Below are positions 1-64,000 of a DNA stretch of 64,000 nucleotides, piece by piece. The position numbers were made by a program, and so were the translations under genes. The notes beneath the pieces were generated by a model, which worked only from the letters and a program-made list of their open reading frames with translations, did not search any database and was not told the DNA's origin. The stretch comes from an uncultured Nitrosomonas sp. (GTDB lineage Bacteria > Pseudomonadota > Gammaproteobacteria > Burkholderiales > Nitrosomonadaceae): contig CAYXFV010000003.1 of assembly GCA_964464365.1 (NCBI GenBank), positions 4,477-68,476 on the forward strand, read 5' to 3'. Position 1 is the stretch's first letter; the number at the start of each line of letters is the position of its first letter.

Positions 1-17987: not shown

Positions 17988-19232
17988 TTATTGCCAGTGA
18001 TGCGGCATGGCGAAATAGCCTTGCAGGCGACCTTCTTGTTGCACAGAAATTTTGGCGACATCGCGAACCGAGTCAAAAAGATGCAGACCAAGATTACATA
18101 ATAATAATACGCTAATGAAATAATCACCCTTTAATAGAGGTGGTTGGTTAAAAGTGAGACTGACCTCTCCAGTGCCATCAATGCTGCGTTGTAACGCAAA
18201 ATCATCTTCCCAGTTTGCGGCGCTTGATATGACGCGACCATCCATGGCGTGAAGGGTTATAGCCACGGTCGGGCATGGTAGTGTGATATCGGATACAAAT
18301 ATAACCTGTATGGTAATATTTGATTTTTTACTCATAACTACCGCTTCCTTATGGCTAATGCCGTCAACGGTTACAGTAATTTTTTTCAGATGTGCGTTGC
18401 CTTGTGTAGTAAATTGATCTGCTGGTTCAACAGCTGTTTCCTCTGTGCTGATAGCGGCTTCATTATCAACGAGCGTGTTTTTGTCGAGAAAACCCTGGTA
18501 GGCTGCAACCACCTTGGCGGAAGGCCCGTCTTGCATGATTTTACCTTTATCGATCCAGATAGCGCGCGCGCATAAAGTTTCAACCTGATATAACGAATGA
18601 GAGCAGAATAAAATGGTTTTGCCAGCATCACGCATTTGCATGATGCGATTAAAGGATTTGTGCGCAAATGCGCCGTCTCCGACAGACAATGCTTCGTCGA
18701 TCACCAGAATTTCGGGGTCGACATTAATGGCAACTGAAAATGCGAGTCGTACATACATGCCGCTGGAATAAATTTTAACCGGCTGATCGATAAAATCGCG
18801 GATACCGGAAAATTCAATAATATGCTCGAGCCGGTCTTCAATTTCGGAAGAACTGAATCCCAGAATTGCGGCGCTCATGTAGATGTTTTCACGCCCGGTA
18901 AATTCGGGATTGAAACCGGCACCAAGTTCCAGTAGTGCGGCGATGCGTCCGTTGACTTGTAGTGATCCGCTGGTAGGCGTAAGCGTGCCGCAGATCAGTT
19001 GCAGCAGCGTCGATTTTCCAGAGCCGTTTTGCCCGACAATACCGACGACCTCGCCATGTGTGACGGTTAGGTCAATGTTTTGCAGCGCCCACAGTTCTCG
19101 GAAGAATGTTCGCTTACCACGCCACAGGAATTGCTTGAGCCGGTCGCGCGGATGACTGTAAAGTTGATAGCATTTGGAGAGACCTGTTGCATGAATCGCG
19201 AACATGGAATCTGGTTTAGAGGACATCGGCAA
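17988..19232 (-). CDS. wzt: Polysaccharide ABC exporter ATP-binding subunit with C-terminal Wzt_C domain
   Basis: Walker A GQNGSGKST, signature YSSGMYVRLAF, Walker B ILVIDEALSVGD; about 170-aa C-terminal extension. Confidence 0.92.
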   Translation of the reverse strand: MPMSSKPDSMFAIHATGLSKCYQLYSHPRDRLKQFLWRGKRTFFRELWALQNIDLTVTHGEVVGIVGQNGSGKSTLLQLICGTLTPTSGSLQVNGRIAALLELGAGFNPEFTGRENIYMSAAILGFSSSEIEDRLEHIIEFSGIRDFIDQPVKIYSSGMYVRLAFSVAINVDPEILVIDEALSVGDGAFAHKSFNRIMQMRDAGKTILFCSHSLYQVETLCARAIWIDKGKIMQDGPSAKVVAAYQGFLDKNTLVDNEAAISTEETAVEPADQFTTQGNAHLKKITVTVDGISHKEAVVMSKKSNITIQVIFVSDITLPCPTVAITLHAMDGRVISSAANWEDDFALQRSIDGTGEVSLTFNQPPLLKGDYFISVLLLCNLGLHLFDSVRDVAKISVQQEGRLQGYFAMPHHWQ

Positions 19233-20082
19233 ATCCCTTGCGCGTTTTTTCGAACCACAACAACCCGGCCCATGCCGTCAGAATACCCACAGCATAATAG
19301 ATAGCCATCCCCGTCCATTCCGGTGTCTGTCCGAGCAGAATGACTGCGCGTGACTGCTCAATAATGAACGTCAGCGGATTCAGAAACAGATAATCGCGAA
19401 TAGGTTCCGGTAGCGCCGAAACAGGATAGAAGATGGGGCTCATGAAGAGTAGCATGGTCAGAATCAGACCGATAAACTGCGTGATATCGCGGATAAAAAC
19501 GCCAATCGAAGCGAGCAGCCAGGATAGTCCCATGATCAATAGCAGAAAAGGCAGCAGCACGACGGGCAACAGCAGAACCGTCCAGGAAATCGTCTGGCCG
19601 GCGGCCAGTAAAAAAACGAATAAAACGCAATAGCTGATAGCGGCATGAAAAAGCGCCGCACCAAGCGTGATCCAAGGTAGAATTTCCAGCGGAAAGATAA
19701 TGCGCTTGACATAGTTGACATTATTCAGAATCTGTGTAGGCGCGCGTGACAGGCACTCTGAAAATAGATTGAATACGATCAAACCGGCGAAAAGCAGCAG
19801 CGCGAACTCAAACTTGCTATCAATGCCGCCGGCCTGATCCATACGTACTTTAAAAACAACGCTGAAAACAAAAGTGTAAATGGCCAGCATCAGCATGGGG
19901 GTTACCAATGACCACAACAGTCCGAGCAAAGACCCGCGATAACGACCGATCACCTCGCGTTTGATCATGTGTAGCACAAGCTGGTGTTGTTTTTTTAGGC
20001 AGAGAAAAATATCGTAAACCGGGATGATTTTAGAGAATCGCAATTCAATTGAGAAATTATAATTATAAATCAGCAGATCCAA
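19216..20082 (-). CDS. wzm: Polysaccharide ABC exporter permease (true start may be further downstream, e.g. TTG at 20043)
   Basis: REVIGRYRGSLLGLLWSLVTP, NYVKRIIFPLEILP, FMSPIFYP and NPLTFIIE motifs; overlaps the wzt start. Confidence 0.92.
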   Translation of the reverse strand: MDLLIYNYNFSIELRFSKIIPVYDIFLCLKKQHQLVLHMIKREVIGRYRGSLLGLLWSLVTPMLMLAIYTFVFSVVFKVRMDQAGGIDSKFEFALLLFAGLIVFNLFSECLSRAPTQILNNVNYVKRIIFPLEILPWITLGAALFHAAISYCVLFVFLLAAGQTISWTVLLLPVVLLPFLLLIMGLSWLLASIGVFIRDITQFIGLILTMLLFMSPIFYPVSALPEPIRDYLFLNPLTFIIEQSRAVILLGQTPEWTGMAIYYAVGILTAWAGLLWFEKTRKGFADVL

Positions 20083-20270
20083 TTATCTCAGATTTTGCGT
20101 GGTTTTTTAAAGATAATTTGTTATTGGTTTGTGTCACAATATCCATAAACGGCACCAGCGAAGATTCAGCGCAAAAACAATCTACTGTCTGACGAAAAGT
20201 GACTTTGGAATAATCTGACCAAGTAGGATTAAAATCCCCAAGAAACTTAAAAAACCTGACTAAAGCCCTA

Positions 20271-20994
20271 TCATGGGATCTGAACGGCGGCGAGAAAGGA
20301 AGCGGTATTTGTGGCGTATCTTGTAGTAATACCGCGCCATCTTTTCAGGTGCAGGAAAGCATTTTCGATCAGATGCCGGGTCTTATACAGCTTTTCATCA
20401 TACGGCCTTTGAACACTACGGTTTTTCTTCGGCGGGTTACAGGTTCCATGCCCTGAGCTTTTGCCTGATTAATAATAGCATTGCTGTCATAACCTCTGTC
20501 CGCAATCAATCTAATCAGCATAAAATCCATCGATCAGGCGGCCAGTCTGTGTGCAATCCGCTCCGGTACCTTTCGGGATAATAATTCTGAGCGGCATACC
20601 ACGCGCATCTACGGTCAGATGTATCTTGCTATTGAGCCCTTTTTTGTACGGCTCATGTCCTGATTGCCACCTTTTGCGCCTGCCGTATGCTGATGCACTT
20701 TGCAATGGCTCGCATCAATGTAATCCGGTTCGTCAATCAATACTTCCAGCAATTCTCCCATACCCCCTTATCGCGCCAGCGGATAAAACAACGGTGGTAT
20801 TGCTCCAATCTCCATAATCCTGCGACAGGCCACACCATAGCACACCCGTGCGGATAATCCAGAAAACCGTATTAATGAACTGACGATTATCTCTTGCTAT
20901 ACCACTCCCACCCACCTTCGCGCCCAGGCAAATGGGGTTCCAGTAATTCCCAAACCTTATCCGATATATCGTGTCTACGATGGGTTTGCGTCAT
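20271..20994 (-). mobile_element. Degenerate IS5-family transposase pseudogene (multiple frameshifts and stops)
   Basis: Stitched frames give MTQTHRRHDISDKVWELLEPHLPG / ARDNRQFINTVFWIIRTG / RWRDKGVWE..L.VLIDEPDYIDASHCKVH / KGLNSKIHLTVDARGMP / RYATNTASFLAAVQI, an IS5-type DDE transposase. Confidence 0.85.
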
Positions 20995-21166
20995 ATAAAA
21001 TCCTCTTTTCTCCTATAGAATCTCATATTTCATATCCCCTATCTTATGACTACATTATTTAAAAGGTTGATACAGATTTCGCTAAAACTATAATAAAGGT
21101 TTTATTTCGCCGAAATCATAGTAAAATGATATAGTAGATCAAAAATGTTCTGCTAAAATTATCAAC

Positions 21167-21903
21167 TTATTTTATGGCTTGTTGTAAATGTACAACAAGC
21201 CGATTTGCTGAGTTGGGGTTTTTACTTGCAAACCAGTTCTTATTTGTGCAGAATTCAGTGTAACTTGGTTTTTGGCCGGTTGTTGGAAGACTTGATGTTA
21301 TCGAAGTGTTCTTGCAATTAAAGTGGCCAAAAAACAACGTGATTGATTGAAAAGAGTGAAAAGCTTGCAAATGATTCGCTAAAGCTCTGTATTTTGATGT
21401 TTTTATTTCTTCAGGGGAGTATTCATGGCATGGATAACGCGCAACCAAACTACTCAAAGTTGCTGCAGAACTTTTTAACGCGGAGGCGGGGCAGCGATAT
21501 CTGCTGCAACTGGCTATTGAAGTTAGCACTGTTTTTTCAACTTGGCATTTGGCAAAGGCATGTATCACAAAGTCTGTTTTTTCACAGATTTTGTTGAGCG
21601 CTGCCAGTCCAGCAGTAAATACCGAGCAGTAAATACCGTTATGCTGAATAGAAATTTTGGATTGATAGCAAAGGTATTGTCGGCTATGTCGTCACCGGAA
21701 ACTGAGTGTCCTGTTCTCAAATGAAGAGTGGTGTGAATTTCGGTGTTGTCAATACGGTTGAGTTTCTGTTGTGTGGCAATCTGCCGGAAGAAATTGCCGC
21801 AACAATTAGGCTGCTGAAAATAAAGCGATTGTTTTAAGTGTGTATTTATGGAATTGAGTATGGGGTTGATATCTTCTTTGCAGGAAAGGTGGATAATAGT
21901 GGA
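21167..21903 (-). pseudogene. Possible degenerate ORF interrupted by a 14-bp tandem duplication
   Basis: agcagtaaataccg occurs twice in tandem at 21611-21638. Removing one copy joins the open frame starting at 21903 to ORF 21167..21568. No family recognised. Confidence 0.3.
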
Positions 21904-22112
21904 TTATCTAGCCCGGTTAAACTCTGATTCGTCATACTTACGTAAAATGCCAATAATCTGGTTGCCAATGTCGAATCATAAAGCAGCACAGGATCGGACG
22001 GCGGATGAAGATACTGGTGTTGTGTTGTAATGCTTTTCTAGTTCAATGATTTCTTGGCATATAGGTTTCTAATCGAAGTTTTTTTAATTCTTTTTAAAAG
22101 GAAGTACATGTT

Positions 22113-25100
22113 ATGGCTACTAACGCTGAAAAAAGTGCAATGCTCAAGCTGGTGGTGGGATTGTTTGATGCTGCGCCGGGTGAAGGAAATTTAACTAATC
22201 TACTGGGGGGGCTCGACTTTGGAATGTCTTTCTCTGAAATTGCAGACATTCTGGTTACTGTGCCCGAATTTAGAAACGGCGTAATCGGCACGAAAGCAAA
22301 TTCTCAGCAAGTCGCAGAGATAATGAGTCATTTTGGATTGGTTTATGCTGAAACGCCTGATGCATCAACTGCATCAGGCCAGGCGCAATCGTATTTTTCT
22401 GCCAGACTGGCTGCCGGAGATAACTGGGGTGAGATCATGGTGGATGCGATCTTATTTTTATCACTCCCTTCCACAGCTGCCGACCCACTTTTTGCGGATA
22501 CGGTCAACCTGATTAACAATAAGGCTTTGGTGGCTGGCATTTTCTCGGATGCAAACGCTGCGCCGTATTTGTCTCCGCTTAATCTGATCTACGATGTTAA
22601 GTTCCTGCAGGCAGTTCTACATGGTGTGACAGCGCAAGAGCCTTCTACTCCGCAGGATGCAGTGCAATTTTTGCTCCAAAAAGGATTTGGTGGTACTCCG
22701 GGCACGGTTTTTAATCTTGTTTCTGAATCAGCGGCAGGTGCGGATGTCATGCGTATTACGGGTGATCAGGCGCTGCGCATTGACTTTACAGATCCTAGTA
22801 ATCAGATCAAGGGGCGTGATCTGAACGGCAATGGTAGGATTGAGGCGAATGGAATAGAAAACGCTATAACCGGCGTAGCCGCTGATTTTGAAATCGTCGA
22901 CGCTTATAGCCGCAATAAACTTAATGAGCGCGATCTTCTCAACAATTTCCTGGGCGATATCGCCTATGATGGAACCGGATTCGATGGCGATGGCGTCCAT
23001 ACTGATGGCAACATCTTCCTGGGTGGATTGGGGGCTGACACCGCCTTGGGTGGGATCGGCAATGATTTTATGGCCGGCGGTGGCGTAGCGCAGGCACGCA
23101 CCCAGCGTGCACTGGAAGAATGGCTGGCGCTTGGTAATTCCTCAACCACGTTCGCGTTACCGACCGACAATTTGTTTGGTGGCCGTAACGCAGATTTCTT
23201 CTTCGGTGAGATCTCACAACTGGATAATACCGATGGTAATCAGCTTTTCATTGATGGCGGATCCACATCCGACGATGCGGCTGTCGGCAACAACACCCCG
23301 CAAGATAGCGACTGGCTGTTGATCGAAGTATCCGATGATGAGGATGGCACCGTCATCAACTTGGGTGGTGAGCATTATGGATTTCACCCATTGAATGTCG
23401 GAGAACAGGGGCAATATGTACAATCCGGCACGGGTGGCAGCGGAATCGTCATGCGTGAGATTGAGCATGTCGATGCTTCTGGCAATCTGTATGGTTTTCT
23501 GGATGATATTGATGTTGCGCTCGGCGGCAATGGGCGACGTACAGCGAATGGAGAAAACGTTGGTATCGGGTCGACCGCGCAGCTACACATCATTGGTTCC
23601 GAAGCAAATAATATTATCATCGGTGGTTTTGATAATGATCTCATCGAAGGTGGATACGGCAATGATCTGCTATTTGGTGGTAACCTCAATTACAACAACA
23701 ATCCAAATCTGCTCAACATTCCGAACAACGGCCGTGATGAGCTGATCGGTGGTGATGGTGATGATCATCTTGTATGGGAAGCCGATGGCGGTATCTATGA
23801 AGGCGGAAATGTGCCGGATGTGGATGATTCGGGGATTGATACCTTGTGGTTAACACACAATGCGCTCGGTAATCGTGCGCTGAATGATCTGACTAATGAT
23901 GGTGTATTACGTTTCGATCTTGGTGTGGGTAAAGTCGGTGGCTTGGAAAATTATGCGGGTTATGGTGGGGCGGATAAAGCGCCATCGTCATCTGCAAGTC
24001 AATTTGCCGGGCTTTATACGAGTGATCAGACTAATTACAAGGATGGCGTGCTGCGCAGCCAAGTGCAGGATACGGAAAATGTCATTGCCACAGGTTTGGG
24101 TGCTGTCGACTATCGTGCGGCAGGTAGCAATGATCCTGAGTTAGCATTTAACAATATTCAAAATCACTTTGCTTATGAAGGCGATCTCGACCTGCGCGGC
24201 ACAACAGGCGTTAATGTTTTGTATGCGAGCAGTGGGGACGATACGATCGAAGGCCGTGAAGGCGGTACACTGACTACCGATGCCAATGGCAATATCAAAA
24301 AAGGTGGTGATAACCGCGATAAATTATCCGGTGGCACAGGGAATGATGATTTCATCTTTGCGATTGGCGATGCCTACCAAGATGGTGTTGATGTCATTCA
24401 CCGCCAAAAAGACGCGGACAACGATAATCTCTGGGATACCGATGCTCAAGGCAACTATCTTTACAGTCAGGATTTTGGTCTGGATTCGGAGGCTACTGCT
24501 GGTTCTTCAGTCTTGCAGATTCGGATTGTCAAGGTAGGAGGCAATGCACCGGGTGATGAGCTGAGTGATGTTGTTAACTTTGTTTCAGAAATTACAACCG
24601 GCTACAGGGATAACGGCGAATTTATCCCCGTTACACTTAGCACTGATGCCATCAAAGCCGCTACGACTTATGCTGAGTTGACCAGCGCGCTCAATGACGC
24701 TCTGGATGCAATACCGGGCGCTGAGGCCCTCGACGCCACGCTGCAGCCCGACGGCGTGACGATATTCATTACTGACGGCCAGGGGCGTGACCTCGCAGAT
24801 AGTACAACGGAAGTTCCGGGGGCGGGTGTGTTGATTAATCAGAAGGCTAATACGCAAACCGAAAACCTGTTCATGTTTGGCGAGCCGGATATAACAATCA
24901 CTCAAGACCGCTTGCTTTACGTGGCTTATGAAGATCGCGCGGACGCGGAACGTGTCGATGATGATTCGATCTTAGGCTCCACTATTTCATTAGGTGCACG
25001 CAATTACGCGCAGGATCTGGTGATTGATTTTGCCGCTGATGGCACGCGCATCGCGGAAAGCCAACAATATGAGTTGAAATTTGGGAACTTGACGACGCAG

Positions 25101-28100
25101 GATATAGTGACGATCCATGTCAACGGTGTCGAATTCACGCTGCAAGTCGGAGTGGATCTCGATGGGAATATCGTTGCTAACGAAGATTCAACAACAACCA
25201 GTCAGGCAAATATACAAACCAATTTCCTGGCGCGTTTCGAAACATTCATTAATTCGTTCAACGACCGCAATACAGCGGCAGGGCAAGTTGCCGCAAGCCA
25301 CGCTGGCGATACACTGACACTGACGCAAGCCGACTACAACGGTGAAGAAACAGTATTCATGCGTACACCGACCGTTACGTTGCAAAACCTGTCCGGTGGC
25401 GAACCTGCTTCAGTTGAAGTGCTCAATAATTCAAGTCATGAGGTACATTTGCTGGACTTCGATGGACGCGACAATCGGCTTAACGATACCAACGTGCTGT
25501 TCCTCGGCGGTGAGAACATTAATCGCGCCATACTGGAAACCGCAAGTGATGCGGGCGGTCAATTAAGTGGATCGAATGCCATTCTGATTGACGGTGGTGC
25601 AAACGATTTGTCTGACGCTGTCTTGGGCTCTTCCCTTGTGGCAATCAATAATACGGCAACTAACCCATTCCTGGCATTGAATTTTTCAGTGCATGGCGAT
25701 GATTTGCTGATTGGCGGTAATGGAGACGATATCATCACCGGTGGCACGGGTGACGATCGTGTCATCGGTTCACGCGGTAATGATACGGCGGATGGTGGCA
25801 AGAACTACTATGCCGTTCAGGTGCTCGGCGAAACGCAGGCGCGCGTGTATGAATTGAACGCTTGGGAAGCTTCCTCGGTGGCCAATCTGAAATCCGTCCT
25901 GCCGGAGCTGGCGAGTAATACCATTTCCTCAATTACGGTCATTAATCAGGCGGAAAGTGGTTTTGGCACAGTCAGTGGGGTATTCAGCGACACGCTGCAA
26001 TTCCAGCAGGCCGATTTTAGCTCCAATGCACGCTTTACTATTGTACTGGATGATTTTGCCACCAGTGGTGCAGGTATCGGCGGCGTTGTGCAATTTAAAA
26101 ATGATGGCGCAGGTAAAGTGTTTACCGATGAAGATGGTGATGGTGTCAATGACCACACCACAACCTTCACCAACTTCGAAAACATCCGTACTGTTTCCGG
26201 CACAGGGAAAGCCAATGCAGCAGGTGGTCAGGGCCGCGATACGCTGGACATATCCGCATTGTCCTCTTCGGAAGCAACCGGCGGCGTATCTTACAACCTG
26301 ACCAATGATGGTGGGCAGGGTGAAGTACGGATCAGTGAAGATGCAACCACCTCTCCAGCACCTGTTCCAGGTGATTATGAAATTCTGGCAATTCGCGTTG
26401 ATGGTGTTGAAAATGTCACATCTGGCACTGGCAATGACTTGCTGCTGATCGACGAAACCGAAGCTGACAAAGACAATGTATTCAGTGCTAATTTGGGTAC
26501 TGATCGCATTATCTACCGTAATGAATTTGATCCTGTGTTCGCTAACGACACGATTGCGCAACCGACTGTCAATATCAAAGTCAACAGTGCAACTGACACC
26601 GACACCGTCACCATGACAGAAGGGCGCAATGGTACCGTGCTGGCAACTGATACATTGATCAGCGTCGAGCGGATCTCACTGGAAAATGGTACAGCTGAAG
26701 GCAGTCGTGAGAATGACGTACTTGACGTTACCACGATGGCATCTGGCGCCGTAGTCGATTTCACTAATGGTGAAGTCCGTACCGGTATCGTGCCTGGCGA
26801 TGGTGTGCAAGTGATCATTGATGGCATGGCACGCTTGGAGAATGTTTGGGCCGATGGTAACGATACAGTGATTGTCGCTAGTTCCGGCGCAATGAGTGGC
26901 GCGAATGCAACTTCGGATGTACTGCTGGATACGAAAGACATCACCTTCAGTCATTTCCGTGATTTCGATGTGCTGGGTAACAATAATCAGCGTAAATCAT
27001 TTGAAACGCTGGCTACGGGTGAAATCACCGACATAATCAATGAAGGTCAGTACACATTTGATCTGAGCAAAACAGGGGGCGGCAATGATGTCGATACGGT
27101 TGACTACAGCCATGCGACTGACAATATTGCTGTCGTAGTGCGGCCAGACAGCGAAGTCAAGCAGTTCGTGATCGTCGATACCGGTGGTTTTGGTGATAAA
27201 GCTGCACAACTTCATGATCGTGTCGATGTACTGATTGACGTTGAACAAGTGGTAGCATCGCAAGGCGAATCCGTACTTGACTTCACCAGCATGACGGCAG
27301 GCACGGAAATCCGTTTCAACAAACCTGAAGCGGCCGATCAGGTTGCGGCGCTTGACCGGGATGTCTCACGTGTCAACATCATTGATATTGCATCGCTCAA
27401 TCCACTGCAACGTACCTTCCTCGAATACCGGGATGCGGGGCTGGATGCTACAGTCACTCAGGCGACAGCAACGTGGAATCGAATTGAGGGCAGTGATCAT
27501 GCCGAGCGCGTCGTCATGGCAAGCGTGCAATCGACCGAGAATTTTGCAGCCAATCTGCGTGGTGGTGCGAATGAGATTAAGTACAACGAATTGTCACGTT
27601 CGATCACAAGCGTATTGAGCGCAGACGAGTTTGATGCGGGTAATCCATTGACAACGGGTTTGATCACATTGACTACAGTGTTCCAAGATGGTGATGGAAA
27701 TCCATTGCCGGGTTCAGGAACACATACCGTTACCAGCTATTCGGCTGATAATGAAATCGCGTCAGGAGCGCTGCGTGTCGCTGCATCGCAGGATGCTGAA
27801 GACACGTTAGAGGTGGCAGGCGTGAGCAGTAAGTTGTTTATCCTTGCCGAACAGGGTACTACAGATAATCAGATCACAGTGAAACTCGGTTCCGGTGCTG
27901 CACAAAATTCAGTCATATTGACTGGATATGAGTTCTTGCAGGATGCAGCTTCTAACGATATGTATGATATGGGTTCACTTTCATCGGTATTGGCGGGGCT
28001 TGACTTGCTGGATAACGGCGCAGATGATCATGACGGTATCAAAGTCAGAAACGATGCTGTTGGTTTTAATGGCGCGGGTGCGAGCACGATTGGTTTGAAT

Positions 28101-29498
28101 AATCTCAACGATGTAGTAGGCGGTTTGAATTTCGACTTTGACGTGCTGGATATTACCAGTGTTACGACTAGCGGGCTGACGATCAATGGTGTGGATTCAA
28201 CCGGTTTGTTACCGCCAGAGCAAAATGATTTGGGTACCACGGACGAATTGGTGGTGGGCGCCCTCAATCTGATCAATACCGTCAATGACTTCGAAAGTAT
28301 CGTGTTAACGGACGCATCGGTTGCCGGAGGCAGCGGTTTTGTCCTTAATACAAGCACCAATCAGTTGATTCAAGGCAGTACGACTGTCAACATTGGTGGT
28401 AACGATTTAGTCAGAAAGCTCAGCGCTGGTGGTCTCGTAGAGGAAAACAGCTACCGCGATGGTCGCATAGCCGCTGTGACAACTGATGTGACATTGACTG
28501 CGCTCGGTAGTAATGCCGTGTGGCTGATCGGTGGAGCTGGCAACGACACGATTACTGGCTCAGGTGGCAATGATATACTGACCGGTGGTTCCGGCAATGA
28601 TATTCTGGATGGTGGTATAACTTCTGAAACTCGCCAGATTGAATTGAATGGAATTATGGACGGAGCAGCAGGTGGAACAGTAGTGGCAACATTTAATGGC
28701 TTCTCTGGTGCGGTGACGACGATTGCTGAAGGAGCGGAAGTTCCTGATGGAGCGGGTGCCGATGCGGTAGGTGAGCAATTGGCTGCCAAGATCAATGCTA
28801 ATCTGGCCGCAATCAATACCGGTGCGGGTTGGACGAATGGTGAATTGGTCAATGTCAGCTATGACATCAACTCGAACTTGTTGACTTTCACCTTCAATAC
28901 CGGTGCCGATGTGTTGGATGGAGAAATCATATCGGTAGCTGTAGCTGGCGATGCTGGTACATTGATGGCATCGGCAGAAAGCATTATTGTCCAAGGCGGA
29001 GATGGGGGCACGGATACCTTTGTATTCGAAGCAACCGCTGCGCTGAACGGTGTGGATACCATCAACGGCTTTAATAACAACCTGTTGCTTGGCAACGAGG
29101 ATGTACTGAATTTCAGCGCATTCCTCGGTAACGGCGCAGGACCTGTTGCCGCTTTCGATATTAATAACTTCACCACGGTAGGTATTAATCTCACTGGTAA
29201 TCAAGTCGGTGTGGTATACAACAAAACCGGCGGGCTGAGTACAGGCGATATCGCAACGGTTGCTGCTGCAGGCAAAATCGCGGTGGATGATGATGGCAAA
29301 GCTGTTGTGCTTGTGACTGCTGATGCTGATGGAGTAAATGATGCAATCAACAATCCTTACGCGGTCTACTTCATCGAGGACGTGGATACTACAAACCCTG
29401 CTACTCAGGTTTGGCAGGTTACTTTGGTTGGTAATGTCAACAGTACAGCCGAACTGGATGCTGCGGATTGGGGTTTAGGCACCAACTTCTTCATTTAG
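22113..29498 (+). CDS. Giant RTX/Ca-binding repeat surface protein, S-layer-like, probable type I secretion substrate (2461 aa)
   Basis: No N-terminal signal peptide. Helical N-terminal domain resembling RsaA/SapA-type (DUF4214-like) anchors. Several GGxGxDxLx clusters (e.g. GGAGNDTITGSGGNDILTGGSGNDILDGG). Acidic and Gly/Asp/Asn/Thr-rich. Confidence 0.85.
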   Translation: MATNAEKSAMLKLVVGLFDAAPGEGNLTNLLGGLDFGMSFSEIADILVTVPEFRNGVIGTKANSQQVAEIMSHFGLVYAETPDASTASGQAQSYFSARLAAGDNWGEIMVDAILFLSLPSTAADPLFADTVNLINNKALVAGIFSDANAAPYLSPLNLIYDVKFLQAVLHGVTAQEPSTPQDAVQFLLQKGFGGTPGTVFNLVSESAAGADVMRITGDQALRIDFTDPSNQIKGRDLNGNGRIEANGIENAITGVAADFEIVDAYSRNKLNERDLLNNFLGDIAYDGTGFDGDGVHTDGNIFLGGLGADTALGGIGNDFMAGGGVAQARTQRALEEWLALGNSSTTFALPTDNLFGGRNADFFFGEISQLDNTDGNQLFIDGGSTSDDAAVGNNTPQDSDWLLIEVSDDEDGTVINLGGEHYGFHPLNVGEQGQYVQSGTGGSGIVMREIEHVDASGNLYGFLDDIDVALGGNGRRTANGENVGIGSTAQLHIIGSEANNIIIGGFDNDLIEGGYGNDLLFGGNLNYNNNPNLLNIPNNGRDELIGGDGDDHLVWEADGGIYEGGNVPDVDDSGIDTLWLTHNALGNRALNDLTNDGVLRFDLGVGKVGGLENYAGYGGADKAPSSSASQFAGLYTSDQTNYKDGVLRSQVQDTENVIATGLGAVDYRAAGSNDPELAFNNIQNHFAYEGDLDLRGTTGVNVLYASSGDDTIEGREGGTLTTDANGNIKKGGDNRDKLSGGTGNDDFIFAIGDAYQDGVDVIHRQKDADNDNLWDTDAQGNYLYSQDFGLDSEATAGSSVLQIRIVKVGGNAPGDELSDVVNFVSEITTGYRDNGEFIPVTLSTDAIKAATTYAELTSALNDALDAIPGAEALDATLQPDGVTIFITDGQGRDLADSTTEVPGAGVLINQKANTQTENLFMFGEPDITITQDRLLYVAYEDRADAERVDDDSILGSTISLGARNYAQDLVIDFAADGTRIAESQQYELKFGNLTTQDIVTIHVNGVEFTLQVGVDLDGNIVANEDSTTTSQANIQTNFLARFETFINSFNDRNTAAGQVAASHAGDTLTLTQADYNGEETVFMRTPTVTLQNLSGGEPASVEVLNNSSHEVHLLDFDGRDNRLNDTNVLFLGGENINRAILETASDAGGQLSGSNAILIDGGANDLSDAVLGSSLVAINNTATNPFLALNFSVHGDDLLIGGNGDDIITGGTGDDRVIGSRGNDTADGGKNYYAVQVLGETQARVYELNAWEASSVANLKSVLPELASNTISSITVINQAESGFGTVSGVFSDTLQFQQADFSSNARFTIVLDDFATSGAGIGGVVQFKNDGAGKVFTDEDGDGVNDHTTTFTNFENIRTVSGTGKANAAGGQGRDTLDISALSSSEATGGVSYNLTNDGGQGEVRISEDATTSPAPVPGDYEILAIRVDGVENVTSGTGNDLLLIDETEADKDNVFSANLGTDRIIYRNEFDPVFANDTIAQPTVNIKVNSATDTDTVTMTEGRNGTVLATDTLISVERISLENGTAEGSRENDVLDVTTMASGAVVDFTNGEVRTGIVPGDGVQVIIDGMARLENVWADGNDTVIVASSGAMSGANATSDVLLDTKDITFSHFRDFDVLGNNNQRKSFETLATGEITDIINEGQYTFDLSKTGGGNDVDTVDYSHATDNIAVVVRPDSEVKQFVIVDTGGFGDKAAQLHDRVDVLIDVEQVVASQGESVLDFTSMTAGTEIRFNKPEAADQVAALDRDVSRVNIIDIASLNPLQRTFLEYRDAGLDATVTQATATWNRIEGSDHAERVVMASVQSTENFAANLRGGANEIKYNELSRSITSVLSADEFDAGNPLTTGLITLTTVFQDGDGNPLPGSGTHTVTSYSADNEIASGALRVAASQDAEDTLEVAGVSSKLFILAEQGTTDNQITVKLGSGAAQNSVILTGYEFLQDAASNDMYDMGSLSSVLAGLDLLDNGADDHDGIKVRNDAVGFNGAGASTIGLNNLNDVVGGLNFDFDVLDITSVTTSGLTINGVDSTGLLPPEQNDLGTTDELVVGALNLINTVNDFESIVLTDASVAGGSGFVLNTSTNQLIQGSTTVNIGGNDLVRKLSAGGLVEENSYRDGRIAAVTTDVTLTALGSNAVWLIGGAGNDTITGSGGNDILTGGSGNDILDGGITSETRQIELNGIMDGAAGGTVVATFNGFSGAVTTIAEGAEVPDGAGADAVGEQLAAKINANLAAINTGAGWTNGELVNVSYDINSNLLTFTFNTGADVLDGEIISVAVAGDAGTLMASAESIIVQGGDGGTDTFVFEATAALNGVDTINGFNNNLLLGNEDVLNFSAFLGNGAGPVAAFDINNFTTVGINLTGNQVGVVYNKTGGLSTGDIATVAAAGKIAVDDDGKAVVLVTADADGVNDAINNPYAVYFIEDVDTTNPATQVWQVTLVGNVNSTAELDAADWGLGTNFFI

Positions 29499-29510
29499 TT
29501 GTGATGCCAG

Positions 29511-29550
29511 CCGCGCTGTGGTGAAGCGAATATGCTTTACCACACTGCGG
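29511..29550 (+). other. Stem-loop immediately after the S-layer-like gene
   Basis: tgtggtgaagc-gaatat-gctttaccaca stem, extended by ccgc/gcgg. Confidence 0.55.
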
Positions 29551-29571
29551 AGATGTTCAGATTATTCGATC

Positions 29572-29610
29572 AAACCGTTTCCGTCATCAAGCGGAAACGG
29601 TTTTTTATTT
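29572..29610 (+). terminator. Rho-independent terminator
   Basis: Perfect 12-bp stem aaaccgtttccg/cggaaacggttt with an 8-nt loop, followed by a T-rich tract. Confidence 0.85.
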
Positions 29611-29635
29611 AATTCATTTTTAGGAGGAAATCGAC

Positions 29636-29875
29636 ATGGCTGATGAAACAACAAATAAATCCAGCCCAAAAATTACTATTGATGGTGTTGACTACGAAAT
29701 TGCAGCGCTCAGCGAGCAATCCAGGAGGCTGATTTCCACGATACGTTCGGCTGACCGCGAAATGCGTCGCTTGGAATTCCAGTTGTCGCTAGCGCGCATC
29801 GCACGTCAGACGATCGCCGCTAATCTCAAAAATGAGCTTGGCAAAAATCCATCCAGCTCCGGATACAATGCTTGA
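29636..29875 (+). CDS. Small conserved-type protein (DUF6447-like)
   Basis: Strong RBS (aggagg) and KITIDGVDYEIAALSEQSRRLISTIRSADREMRRLEFQLSLARIAR pattern. Confidence 0.7.
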   Translation: MADETTNKSSPKITIDGVDYEIAALSEQSRRLISTIRSADREMRRLEFQLSLARIARQTIAANLKNELGKNPSSSGYNA

Positions 29876-30034
29876 GTGAGTCTGTTTAATTGACCTGTTC
29901 CGCGGTAAAAAGGATGTCTTAAGAGAAGATCTTGAAACAGGTTCTAGAGCATTTTTGTTTTAATTAGATATTTATCCGGATGCAGTAAGTTTGCTGATGT
30001 TCACTATGAGCATCAGCAGTGACCCACAACAGCG

Positions 30035-30161
30035 CGCAGCATGATCACCACGGTGCCGTATCAAAAACTGATTTGTTCAGGGGACCGACTATTTACCTCG
30101 CACAACAAAACCCCGGTATACGGGGCTGAGGACGCAGTATGATCACTCTAATCATGCTGCG
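30035..30161. repeat. 127-bp segment bounded by 11-bp perfect inverted repeats, with internal hairpins
   Basis: cgcagcatgat (30035-30045) and atcatgctgcg (30151-30161); near-direct copy cgcagtatgatca at 30133; hairpin ccccg-gtata-cgggg at 30111-30125. Confidence 0.5.
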
Positions 30162-30190
30162 TTGATAATTTGGCTTGTCATAAAAGCCGG

Positions 30191-31408
30191 TTAACGCAAC
30201 TTCCAGCATCCTGAGCAAGATTCAGGGAAGATGCCATTCCACAAATTAAAGCGCATATTTTCATAATACTGATCAGACAGAATTTGATCGATAGGTCGGG
30301 TAAACAGATTCCAGTTGGAAGATGGTGGGGTTTTGATTTGGCAGCAGGGCGTAATATCGCCGCTGAGTAAAGAGTAAATCCATTGTTCATCGCAATTTTT
30401 GCGGATACCATTCGGGGTGCCGTTTTTGTCGAGGACGATGCCTTCTTGTTCACAAAATTCAGCAACGGAAGTGAGCTGTTGTGTTGCGATATGACTATCT
30501 CTGGCGATGCAGGCGGCGATTTCATCAATATGCATGATTTCTTCCAGTTTCTGTTCGGGATAAATTGGCAGATAAGTAGACATCGGATTAAGTGGTTGGA
30601 ACGACTCGAATATTTCAACACCATGATGTTTTGCCGCAGCGACAATTTCCGGTAAATCGTTTTTGCTGTAGGAAAACAGCGTGCCTTTTAGGCCGATCTT
30701 GGGATACTGATAACCATGTTCGTCACGATAGCGGCGTAAATTCTCGATGCCCTTCCAGATTTGATCGAGCTTGCCTTCTATTCTTGAGCTGGCAAAGGTT
30801 TCAGCATCAACAGAATCAATGGATATCGAGACATAAGTAATTCCACTTTCGCAAAGCTTTCTGATATTACTTTGACTCAGGGTGGAGCCGTTAGAAACAA
30901 TCATCACACGTTTACCACGAGCACGGGCAAGGTTGGCCATTTTAAAGAAACCTTTATGCATCAGTGGTTCGCCTTCACCAACAAGTGCAATAGTTTGAAC
31001 TGTGGGAAAATTATCAAGTAATTTGATGAAATTATCGACATTAATGTCGTCTTGTACCATATGTCGCCCAACGCAGTACCAGCACTTGAAATTACAACGC
31101 GTGGTCGGTTCGATATTCAGGAACGTTGGCGCGGTCGACCAGAGCCTTGCATTGATTGCATTAACTGGTTCTGCATTTTCAGGTTGTGGCAGAACATATC
31201 CCTGGCAGGACGGACAGTATATAGGTTCGGCTCTTTCCCAATTATCTTCACCATACCGGGCCTGTATCACAATTTTGAAAGCATTCTCATTATCACAAGT
31301 AGGACAACTGACTAATTGCTGACGATTTAAAGGGATGTGATGTTCAAATGGTTGTAAATGCGCGTGTGAATGCTGCCACAATTGAGTGATGTTGATAAAT
31401 TTTGTCAT
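30191..31408 (-). CDS. Radical SAM protein with SPASM/twitch-like C-terminus and N-terminal CxxC...CxxC segment
   Basis: CNFKCWYC (CxxxCxxC), GEGEPLMH, SNGS; C-terminal C...GDITPCC...CSGC; N-terminal CPTC and CPSC. Confidence 0.9.
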   Translation of the reverse strand: MTKFINITQLWQHSHAHLQPFEHHIPLNRQQLVSCPTCDNENAFKIVIQARYGEDNWERAEPIYCPSCQGYVLPQPENAEPVNAINARLWSTAPTFLNIEPTTRCNFKCWYCVGRHMVQDDINVDNFIKLLDNFPTVQTIALVGEGEPLMHKGFFKMANLARARGKRVMIVSNGSTLSQSNIRKLCESGITYVSISIDSVDAETFASSRIEGKLDQIWKGIENLRRYRDEHGYQYPKIGLKGTLFSYSKNDLPEIVAAAKHHGVEIFESFQPLNPMSTYLPIYPEQKLEEIMHIDEIAACIARDSHIATQQLTSVAEFCEQEGIVLDKNGTPNGIRKNCDEQWIYSLLSGDITPCCQIKTPPSSNWNLFTRPIDQILSDQYYENMRFNLWNGIFPESCSGCWKLR

Positions 31409-31411
31409 AAG

Positions 31412-32314
31412 TCAGTCATGGTGAAGTGGGAGACTTGAAAACCAGTTCCAACCGTCCCAGACTTCCGGGTATTTTGTCAGAGTTTCAGATAAAAAGGAGA
31501 AATAAGTGTTCATCACAGTATCGGGATCATAATTGGATTCAACTAGACGTAGGCTCACGTGATAGCGTTGATCAACCATATACATAATGCCAAGAATTAT
31601 GGGCAGCTTTGAACGGCAGGCTATTTGAATACTACCTATAGGGGCAGATACACTTCGATTAAATAGTGGATAAGCGTTGGGATTCATTGTTGTGGCAAAA
31701 TCATTGAGTGATACGAGTAAATCCCCATGCAATAACGCATTTTTGGCTAACCTTGCGCCACGAATATTTTTTTTGAAGAACAGATAATCGCCACCATTGA
31801 AATGAATGGCGCTGTTCCGATGCAATTTGTATATATATTGCCCGATATATGGAAAGAGCGGTGTTGATTCCTCATGAGCTGCAAGAACCTGAGTGCGGAA
31901 TCCGGTTAAACCAAGCACACAGAATAAGGTATGTTGAAATGCATGATGGTAGGTTAAAAATAAAGCACCTTTGTTTTTCTTCTTAACTTGGTTTAAAAGA
32001 ATATGATCGATATCTACATTTTTATGTAGCCATTGCTGGTCAAATGAAGCATGTTTAAAAGCATTTAGACAAAAATGAGCATGATTGACTAAACATTTTT
32101 TCCATAAAACTGACCAATCATCAATTATGATATCGGCATCGACCATTGCCTGATGGATTGTTTCCTCATTTTGTCGTATGGGACTATAGACTTGAGTGAC
32201 GAGCTTTGGTAATAGTGTATAAACAAGCTTATCAGGTAGTTTCGCCATCGCTGATAAAAGCAACAGGAAATAACGATAGTTTCTACCATGTTGGGCTACG
32301 CTCACTTGACGCAT
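31412..32314 (-). CDS. LpxL/HtrB-like lysophospholipid/lipid A acyltransferase-family protein (divergent)
   Basis: KGALFLTYHH, LVSLNDF, PLFNRSVSAPIG..IA...LPII and YPEVWDGW match the Lip_A_acyltrans layout. 2 bp from the radical SAM start. Confidence 0.7.
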   Translation of the reverse strand: MRQVSVAQHGRNYRYFLLLLSAMAKLPDKLVYTLLPKLVTQVYSPIRQNEETIHQAMVDADIIIDDWSVLWKKCLVNHAHFCLNAFKHASFDQQWLHKNVDIDHILLNQVKKKNKGALFLTYHHAFQHTLFCVLGLTGFRTQVLAAHEESTPLFPYIGQYIYKLHRNSAIHFNGGDYLFFKKNIRGARLAKNALLHGDLLVSLNDFATTMNPNAYPLFNRSVSAPIGSIQIACRSKLPIILGIMYMVDQRYHVSLRLVESNYDPDTVMNTYFSFLSETLTKYPEVWDGWNWFSSLPLHHD

Positions 32315-32702
32315 TATATTAAATAGTTTGTTGATTCAATTGCAGTAAAACTTATAGAGGTTTTTGGGTGGTTTGATTCAAGCCTATTGGGAGTAACAGA
32401 AATAACCAAAATACTATAGCACGGTGTAATAAGAAAGCAATAATCCGAAGAACATTAAATCGCGCAGAATAATGTTTGGCTGTTTAGTCCCGGCATTTTC
32501 TGGATTGGATTAACCTAAATCCTGACAAAAGTTACCCATGACCGGGAGCGTCTTTCCCTTTCATTATTTATACATACCGTTGGATTGTTGTGATGGCTTT
32601 TTTTATGTTGAAACTTTGCTAGGCTTTATCTGGCCGGCAGGGCAGGTTTATCGGGATGTGAAACATGTTATGCTTTAGCAGTTTTGTTTGAGGAAGATTA
32701 TC

Positions 32703-33086
32703 ATGGCACTGGCGAAAGAAGATATCGAGGAGATCAGAGAACTGATTGCTGCTGCTCTGGCGGCACAGCACCCGGAAATGACAGGCAATAATGTGCGCTA
32801 TGAGCTGGAAATCAGGGAAAGAATTCTTCGTGTTGAAGAAGAATTAAGGCATCAGCGGGAGTTGATGCAGGAAGGCTTCAAGCAGATGGAAAAACGCTTC
32901 GAACAGATTGATAAGCGCTTCGAGCAGATGGAAAAACGTTTTGAGCTGATCGATAAGCATTTTGAGCAAGTTGATAAGCGTTTTGAAGCAATGACGGTGC
33001 GGATAGACCGTTTCATGGTCTGGTCATTCGCAACGACACTGACAGTCGGCGGGATTGTTATCGCTGCGATCAAATACCTGCCTTAA
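32703..33086 (+). CDS. Heptad-repeat coiled-coil protein with C-terminal TM helix (DUF1640-like)
   Basis: RBS gagga before ATG 32703; five [QL]x[ED]K[RH]FE repeats; C-terminal hydrophobic WSFATTLTVGGIVIAAI. Confidence 0.8.
   Translation: MALAKEDIEEIRELIAAALAAQHPEMTGNNVRYELEIRERILRVEEELRHQRELMQEGFKQMEKRFEQIDKRFEQMEKRFELIDKHFEQVDKRFEAMTVRIDRFMVWSFATTLTVGGIVIAAIKYLP
32883..32987 (+). repeat. Coding 21-bp tandem repeat, 5 units
   Basis: cagatggaaaaacgcttcgaa / cagattgataagcgcttcgag / cagatggaaaaacgttttgag / ctgatcgataagcattttgag / caagttgataagcgttttgaa. Confidence 0.9.
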
Positions 33087-33139
33087 ATCCGGGCTGTGAT
33101 AAGCCTGCGAATTTGGCCTGCACGGTAAAGTGTAAGCGG

Positions 33140-34180
33140 TTAATCTGTTGCGGTGGTCAATTCAGTATTGGGATATTTCTCGCTGAGTTTGTTTAAAACC
33201 AGTGATTGCAGTGCGCCACTGATCCGGATTTCAGCCGGTAGCGCCCAAACGGATACCTGCTTGAAACCGGTGCATTGCAACGCTTCTTCCTCAGGCATGA
33301 TGACGGTTTCGCTTTGCAGTTTGAGAAAATCCGCTTCGACATAACGATGTTCTTCGTTAAAACTGTGCAGGTCGCCCTGAAGGCCGGTGCGCTGCAACTG
33401 TTCCAGAAACCACGGCATGTTCGCATAACGGCTGACCACCAGAAATGCTTTGTTTTTCAGAACGGAAACCGGTTGCCGGTTGCCGGGGTCGGCCAGGTTA
33501 TAAACCGTCTGGCCGGTCAGTTTCATGATATAGGTCGTTTCCCAGTCGGATGTGTCATAACGGTCTGCATGCGTACCGTTGATGATGACGGCATCGACAT
33601 TTCGGAGGCTGCCAAGGCTGGTGTGCAAGGGACCTGCGGGTAGCCGCAGGCCGTTACCGAAGCTGGCATCGCTGAAATCGACAACGGCGATTTCAATATC
33701 GCGTTCGAGCCGAGGATACTGGAGTCCGTGCGTACTGATGATGATATTGCATGCAGGGTTCGCCTTGAGCAGCGCCGCTGCGGTGGTGGCCGGGTCGCCG
33801 CCGACCCATACTGGGCATTGACCATGAAGACGGTTGGCAAGCAATACAGCTTTGTCGCCAACGCTGATGGGGTCGCTTGCATCTGAGACGGCTTCCGGCT
33901 GACCGGGGTTGTCAAGATTGCCGTACGCAACAATGCCGGGCCGCAGGCCGCGAGTCAGAAGATTCTCGACAAGCCACAGCGTCAGCGGAGTTTTGCCGGC
34001 GTCGTCGCTGGTGATGCTGTCGACAATAATTACGGGCACATGCAGTTTGACCGATGGGAAAAAATCCAGCCAATAGCATAATTTGCGCAGCGATAGGAAT
34101 AAACCGAATAACAGGCTCAGCGGCCACAGCAGAATATGTAGTGGGGTGATGCGGTGCCAATATAATTCGGTTAACTTCAT
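33140..34180 (-). CDS. Tetraacyldisaccharide 4'-kinase (LpxK) paralog with degenerate catalytic motifs
   Basis: LpxK layout (GKTP, GLQ..L.RDIEIAVVD, GNG.RLPAGPL). The P-loop reads DSITSDDAGKTP and the DDGLQH motif reads THGLQY. RBS ggaagga before ATG 34180. Confidence 0.85.
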   Translation of the reverse strand: MKLTELYWHRITPLHILLWPLSLLFGLFLSLRKLCYWLDFFPSVKLHVPVIIVDSITSDDAGKTPLTLWLVENLLTRGLRPGIVAYGNLDNPGQPEAVSDASDPISVGDKAVLLANRLHGQCPVWVGGDPATTAAALLKANPACNIIISTHGLQYPRLERDIEIAVVDFSDASFGNGLRLPAGPLHTSLGSLRNVDAVIINGTHADRYDTSDWETTYIMKLTGQTVYNLADPGNRQPVSVLKNKAFLVVSRYANMPWFLEQLQRTGLQGDLHSFNEEHRYVEADFLKLQSETVIMPEEEALQCTGFKQVSVWALPAEIRISGALQSLVLNKLSEKYPNTELTTATD

Positions 34181-34355
34181 AAGTATGTTCCTTCCCAGTA
34201 GAAAAGGCCACGCATTGGACAAATGCGCAGCAACGCGTCGTAAAAAATACTACGGGTAATGATTCTCACATGGTATTACTATGAGGCGCAAGACCGGTTT
34301 TATGGGAAATGCTGGAATTAACACATAAAATCAACAGAATGGCATCGCTGATTGA

Positions 34356-37300
34356 TCAGCGCAGACTCCGCGCCAGCAGGCCGGTGTTGCCGCCGAATGC
34401 GGTCACATTGTCGGTAACGGTTTGTTCCACGGCAAAACGGCGCAGATAATCCGGGCCGCCCGCTTTGGGGCCGGTGCCGGACAGCCCCATGCCGCCAAAC
34501 GGTTGCACGCCGACCACGGCGCCGATCATGTTACGGTTGATATAGATATTGCCGACCCGGGCGTGTTGCCGGATGGTTTCGATGGTGCTCTGGATACGGC
34601 TGTGTATGCCCAGCGTTAATCCGTAACCGCTGGCGTTGACAGCCTGGATAACGGCGTTCAGCTCATCGGAAGCATAGCGGACGAGGTGCAGTACCGGTCC
34701 AAAAACCTCTTCGCGCAGTTGCCGCATATCATCCAGTACGATCAGCGTTGGTGGATAAAAATAGCCGGTCTGGAAATGGAGTGTGCCGGAAAGCAGGGGG
34801 AGTTGATAGATTGTATTGCCTAAAGCGCGCATATGGTTGACATGGTTTTTAAGTTGCGCCACTGCGGATGCACTGATGACAGGCCCGATATCGACGGCGT
34901 AGTCGGTGGGCGAGCCAAGCCGCAGTTGCTGCATCGCGCCGATCAGCAATGTCTTGATCTGATCCGCGATTGCATGTGGCACGAATAATACCCGCAATGC
35001 CGAACAGCGTTGTCCGGCACTGTTGAATGCCGATAACACGGTATCCTGCACTAATTGCTCTTTGTGCGCCGAACTGTCGGCGATCAGCGCATTCTGGCCG
35101 CCGGTTTCCGCGATGAACGGGACTATAACCGGGTGACTGGCCAATTCCCGGTTGATCCATTGTGCGGTAGCGGTGGAGCCGGTAAAAGCGACACCGGCAA
35201 TACGATGGTCTCCGAGCAGGTGGGGGCCGATTTCAGAGCCTTTGCCGGGCAGGAAGTGCAAGACCGATTCCGGAATGCCAGCCTGATAGAAAATGCGCGC
35301 GCAGGCCATGGCGGTCAGTGCGGTGCGCTCGGCGGGTTTGGCGATAACTGTATTGCCGGCAACCAGCGCCGCAGCGATCTGGCCGCTAAATATCGCGATT
35401 GGAAAATTCCAGGGGCTGATGCACACAAAAACGCCCCGTCCGGAATAATGCAGCTGATTGATTTCTCCGGTCGGGCCTGGCAGATAGATCGGTTTGCTGA
35501 ACAATTCCAATGCGTTCGCTGCATAATAGCGGCAAAAATCCACCGCTTCGCGCACTTCGTTCAGCGCATCCCTGATTGTGCGCCCGCCTTCCCGCACGCA
35601 CAGCGATACCAGCGTCATGCGTTGTTGCTCCATGAGATCGGCGGCTTTCAGCAGACAGGCCGCGCGGTGTTCAACGGGCTGCAAACGCCAGTCCTCAAAA
35701 CCGGCGACGGCGGCATCCAGTGCATCGGCAGCCGTTTCCGGGTTGCCGTAGACTACTTCGCCAATGATTTCCTGATGATCGTAGGGTGCGGTAATCGTCT
35801 GCGCCTGGCCTGTGTACACCTTGCCGTTAATCCGGGGAGCAGCCTGGTGATGGCTGTCCGCAAGCCGATCCCAATCCTGCTGAATCTGTTGCCGGATCTG
35901 TGGATCAGCCAGATTCAGTCCCTGCGCATTACGGCGTTGAGCACCATAAATCGCGGCAGGTAACGGCAATCCGCTCTGCGGGCCATTCAGCCAGACAATA
36001 ACCGGATCGCGCACCGCGTCATCAATGGCGATATCCGGATTTTCCGCCTGATGGATAAAAGACGTATTGGCGCCGTTTTCCAGCAAACGCCGCACCAGAT
36101 AGGGGAGCAGATCCTGATATCCGCCAACGGGTGCATAGATGCGGCAGGGAATGGATTGGCCGGTATGGATTTCAACGGTCTGATACAGCGCATCGCCCAT
36201 GCCGTGCAGGCGCTGAAATTCATAACCGGGATGGTTGCGTGCCATCTGCATAATGGCGGCAACAGTATGTGCGTTATGTGTGGCGAATTGCGGAAAAAAA
36301 TAATCCGGTGCATCGATCAGCAATTGCGCACAGGCCAGGTAGCTGATATCGGTTGCCGATTTGCGTGTAAATACGGGATAGCCGTCAAGGCCGTTTTCCT
36401 GTGCGCGCTTGATTTCGCTGTCCCAGTACGCGCCTTTGACCAGTCTGACGGGTATTCTGCGGTTTTTGCATTTTGCCAGTTCCGCAAGCCAGTGGATGAC
36501 ATGAACGGCGCTTTTCTGATAGGCCTGCACGGCCAGCCCTAATCCCGGCCAGCCGTCCAGTTGCGGATGCCTGGAAACCGCTGCGAAAATATCCAATGCC
36601 ATTTCCAGACGTTCGCTTTCTTCGGCGTCGACAGTCAGCGCAATACCCGCGCTGCGTGCCTGAATGGCAAGCTGCGACAGTCTGACTGTCAGTTCGGGAA
36701 CGGCATATCTGTGCTGCAGCGGCTCATAGCGTGGATAAAGCGCGGAAAGCTTGACGGAAATACTCGGCCTTGCGTAGAGGGCGTGATGGTTTTCATCGCC
36801 GGATGCCCGGTGTGTTGCCGCCAATTGTGTGATCGTTTGCTGATACGCCGCTAAAAAACGATCGGCATCCGCTGCCGTAAGCGCGGCCTCTCCCAGCATA
36901 TCGAATGAATGGCGCGTGCCATACGTGGTATTTCCGGCCGTATCGGTGGTGTCGGCGGATTTATGTATGGCCTGGTCGATGGTTTCCGCAAACACAAATT
37001 GTGTGCCAAGAATATGCATCGCCTTTTTAAGGGCGATGCGTATGACGGGTTGCCCCAGACGCACCAGCAGTTTTTCGATGATGGTATGAAATTGCGGATG
37101 CCGGTCTGCCTGTGCCTGTAACCGGTGCCGCTCCAGCGATCCGGATAGAACCAGCGCATCGGTTGCCAGGCGGGTCAATAAATCGTCATGATGAAAGCGC
37201 GGATGCCAGTCCGCTGCGCTCAAGCGGTCGGCCAGAAAATGGTCCTGTGTGGCCTTGTCCGGAATGCGTAACAAGGCTTCGGCAATATTCATCAGCGCGA

Positions 37301-37565
37301 TGCCTTCAACGCTGCTGAGTTGATATTCTGTCAGAAATGCCTGTGTGATCGATTGCCGGACGCCGGGCTGCGTTTTCCGGTTAGTTTTGTGGCGTATTTT
37401 TTCCAGCAGTTCCTGTGCATGCATGGTTGCTGTATCCGCTGTGTCGGCTGAATAGCCGGTCAACTGCGTCAGCAGATGTTGCACTGCCAGTGCTTCGTCG
37501 GCGCGGTAAGCTTGGTTGATCGAGCAGCGGGCGGTTTTGAGCGTATCTGAATCCATAGGAATCAC
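34356..37565 (-). CDS. putA: Bifunctional proline dehydrogenase / P5C dehydrogenase (no N-terminal RHH domain)
   Basis: [84 protein letters not shown]. Confidence 0.95.
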
Positions 37566-37758
37566 CGGGTATTGCGTGGACGATGAATGGATTGTCCATG
37601 ATTTTGAGATTCAGTCAAATCGGCGTTATCCAAGGGTATCCGGCGGAAAGTTATGGCTTGTGTCATGCGGTATTACAGACTAAACTTGCTACGAAAAACA
37701 GGTTCTGGCACGCCAGTCCAGTTTCAGCTCGGAAATTTATCACTTTAGGGTCTTACGC

Positions 37759-38148
37759 ATGGAAGCGAAGTTAAAACATCAACGCCCCAAGCACCTGGAT
37801 CTCTTTAAGATCACCCAGCCATTACCGGCGATTGTATCTATTATGCACCGCATCAGTGGTGTGCTGCTTTTTTTTCCAGGCATTCCTTTATTGTTGTATG
37901 GATTGCATATGCTGCTGCAATCGCCGGAAAGCTTTGCCGTCGTGCAGGCGGCTGTGCAGCATCCGGGCCTGAAACTGCTGCTGGTGATATTTATCTGGTT
38001 CTGTCTGCATCATCTGTGCGCGGGTATCCGTTATCTGGCGCTGGATCTGCATTACGGAATCGAACTCGATCAGGCACGCGCCACCAGCAAGTGGGTGCTG
38101 GCGATCAGTATGTTGTTGACCCTGTTGGTGGGGGGGGCGTTATGGTAA
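37759..38148 (+). CDS. sdhC: Succinate dehydrogenase cytochrome b556 subunit
   Basis: RPKHLDL, SIMHRISG, HHLCAGIRYL. Confidence 0.93.
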   Translation: MEAKLKHQRPKHLDLFKITQPLPAIVSIMHRISGVLLFFPGIPLLLYGLHMLLQSPESFAVVQAAVQHPGLKLLLVIFIWFCLHHLCAGIRYLALDLHYGIELDQARATSKWVLAISMLLTLLVGGALW

Positions 38149-38495
38149 AACAAGCGAGCCGCATTGTAACGGGTGCGCACTATGGGCTGCGGGACTGGCT
38201 GGCGCAGCGGGTCACGGCGGTCTTTATGGCGGTCTATATTGTGGTGCTGGCAGTGATGATCGGCATGGATATGCCGAAGGATCATGCGGCATGGTCAGGC
38301 ATGTTCAAACATTCGTGGATGCGTATCGCAACGTTTCTGTTTCTTGCGGCGCTGTTCTGGCATGCGTGGATAGGCGTGCGCAATGTGCTGATGGACTATA
38401 TCAAGCCGACGGCAGTGCGTCTGACATTACAGATTCTGGTGATTATTGCGCTGCTGGCTTACCTGGTATGGGCGGCAGAAATTTTGTGGAGCTGA
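38142..38495 (+). CDS. sdhD: Succinate dehydrogenase membrane anchor
   Basis: [34 protein letters not shown] at 38142 overlaps the sdhC end. Confidence 0.93.
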
Positions 38496-38496
38496 T

Positions 38497-40260
38497 GTGG
38501 CAATCGTAAAAAGAAAATTCGATGTGGTGATCGTTGGTGCTGGCGGAGCTGGCATGCGTGCGGCATTGCGGTTATCCGAAGCCGGGCTCAAAGTGGCGGT
38601 GCTGTCCAAGGTTTTCCCCACGCGGTCGCATACGGTTTCAGCGCAGGGGGGTATCGCGGCGTCGCTGGGTAATGTGACTGAAGATCACTGGCACTGGCAC
38701 ATGTACGATACGGTAAAAGGTTCCGATTATCTCGGCGATCAGGATGCCATCGAGTTTATGTGCCGTCAGGCGAATGAAGTGGTGTATGAACTGGAACATT
38801 TCGGCATGCCGTTCGACCGGCTGGAAAACGGCAAGATTTATCAGCGTCCGTTTGGCGGTCAATCGCAGAATTTTGGCGGTGCGCAGGCGACGCGCTCGTG
38901 TGCGGCGGCTGACCGCACCGGTCATGCGTTGCTGCATACGCTTTATCAGCGTAATGTCAGCGCCAACACCCAGTTTTTTGTGGAATGGATGGGGCTGGAT
39001 CTGATTCGTGATGAACAGGGCGATGTGCTCGGCGTGACGGCGATGGAAATGGAAACCGGCGAAGTCATGCTGTTGCAGGCCAAAGCCACGTTGTTTGCAA
39101 CGGGCGGCGGCGGGCGTATTTTTCAGGCGAGCACCAATGCGTTGATCAATACCGGCGATGGGCTGGGCATGGCCGCGCGCGCCGGAATTCCGCTCGAAGA
39201 CATGGAATTCTGGCAGTTTCATCCGACCGGCGTTCATGGGGTCGGCGTGCTGATCAGTGAGGCGGTGCGCGGCGAAGGGGGTTATCTCGTCAACAAGGAC
39301 GGCGAGCGTTTCATGGAACGTTATGCGCCCAACGCCAAGGATCTGGCCAGCCGCGATGTGGTGGCGCGCGCGATGACCATTGAGATCAAAGAAGGCCGCG
39401 GTTGCGGCGACGAGCATGATCATTTGCTGTTAAAACTGGATCATCTGGGTGCGGAGATCATTAAATCACGATTGCCGGGAATCCGTGAGCTGTCAATCAA
39501 ATTTGCGCATGCCGACCCGATCCACGATCCGATACCTGTCGTGCCCACAGCGCACTATATGATGGGCGGAATACCGACCAATTACTATGGCCAGGTTGTC
39601 GCACCCTATAAAACGGGGCCGGAGGAAGTGGTGGCAGGATTTTATGCCGTAGGTGAGTGCGCCTGTGTTTCTGTGCATGGCGCCAACCGGCTGGGTACGA
39701 ATTCGCTGCTGGATATAGTGGTTTTTGGGCGGGCGGCGGCGAACCAGATTATCGAGGATTTGAAAATCAACCCGCACCACAAGCCATTGCCCGCTGATGC
39801 AGCGGATAAATCGCTGAGCCGGCTTGCGCGTCTGGAAAATCAGACGGGCGGCGAGAATGTCGCGCAGGTCTCCGATGCATTGTGTAAAACCATGCAGACT
39901 TATTGCGGTGTTTTCCGCTTTGAAGATACGTTGCTGCGGGGTGTGGAAAAAATCAAGGCAGTGGCTGAACGGGTGGGCCGGACTGAAATCAAGGATAAAA
40001 GCAGGGTGTTCAATACGGCGCGTATCGAGGCGCTGGAACTTGATAATATGAAGGAAGTCGCGGTCGCCACGATGATTTCAGCCGAAGCGCGGCGTGAAAG
40101 CCGCGGCGCGCATGCACGCGACGATTTTCCTGAGCGTGATGACGACAACTGGCTCAGGCACACATTGTTTTTCAGTGACGGTCATCGTCTGGATTACAAA
40201 CCTGTGCGCCTGAAACCACTGACGGTAGACTCGTTTCCGCCTAAAAAGCGCACCTATTAG
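38497..40260 (+). CDS. sdhA: Succinate dehydrogenase flavoprotein
   Basis: GTG start at 38497 ([19 protein letters not shown]); [10 protein letters not shown] (covalent-FAD His), [33 protein letters not shown]. Confidence 0.96.
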
Positions 40261-40342
40261 TGAATGCGTGGATGAATCATCAGGTGCGCTGCCGTAACCG
40301 GATTGCGGGCATGTTTTTGATCTGACAGGGAATGCTTGGCTT

Positions 40343-41029
40343 ATGATAAGAAACAATCTTTCGATACTGCAATGGTTCATCGCTGTTTGTGCTGTACTGC
40401 CCTCGCTGGTTTGCGCGGATCAGCGTTATGTCACCGATCAATTCGAAGTCATGTTGCGCACCGGGCCCAGCGGCAATCACGCGATTTTGCGCATGCTGAA
40501 CAGCGGTACCGCGTTAACCGTACTGGATCCGGCAGTCGATAATGGTTACGTGCGCGCTAAAACCAATGCCGGTACGGAAGGCTGGGTACTGGTCCGTTAT
40601 CTGATACGCGAACCCGTGGCGCGCGTGCAACTGGAGAATCTGGTGAAGCAGGTTATCCAGACTGAACCGAAGGACACGAACATACGCGGCCAGGTGAATG
40701 CGGTGAAAGCCGAGTATGACAATGCCAATAAACGTATCGCGCATCTTGAAGCTGAGAAGAAAGAACTGAAAAATCAGCTTGATGTGATCAAGAGCAAAGC
40801 AGCGAATGTATTGGCAATCGATACTGAGAATAAACAACTGCAACAGAAGCTGACCGAAGCAAGAGCACAGCTCAAGACGTTGCAGGAGAAATACAGCGAA
40901 TTAAGCAACACGAATGAAAAAGACTGGTTTATTACCGGCGCACTGGTGCTGGCGGGCGGATTGTTGCTGGGTTTGATTATTCCTAAAATCAGCTGGCGCA
41001 GACAACGTTCGCCGTATGGCAGTTTCTGA
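40343..41029 (+). CDS. SH3-domain coiled-coil membrane-anchored protein (TIGR04211/YgiM-like)
   Basis: Signal peptide, YVTDQFEVMLRTGPS, GTEGW, coiled coil, WFITGALVLAGGLLLGLIIP TM. Confidence 0.88.
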   Translation: MIRNNLSILQWFIAVCAVLPSLVCADQRYVTDQFEVMLRTGPSGNHAILRMLNSGTALTVLDPAVDNGYVRAKTNAGTEGWVLVRYLIREPVARVQLENLVKQVIQTEPKDTNIRGQVNAVKAEYDNANKRIAHLEAEKKELKNQLDVIKSKAANVLAIDTENKQLQQKLTEARAQLKTLQEKYSELSNTNEKDWFITGALVLAGGLLLGLIIPKISWRRQRSPYGSF

Positions 41030-41039
41030 GAACCGGTTT

Positions 41040-41161
41040 AAGATCTCACTAAAGGGCGCATTGCGGCGTTAAAATCGAACTCAAAATGCTCACATACTTT
41101 ATCGTATGCTTCGCTTTTTTGTTCAATTCTGCCTTGCACTGCACTCCTTGATTGAGATCTT
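41040..41161. repeat. 122-bp palindromic MITE/REP-like element, copy 2
   Basis: Terminal IR aagatctca...tgagatctt. Core gggcgcattgcggcgttaaaatcgaactcaaaat...gttcaatt.tgccttgcactg shared with 15586-15707. Lies between convergent genes. Confidence 0.85.
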
Positions 41162-41184
41162 GCGTAGCAGGGAGAGGGCGGCCA

Positions 41185-42039
41185 TCAGCGCAGGATGATC
41201 AGCGCGCTGGGGTGCTGAATGGATATCGTGAATTGCTTGTTTCTGCGAGATACCCATCCGCGAATTTCAAGATTCCTGTTCAGATACTTTTCCATCTCGG
41301 GGAAAAGATTCAAATGATCATTGGCGATGCGGACGCTGACCTGATCGTTAAGAACCAGGTAGGTGAAGCTGCGTTTTTGCTGAATATGCTTCGGGATCCC
41401 GGTAAAACGCTGCCAGCCGCGCGCGCCGGATGCAATCTGATTCAGTGCGCGTACCGGGTAACCGGCGTCGTTCCAGATCCCCAACTTTTGTTTTTCGGCT
41501 TGTTGCTGCACACGGCTGAAGGCATCGGCATAGCGCAGATTGGGTGGCACAATGCTCATGAACGCCAGCCCCTGTTTGAGTAATTCCAGATTGAGATGCG
41601 TGCCGTCCGGTAAAAACACATGGGCGAGTTCACGGTTGTATTTATCTTTTTTTTCCTGGTCGTATTCCAGGTAGACCTGTTGATGCTTAACCCGGTTCTG
41701 TAACCATTCCTTGGCCGCCACGCCGCCGGGTTCGCCCGGTCGGTGACGGCTTTCAATCTCGGGTGTGTTGACGCCCAGCAGCCGGACACGCTGACCGTTT
41801 CCCAGAATGAGGGTATCGCCGTCATAAACACTTTTGACCGGATACAGGCGCCGGTATGTCTGGACAGGTATCGTTGTCTGCTGGATATTTTTGGCGTTTC
41901 CGGGCGCTTTATCGGTATAGAGTACCCGGCCGGATTCGTCGACGATGCGGTAAATTTCCGAGCCGGAAACGGGGCGCGCGACCAGCTGGCAACACACAAC
42001 CATGAGTACGTAATAAAGTGTCTTTACAGGATTACTCAT
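41185..42039 (-). CDS. Exported thermonuclease (SNase-like) with N-terminal DUF4124-like domain
   Basis: IYRIVDESGRVLYTDK; VYDGDTL..GNGQRVRLLGVNTPE; DKYNRELAHV; AEKQKLGIW. Confidence 0.88.
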   Translation of the reverse strand: MSNPVKTLYYVLMVVCCQLVARPVSGSEIYRIVDESGRVLYTDKAPGNAKNIQQTTIPVQTYRRLYPVKSVYDGDTLILGNGQRVRLLGVNTPEIESRHRPGEPGGVAAKEWLQNRVKHQQVYLEYDQEKKDKYNRELAHVFLPDGTHLNLELLKQGLAFMSIVPPNLRYADAFSRVQQQAEKQKLGIWNDAGYPVRALNQIASGARGWQRFTGIPKHIQQKRSFTYLVLNDQVSVRIANDHLNLFPEMEKYLNRNLEIRGWVSRRNKQFTISIQHPSALIILR

Positions 42040-42378
42040 GTGTTTGTCAGTCCTTTCAGGCTTGTCATGCGATTGTCTGTATTCAGCGCGGCCTTGCGTG
42101 AAAAAATAAGCATATAACGTATCCCTGTGAAATAAAATTATTGCATGGCGGGATTAAATATCTACGGTGATCGTAAACGGTGCTTTAGGTTTTAATGGAA
42201 AAAATGCCGTACAGTCGTGCCGGGCCAGCGGGTTTTTAGCATTGAATGGCAGTCGGCAGCATCATCGATACCGTGTTTAAGCTTGTTTCGACTGATGAAG
42301 CTGCATACGCGATCCCAAATTGTATTAAAATCATAGGCCAAAAATATCCATATTCTCCGACAATGAGCGATTGGCACT

Positions 42379-43191
42379 ATGACATCTGAAACCTTGGTTG
42401 AGATCAGCGATCTGAATTTTTCCTATGACGCGCGACCCATTCTGAAAGGTATCAACATGACCATGAAGCGCGGTCAGTTGATTGCCATTATGGGCGGCAG
42501 CGGATCGGGAAAAACGACGCTGCTGAGACTGATTGGTGGTGAAGTCATGCCGACATCCGGTTATGCCAAGGTTTCCGGTCAGATTGTCCATGAACTCGAT
42601 CGTGACGCGCTTTTTGAGATACGTCGCAAAATGGGCATGTTGTTTCAGTTTGGCGCCTTGTTTACTGACCTGTCCGTTTTTGACAATGTTGCTTTTCAAA
42701 TGCGCGAGCACACCGATTTGCCGGAATCCATGATCCGCGATCTGGTGCTCATGAAACTGCATGCCGTGGGACTGCGCGGCGCGCATCATCTGATGCCGGC
42801 TGAATTATCCGGCGGCATGGCGCGCCGTGTGGCGCTGGCGCGTTCCATTGCGCTTGATCCCATGCTGATGATGTATGACGAGCCATTCACCGGGCTTGAC
42901 CCGATATCGTTGAGTGTCATTGGCAGCCTGATCCGGCGCATGACTGACACGCTGGGGATGACGTCGGTCATTGTCACGCATGATGTGCAGGAATCGTTAA
43001 AAATCGTTGATTACGTTTACTTTATCGCGGACGGTGTTATCGCCGCGCACGGCACACCGGCGGAAGTCAGGGATTCCGTAGCGCCGTTTGTTCATCAATT
43101 TGTACACGGCGAAGTCGATGGCCCTGTGCCTTTTCATTATCCTGCGCAATCCTATCGCCGGGATTTAAATCTGGAGAAAGTACTTGTTTAA
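42379..43191 (+). CDS. mlaF: Mla phospholipid ABC transporter ATPase
   Basis: GGSGSGKT, ELSGGMARRVALAR, MYDEPFTGLDP. Confidence 0.93.
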   Translation: MTSETLVEISDLNFSYDARPILKGINMTMKRGQLIAIMGGSGSGKTTLLRLIGGEVMPTSGYAKVSGQIVHELDRDALFEIRRKMGMLFQFGALFTDLSVFDNVAFQMREHTDLPESMIRDLVLMKLHAVGLRGAHHLMPAELSGGMARRVALARSIALDPMLMMYDEPFTGLDPISLSVIGSLIRRMTDTLGMTSVIVTHDVQESLKIVDYVYFIADGVIAAHGTPAEVRDSVAPFVHQFVHGEVDGPVPFHYPAQSYRRDLNLEKVLV

Positions 43192-43978
43192 ACATCTTGC
43201 CGCCAGTATTCGCGGTGTCGGTCACCGCACGACCGAAGGCATCTGGCAGCTAGGGCATGCCACGCGATTTTTTCTGCTGGTGCTGCTAAAATCCGGAACC
43301 AGTTTCCGGCGCTTTGGCCTGGTCATCCGCGAACTTTACTATGTCGGCGTTTTGTCGCTCATTATCATTGTGGTGTCGGGGCTTTTTGTCGGTATGGTGC
43401 TGGGATTACAGGGTTATGAAACGCTACAGAAATACGGCTCTGAATCGGCTGTCGGAACGCTGGTTGCCTTGTCGCTGGTGCGCGAACTCGGGCCGGTGGT
43501 TGCCGCGCTGCTGTTTGCCAGCCGTGCGGGTTCGGCGATTACCGCCGAGATCGGCCTGATGAAAGCGACTGAACAATTGGCTGCGATGGGCATGATGGCC
43601 GTCGATCCGGTTGCGCGCGTCGTGGCGCCGCGTTTCTGGGCGGGGGTGATTTCCATGCCGTTTCTGGCGGCGATTTTTTCGGTAATGGGCGTGTTCGGCG
43701 GTTATCTCGTTGCCGTCGTCTTTATCGGTGTGGATGCCGGTTCATTCTGGTCACAGATGCAAAGTAACGTTGATTTCAGAATTGACATACTTAACGGTTT
43801 TATTAAAAGTTGTTTTTTTGGCGTGGCGGTAACTGCTATCGCCGTGTTTGAGGGATATAACTCACCACCGACAGCTGAAGGTGTATCCGGTGCGACAACG
43901 CGCACTGTGGTGACCTCTTCGCTGGCGATACTGGGGCTTGATTTTATCCTGACGGCTTTTATGTTTAGAGGAATATAA
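43184..43978 (+). CDS. mlaE: Mla permease
   Basis: LVRELGPVVAALLFASRAGSAITAEIG, GVSGATTRTVV. Confidence 0.93.
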   Translation: MFKHLAASIRGVGHRTTEGIWQLGHATRFFLLVLLKSGTSFRRFGLVIRELYYVGVLSLIIIVVSGLFVGMVLGLQGYETLQKYGSESAVGTLVALSLVRELGPVVAALLFASRAGSAITAEIGLMKATEQLAAMGMMAVDPVARVVAPRFWAGVISMPFLAAIFSVMGVFGGYLVAVVFIGVDAGSFWSQMQSNVDFRIDILNGFIKSCFFGVAVTAIAVFEGYNSPPTAEGVSGATTRTVVTSSLAILGLDFILTAFMFRGI

Positions 43979-43982
43979 CGTG

Positions 43983-44450
43983 ATGCAACGCAGGACACTG
44001 GATTTCTGGGTAGGCTTATTTGTAATGGCCGGCATTGCCGCATTGATGTTTTTGAGTCTGAGAGTAGGCAATCTGAATACGTATGGCGTCACTGAGAGCT
44101 ATGTCATTAAAGGTAATTTTGACAATATCGGCGGCCTCAAGGTCAGAGCGCCGGTTAAAGGCTCGGGAGTCGTGGTGGGTCGCGTCGCCGATATTCAATT
44201 CAGCACACGGACGTATGATGCGATTGTGACGATGAATATTGACAGCCGCTATCAATTTCCCAGGGACACGTTTGCCAGTATATTGACAGCCGGTTTACTG
44301 GGGGAACAATATATCGGACTCGCTGCGGGTGGCGATGAAGTGATGCTCAAGGAAGGTGATACAATAATGAAGACCAATTCCGCCATGGTGCTGGAAGAAA
44401 TGATCGGGCGTTTTTTGTTTGATAAAGCATCGGAAGATAACGACTTTTAG
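43983..44450 (+). CDS. mlaD: Mla MCE-domain protein
   Basis: FDNIGGLKVRAPV..SGVVVGRV, ILTAGLLGEQYIGL. Confidence 0.93.
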   Translation: MQRRTLDFWVGLFVMAGIAALMFLSLRVGNLNTYGVTESYVIKGNFDNIGGLKVRAPVKGSGVVVGRVADIQFSTRTYDAIVTMNIDSRYQFPRDTFASILTAGLLGEQYIGLAAGGDEVMLKEGDTIMKTNSAMVLEEMIGRFLFDKASEDNDF

Positions 44451-44610
44451 TAGACAGGGCTATCTCGAAAAACTGTAGCGGGCAGCCAGATGACTGAATG
44501 CACAGCACGCAGATACGAAACCTGTCAGGTAGATATAGATGAAGTGCCCGATCAACTGTTTTTTAATTCAATAAGCTTATTCAATCTCTGCATGAAGAAG
44601 TGAGGAAACA

Positions 44611-45228
44611 ATGAAAAGATGTGCGTATGTAATAACTTTCTGGGTTGCTTTGATATTTGTATTTCCGGTCTGGGCGATGGCAATGGCGCCCGACCGGCTG
44701 GTCGACAGAACTGTTCGTGAAGTGCTCGATATTATCGAGCAGGATGAAAAACTCAGGAATGGCGACAAGGAGAAGATGCTCAATCTGATCGAGGTCAAGA
44801 TTCTGCCGCATTTCAACTTTAACCGCATGACGCGGCTGGCGATGGGTAGACACTGGTCTGAAGCGACGCCTGAACAGCAGCAGACGATTGTTAACCAATT
44901 CAGAACACTGCTGGTCAGAACCTACTCGAATGCGTTGACAACTTATCGTGATGAAACCGTGAGGGTCAACCCGATTGCAAATCTCGGTGACAGCATGGAT
45001 ACGACAGTCCGGACTATCGTCATTCAGCGGCAGGGCAGAGAGCCTGTTCCGATTGATTACAGCATGGAAAAAAGCCCGAACGGCTGGAAAATCTATGACG
45101 TGACGGTTGCCGGTGTCAGCCTGGTGACGAATTACCGGGGTTCGTTCAGCAGCCAGATCCGCAGGGGCGGCGTTGATGGATTGATAAAAACCCTGGCCGA
45201 TAAGAACCGCTCTCTGGAAGGTAAATAG
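44611..45228 (+). CDS. mlaC: Mla periplasmic shuttle (Ttg2D/MlaC)
   Basis: Signal peptide; PHFNFNRMTRLAMGRHW, WKIYDVTVAGVSLVTNYR. Confidence 0.92.
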   Translation: MKRCAYVITFWVALIFVFPVWAMAMAPDRLVDRTVREVLDIIEQDEKLRNGDKEKMLNLIEVKILPHFNFNRMTRLAMGRHWSEATPEQQQTIVNQFRTLLVRTYSNALTTYRDETVRVNPIANLGDSMDTTVRTIVIQRQGREPVPIDYSMEKSPNGWKIYDVTVAGVSLVTNYRGSFSSQIRRGGVDGLIKTLADKNRSLEGK

Positions 45229-45252
45229 ATACAGTATTTTTATCGGCGAATC

Positions 45253-45594
45253 GTGACGCAGATGCAGACGCAGAGATACGGAAAAGGGGACATGATCTAC
45301 CGTAATGGTAATACGCTGATTGTGGAGGGCGGGGTGACCGTGCGCAATGTTGCCGCCCTGACGCGACAAGGTATCGAGCTGCTCGACAGCGGCACGCTGC
45401 GGGTGGATCTGCAAAAAATCACCGCGGTTGATTCGACCGCGATCAGCATGTTGTTTGAGTGGCAACGCATGGCCGACCGGGAGGGTTGTCGGCTGGAATT
45501 TATCCACTTCCCGGAAAGCCTTGCAAGCCTGATGCAACTCTATGACGTGACATCGATATTCACTGCCTCACCGGATTATTCGTCTGTACCCTGA
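45253..45594 (+). CDS. mlaB: STAS-domain protein MlaB
   Basis: VDLQKITAVDSTAISMLFEWQR; start uncertain (ATG at 45292 is an alternative). Confidence 0.85.
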   Translation: MTQMQTQRYGKGDMIYRNGNTLIVEGGVTVRNVAALTRQGIELLDSGTLRVDLQKITAVDSTAISMLFEWQRMADREGCRLEFIHFPESLASLMQLYDVTSIFTASPDYSSVP

Positions 45595-45633
45595 TCCATT
45601 GCCTGCGCTACTCTGTTTTACCCGGCTTCACTC

Positions 45634-46539
45634 ATGACAGCCGCAATCAAAATCCATCAGGTATCTAAATGTTTTGGCCCGGTCTGCGCGCTCGATCACG
45701 TCGGACTGGAAATTCAGGAAGGCGAGTTTTTTGCCCTGCTGGGGCCGAATGGCGCCGGTAAAACCACGCTGATTAATGTCATTGCCGGGCTGGCCATTGC
45801 CGACAGCGGTTCTGTTCACATCATGGGCCAGCACGTGATTCATCACTACCGGCAGGCGCGGAAGCTGCTGGGTCTGGTGCCGCAGGAGCTTGTTTTTGAT
45901 CCGTTCTTTACCGTTCGTGAGGCGCTCGAGATTCAATCGGGTTACTACGGTATTCGCGGAAACAACGCCTGGATTGACGAAATTATCGAACGGCTTGACC
46001 TGACCGATAAAGCGGACGTCAATATGCGTGCGTTGTCCGGCGGTATGAAACGGCGTGTCATGGTGGCGCAGGCGCTGGTGCATAAACCACCGGTGATTAT
46101 TCTGGATGAACCGACAGCAGGCGTGGATGTGGAACTGCGTCAATCGCTCTGGGATTTTATCCGGCAACTCAATAAGGCAGGCCACACCATCGTATTGACA
46201 ACGCATTATCTGGAAGAGGCCGAAGCATTGTGCAGCCGCGTGGCGATGCTGAAGCAGGGTAAAATCATCGCGCTGAACAACATGCAGCAACTGATTGCCG
46301 CCATGACAACAGGTTATACGCTGCGCTTGCGGCTGCAGCCGGATCAATTGCCCGTGGCGGTGCAGGAAAAACAAACCGGATGCCACAACGGTTTTCATGA
46401 ATTGAAAATCGATGCGTATGCGCAGATTGAATCTGTACTTGCCGAATTACGCCAGGCGCATATTCAGATTCTTGAAATGCAATTGCAGCAACCTGATCTT
46501 GAAGACGTTTTTGTCGATCTGATGCGGCATTACGTTTGA
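45634..46539 (+). CDS. ABC transporter ATP-binding protein (YadG-like)
   Basis: GPNGAGKTT, LSGGMKRRVMVAQALVH, ILDEPTAGVD, TTHYLEEAE. Confidence 0.9.
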   Translation: MTAAIKIHQVSKCFGPVCALDHVGLEIQEGEFFALLGPNGAGKTTLINVIAGLAIADSGSVHIMGQHVIHHYRQARKLLGLVPQELVFDPFFTVREALEIQSGYYGIRGNNAWIDEIIERLDLTDKADVNMRALSGGMKRRVMVAQALVHKPPVIILDEPTAGVDVELRQSLWDFIRQLNKAGHTIVLTTHYLEEAEALCSRVAMLKQGKIIALNNMQQLIAAMTTGYTLRLRLQPDQLPVAVQEKQTGCHNGFHELKIDAYAQIESVLAELRQAHIQILEMQLQQPDLEDVFVDLMRHYV

Positions 46540-46996
46540 AAATAATGAAAGCCGGGAAAAATGTGAAAATAAAGCATGATCTAATTTCAGGAGAAGTGGA
46601 TCCCAATTTTTGGACAGGTGGCTTAGGAGTTATTTTCCCCACATCAACCTGCCTCAAGCAACTTGATGGACTCATAAATAGACCTGATCGGGTGTTGCCA
46701 TCAAGGTTTGATGTTTCCGGTTTTCATTGTAAACCCGAAAATACTTAGCCAGCGATTGTTTGGTCTCGGACGCTGACTCATAGGCATTGAGATAAACTTC
46801 CTCATATTTGACGCTGCGCCACAAACGCTCGACAAACACATTTTTTATGAAGTCACGGATTTTGCAAAGATCTCAGTTGATCAAAATTTGAATAAGCCGA
46901 TGGAGATTCTTTTTTATTTTCCATAATGCATTCTTCTTGTTTGTTTTACCAAAAATCCAGTTGAAATTGTTCGGAAGAAAGCTGATAAATTTTGTA

Positions 46997-48106
46997 CTAC
47001 AGCCGGATGATCGGTTTAATCGTGATACCTTTCTCACTATCTTCAGCGGCCTGATTGATTTGATCGAGAGAATAAAATTTCACCAGTTTATCGAAAGGAA
47101 ATCTTCCCTGTTGATATAGTTCAACGAGTGCCGGAATGAAGAGATCCGGTTTACTATCGCCTTCGATGATCCCGATAATGCGTTTCCCTGTCGTCATCAC
47201 ACCGTTCACATCGAAGCTCGCTTCCGTACCCAAGGCAGGTGCACCGACAATGCCGCATGTTCCCCGAATAGCCAACGCATCGATGGCTTGACGCAATACG
47301 GCCGGGCGTCCGCTCGATTCCAGCGCGAAATCGGCACCGCCGCCGGTAATTTCACGAACTGCTTCGACGGGATCAATTTCCCGGCTGTTGATAGTATGGG
47401 TTGCACCAAGTTCCATCGCCAAGACCAGGCGTGAAGGAACCACATCTGCCGCGATGATTGTGGTAGCACCCGCAACGCGCGCAGCCATCACGGCACTCAA
47501 CCCTACTGCGCCGCCGCCGAATGCGACAAAACTGCTGCCAGGATTGACTTTGAGTGCGTTTATAACGGCTCCGGCACCAGTTTGAATGCCGCAACCCAGC
47601 GGGCCAAGTAGCTCCAAGGGCGCATCGCTGGGAACTTTGATGACGTTACGCTCATGCACGAGCGCAAATGTGCCAAACGACGATTGCCCAAAGAAATGAT
47701 CGTGAACCGGCTCTGAAGTATTACCTGTTGTAAAGGTTGACGTACTGCCGTCTTCACGTGCACCATTGAAATTCAGGGCATAAAAATGCTCGCAATAGGT
47801 CAAATCACCGCGTAAACAGGGCTTGCAGTGGCCACACCACATATAGGTCAGCACAACATGGTCGCCAACAGCGACTTTTTTTACATGGCTGCCAATCTGT
47901 TCGACCACTCCGGAGCCTTCATGCCCTAATACCACCGGCAGCGGCACCTCATAGAGCTGGTCGCGTGCGACCATATCGGTATGGCACATACCTGTTGCTA
48001 CGATCCGCACCCGCACCTCATCGGACCGAGGTTCATCCTGAGCTAATTCTTCGATCTGAAAAGGGCCACCTTTCTGGCGAACAACTGCTGCCTTGATTTT
48101 TCTCAT
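46997..48106 (-). CDS. Zn/NAD(P)-dependent aryl-alcohol dehydrogenase (XylB-like)
   Basis: GMCHTD, GHEGSG, CGHCKPC...C structural Zn site, [22 protein letters not shown]. Confidence 0.88.
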
Positions 48107-48156
48107 GGGTACCTCCGCTTTGGAATGGTTATTTTCTGTTCAGAGTCAAGATGAAA

Positions 48157-49701
48157 CTAGCGAATGCCCGATTTTCCCGGTGCAAGGATTCCATTCGGAT
48201 CCAACGCTTTTTTAAGTGTTTTGTGAACATTTCTCTGCACCGGACCATAAGTTTCTGCGACTTTATCCATAAAAGCCGTATTGACCCGATAAATGCCATA
48301 TCCTCGCGCAGAGAATTCGGTCAGCAATTCATCGAAGCACTGGTAAGCCGCTTTCGTCTGTTCGGGATCAGTCTTGTCGTACAGGACATCAACAATATGA
48401 TGCATATCACGCATCCCGACGATAAACTCGCCGGAATAATCCAGTCCGTACTTGGCCAGTATTTGCTTGGTCAAGGCCATTTGTTTAAGGGTTTCACTGC
48501 CACGCGCTTGTGAGACGGGCGCAAACCACATCGATCCACCACCTCCGCGCCAGTTATATAAGGAAAATTCCGTCAGTGTCATTTCTCCGCGCATGAGCTT
48601 GGCGCGGTAAGCAAACGCAGGATCATCCGCCGCTTCCTGCTCCGTCAGGATTTTTGCCTTGCCCGATTGGTCGAATGCCTGTGTCACGATTTTCCAATTC
48701 ACATCAATCTGTTCCTGTGTGCCATAGAGTGCGGCATACACATTCCAGATTCCCAGTTTGTGATCTTTCATGATTCGATAAACTGCCTCATCCGGGATCG
48801 AGCCCGGCCCGGATACATAATCACTACGCTGGGCTTTTACGGGTGCCTCATACAGCGCATGAGCGATGACCACAGCATTGGGAATGACACCGCTGATACG
48901 CAACGGACGAATCGTTTCGACGATTTCGACGATATCTTCTTCCTGTTGATATTGAATGACAAACGGCTTGAATGCTGGTGGCTCGGGCATCAACCAAAAA
49001 CCGAATTTGGTGACGATGCCATAGTTGGATTGCGTAAAAATACCATCCAGGTAAGGACCATACCCCCATTTGAATACCTGCCAGGTGTTGGAGTTGGGCA
49101 TCGAGCCCATGCCGGTGCGCAGTACTTCGCCATTTGCCAGAACGACTTCCATGCCGCAAGCGAATAAAAAGTGTTCGCCATAGGGTGTGTAACCCACGCC
49201 GCGATCCAGCGTATTGCCAACCGGTCCCGCGATGGCGGAGGGCGCGGGCATCGACAGCCATAAGCCCAGTTTGTGCTCTTTGATGTAATCGTAGAGTTGC
49301 TGATAAGTTACGCCCGGTTCAACCAGGGCAAAAGCTAAATCCTTATCCACTTCGAGAATGCGATTCATGCGTTTCAAATCAAGCACCACCTGGCCACGCT
49401 CTGCCGGTGCTGCCGAGCCATAGCCCAAGTTTTTTCCGGTGGAAATCATCCAGATCGGTACTTTGTATTGATTGCAAATCGCAACGATTTTCTGGATTTG
49501 TTCGACGGTTGTGGCCAGTAGTGCCGCGGACGGCGTATGCTCCGCATCGGAAACCGGCATCATTGTCTTAATGTAAGGTGCAAGCTGTTCTGCGCTGGTA
49601 AGCACAGAATCATCACCCAGTACCTTGCGAAAATCATTGATGGCTGCATCGAAGTTTTTTTTGGAAACGCCTTTGGGCAATGCGATATATTGACTGGTCA
49701 T
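48157..49701 (-). CDS. pchF: p-cresol methylhydroxylase-type flavoprotein subunit (VAO/PCMH family)
   Basis: STGKNLGYG, GNTLDRGVGYTPYG, and EFSLYNWRGGGGSMWFAPVS containing the Tyr that carries O-tyrosyl FAD in PchF; RDMHH.VDVLY; DPNGILAPGKSGI. Confidence 0.88.
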   Translation of the reverse strand: MTSQYIALPKGVSKKNFDAAINDFRKVLGDDSVLTSAEQLAPYIKTMMPVSDAEHTPSAALLATTVEQIQKIVAICNQYKVPIWMISTGKNLGYGSAAPAERGQVVLDLKRMNRILEVDKDLAFALVEPGVTYQQLYDYIKEHKLGLWLSMPAPSAIAGPVGNTLDRGVGYTPYGEHFLFACGMEVVLANGEVLRTGMGSMPNSNTWQVFKWGYGPYLDGIFTQSNYGIVTKFGFWLMPEPPAFKPFVIQYQQEEDIVEIVETIRPLRISGVIPNAVVIAHALYEAPVKAQRSDYVSGPGSIPDEAVYRIMKDHKLGIWNVYAALYGTQEQIDVNWKIVTQAFDQSGKAKILTEQEAADDPAFAYRAKLMRGEMTLTEFSLYNWRGGGGSMWFAPVSQARGSETLKQMALTKQILAKYGLDYSGEFIVGMRDMHHIVDVLYDKTDPEQTKAAYQCFDELLTEFSARGYGIYRVNTAFMDKVAETYGPVQRNVHKTLKKALDPNGILAPGKSGIR

Positions 49702-49713
49702 GCTGTGTTCTCC

Positions 49714-50664
49714 CTATACGTCGATTACAAACGAGACGAAATGTTTCCCCGACAATCCATGATGATCCGGATAGTGCTGACCCGACCGATGCACGAATGC
49801 GCGGCTGGAGCATGATTCTTGATGCGTACCCATACCCAATGCAGTTGCTACAACCGCATAACCGGTAGTTTCTACCCAGTTGTCAAATCGGAGCGGTTCA
49901 ATTGTTGTTCCCACCGCTGTTTTGTTTTGATCGATGGAAGATTCATCACCCTGGGATGATATTGATTTCCAATTTTCTGATGCTTTCCAGCCAATCAGTT
50001 GACTGGCTTCCAGCGGAGAAACTCCGGCACAATGCAAATGAGTTGCGGGTTGCTCAGCCAGCCAATAAGACGAGAACTCCGCTAATGATGAATCTTTCAT
50101 TGCACTATTATCTCCCACCGTTTGTTCAAGAAAATTCTCGACAATAGAGAAATCATGCTGATTTTGGGTGAGCAGGGACGCCAGTATTCCTCCCGCGCTG
50201 TATGCCGGTAATGCGGTAGTCCACACATGTCTCATAGGGAAGGAAGCATCATTGCTGGAAGAAGAGATATGTGAACCCAGTGAAAGCAGGCGGCCTTCAA
50301 AATTTCTTATCAATTCAGTAAATATGGCCGCACTGGCATGATCCATGACAGCAATCCAACGCATATTACGGGATTGCGTCAATAAATCCACGATGTGCAG
50401 CGGGTTGGTTAATAGCTCATTTTCTAATTTAAATGCCGGTAATGTGCCTTGACGGTAATTGATATAGCGGGTGCAAGCGGCCTGAGCGCCTCTGGCAAAT
50501 GCTTCGTCTATGGGGGTATTACCCAGTAACAGCTGACAATTGCGCGTGCTACCGGAGAGCGTTTGGCTGATGGATACTGCTTGAGTGACTGTAGGAATAC
50601 CGAAGGCCAGCAAGGTTCCACCAGTGAGCATGCCTTTGATGAGGCTACGTCGCGTTTCATCCAT
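49714..50664 (-). CDS. Hypothetical protein in the pchX position, with a twin-arginine-like N-terminus
   Basis: Begins MDETRRSLIKGMLTGGTLLAFGIPTVTQA; lies between the pchC-like and pchF-like genes. Confidence 0.7.
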   Translation of the reverse strand: MDETRRSLIKGMLTGGTLLAFGIPTVTQAVSISQTLSGSTRNCQLLLGNTPIDEAFARGAQAACTRYINYRQGTLPAFKLENELLTNPLHIVDLLTQSRNMRWIAVMDHASAAIFTELIRNFEGRLLSLGSHISSSSNDASFPMRHVWTTALPAYSAGGILASLLTQNQHDFSIVENFLEQTVGDNSAMKDSSLAEFSSYWLAEQPATHLHCAGVSPLEASQLIGWKASENWKSISSQGDESSIDQNKTAVGTTIEPLRFDNWVETTGYAVVATALGMGTHQESCSSRAFVHRSGQHYPDHHGLSGKHFVSFVIDV

Positions 50665-50678
50665 GGAATGTGACCTCC

Positions 50679-51008
50679 TTAATGCTGAGCTTCTTTTTTT
50701 GAAATGAAATCCGCTAGTTTTGCTAATGACTCGTCGTCGATTTCTGAAGTACGAAAGGCGGGCATGGCCCGATTTCCATTGCGAACGACTGCACGGATAT
50801 AAATTGCAGGAAGTTCGCGATTGCGAATTGGCGGCCCGACATGGGCTTCATGACAATAAGCGCAAATTTTGGCGTAAATTTCCGCGCCATCTTTCCATGC
50901 AAATCCAGGAGTGGTTTTCTCATCTTGTGCTGACCATGCGTTACCGGCCACAAAAATGATTGCAACTATGCAGCCGACTATATAGCTTCCCAATTTTGTT
51001 TTTTTCAT
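50679..51008 (-). CDS. pchC: Cytochrome c subunit of p-cresol methylhydroxylase type
   Basis: Sec signal, CAYCH heme motif, YIRAVVRNGNRAMPAF...IDDESL typical of PchC. RBS ggag before ATG 51008 (alternative start 51026). Confidence 0.85.
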   Translation of the reverse strand: MKKTKLGSYIVGCIVAIIFVAGNAWSAQDEKTTPGFAWKDGAEIYAKICAYCHEAHVGPPIRNRELPAIYIRAVVRNGNRAMPAFRTSEIDDESLAKLADFISKKEAQH

Positions 51009-51033
51009 ATGAATTCTCCCTTCCATGATCCTG

Positions 51034-51852
51034 TTACCACAGCAAACTCGTCACTTTCTTTCCCATAATTTCATCATTGAATACCACCTTGGCTATGGGT
51101 GAACCGACGCAAGCGATACCATAGCAAACATGCAAGGGCAATAAATGCTCTTCCCTCGGATGACAAAATCGAGCAGAGGGTGCCTTCTCCCACTCAATCA
51201 ATCGTTGTTCACGTGCTTCAGATAAAATCACCGGGTTGGTACACGTTTCAATCAACCAATGATCAAACCCTTCATTTTCTTTGCTGCAATCGATATCGTT
51301 CGAGAAAAATGTTTTCAAATTATGAAATGACATGCCTGAACCAATAATCAGAATATTCTTCTCACGTAAAGATGCAATCGCTTTTCCAAGCGAAATATGC
51401 ATTCGAGGGTTTAAATTTTTCAGCAATGATAGCTGGATACAAGGAATCCGGGTCTGCGGAAACATCAGCTTGAGCGGCACAAACAATCCATGATCAAAAC
51501 CGCGTTGATCATCAAGTCTCGCCGGTACACCGCTTGCCATTAATAGCGCATAAATTTCTTTCGCCAGCCCGGGATTACCCGGTGCCGCATATTGAATTGT
51601 GTAGGCCTCAGCAGGAAACCCATAGTAATCATAGATTATTTCAGGGTTATTACCACTTGTTATCGTTGCTTGAACTTCTTCCCAGTGAGCACTGATGACT
51701 AAAATCGCCGATGGTTCACCCAGCTCACTGACAATTTTCTTCAGAAAAGAAACCATCTCTTCATGCCCTCTGTCACCAAGAACAGGTAATGGGCCACCGC
51801 CGTGCGGCAAATACAGAACAGGTGAAAGCACTTGTGATATCTGGCGCGTCAT
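51034..51852 (-). CDS. Class III extradiol dioxygenase, DODA/YgiD (LigB) family
   Basis: LPHGGGP, ISAHW, RGFDHGLFVPL, GSGMSFHNL, HPREEHLLPL. Confidence 0.88.
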   Translation of the reverse strand: MTRQISQVLSPVLYLPHGGGPLPVLGDRGHEEMVSFLKKIVSELGEPSAILVISAHWEEVQATITSGNNPEIIYDYYGFPAEAYTIQYAAPGNPGLAKEIYALLMASGVPARLDDQRGFDHGLFVPLKLMFPQTRIPCIQLSLLKNLNPRMHISLGKAIASLREKNILIIGSGMSFHNLKTFFSNDIDCSKENEGFDHWLIETCTNPVILSEAREQRLIEWEKAPSARFCHPREEHLLPLHVCYGIACVGSPIAKVVFNDEIMGKKVTSLLW

Positions 51853-51909
51853 CGTTAAAAACTTCCGCTCGTGGAGCGGAGTATTTTATTAAGCCTGTGT
51901 ACTATCTGA

Positions 51910-52515
51910 CTATTCACGGCATAGTTTGCCGGCCACTTGCGCGACATGAGCGCCCTGAAAGCGTGCAATTTTTATTTCATTGTCTGACGGCTGGCGTTTG
52001 CCATCGCCACCGGCCAGCGTGCTTGCCCCATACGGTGAACCGCCGGTGATTTCACTCATGTTCATGATCTCCTGACAGGAATAGGGAACACCCACGATGA
52101 TCATACCGTGATGGAGTAAGGTGGTGTGAAATGAGGTTATCGTGGTTTCCTGGCCGCCGTGCTGGGTGCCGGTAGACGTAAATACACTGCCTACTTTGCC
52201 GATCAGTCCGCCGCTCAGCCATAATCGACCTGTCTGGTCCAGAAAATTGCGCATTTGCGCGCACATATTGCCGAAACGTGTAGGCGTACCGAAGATAATG
52301 GCATCATAGCTTGATAGCTCATCAACGGTTGCAATGGGCGCTGCCTGATCAAGCTTAGCACCGACCTTTCGTGCCACTTCCTCTGACATGAGTTCGGGGA
52401 CGCGTTTGATGATAACCTCGGTATTTTCGACGTTGCGTGCACCTTCAGCTACCGCGTTGGCCATGATTTCGATATGACCATACATGCTGTAATACAGGAT
52501 AAGAACTTTTGCCAT
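51910..52515 (-). CDS. wrbA: NAD(P)H:quinone oxidoreductase WrbA
   Basis: [38 protein letters not shown]. Confidence 0.93.
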
Positions 52516-52644
52516 ATTGCACCTCCCGGTTTTATGTGAGCGCCACTAAATCTATGTAAAGATTATATAATACTCGTTCTGACTAGCTGGCATTAATATG
52601 CTGAAAATAAAAAATCAGAAAGTATTATTTCAAACCTTCCATAT

Positions 52645-55002
52645 TTACTCCAGCTTGGTAGTACGCAACCGCAATGCATTGCCAATCACGCTGACTGAAG
52701 ATAGCGCCATCGCAGCCGCAGCAAAAATCGGTGACAGCAAGATACCGAAGAACGGATACAGCACTCCGGCTGCGATCGGTATGCCAGCCGTATTGTAGAT
52801 AAAGGCGAAAAACAGATTTTGGCGGATGTTACGCATTGTCGCCGCGGAGAGGCGTCGTGCCCGGACAATGCCTAGTAGATCACCGCGTAGCAAGGTTACA
52901 CCAGCGCTTTCGATCGCGACATCAGTGCCCGTACCCATGGCGATGCCAACATCGGCAGTAGCCAGTGCTGGGGCATCGTTGACACCATCGCCCGCCATTG
53001 TGACCACGCGTCCTTGCTTGCGCAACCGTGCCACAACCGCTGCCTTCTGGTCAGGTAACACTTCCGCATCTACCTCGTCGATACCCAATTGCCGGGCAAC
53101 AGCCTCGGCCGTAATGCGGTTGTCGCCGGTTAGCATGACGATGCGAATTCCCTCGGCATGCAAGGCATCGATAGCGGCAGGCGTCGATTCCTTCACTGGA
53201 TCAGCGATGGCGACTATACCAGCGGCCACCCCATTGATCGCCACGAAAATCGCTGTCGCTCCATCCTGACGCAGTGCATCTGCTTCCGTTTCTAGCACAC
53301 CGGCGTCGATACCCTGTTCCGCAAGGAATTTTGCGTTGCCCAGTACAATCTGGTGATCATCGACGATACCGAGCACGCCCTTGCCGGTCGGCGAGTCGAA
53401 GTCGGTTATCTTGGCAAGCGGGATCGACCGTTCCTTGGCCGCATCGACGATGGCGGCGGCCAGTGGATGTTCACTTCCCTGCTCCAGACTGGCTGCGAGA
53501 CGCAGCAGCTCAGTTTCGTCCATATCACCCGCAGGGCAGATTGCCGTGACTCTGGGCCTGCCTTCGGTCAGCGTGCCGGTCTTGTCGATCACGATCGTGT
53601 CGATTTTTTCCATATGCTCCAACGCTTCGGCATTTTTGATCAGAACACCTTCGGTCGCACCTCGCCCGACGCCAACCATGATCGACATCGGTGTCGCCAG
53701 GCCTAACGCGCACGGACAGGCGATAATCAGTACGCTGACGGCTACGATCAGGGCATAACCCATGGTTGGCGACGGACCCCAGACCGACCAGGCAGCAAAG
53801 GCGAGTACGGCGATCAGAATGACTGCTGGCACGAACCAGCTAGCAACGATGTCCGCCAAGCGCTGAATCGGTGCACGCGAGCGCTGCGCTTGCGATACCA
53901 TCCGGACGATCTGTGCCAGCATCGTGTCACGTCCAACTTTCTCAGCGCGCATCACGAAACTGCCCTGGCCATTGATGGTGCCGCCGATCACTTTGTCTTC
54001 GGGCTGCTTGCGAACCGGCATGGATTCACCGGTTACCATCGATTCGTCAATGTTTGAGCCACCTTCGATCACTTTACCGTCGACGGGTACTCGGTCGCCG
54101 GGACGGACCCGCAGGCGGTCACCTACTACCACCTGATCCAGGTTGATATCCCTTTCTACATCGTTATCATCAAGACGACGCGCCATAGTGGGCGACAAAT
54201 TGAGCAAGGCCTTTATCGCGCCAGAGGTGCGTTCGCGTGCCCGTAATTCCAGTACCTGACCCAACAGTACCAGCACGGTGATGACCGCCGCCGCCTCGAA
54301 ATAAACCGCAACCGCTCCATCGGCGCTGCGAAAGGTATCAGGAAAGAAATCGGGCACAACGGTTGCCACGATGCTATAGAGCCAGGCAACGCCAGTACCC
54401 ATCGCAATCAGTGTGAACATATTTAGCGCGCGATTCACGATAGATTGCCAGCCGCGCACAAAGAACGGCCATCCTGCCCACAAAACGACCGGTGTCGCCA
54501 ATGGCAATTGTATCCAATTGGAAGTCTGCGTAGACATTAGGTGTGCGAGCCCGATTAGATGGCCGCCCATCTCCAAAATGAAGACTGGTGTGGTTAATAT
54601 CAGGCCAATCCAGAAGCGACGAGTCATATCGGCGAGTTCCGGACTAGGCGCATCGTCGAGCGACACTTCTGCCGGTTCCAATGCCATGCCGCAGATCGGA
54701 CAACTTCCTGGCCCGACCTGCCGGATTTGTGGGTGCATCGGACAGGTATAGATAGTGTCGGATGTGGATTCCTCGATTGGAATCTTGCCCGCTAGATAAA
54801 TATCGGGTCCGGCCACGAATTTGTCGTGACAGTGGGCAGAGCAGAAATAGTAAGTCTGCTCACCATGCTCAGCGCGATGCTTTGTTGTATGTGAATCGAC
54901 CGCCATGCCGCAGACGGGATCAGTTGCCATGGCACGGTGGTTCATGTGATGATCGTTGTCATGTTGTGCATGTTTTTGATAGTCTTGAGTCATGACTTGC
55001 AA
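52645..55002 (-). CDS. copA: P1B-type heavy-metal (Cu+/Ag+) ATPase with His-rich leader, YHS domain and CPMHP domain
   Basis: DPVCGM...YYFCS..C, YTCPMHP...[41 protein letters not shown] and MALSS Cu(I) ligands. Confidence 0.92.
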
Positions 55003-55944
55003 TCCTTATAGAACGGGCGTTTCCGTGTTTCGGTACTTTTCCGGCTGATCATATTTTGGTGCTGATAGCCAGTCGCAAGCTCAAACTATTAGTTGTAACT
55101 ATAGGAAATATAAATACTTTTTTCCATAAAAAATATAGGTATCCAGAATTAAATAGGTTGTCAAACTGTTAAAATCCGATGTAACTGAATACTTATTAAG
55201 AAAAATGAACGATTCTAAATGATGAAAGAGAGTAGAAATATGATTACAAAAAAATATGGAATTTAATGAAGCCAGATGTATTCATCCATTTCACTTTTAA
55301 CCTTAAACTTAATTTTAATCAATAGAATTCTGAGACTCACATTCAATTATGCGTAGAAAAAGCAATTTTATGTGCATAGCACATGTGGTGAAATAATTGT
55401 CGTTTCTTGCTGTTAGATATGATAAGTATGATGAAACTTTATAGGTATTTAGTATGAAGCGCTTGCATAATCTAGTTGTTGTATAGGGTAGTTGGTTCAC
55501 TGCGGGTGTCATCGCCAGTTTGTATCACCTATACATACCTCCGTAGTAAAGCTCCAATTGAAGTCTTTTGCGACAAGCAAGAAAGCGGAGAACCATATTC
55601 GATCAGCAGGAGATTGAAGCATGAAAAATGCCAAGTTGAGCTATTTGTTTCTGATTTTCGTACTTACCGTGCTCTGATTTGTGGCGGATGGGGTTATCTC
55701 AAAGGCTGTAAAAAAATTATCAAGATGCGGCCACAACAAATCCTGAGGGTCTCTCCACCATTACCTGGGTCATAATAATTGAACTGTTGAGAAAAGCTTT
55801 TAGGAACGATTAAATGCGATTTTCTTCTTGTCTACCTTACTGATAATAGTGCTTGAAATTGATCCTTTATTGGTTTAACGTTTAAACCAGTTGCCAATCA
55901 ATAAGCTGGATTGGACATCCACCAGTCAGAAAGGACTAAGCAAT

Positions 55945-56466
55945 ATGTTCAATTTAGGTTCCATGCTCAATTTAGGCTCCACTGAGCCGGTCATAAGCAA
56001 GGCGCATACAATAGTAGAATGCCCGGCCAGTGAGATTTTCCAGTATCTCGGAGAAGGTTTATTCGAGAATTATCCCAAATGGTCGCCAGAGGTTAAAGAG
56101 CTTGAACAAATCACTCCTGGGCCGGTAAAGCTGGGAACTGAAGGGCGGCAAGTGCGTGTTGATCAGGGACGTCGTACAGAATCCAAGTTTAAAATTTCTA
56201 CGTATGAACCCGGTCTACGTTTAACGCTTATAGGGGTATCCGATCCTTATCGCTGTACGTATGAATTACAGGCTATTAATCCTGAAAATTCAACCAAGCT
56301 AACATTTTCTTTTGAGCTGCTTGAAATTCTGGCGATTATGCGACCTTTCGAAGGGCTAGTCCGAATCGCCATAAAGGATGGTGCAGAGCGAACAGTTCAG
56401 AATATCAAACGTTTGGTCGAGGCAGAAAAAGCCAAGGGCGCTTCGGTTAATCAAAAATCACTTTAA
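55945..56466 (+). CDS. SRPBCC/START (polyketide cyclase-like) family protein
   Basis: NYPKWSPEVKELEQITPGPVKLGT pattern. RBS aagga before ATG 55945. The N-terminal MFNLGS/MLNLGS repeat comes from an 18-bp tandem duplication. Confidence 0.75.
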   Translation: MFNLGSMLNLGSTEPVISKAHTIVECPASEIFQYLGEGLFENYPKWSPEVKELEQITPGPVKLGTEGRQVRVDQGRRTESKFKISTYEPGLRLTLIGVSDPYRCTYELQAINPENSTKLTFSFELLEILAIMRPFEGLVRIAIKDGAERTVQNIKRLVEAEKAKGASVNQKSL

Positions 56467-56558
56467 ATCATACGATATAGCAGCCTAAGTATCTAATAAT
56501 AAATAATGAACACTTGTGATGGGTGTTTTGTAAACCAGTTAAGGTTAAAGGAGGACTG

Positions 56559-64000: not shown

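Follow-up and report, generated by a model that had tools for sequence, protein, structure and literature searches.

Why should a presumed ammonia-oxidising bacterium carry a compact set of genes for the oxidation of phenols? The question is raised by a cluster in the window, by which we mean the whole 64,000-nucleotide stretch of DNA analysed here, from an uncultured Nitrosomonas sp. A preliminary description of this DNA read the cluster as six co-oriented genes forming a phenol-oxidising module in a probable chemolithoautotroph, a module that stops at the aldehyde. We consider it probable, though by no means assured, that the cluster represents the upper p-cresol pathway in its nitrifier form, of which the last enzyme has been lost in this genome.

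The gene cluster and its host

All six genes were recovered as minus-strand open reading frames, full length, and the families proposed for them hold. The cluster also extends past position 46997, where the remnant of a seventh gene (pchA) is followed by a fragment of an IS3-family element. The relevant features of the window are:

52515-51910, minus strand: wrbA, type IV NAD(P)H:quinone oxidoreductase (NF002999 and TIGR01755)
51864-51880, minus strand: terminator-like hairpin with a T-run after it, in the gap from wrbA to the LigB-type gene (predicted; consensus scan only)
51852-51034, minus strand: LigB-superfamily extradiol dioxygenase gene, DODA/YgiD-like (PF02900)
51026-50679, minus strand: pchC, mono-haem cytochrome c subunit (PF13442, PDB 1dii_C)
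50664-49714, minus strand: pchX-position gene (X), Tat-signal protein (position and N-terminal motif)
49701-48157, minus strand: pchF, p-cresol methylhydroxylase-type flavoprotein subunit (PDB 1dii_A, PF01565, PF02913)
48106-46997, minus strand: adh, Zn-dependent aryl (benzyl) alcohol dehydrogenase (PDB 5tnx, 1f8f)
46924-46874, minus strand: pchA remnant, codons 1-17 (tblastn)
46567-46872, minus strand: IS3-family 3' fragment, C-terminal end of the transposase (rve_3)
55891-57593, plus strand: SRPBCC (polyketide-cyclase-like) gene and O-methyltransferase gene (PF10604; PF00891 with PF08100)

From wrbA to adh, the intergenic gaps measure 57, 7, 14, 12 and 50 nt. Because the hairpin (51880-51864) separates wrbA from the LigB-type gene, wrbA probably forms a transcription unit of its own.

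The host, supposed earlier to be a probable chemolithoautotroph, is most likely an ammonia-oxidising and chemolithoautotrophic Nitrosomonas. Its close relatives are named members of the genus, whose loci are 80-86% identical to the cluster DNA, and its genome encodes RuBisCO. Neither AmoA nor AmoC turned up in the assembly of 130 contigs; six of its contig ends match the amo locus of a genome of the same genus, and complete genomes of that genus carry three amoA copies each. The amo repeats of the host are probably unassembled and visible at contig ends.

The flavocytochrome, its partners and its presumed substrate

PchF aligns end to end (residues 6-513) with the flavoprotein subunit of Pseudomonas putida p-cresol methylhydroxylase (PCMH; PDB 1dii_A, E = 2.8e-234) and retains all of its catalytic residues, namely Tyr95, Glu380, Tyr384, Tyr473 and Arg474 by position count in that alignment. 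We take Tyr95, Tyr473 and Arg474 to bind the phenolate, Glu380 to belong to the active site and Tyr384 to hold the covalent FAD. Tyr384 lies in an LYNWRGGGG motif, the conserved 8-alpha-O-tyrosyl-FAD site, and PF01565 and PF02913 place the protein in the VAO/PCMH fold. PchC matches the partner cytochrome (PDB 1dii_C) over residues 43-111 at 2.5e-18, the next PDB match being at 0.0064, and matches PF13442 at 1e-19. It has a CAYCH haem motif, the AMPAF methionine and an N-terminal Sec-type signal, and about 40 N-terminal residues are absent from the mature chain. Fold, residues and partner cytochrome mark PchCF as a predicted p-cresol methylhydroxylase-type flavocytochrome c. Its presumed substrate is p-cresol, although a substrate range cannot be read from sequence.

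The gene between pchC and pchF occupies the known position of pchX. Its product, X, had no sequence match in Pfam, NCBIfam or the PDB, and its AlphaFold model (pLDDT 78.8, pTM 0.80) found a best PDB match of only E = 0.23 with Foldseek. At residues 4-11 it carries a twin-arginine signal, TRRSLIKG; the 59 orthologues picked for alignment, among them those of heterotroph loci, have the N-terminal RR-x-L/F-x-K-G motif, and RR is invariant across the 38 orthologues that were aligned. PchC would differ from PchF in its route of export: PchC would leave by Sec and receive its haem in the periplasm, while PchF, whose sequence has no signal peptide, would fold with its FAD and probably be carried through Tat by PchX as a hitch-hiker.

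The adh product is closest to PDB 5tnx (3.9e-160) and to the Acinetobacter benzyl alcohol dehydrogenase 1f8f (2.9e-144), with class I/III alcohol dehydrogenases at about 1e-64. It contains PF08240 and PF00107, and the catalytic and structural zinc cysteines and a GGGAVG motif are visible in its translation, all of which suggests an aryl/benzyl alcohol dehydrogenase of the XylB/AreB-type Zn-MDR kind; the enzyme is predicted to be cytoplasmic. We infer the direction of its reaction; for NADH-linked alcohol dehydrogenases, thermodynamics favour aldehyde reduction.

In the mechanism that we propose, the periplasmic flavocytochrome would withdraw two electrons from p-cresol, or from a 4-alkylphenol like it. 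Hydration of the resulting quinone methide would give 4-hydroxybenzyl alcohol, which in a second turnover would become 4-hydroxybenzaldehyde, with electrons passing through the PchC haem to the pool of c-type cytochromes in the periplasm. The NAD(P)-dependent aryl-alcohol dehydrogenase would then interconvert alcohol and aldehyde in the cytoplasm, and in relatives a PchA-type dehydrogenase would continue to 4-hydroxybenzoate.

A different para-substituted phenol, such as 4-ethylphenol, 4-hydroxybenzyl alcohol, or a phenol derived from lignin or humic matter (eugenol or vanillyl alcohol, for example), is an unlikely alternative as the physiological substrate in nitrifiers. PCMH relatives act on 4-ethylphenol, eugenol and vanillyl alcohol, and PchF matches eugenol oxidase and vanillyl-alcohol oxidase structures strongly (1e-135 to 1e-117), yet the p-cresol enzyme is its best match in the PDB search by about 200 bits. 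The nitrifier PchF proteins form a clade, and the branch that sets it apart from heterotroph PchF is well supported. Methoxy- or catechol-type substrates are hinted at by the DODA-like gene and by the nearby phenolic-type O-methyltransferase pair (SRPBCC gene, PF10604 at 2.6e-10; O-methyltransferase, PF00891 at 5.3e-26 with PF08100). Seven other Nitrosomonas/Nitrosospira loci also have this pair no more than about 4 kb from pchCXF-adh, in several arrangements, and it is possibly an accessory of the module. Two further points favour p-cresol: the aldehyde dehydrogenase of relatives has '4-hydroxybenzaldehyde dehydrogenase (NADP+)' as its best PDB match (7.7e-202), and N. europaea cells reportedly oxidise p-cresol without ammonia monooxygenase (AMO).

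Distribution of the module and its companions

A survey of ammonia oxidisers, which had been proposed as a check, found the module in 27 of 81 Nitrosomonas species genomes (about one-third) and in 28 of 43 genomes of a second genus, likely Nitrosospira (two-thirds). It was also found in Nitrotoga and in 6 of 121 Nitrospiraceae (5%). The module is therefore accessory and patchy, and any benefit that it brings would be conditional. Its conserved unit is pchC-X-pchF-adh, an order shared by loci of Nitrosomonas, Nitrosospira, Nitrotoga and Nitrospira. All named members of the PchF clade are nitrifiers, the trees of PchF, ADH and X largely agree, and the terminal branches of the host are short (0.017 for PchF and 0.03 for ADH). 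Gene transfer has spread the module among nitrifying bacteria. Identity among nitrifier loci is 79-98% for PchF and 81-95% for ADH, apart from an ADH that is 47% identical in Nitrotoga fabula (locus L029) and one that is 74% identical in a MAG, while PchC and X drift.

The best-known counterpart, pchA-pchC-pchX-pchF of P. putida NCIMB 9866/9869 (PDB 1DII/1WVE), shares with the window the flavoprotein with its covalent-FAD tyrosine and phenolate residues, the small cytochrome c and the middle gene with a Tat signal. Its PchA-type aldehyde dehydrogenase is shared with relatives of the window; in the window itself pchA is truncated. Unlike P. putida, the host is an obligate chemolithoautotroph without PobA or an identified protocatechuate pathway, and the nitrifier module includes an aryl-alcohol dehydrogenase as an integral part, itself highly conserved. 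Heterotrophs of the PchF sister clade (Rhodocyclaceae, Oxalobacteraceae and Gammaproteobacteria; 69-74% PchF identity) have the same pchC-pchX-pchF order and the Tat motif in X. In their loci, however, pchF adjoins another aldehyde dehydrogenase lineage, whose gene comes immediately downstream in four of the five loci that were read. At least four loci have an XylR-type sigma-54 activator close by, and the two read for branched-chain-type ABC uptake genes both have them; the window has neither an XylR-type regulator nor uptake genes. The heterotroph loci have no Zn-dependent alcohol dehydrogenase except for a 60% identical one upstream in locus L081.

The first two genes of the cluster are lineage-specific companions, so that the proposed six-gene module keeps its gene identities but contracts to the four-gene unit. 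WrbA is well supported (357.6 bits against a cut-off of 141 for NF002999; 333.6 against 132.5 for TIGR01755), but wrbA adjoins the module only in an N. ureae/oligotropha-like subset and could be unrelated to it. In 19 Nitrosomonas loci the LigB-type gene immediately precedes pchC. Its product has no signal peptide in its sequence and matches PF02900 at 1.2e-32; it scores below the NF007914 (YgiD/DODA) equivalog cut-off (139.3 bits against 233) although 4,5-DOPA dioxygenases are its best PDB matches (8in2 from a plant, 9.6e-43; YgiD 2pw6, 1.3e-30), and it is thus DODA-like rather than a demonstrated equivalog. The p-cresol pathway offers it no obvious substrate.

WrbA had been assigned the task of quenching quinones. 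Genes for quinone reductases occur in 38 nitrifier loci, where they fall into at least three non-orthologous kinds, and none was found in 14 heterotroph loci; the recurrence of flavodoxin-like quinone reductases next to the module in four nitrifier lineages lends the idea comparative support, although wrbA itself is confined to its lineage and perhaps separately transcribed. WrbA and the DODA-like dioxygenase would most likely handle quinones and catechols arising from phenolics. The MhqR regulon of Bacillus subtilis, a quinone and catechol resistance gene set, likewise pairs quinone reductases with ring-cleaving dioxygenases. In nitrifier loci, flavodoxin-like NAD(P)H quinone reductases and dioxygenases sit by the phenol-oxidising enzyme, joined by pirin in Nitrosospira and Nitrospira. 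The likeness does not extend to detailed homology of the proteins or to any shared regulator that we could see, and is a functional analogy only.

N. europaea carries ligB-pchC-X-pchF-adh with two further small cytochrome c genes upstream, and no PchA ortholog was found in it. Such a module predicts aldehyde end products and a reversible conversion between aldehyde and alcohol. Keener and Arp are said to have found in 1994 that N. europaea cells treated with acetylene converted p-cresol and hydroxymethyl aromatics into aldehydes by oxidation, reduced benzaldehyde and formed no carboxylic acids. The gene content fits the suggestion that the module is the basis of this AMO-independent activity, and we infer such a link; nothing in the literature searched assigns the acetylene-insensitive p-cresol activity to genes or draws this connection.

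Phenolic electrons passed by PchC to cytochrome c, together with NAD(P)H from the alcohol dehydrogenase, could also make the module an auxiliary organic electron donor. We regard this as improbable. The distribution is patchy, the window contains no uptake system or dedicated regulator, pchA as the source of further reducing power has been lost repeatedly, and environmental phenol lies far below ammonia and nitrite levels. These points outweigh the unusual conservation of PchF and ADH, the additional cytochrome genes of N. europaea and the exit of PCMH electrons at the cytochrome c level, where nitrifier chains take electrons in. Under the upper p-cresol pathway reading, the module would instead remove an inhibitory phenol co-metabolically, with few electrons gained at the cytochrome c level.

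Loss of pchA and the end of the pathway

The preliminary description gave pchA as absent, and indeed no intact copy exists in the window or the genome, but a remnant of 17 codons persists. It is identical at 15 of 17 positions to residues 1-17 of the aldehyde dehydrogenase of a related locus, L005 (tblastn, E = 2.4e-4), beyond which the register is lost until a stop codon at 46853. DNA homology with relatives ends at about 46875. The IS3-family fragment (rve_3 at 2.8e-9 and 37 bits, above its cut-off) abuts the remnant and has copies 91-94% identical elsewhere in the genome, several of them at contig ends. Intact pchA sits at the same position in N. ureae Nm13, and a PchA-type aldehyde dehydrogenase follows adh directly in 22 nitrifier loci (N. 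ureae and 21 others), where it forms one clade (SH-aLRT 99). Since 17 codons survive beside an IS fragment and relatives keep the gene intact, its loss in the window is secondary; the 22 loci also argue against a module designed to stop at the aldehyde. Relative to the complete upper pathway (pchACXF), the window has the Tat-signal pchX gene and lacks an intact PchA. With pchA cut to 17 codons, the aldehyde, or the alcohol, should be the end product in this host.

The preliminary description was to be overturned by a heterotrophic host with a full downstream pathway elsewhere; no such pathway was found in the genome. The aldehyde dehydrogenase family is represented in the genome only by PutA and a ProA-like gene, with no aromatic aldehyde dehydrogenase or PchA-like enzyme, and no intradiol protocatechuate pathway was identified. 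None of the nine nitrifier genomes searched (the host, five complete pchF-positive Nitrosomonas, N. defluvii, Nitrotoga fabula and N. ureae) yielded a PobA, and the route is therefore non-assimilatory, not a carbon route. Separately, the host genome encodes one small intradiol-type protein, set apart without catabolic neighbours.

A broader and decidedly speculative idea is that betaproteobacterial ammonia oxidisers and, via gene transfer, some Nitrotoga and Nitrospira keep a dedicated non-assimilatory phenol-oxidising module whose value is specific to nitrifying life. If so, it might serve as an auxiliary donor of periplasmic electrons to cytochrome c and of NAD(P)H without reverse electron flow, or it might shield the AMO/NXR chemistry of the periplasm against para-alkylphenols and the quinones or nitrated compounds formed from them. 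The repeated losses of pchA would then be adaptive, paring the module down to the steps that count.

The loss of pchA could also be a first step of decay, and the cluster could be a functionless relic of a transferred catabolic island. The destroyed pchA with its abutting IS fragment, the remnants with other break points or split genes at six other nitrifier loci, and the absence of the module from most species sampled all point that way. We nevertheless consider a relic very unlikely: all six ORFs that remain are of full length and keep their catalytic residues, end branches are short, and the same lack of pchA has persisted in N. europaea, Nitrotoga and N. defluvii, where PchF and ADH are 85-94% conserved.

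Clearance of endogenous p-cresol, which ThiH and HydG release, or supply of 4-hydroxybenzoate as the ubiquinone ring precursor is extremely unlikely, given that PCMH is periplasmic in the model organism, that the pchA required for 4-hydroxybenzoate is truncated here, and that ThiH was not found in the assembled host genome, whereas the chorismate lyase UbiC is present.

Gene content and host of the cluster

The six minus-strand open reading frames at 46997-52515 were confirmed, with intergenic gaps of 57, 7, 14, 12 and 50 nt, and the gene identities proposed in the preliminary description were borne out by profile and structure-database searches. The cluster itself reaches further than the six genes first described, taking in one truncated gene (pchA, for 4-hydroxybenzaldehyde dehydrogenase) and an IS fragment:

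ORF 1, minus strand: WrbA (357 bits, with the equivalog cut-off at 141)
ORF 2, minus strand: LigB-superfamily dioxygenase (ligB), with plant 4,5-DOPA dioxygenases and E. coli YgiD as nearest solved relatives
ORF 3, minus strand: small cytochrome c matching the PchC chain of P. putida p-cresol methylhydroxylase (PCMH) at 2.5e-18
ORF 4, minus strand: X, with no match in Pfam, NCBIfam or PDB sequences
ORF 5, minus strand: PchF, matching 1DII and 1WVE at 2.8e-234 over residues 6-513
ORF 6, minus strand: zinc alcohol dehydrogenase (adh), matching Acinetobacter benzyl alcohol dehydrogenase at 2.9e-144 against about 1e-64 for class I/III enzymes
46924-46874, minus strand: pchA remnant, an ATG 72 nt past the adh stop plus 17 codons (tblastn E 2.4e-4)
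46567-46872: IS3-family transposase fragment abutting the truncated pchA (46872-46675 being the C-terminal end; rve_3, 2.8e-9)

In the structure-database search, ORF 3 matched all other cytochromes at 0.006 or worse, and a position count in the alignment of PchF found Tyr95, Glu380, Tyr384 (the covalent FAD tyrosine), Tyr473 and Arg474 all conserved. The dioxygenase, at 139 bits, falls under the YgiD equivalog cut-off of 233. A terminator-like hairpin, a consensus match only, lies between wrbA and the dioxygenase gene and suggests that wrbA may form a transcript of its own. The enzymes belong to a well-known family, and we infer the function of the module throughout from sequence.

ORF 4 holds the place of pchX in the gene order of the Pseudomonas operon. 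A twin-arginine motif at its N-terminus does not vary among the 38 orthologues aligned and is also seen in the 59 orthologues selected for it, heterotroph loci included, and the genome encodes TatC. The solved mature PchF chain aligns from almost the first residue of the ORF (residue 7 to ORF residue 6), which leaves no room for a cleaved signal, while the mature PchC chain begins near residue 43 of its ORF. PchX can thus reasonably be read as a putative Tat escort for PchF. Its AlphaFold model is fairly confident (pLDDT 78.8, pTM 0.80) and found no match in the PDB by Foldseek (best E 0.23); with no match there by structure or by sequence, the fold gives no functional lead, and it may be an undescribed one.

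The description of the host as an autotroph stands. The 2.9-Mb assembly of 130 contigs encodes RuBisCO, and among the 80 loci recovered with the PchF query from species-representative genomes, the nearest are all named Nitrosomonas, the cluster DNA being 80-86% identical to theirs. Pfam searches of the assembly for AmoA and AmoC, of the ammonia monooxygenase (AMO), gave no match. Complete genomes of the genus carry three identical amoA copies and fragmented ones often none, and six contig ends of the window's genome (C28, C15, C107, C40, C23 and C11) match parts of an amoCAB locus of a complete same-genus genome. This indicates that the amo operons are unassembled repeats, so that their absence is an effect of assembly and the host is most probably an ammonia-oxidising Nitrosomonas.

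Loss of pchA and the end point of oxidation

The absence of a downstream pathway, also part of the preliminary description, was upheld in the host genome, in which the only ALDH-family genes are putA and a ProA-like gene and no aromatic ALDH was found. PobA was not found there, in five complete pchF-positive Nitrosomonas genomes, or in N. defluvii, Nitrotoga fabula and the pchA-positive N. ureae. The host has a single intradiol-type protein, a small one of 223 aa, whose gene lies next to an HDOD gene and outside any catabolic context. On these grounds the module does not serve as a carbon route. The end product is predicted to be an aldehyde or alcohol here and 4-hydroxybenzoate in pchA-positive relatives. 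PutA, encoded within the window (34356-37565, minus strand), is a bifunctional proline dehydrogenase and P5C dehydrogenase with a DNA-binding domain, and is the only complete ALDH-family protein in the assembly besides the ProA-like one.

Other roles fare poorly. Supply of a ubiquinone precursor is unlikely, given that UbiC is present and pchA truncated, and disposal of endogenous p-cresol from thiamine synthesis is unlikely because ThiH was not found in the genome. A heterotrophic host with a full pathway elsewhere is rejected, with neither PobA nor an aromatic ALDH in its genome and a lone small intradiol-type protein.

Stopping at the aldehyde had been proposed as a feature of the module; comparison with relatives points instead to secondary, IS-associated loss. 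In heterotroph sister loci an ALDH gene adjoins pchF, directly downstream in four of the five loci read, at least four have a XylR-type activator close by, and both loci checked for ABC uptake genes carry them. With one heterotroph-locus ALDH as query, an ALDH gene was located directly after adh in many nitrifier loci, 22 of them with an intact copy. The intact proteins form a single clade (SH-aLRT 99) apart from the heterotroph ALDHs, and the best solved relative of the nitrifier enzymes is '4-hydroxybenzaldehyde dehydrogenase (NADP+)' (7.7e-202). The complete order, as in N. ureae Nm13, is copA, wrbA, ligB, pchC, X, pchF, adh, aldh.

DNA homology of the window with all relatives ends at about 46875. 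Fifteen of the 17 remnant codons match the N-terminus of the relatives' PchA, after which the frame enters unrelated sequence and stops; short blastn of the junction against N. ureae gave no match, and the protein-level comparison decided the point. Copies of the IS3-family element, 91-94% identical, lie elsewhere in the genome (contigs C59, C43, C60, C73, C9, C54, C80 and C72), several at contig ends. With the 17-codon remnant lying against the IS3-family fragment, we conclude that the loss of pchA was secondary and associated with the IS element. Split genes, or remnants broken at other points, occur in six loci of relatives (L002, L009, L011, L028, L048 and L053), and the N. europaea, Nitrotoga and N. 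defluvii loci hold no trace of pchA. Together these patterns indicate that pchA has been lost repeatedly while pchCXF-adh was kept.

Conservation and spread among nitrifiers

The conserved unit was defined by tblastn of the six proteins against all loci. Nearly all full-length loci of Nitrosomonas, Nitrosospira, Nitrotoga and Nitrospira keep the order pchC-X-pchF, and in most of them adh comes next. The other two genes, at first counted as parts of the module, emerge as lineage-specific additions: wrbA is restricted to an N. ureae-like subset, and the DODA-like ligB to the genus Nitrosomonas, outside which one Nitrosospira locus and three of Nitrospira type hold copies that are distant (36-39% identical). 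The gene copA adjoins the cluster only in the closest relatives. Identity across loci is much higher for PchF (79-98%) and ADH (81-95%; outliers 47% in the Nitrotoga fabula locus and 74% in one MAG) than for PchC (48-82%) or X (33-83%). The PchF, ADH and X trees are broadly congruent, so that the module apparently evolves as a unit in spite of very different rates per gene.

The proposal that quinones are quenched alongside phenol oxidation gains comparative support. Beside the module, 38 nitrifier loci and the window have genes for NAD(P)H quinone reductases that are flavodoxin-like but fall into at least three kinds without orthology: WrbA, two FMN_red types and a Rieske-FMN_red fusion. No such gene was found in the 14 heterotroph loci. 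In N. defluvii and Nitrosospira the reductases are joined by pirin, glyoxalase-fold, NmrA-like and DsbA-like genes. That lineages differ in the reductase family they have recruited supports the handling of quinone by-products, although related loci are not independent and the comparison is not a statistical test.

Several loci carry further genes near the module. A gene pair for an SRPBCC/polyketide-cyclase-like protein and a plant-type O-methyltransferase lies at 55891-57593 (plus strand) in the window and, in several arrangements, at a distance of up to about 4 kb from the module in seven other Nitrosomonas or Nitrosospira loci; the pair may act on phenolics as an additional accessory. Nitrosomonas sp. 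JL21 has two module copies (L015 and L016), one with wrbA and ligB and without pchA, the other with pchA and the SRPBCC-methyltransferase pair and without wrbA or ligB. In an N. defluvii-type locus (L087, 1-13331) the module sits inside a long co-oriented run of genes for NmrA, pirin, a DsbA-like protein, two glyoxalase-fold proteins, DUF5069, a Rieske-FMN_red fusion, CDGSH and FNR-like proteins, followed by NmrA-like and NDH-2-like genes, which resembles a large island for responding to electrophiles or quinones. The locus of Candidatus Nitrotoga fabula (L091) has an FMN reductase gene between pchF and the divergent adh, and genes for a RoxA-like dihaem cytochrome c and a cytochrome P450 after the module (12237-15313).

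The PchF tree splits, at a branch with SH-aLRT 100, into 66 rows on one side and 14 heterotroph rows on the other (Rhodocyclaceae, Oxalobacteraceae, Gammaproteobacteria and one actinobacterial MAG). All named rows among the 66 are nitrifiers, belonging to Nitrosomonas, Nitrosospira, Nitrosovibrio, Nitrotoga and Nitrospira/Nitrospiraceae; two rows from one MAG stand on long branches within the group, and Nitrotoga is nested in Nitrosomonas (own clade 96, nesting nodes 87-91). In a collection of 5.8 billion proteins, named matches at 77% identity or above are all Nitrosospira, Nitrospira or Nitrospirota, the first non-nitrifier name appearing at 75%. Nitrifier-type pchF occurs in 27 of the 81 species genomes sampled from the window's genus, in 28 of the 43 from another genus of the family, most probably Nitrosospira, in none of the 26 from two further genera and in only 6 of 121 Nitrospiraceae. 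Such patchy prevalence marks the module as an accessory element, not a universal nitrifier trait; it is centred on ammonia oxidisers of the Betaproteobacteria and has crossed phyla sporadically, into nitrite oxidisers. Six more genomes of the window's genus (G056, G088, G114, G118, G136 and G140) encode a PchF homologue only 65-68% identical to that of the window, from a lineage outside the nitrifier clade.

Aromatic oxidation in N. europaea and its implications

The suggested link to AMO-independent activity remains plausible. N. europaea carries ligB-pchC-X-pchF-adh (X, PchF and ADH being CAD84651 to CAD84653), and a PchA ortholog is absent from its genome, where the nearest ALDH is 33% identical. 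In 1994, Keener and Arp reportedly found that acetylene-treated N. europaea oxidised p-cresol and several hydroxymethyl aromatics to aldehydes; benzaldehyde is said to have been reduced to benzyl alcohol, and no carboxylic acids to have formed. A PCMH and a reversible aryl-alcohol dehydrogenase without PchA would, from gene content, predict exactly those products.

Phenolics, cresols included, are classic nitrification inhibitors in wastewater and soils, and nitrifiers are usually viewed as suffering them passively or as co-oxidising them through AMO. A module for p-cresol oxidation that is conserved and shared horizontally would alter that view, and offers a genetic handle on the AMO-independent aromatic transformation reported in 1994, which as far as we could find was never assigned to genes. 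It predicts different end points by strain (aldehyde in the window's strain and N. europaea, 4-hydroxybenzoate in N. ureae) and makes it simple to test whether phenols bring obligate chemolithoautotrophs any gain, be it tolerance or electrons. Full-text literature searches found no paper on PCMH, or 4-cresol dehydrogenase, in nitrifiers (Nitrosomonas and Nitrospira among them), and none that made the connection with the 1994 activity; public records already use '4-cresol dehydrogenase' as an automatic name. What is new is the conservation and spread of the module among nitrifiers and the recurrent trimming of pchA, and since enzymes of this kind are well known, the interest lies in ecology and physiology, not in mechanism.

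The N. europaea locus (L089) also has two tandem genes for 108-aa cytochromes c (4361-5047) upstream of ligB-pchCXF-adh, whose products could be the electron acceptors of PchC.

Follow-up and report, generated by a model that had tools for sequence, protein, structure and literature searches.

In the window, that is, the whole 64,000-nucleotide stretch of Nitrosomonas DNA analysed here, an open reading frame on the minus strand (49714–50664) encodes X, a long-form PchX-family protein of 316 residues with a Tat signal and a predicted alpha/beta mature domain, which probably serves as an export escort. According to the reading favoured here, with a probability of about 0.65, X is exported by the Tat system, the flavoprotein PchF hitchhikes on it into the periplasm and X then leaves. 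Three features lead to this proposal: PchF, which would be loaded with FAD in the cytoplasm, has no signal peptide, X alone among the proteins of the cluster bears a Tat leader, and the two genes are inseparable. Beyond the Tat leader of X and its genetic inseparability from PchF, every step of the escort reading is one that we infer. An earlier note on this DNA had suggested that X is a Tat carrier for the FAD subunit; the invariant twin arginines (RR), the presence of TatC and the constant adjacency of X and PchF support the suggestion, which is still drawn from sequence.

The genes concerned all lie on the minus strand. The gene for a PchC-like cytochrome c (50679–51026; PF13442, 69 bits against chain C of 1DII) is followed by X, by the gene for the PchF-like flavoprotein (48157–49701; 782 bits against 1DII_A of Pseudomonas putida) and by that for a Zn-dependent alcohol dehydrogenase without a signal peptide (46997–48106), the fourth gene of a nitrifier module with the order cytochrome c–X–PchF–alcohol dehydrogenase (C-X-F-ADH). 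The gap between pchC and X measures 14 nt and reads GGAGGTCACATTCC; that between X and pchF measures 12 nt. A GGAGG ribosome-binding site (50674–50678, minus strand) stands directly 3' of the pchC stop codon and 9 nt upstream of the ATG of X, which has no earlier in-frame start, and a second Shine-Dalgarno sequence, GGAG, is contained in the 12-nt gap ahead of pchF. The motif LYNWRGGGG occupies residues 381–389 of PchF, and its Tyr382 aligns with Tyr384, the FAD-linking residue of the P. putida flavoprotein.

The upstream surroundings of the module, also on the minus strand, are more variable. A LigB/DODA-type extradiol dioxygenase gene (51034–51852) is located 7 nt upstream of pchC and is preceded by an open reading frame for a WrbA-type quinone reductase (52515–51910). 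Between the two, at 51863–51881, a GC-rich hairpin has T-runs on either strand and may be a bidirectional terminator, in which case the pch transcript would begin with ligB. The LigB and WrbA pair is joined to the module in only some Nitrosomonas loci (L021–L034, L037, L040 and L067), LigB occurs without WrbA at some further loci, and the pair is not linked to the module in Nitrosospira or Nitrospira. An open reading frame for a copper-type P1B ATPase of 785 residues (52645–55002), with a His-rich N-terminus and CGM/CPxCGM metal-binding motifs, likewise adjoins the module in several Nitrosomonas loci.

The N-terminus of X, MDETRRSLIKGMLTGGTLLAFGIPTVTQA, begins with MDETRRSLIKG, proceeds through a mildly hydrophobic stretch and reaches TQA|V at residues 27–30. 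The predicted Tat signal peptide, comprising residues 1–29 (MDET n-region, RR, h-region, TQA|V), is encoded at 50578–50664 and the codons of the twin arginines R5 and R6 at 50647–50652, both on the minus strand. The earlier note had described the gene between cytochrome and PchF as starting with a sequence close to the Tat consensus, and the segment T-R-R-S-L-I-K at residues 4–10 is indeed of the S/T-R-R-x-F-L-K kind. Its account of the two neighbouring proteins holds as well. Leader hydrophobicity, taken as the maximum Kyte-Doolittle mean over 12 residues, amounts to 3.26 for PchC, a Sec-like value accompanied by the CxxCH motif CAYCH at residue 55, to 1.65 for the h-region of X, a Tat-like value, and to 0.71 for PchF, which starts with MTSQYIALPKG and has no N-terminal hydrophobic segment and no leader. 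None of the PchF proteins in the loci examined, distant ones included, was found to carry its own leader, Tat or other.

Profile searches bear on the predicted Tat signal. The curated model TIGR01409 has a cut-off of 16.7 bits: the window copy of X scores 16.0 bits (E 0.012), just under this value, and the cut-off is exceeded by the Nitrospira defluvii orthologue (17.5 bits) and by a relative from Sulfuricurvum (20.3 bits). For PF10518, X relatives reach 17.8–21 bits, under the cut-off of 22.7 bits. When the X family profile is searched against the PDB, the matches are two Tat leaders only, one of which is the NapA signal peptide; moreover, some X relatives carry the NCBI name 'twin-arginine translocation signal domain-containing protein'. 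A small-x-small site follows the h-region in all 70 copies scanned, albeit with a lenient pattern. The source genome encodes TatC (PF00902, 232 bits), and X is the sole gene of the cluster with a Tat signal.

The X family is small, as HMMER run exhaustively against 1.84 billion cluster representatives retrieved only 66 matches; a set of 5.8 billion proteins yielded 136 homologues, which with few exceptions come from Nitrosomonas, Nitrosospira and Nitrotoga. X has no family match in Pfam, NCBIfam or PDB sequences, and tblastn against plasmids returned no match; the nearest cluster in the ESM Atlas is a set of 'putative Tat signal domain-containing protein' entries without a Pfam family. Within this family conservation of the twin arginines, one of the checks that the earlier note had proposed, is complete. 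R5 and R6 are invariant in three alignments of increasing breadth: together with K10 among 21 sequences, with E117, R120, H132 and H146 among 27 relatives extending down to 22% identity, and with R120 and H132 only among 78 sequences; across the copies compared, K10 comes close to invariance. The pair is also present in 72 of 72 genomic copies with a readable N-terminus, four of the 76 copies adjoining PchF having been left out of the count on account of a contig end or masking, and it stands four residues from the start in 65 of the 70 copies measured. Judged from these alignments, the RR motif is conserved far beyond chance.

The linkage of X to PchF is equally strict. A scan with PchF as query, one genome per species, gave 80 loci, four of them without an upstream flank; an X-family open reading frame adjoins PchF in all 76 loci with enough flank, lying between cytochrome and PchF in 75 of these and downstream of PchF (order C-F-X) in one (L078). 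The hosts are Nitrosomonas, Nitrosospira, Nitrosovibrio, Ca. Nitrotoga and, from another phylum, Nitrospira, together with Rhodocyclaceae, the Oxalobacteraceae-type genera Telluria, Janthinobacterium and Herminiimonas, and a Solirubrobacterales MAG. Co-occurrence was assessed in an even set of 401 genomes of the same order, with thresholds of E < 1e-14 for X and at least 65% identity for PchF: the two genes occur in exactly the same eight genomes and always side by side, and one extra X match is confined to the leader region of a different protein. The source genome contains one copy of each. Among nine genomes sampled within the genus, three harbour both genes (G000, G513 and G707) and six neither (G159, G183, G555, G595, G635 and G672), a both-or-neither pattern which indicates that the X-PchF module belongs to the accessory genome and that its acquisition or loss involves both genes at once. 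A search for X-PchF fusions among longer proteins found none, a weak result as long proteins crowd the candidate list.

The module of cytochrome c, X, PchF and Zn alcohol dehydrogenase is common to Nitrosomonas, Nitrosospira, Nitrosovibrio, Ca. Nitrotoga and Nitrospira (loci L021–L081, L094 and L097), with the dehydrogenase downstream of PchF in most nitrifier loci. Its components evolve at very different rates. Averaged over the 62 loci in which PchF, PchC and X are all present, identity to the window copies is 89%, 62% and 50%, respectively; between Nitrosomonas and Nitrospira, identity is 88% for PchF and about 40% for X; and where PchF is approximately 70% identical, X is approximately 24% identical. 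Within the nitrifier module, PchF stays at 79–98% identity to the window copy (in Nitrospira defluvii, 88%), whereas X reaches only about 34–46% in Nitrosospira and Nitrospira loci, a contrast that speaks for strong selection on the enzyme and for likely transfer among nitrifiers. The fast divergence of X fits what is expected of a non-catalytic partner.

X takes the place of a gene already known from p-cresol catabolism, the pchX of P. putida pRA4000/pRA500-type operons, which similarly sits between the cytochrome and flavoprotein genes. The earlier note had placed X in the pchX position, and the N-terminal half of the protein, Tat leader included, is in fact homologous to the short X of a classical pchA-pchC-X-pchF operon. 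The connection is provided by a genome of the same order (G123) with the classical arrangement of aldehyde dehydrogenase (pchA), cytochrome c, X and PchF. Its PchF aligns with P. putida 1DII at 937 bits, and its X, 171 residues long, starts with MQTDRRSLLKG and has its closest relatives in Comamonas. A search with the X profile gave hits at E 6.6e-16 (the X of G123) and 8.1e-15, and hhalign pairs X with the G123 protein at a probability of 97.7% (E 2.4e-12, 125 columns). A Sulfuricurvum plasmid displays the same layout with an X relative of 192 residues; no Pseudomonas record is present among the PchF homologues of the plasmid library. By these profile comparisons nitrifier X is a long form of the pchX family, the link to P. 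putida PchX running through the operon homologue of G123. Given this homology between X and the short gene in the middle of a classical operon, the escort reading also addresses the pchX position. Two differences set the nitrifier version apart: X is approximately 145 residues longer than the classical short form, owing to a second lobe and a C-terminal strand, and the nitrifier operon has a Zn alcohol dehydrogenase gene instead of pchA.

The association extends to more distant flavocytochromes, namely loci with PchF-like genes of 39–43% identity. Where a cytochrome c gene is adjacent (L102, L103, L104, L106 and pNL2, the last being L001), an open reading frame of 122–175 residues with an RR leader adjoins too. 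These small proteins are remote relatives of the N-terminal half of X: hhalign pairs them with columns 1–120 of the X profile at a probability of 92.8% (E 3.9e-7), part of the score being supplied by the leader. At two further loci, L101 (G352) and L111 (G753), the PchF-like gene (41–43%) is followed by an RR-leader frame of 127 and 141 residues, respectively, and no adjacent cytochrome c was detected; the electron acceptor of these enzymes may be encoded elsewhere. PchF-like genes with neither partner (L105, L107, L108 and L112–L118) are mostly the most distant ones; most loci devoid of a cytochrome c are also devoid of the small Tat frame. One of the loci with neither partner, L112 (G735:C6), has an open reading frame of 980 residues at 3537–6479 with the PchF-like domain at residues 489–979, behind an N-terminal half of approximately 490 residues, and there is no cytochrome c or Tat partner nearby.

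The mature part of nitrifier X consists, after the leader, of an N-terminal lobe shared with the short forms, an extra lobe of approximately 100 residues and a conserved C-terminal strand. An AlphaFold2 model built from 78 sequences (pLDDT 80.9, pTM 0.81) predicts a leader helix at residues 3–20, a disordered linker at 22–38 and then an alpha/beta domain that ends in a strand at 308–315, the final block of residues having a mean pLDDT of 96. This strand, FVSFVIDV (49717–49740, minus strand), is kept in the 21- and 27-sequence alignments and is recognizable in the short Sulfuricurvum form. Foldseek against the PDB returned nothing at E <= 0.001. A wide VIA-align search retrieved lobes of type I periplasmic-binding proteins and LacI-like proteins over 98–138 residues at Z 7–9.5, values that fall in the tool's stated background range; the top match is a riboflavin-binding protein (Z 9.5, rmsd 11.6 A), with the others at Z 7–8.6. 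As the Z values are confined to this grey zone, a type I binding-protein/LacI-like fold was not assigned. A conserved metal site at HLHC...C of the long form was also considered and rejected: C212 is invariant in nitrifier copies, but distant long forms have L or T at this position.

p-Cresol methylhydroxylase (PCMH) is the textbook case of a flavocytochrome of the periplasm whose FAD is attached covalently, and its cytochrome is exported unfolded by Sec, as haem attachment demands. Kim et al. are said to have found in 1995 that PchC triggers the covalent attachment of FAD in PchF. In the proposed sequence of events, PchF would fold and bind FAD in the cytoplasm, where the mature domain of X would bind the folded flavoprotein. 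The signal peptide of X would direct the complex to TatABC and the two proteins would cross together by hitchhiking, the leader being cut after TQA. In the periplasm PchF would meet Sec-exported, haem-loaded PchC, which would trigger covalent FAD attachment at the tyrosine equivalent to Tyr384, and X would depart. The last step is suggested by purified and crystallised PCMH of the Pseudomonas type (crystals 1DII, 1WVE), an alpha2-beta2 assembly of flavoprotein and cytochrome chains with no third chain: with two chain types only in the crystals, X is more likely to be a transient escort than a permanent subunit and, unlike classical hitchhiker carriers, would have to dissociate after export. 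A speculative extension, to which only a low probability is accorded, is that X keeps PchF with non-covalent FAD export-competent and catalytically silent by occupying the PchC docking surface, with E117, R120, H132 and H146 forming the interface, until haem-loaded PchC displaces X and thereby triggers flavinylation. If so, X would act as a checkpoint at which export by Tat is coupled to the assembly that depends on Sec and Ccm.

Several observations weigh against the escort reading. The window copy falls short of the TIGR01409 cut-off, the fusion search was negative, if only weakly telling, and X is missing from the crystals. A PchF dimer with two X molecules, at approximately 175 kDa, would be a large cargo for Tat; the small Tat frame is present without an adjacent cytochrome c at L101 and L111; and the invariant E117, R120, H132 and H146, together with the predicted two-lobe fold, may mean that X has another function, either in addition or instead. 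These last features bear on an alternative in which X, once exported by Tat, has an independent accessory task in the periplasm (binding a substrate or flavin, serving as partner in electron transfer, or assisting maturation, for example) and PchF is exported by other means. The few invariant residues of the mature domain agree with such a role, as do the nearest structural matches, the type I binding-protein/LacI-like lobes headed by the riboflavin-binding protein; however, scores of Z 7–9 lie within the range of unrelated models and Foldseek lends them no match at its threshold. The short (171–192 residues) and minimal (122–141 residues) relatives have no second lobe and hence cannot be binding proteins of this type. 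Furthermore, PchF has no other export signal in any locus examined, and a Sec-exported cytochrome is unable to carry a folded flavoprotein. This alternative is regarded as unlikely.

Should X indeed export PchF, it might afterwards stay as a permanent third subunit, or as a membrane tether through an uncleaved leader, at least in the long nitrifier form. The extra lobe of approximately 100 residues, missing from the classical short form, speaks for this, as does the membrane-bound state of the Geobacter enzyme. A parallel is offered by FAD-glucose dehydrogenase, whose gamma subunit remains in its complex (PMC6719666). Nevertheless, the small-x-small site, under the lenient pattern, recurs in every one of the 70 copies, the disordered linker that the model places behind the leader helix fits a cleavable signal and the crystallised Pseudomonas enzyme is devoid of a third chain, all of which makes a lasting attachment improbable. 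Far more remote is the notion that the twin arginines have no export role and that X acts in the cytoplasm, for instance as a folding or flavin-loading chaperone. Nothing speaks for it specifically apart from the narrow shortfall of the window copy in TIGR01409, a cut-off that orthologues exceed, and both the fixed distance of the invariant pair from the start and the completeness of the leader architecture speak against it.

In the searchable literature no function is given for pchX, which is named in a p-cresol context once, as an unexplained operon member, and there is neither an account of how the signal-less PCMH flavoprotein exits the cytoplasm nor localization data on X-PchF. PCMH is described as periplasmic in P. 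putida in the passage of PMC12724174 that cites Hopper 1985, and this 2025 study ascribes the localization of the enzyme to the Sec signal peptide of the cytochrome, which would guide the complex (PMC12724174). If the escort reading is true, pchX gains a function and the short list of known hitchhiker carriers of the Tat system is extended by an unrelated family; to express enzymes of the PCMH, eugenol-hydroxylase or bisphenol-hydroxylase type in functional form in the periplasm may then require the X gene. The conservation pattern indicates that the C-X-F-ADH module is under strong selection in ammonia and nitrite oxidizers of two phyla, which raises the question of what purpose phenol oxidation by a 4-alkylphenol oxidizer serves in lithoautotrophic nitrifiers. 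One idea is that the module clears phenols arising from co-oxidation by ammonia monooxygenase, or phenolic nitrification inhibitors.

Among known systems, one of the closest analogues is the FAD-glucose dehydrogenase of Burkholderia cepacia. Its FAD subunit has no signal and cannot fold and be secreted without the small gamma subunit, a 'hitchhiker protein' that bears a Tat leader; the partner is a Sec-exported cytochrome c (PMC6719666). Gamma is a five-helix protein that stays in the mature complex (PMC6719666). Both systems thus combine a small Tat-signal protein, a signal-less FAD subunit and a Sec cytochrome c. The similarity ends there: X is unrelated to gamma in sequence and has a predicted alpha/beta structure, with strands along its whole length, rather than five helices, the flavoprotein is of the VAO/PCMH type in one system and of the GMC type in the other, and gamma is resident in the mature complex whereas X is missing from crystallised PCMH. 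Pfam, searched for a gamma-type family among others, returned none for X at thresholds as loose as E 0.1, nor for the X leader and five relatives at E 10. The nearest precedent for a released escort, as proposed for X, is MelC1, the caddie of Streptomyces tyrosinase, a Tat-signal helper that carries the signal-less enzyme across the membrane and is afterwards released; MelC1 is an unrelated protein, though, which also delivers copper and is part of secretion in a Gram-positive organism. Flavocytochrome c sulfide dehydrogenase, FccAB, likewise pairs a periplasmic flavoprotein with a cytochrome c, but its flavoprotein carries its own Tat leader and therefore needs no escort, whereas no PchF examined has one. 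Taken together, the comparison supports a view of X as a new protein family in the role of a Tat hitchhiker carrier, a mechanism already established for the unrelated gamma family.
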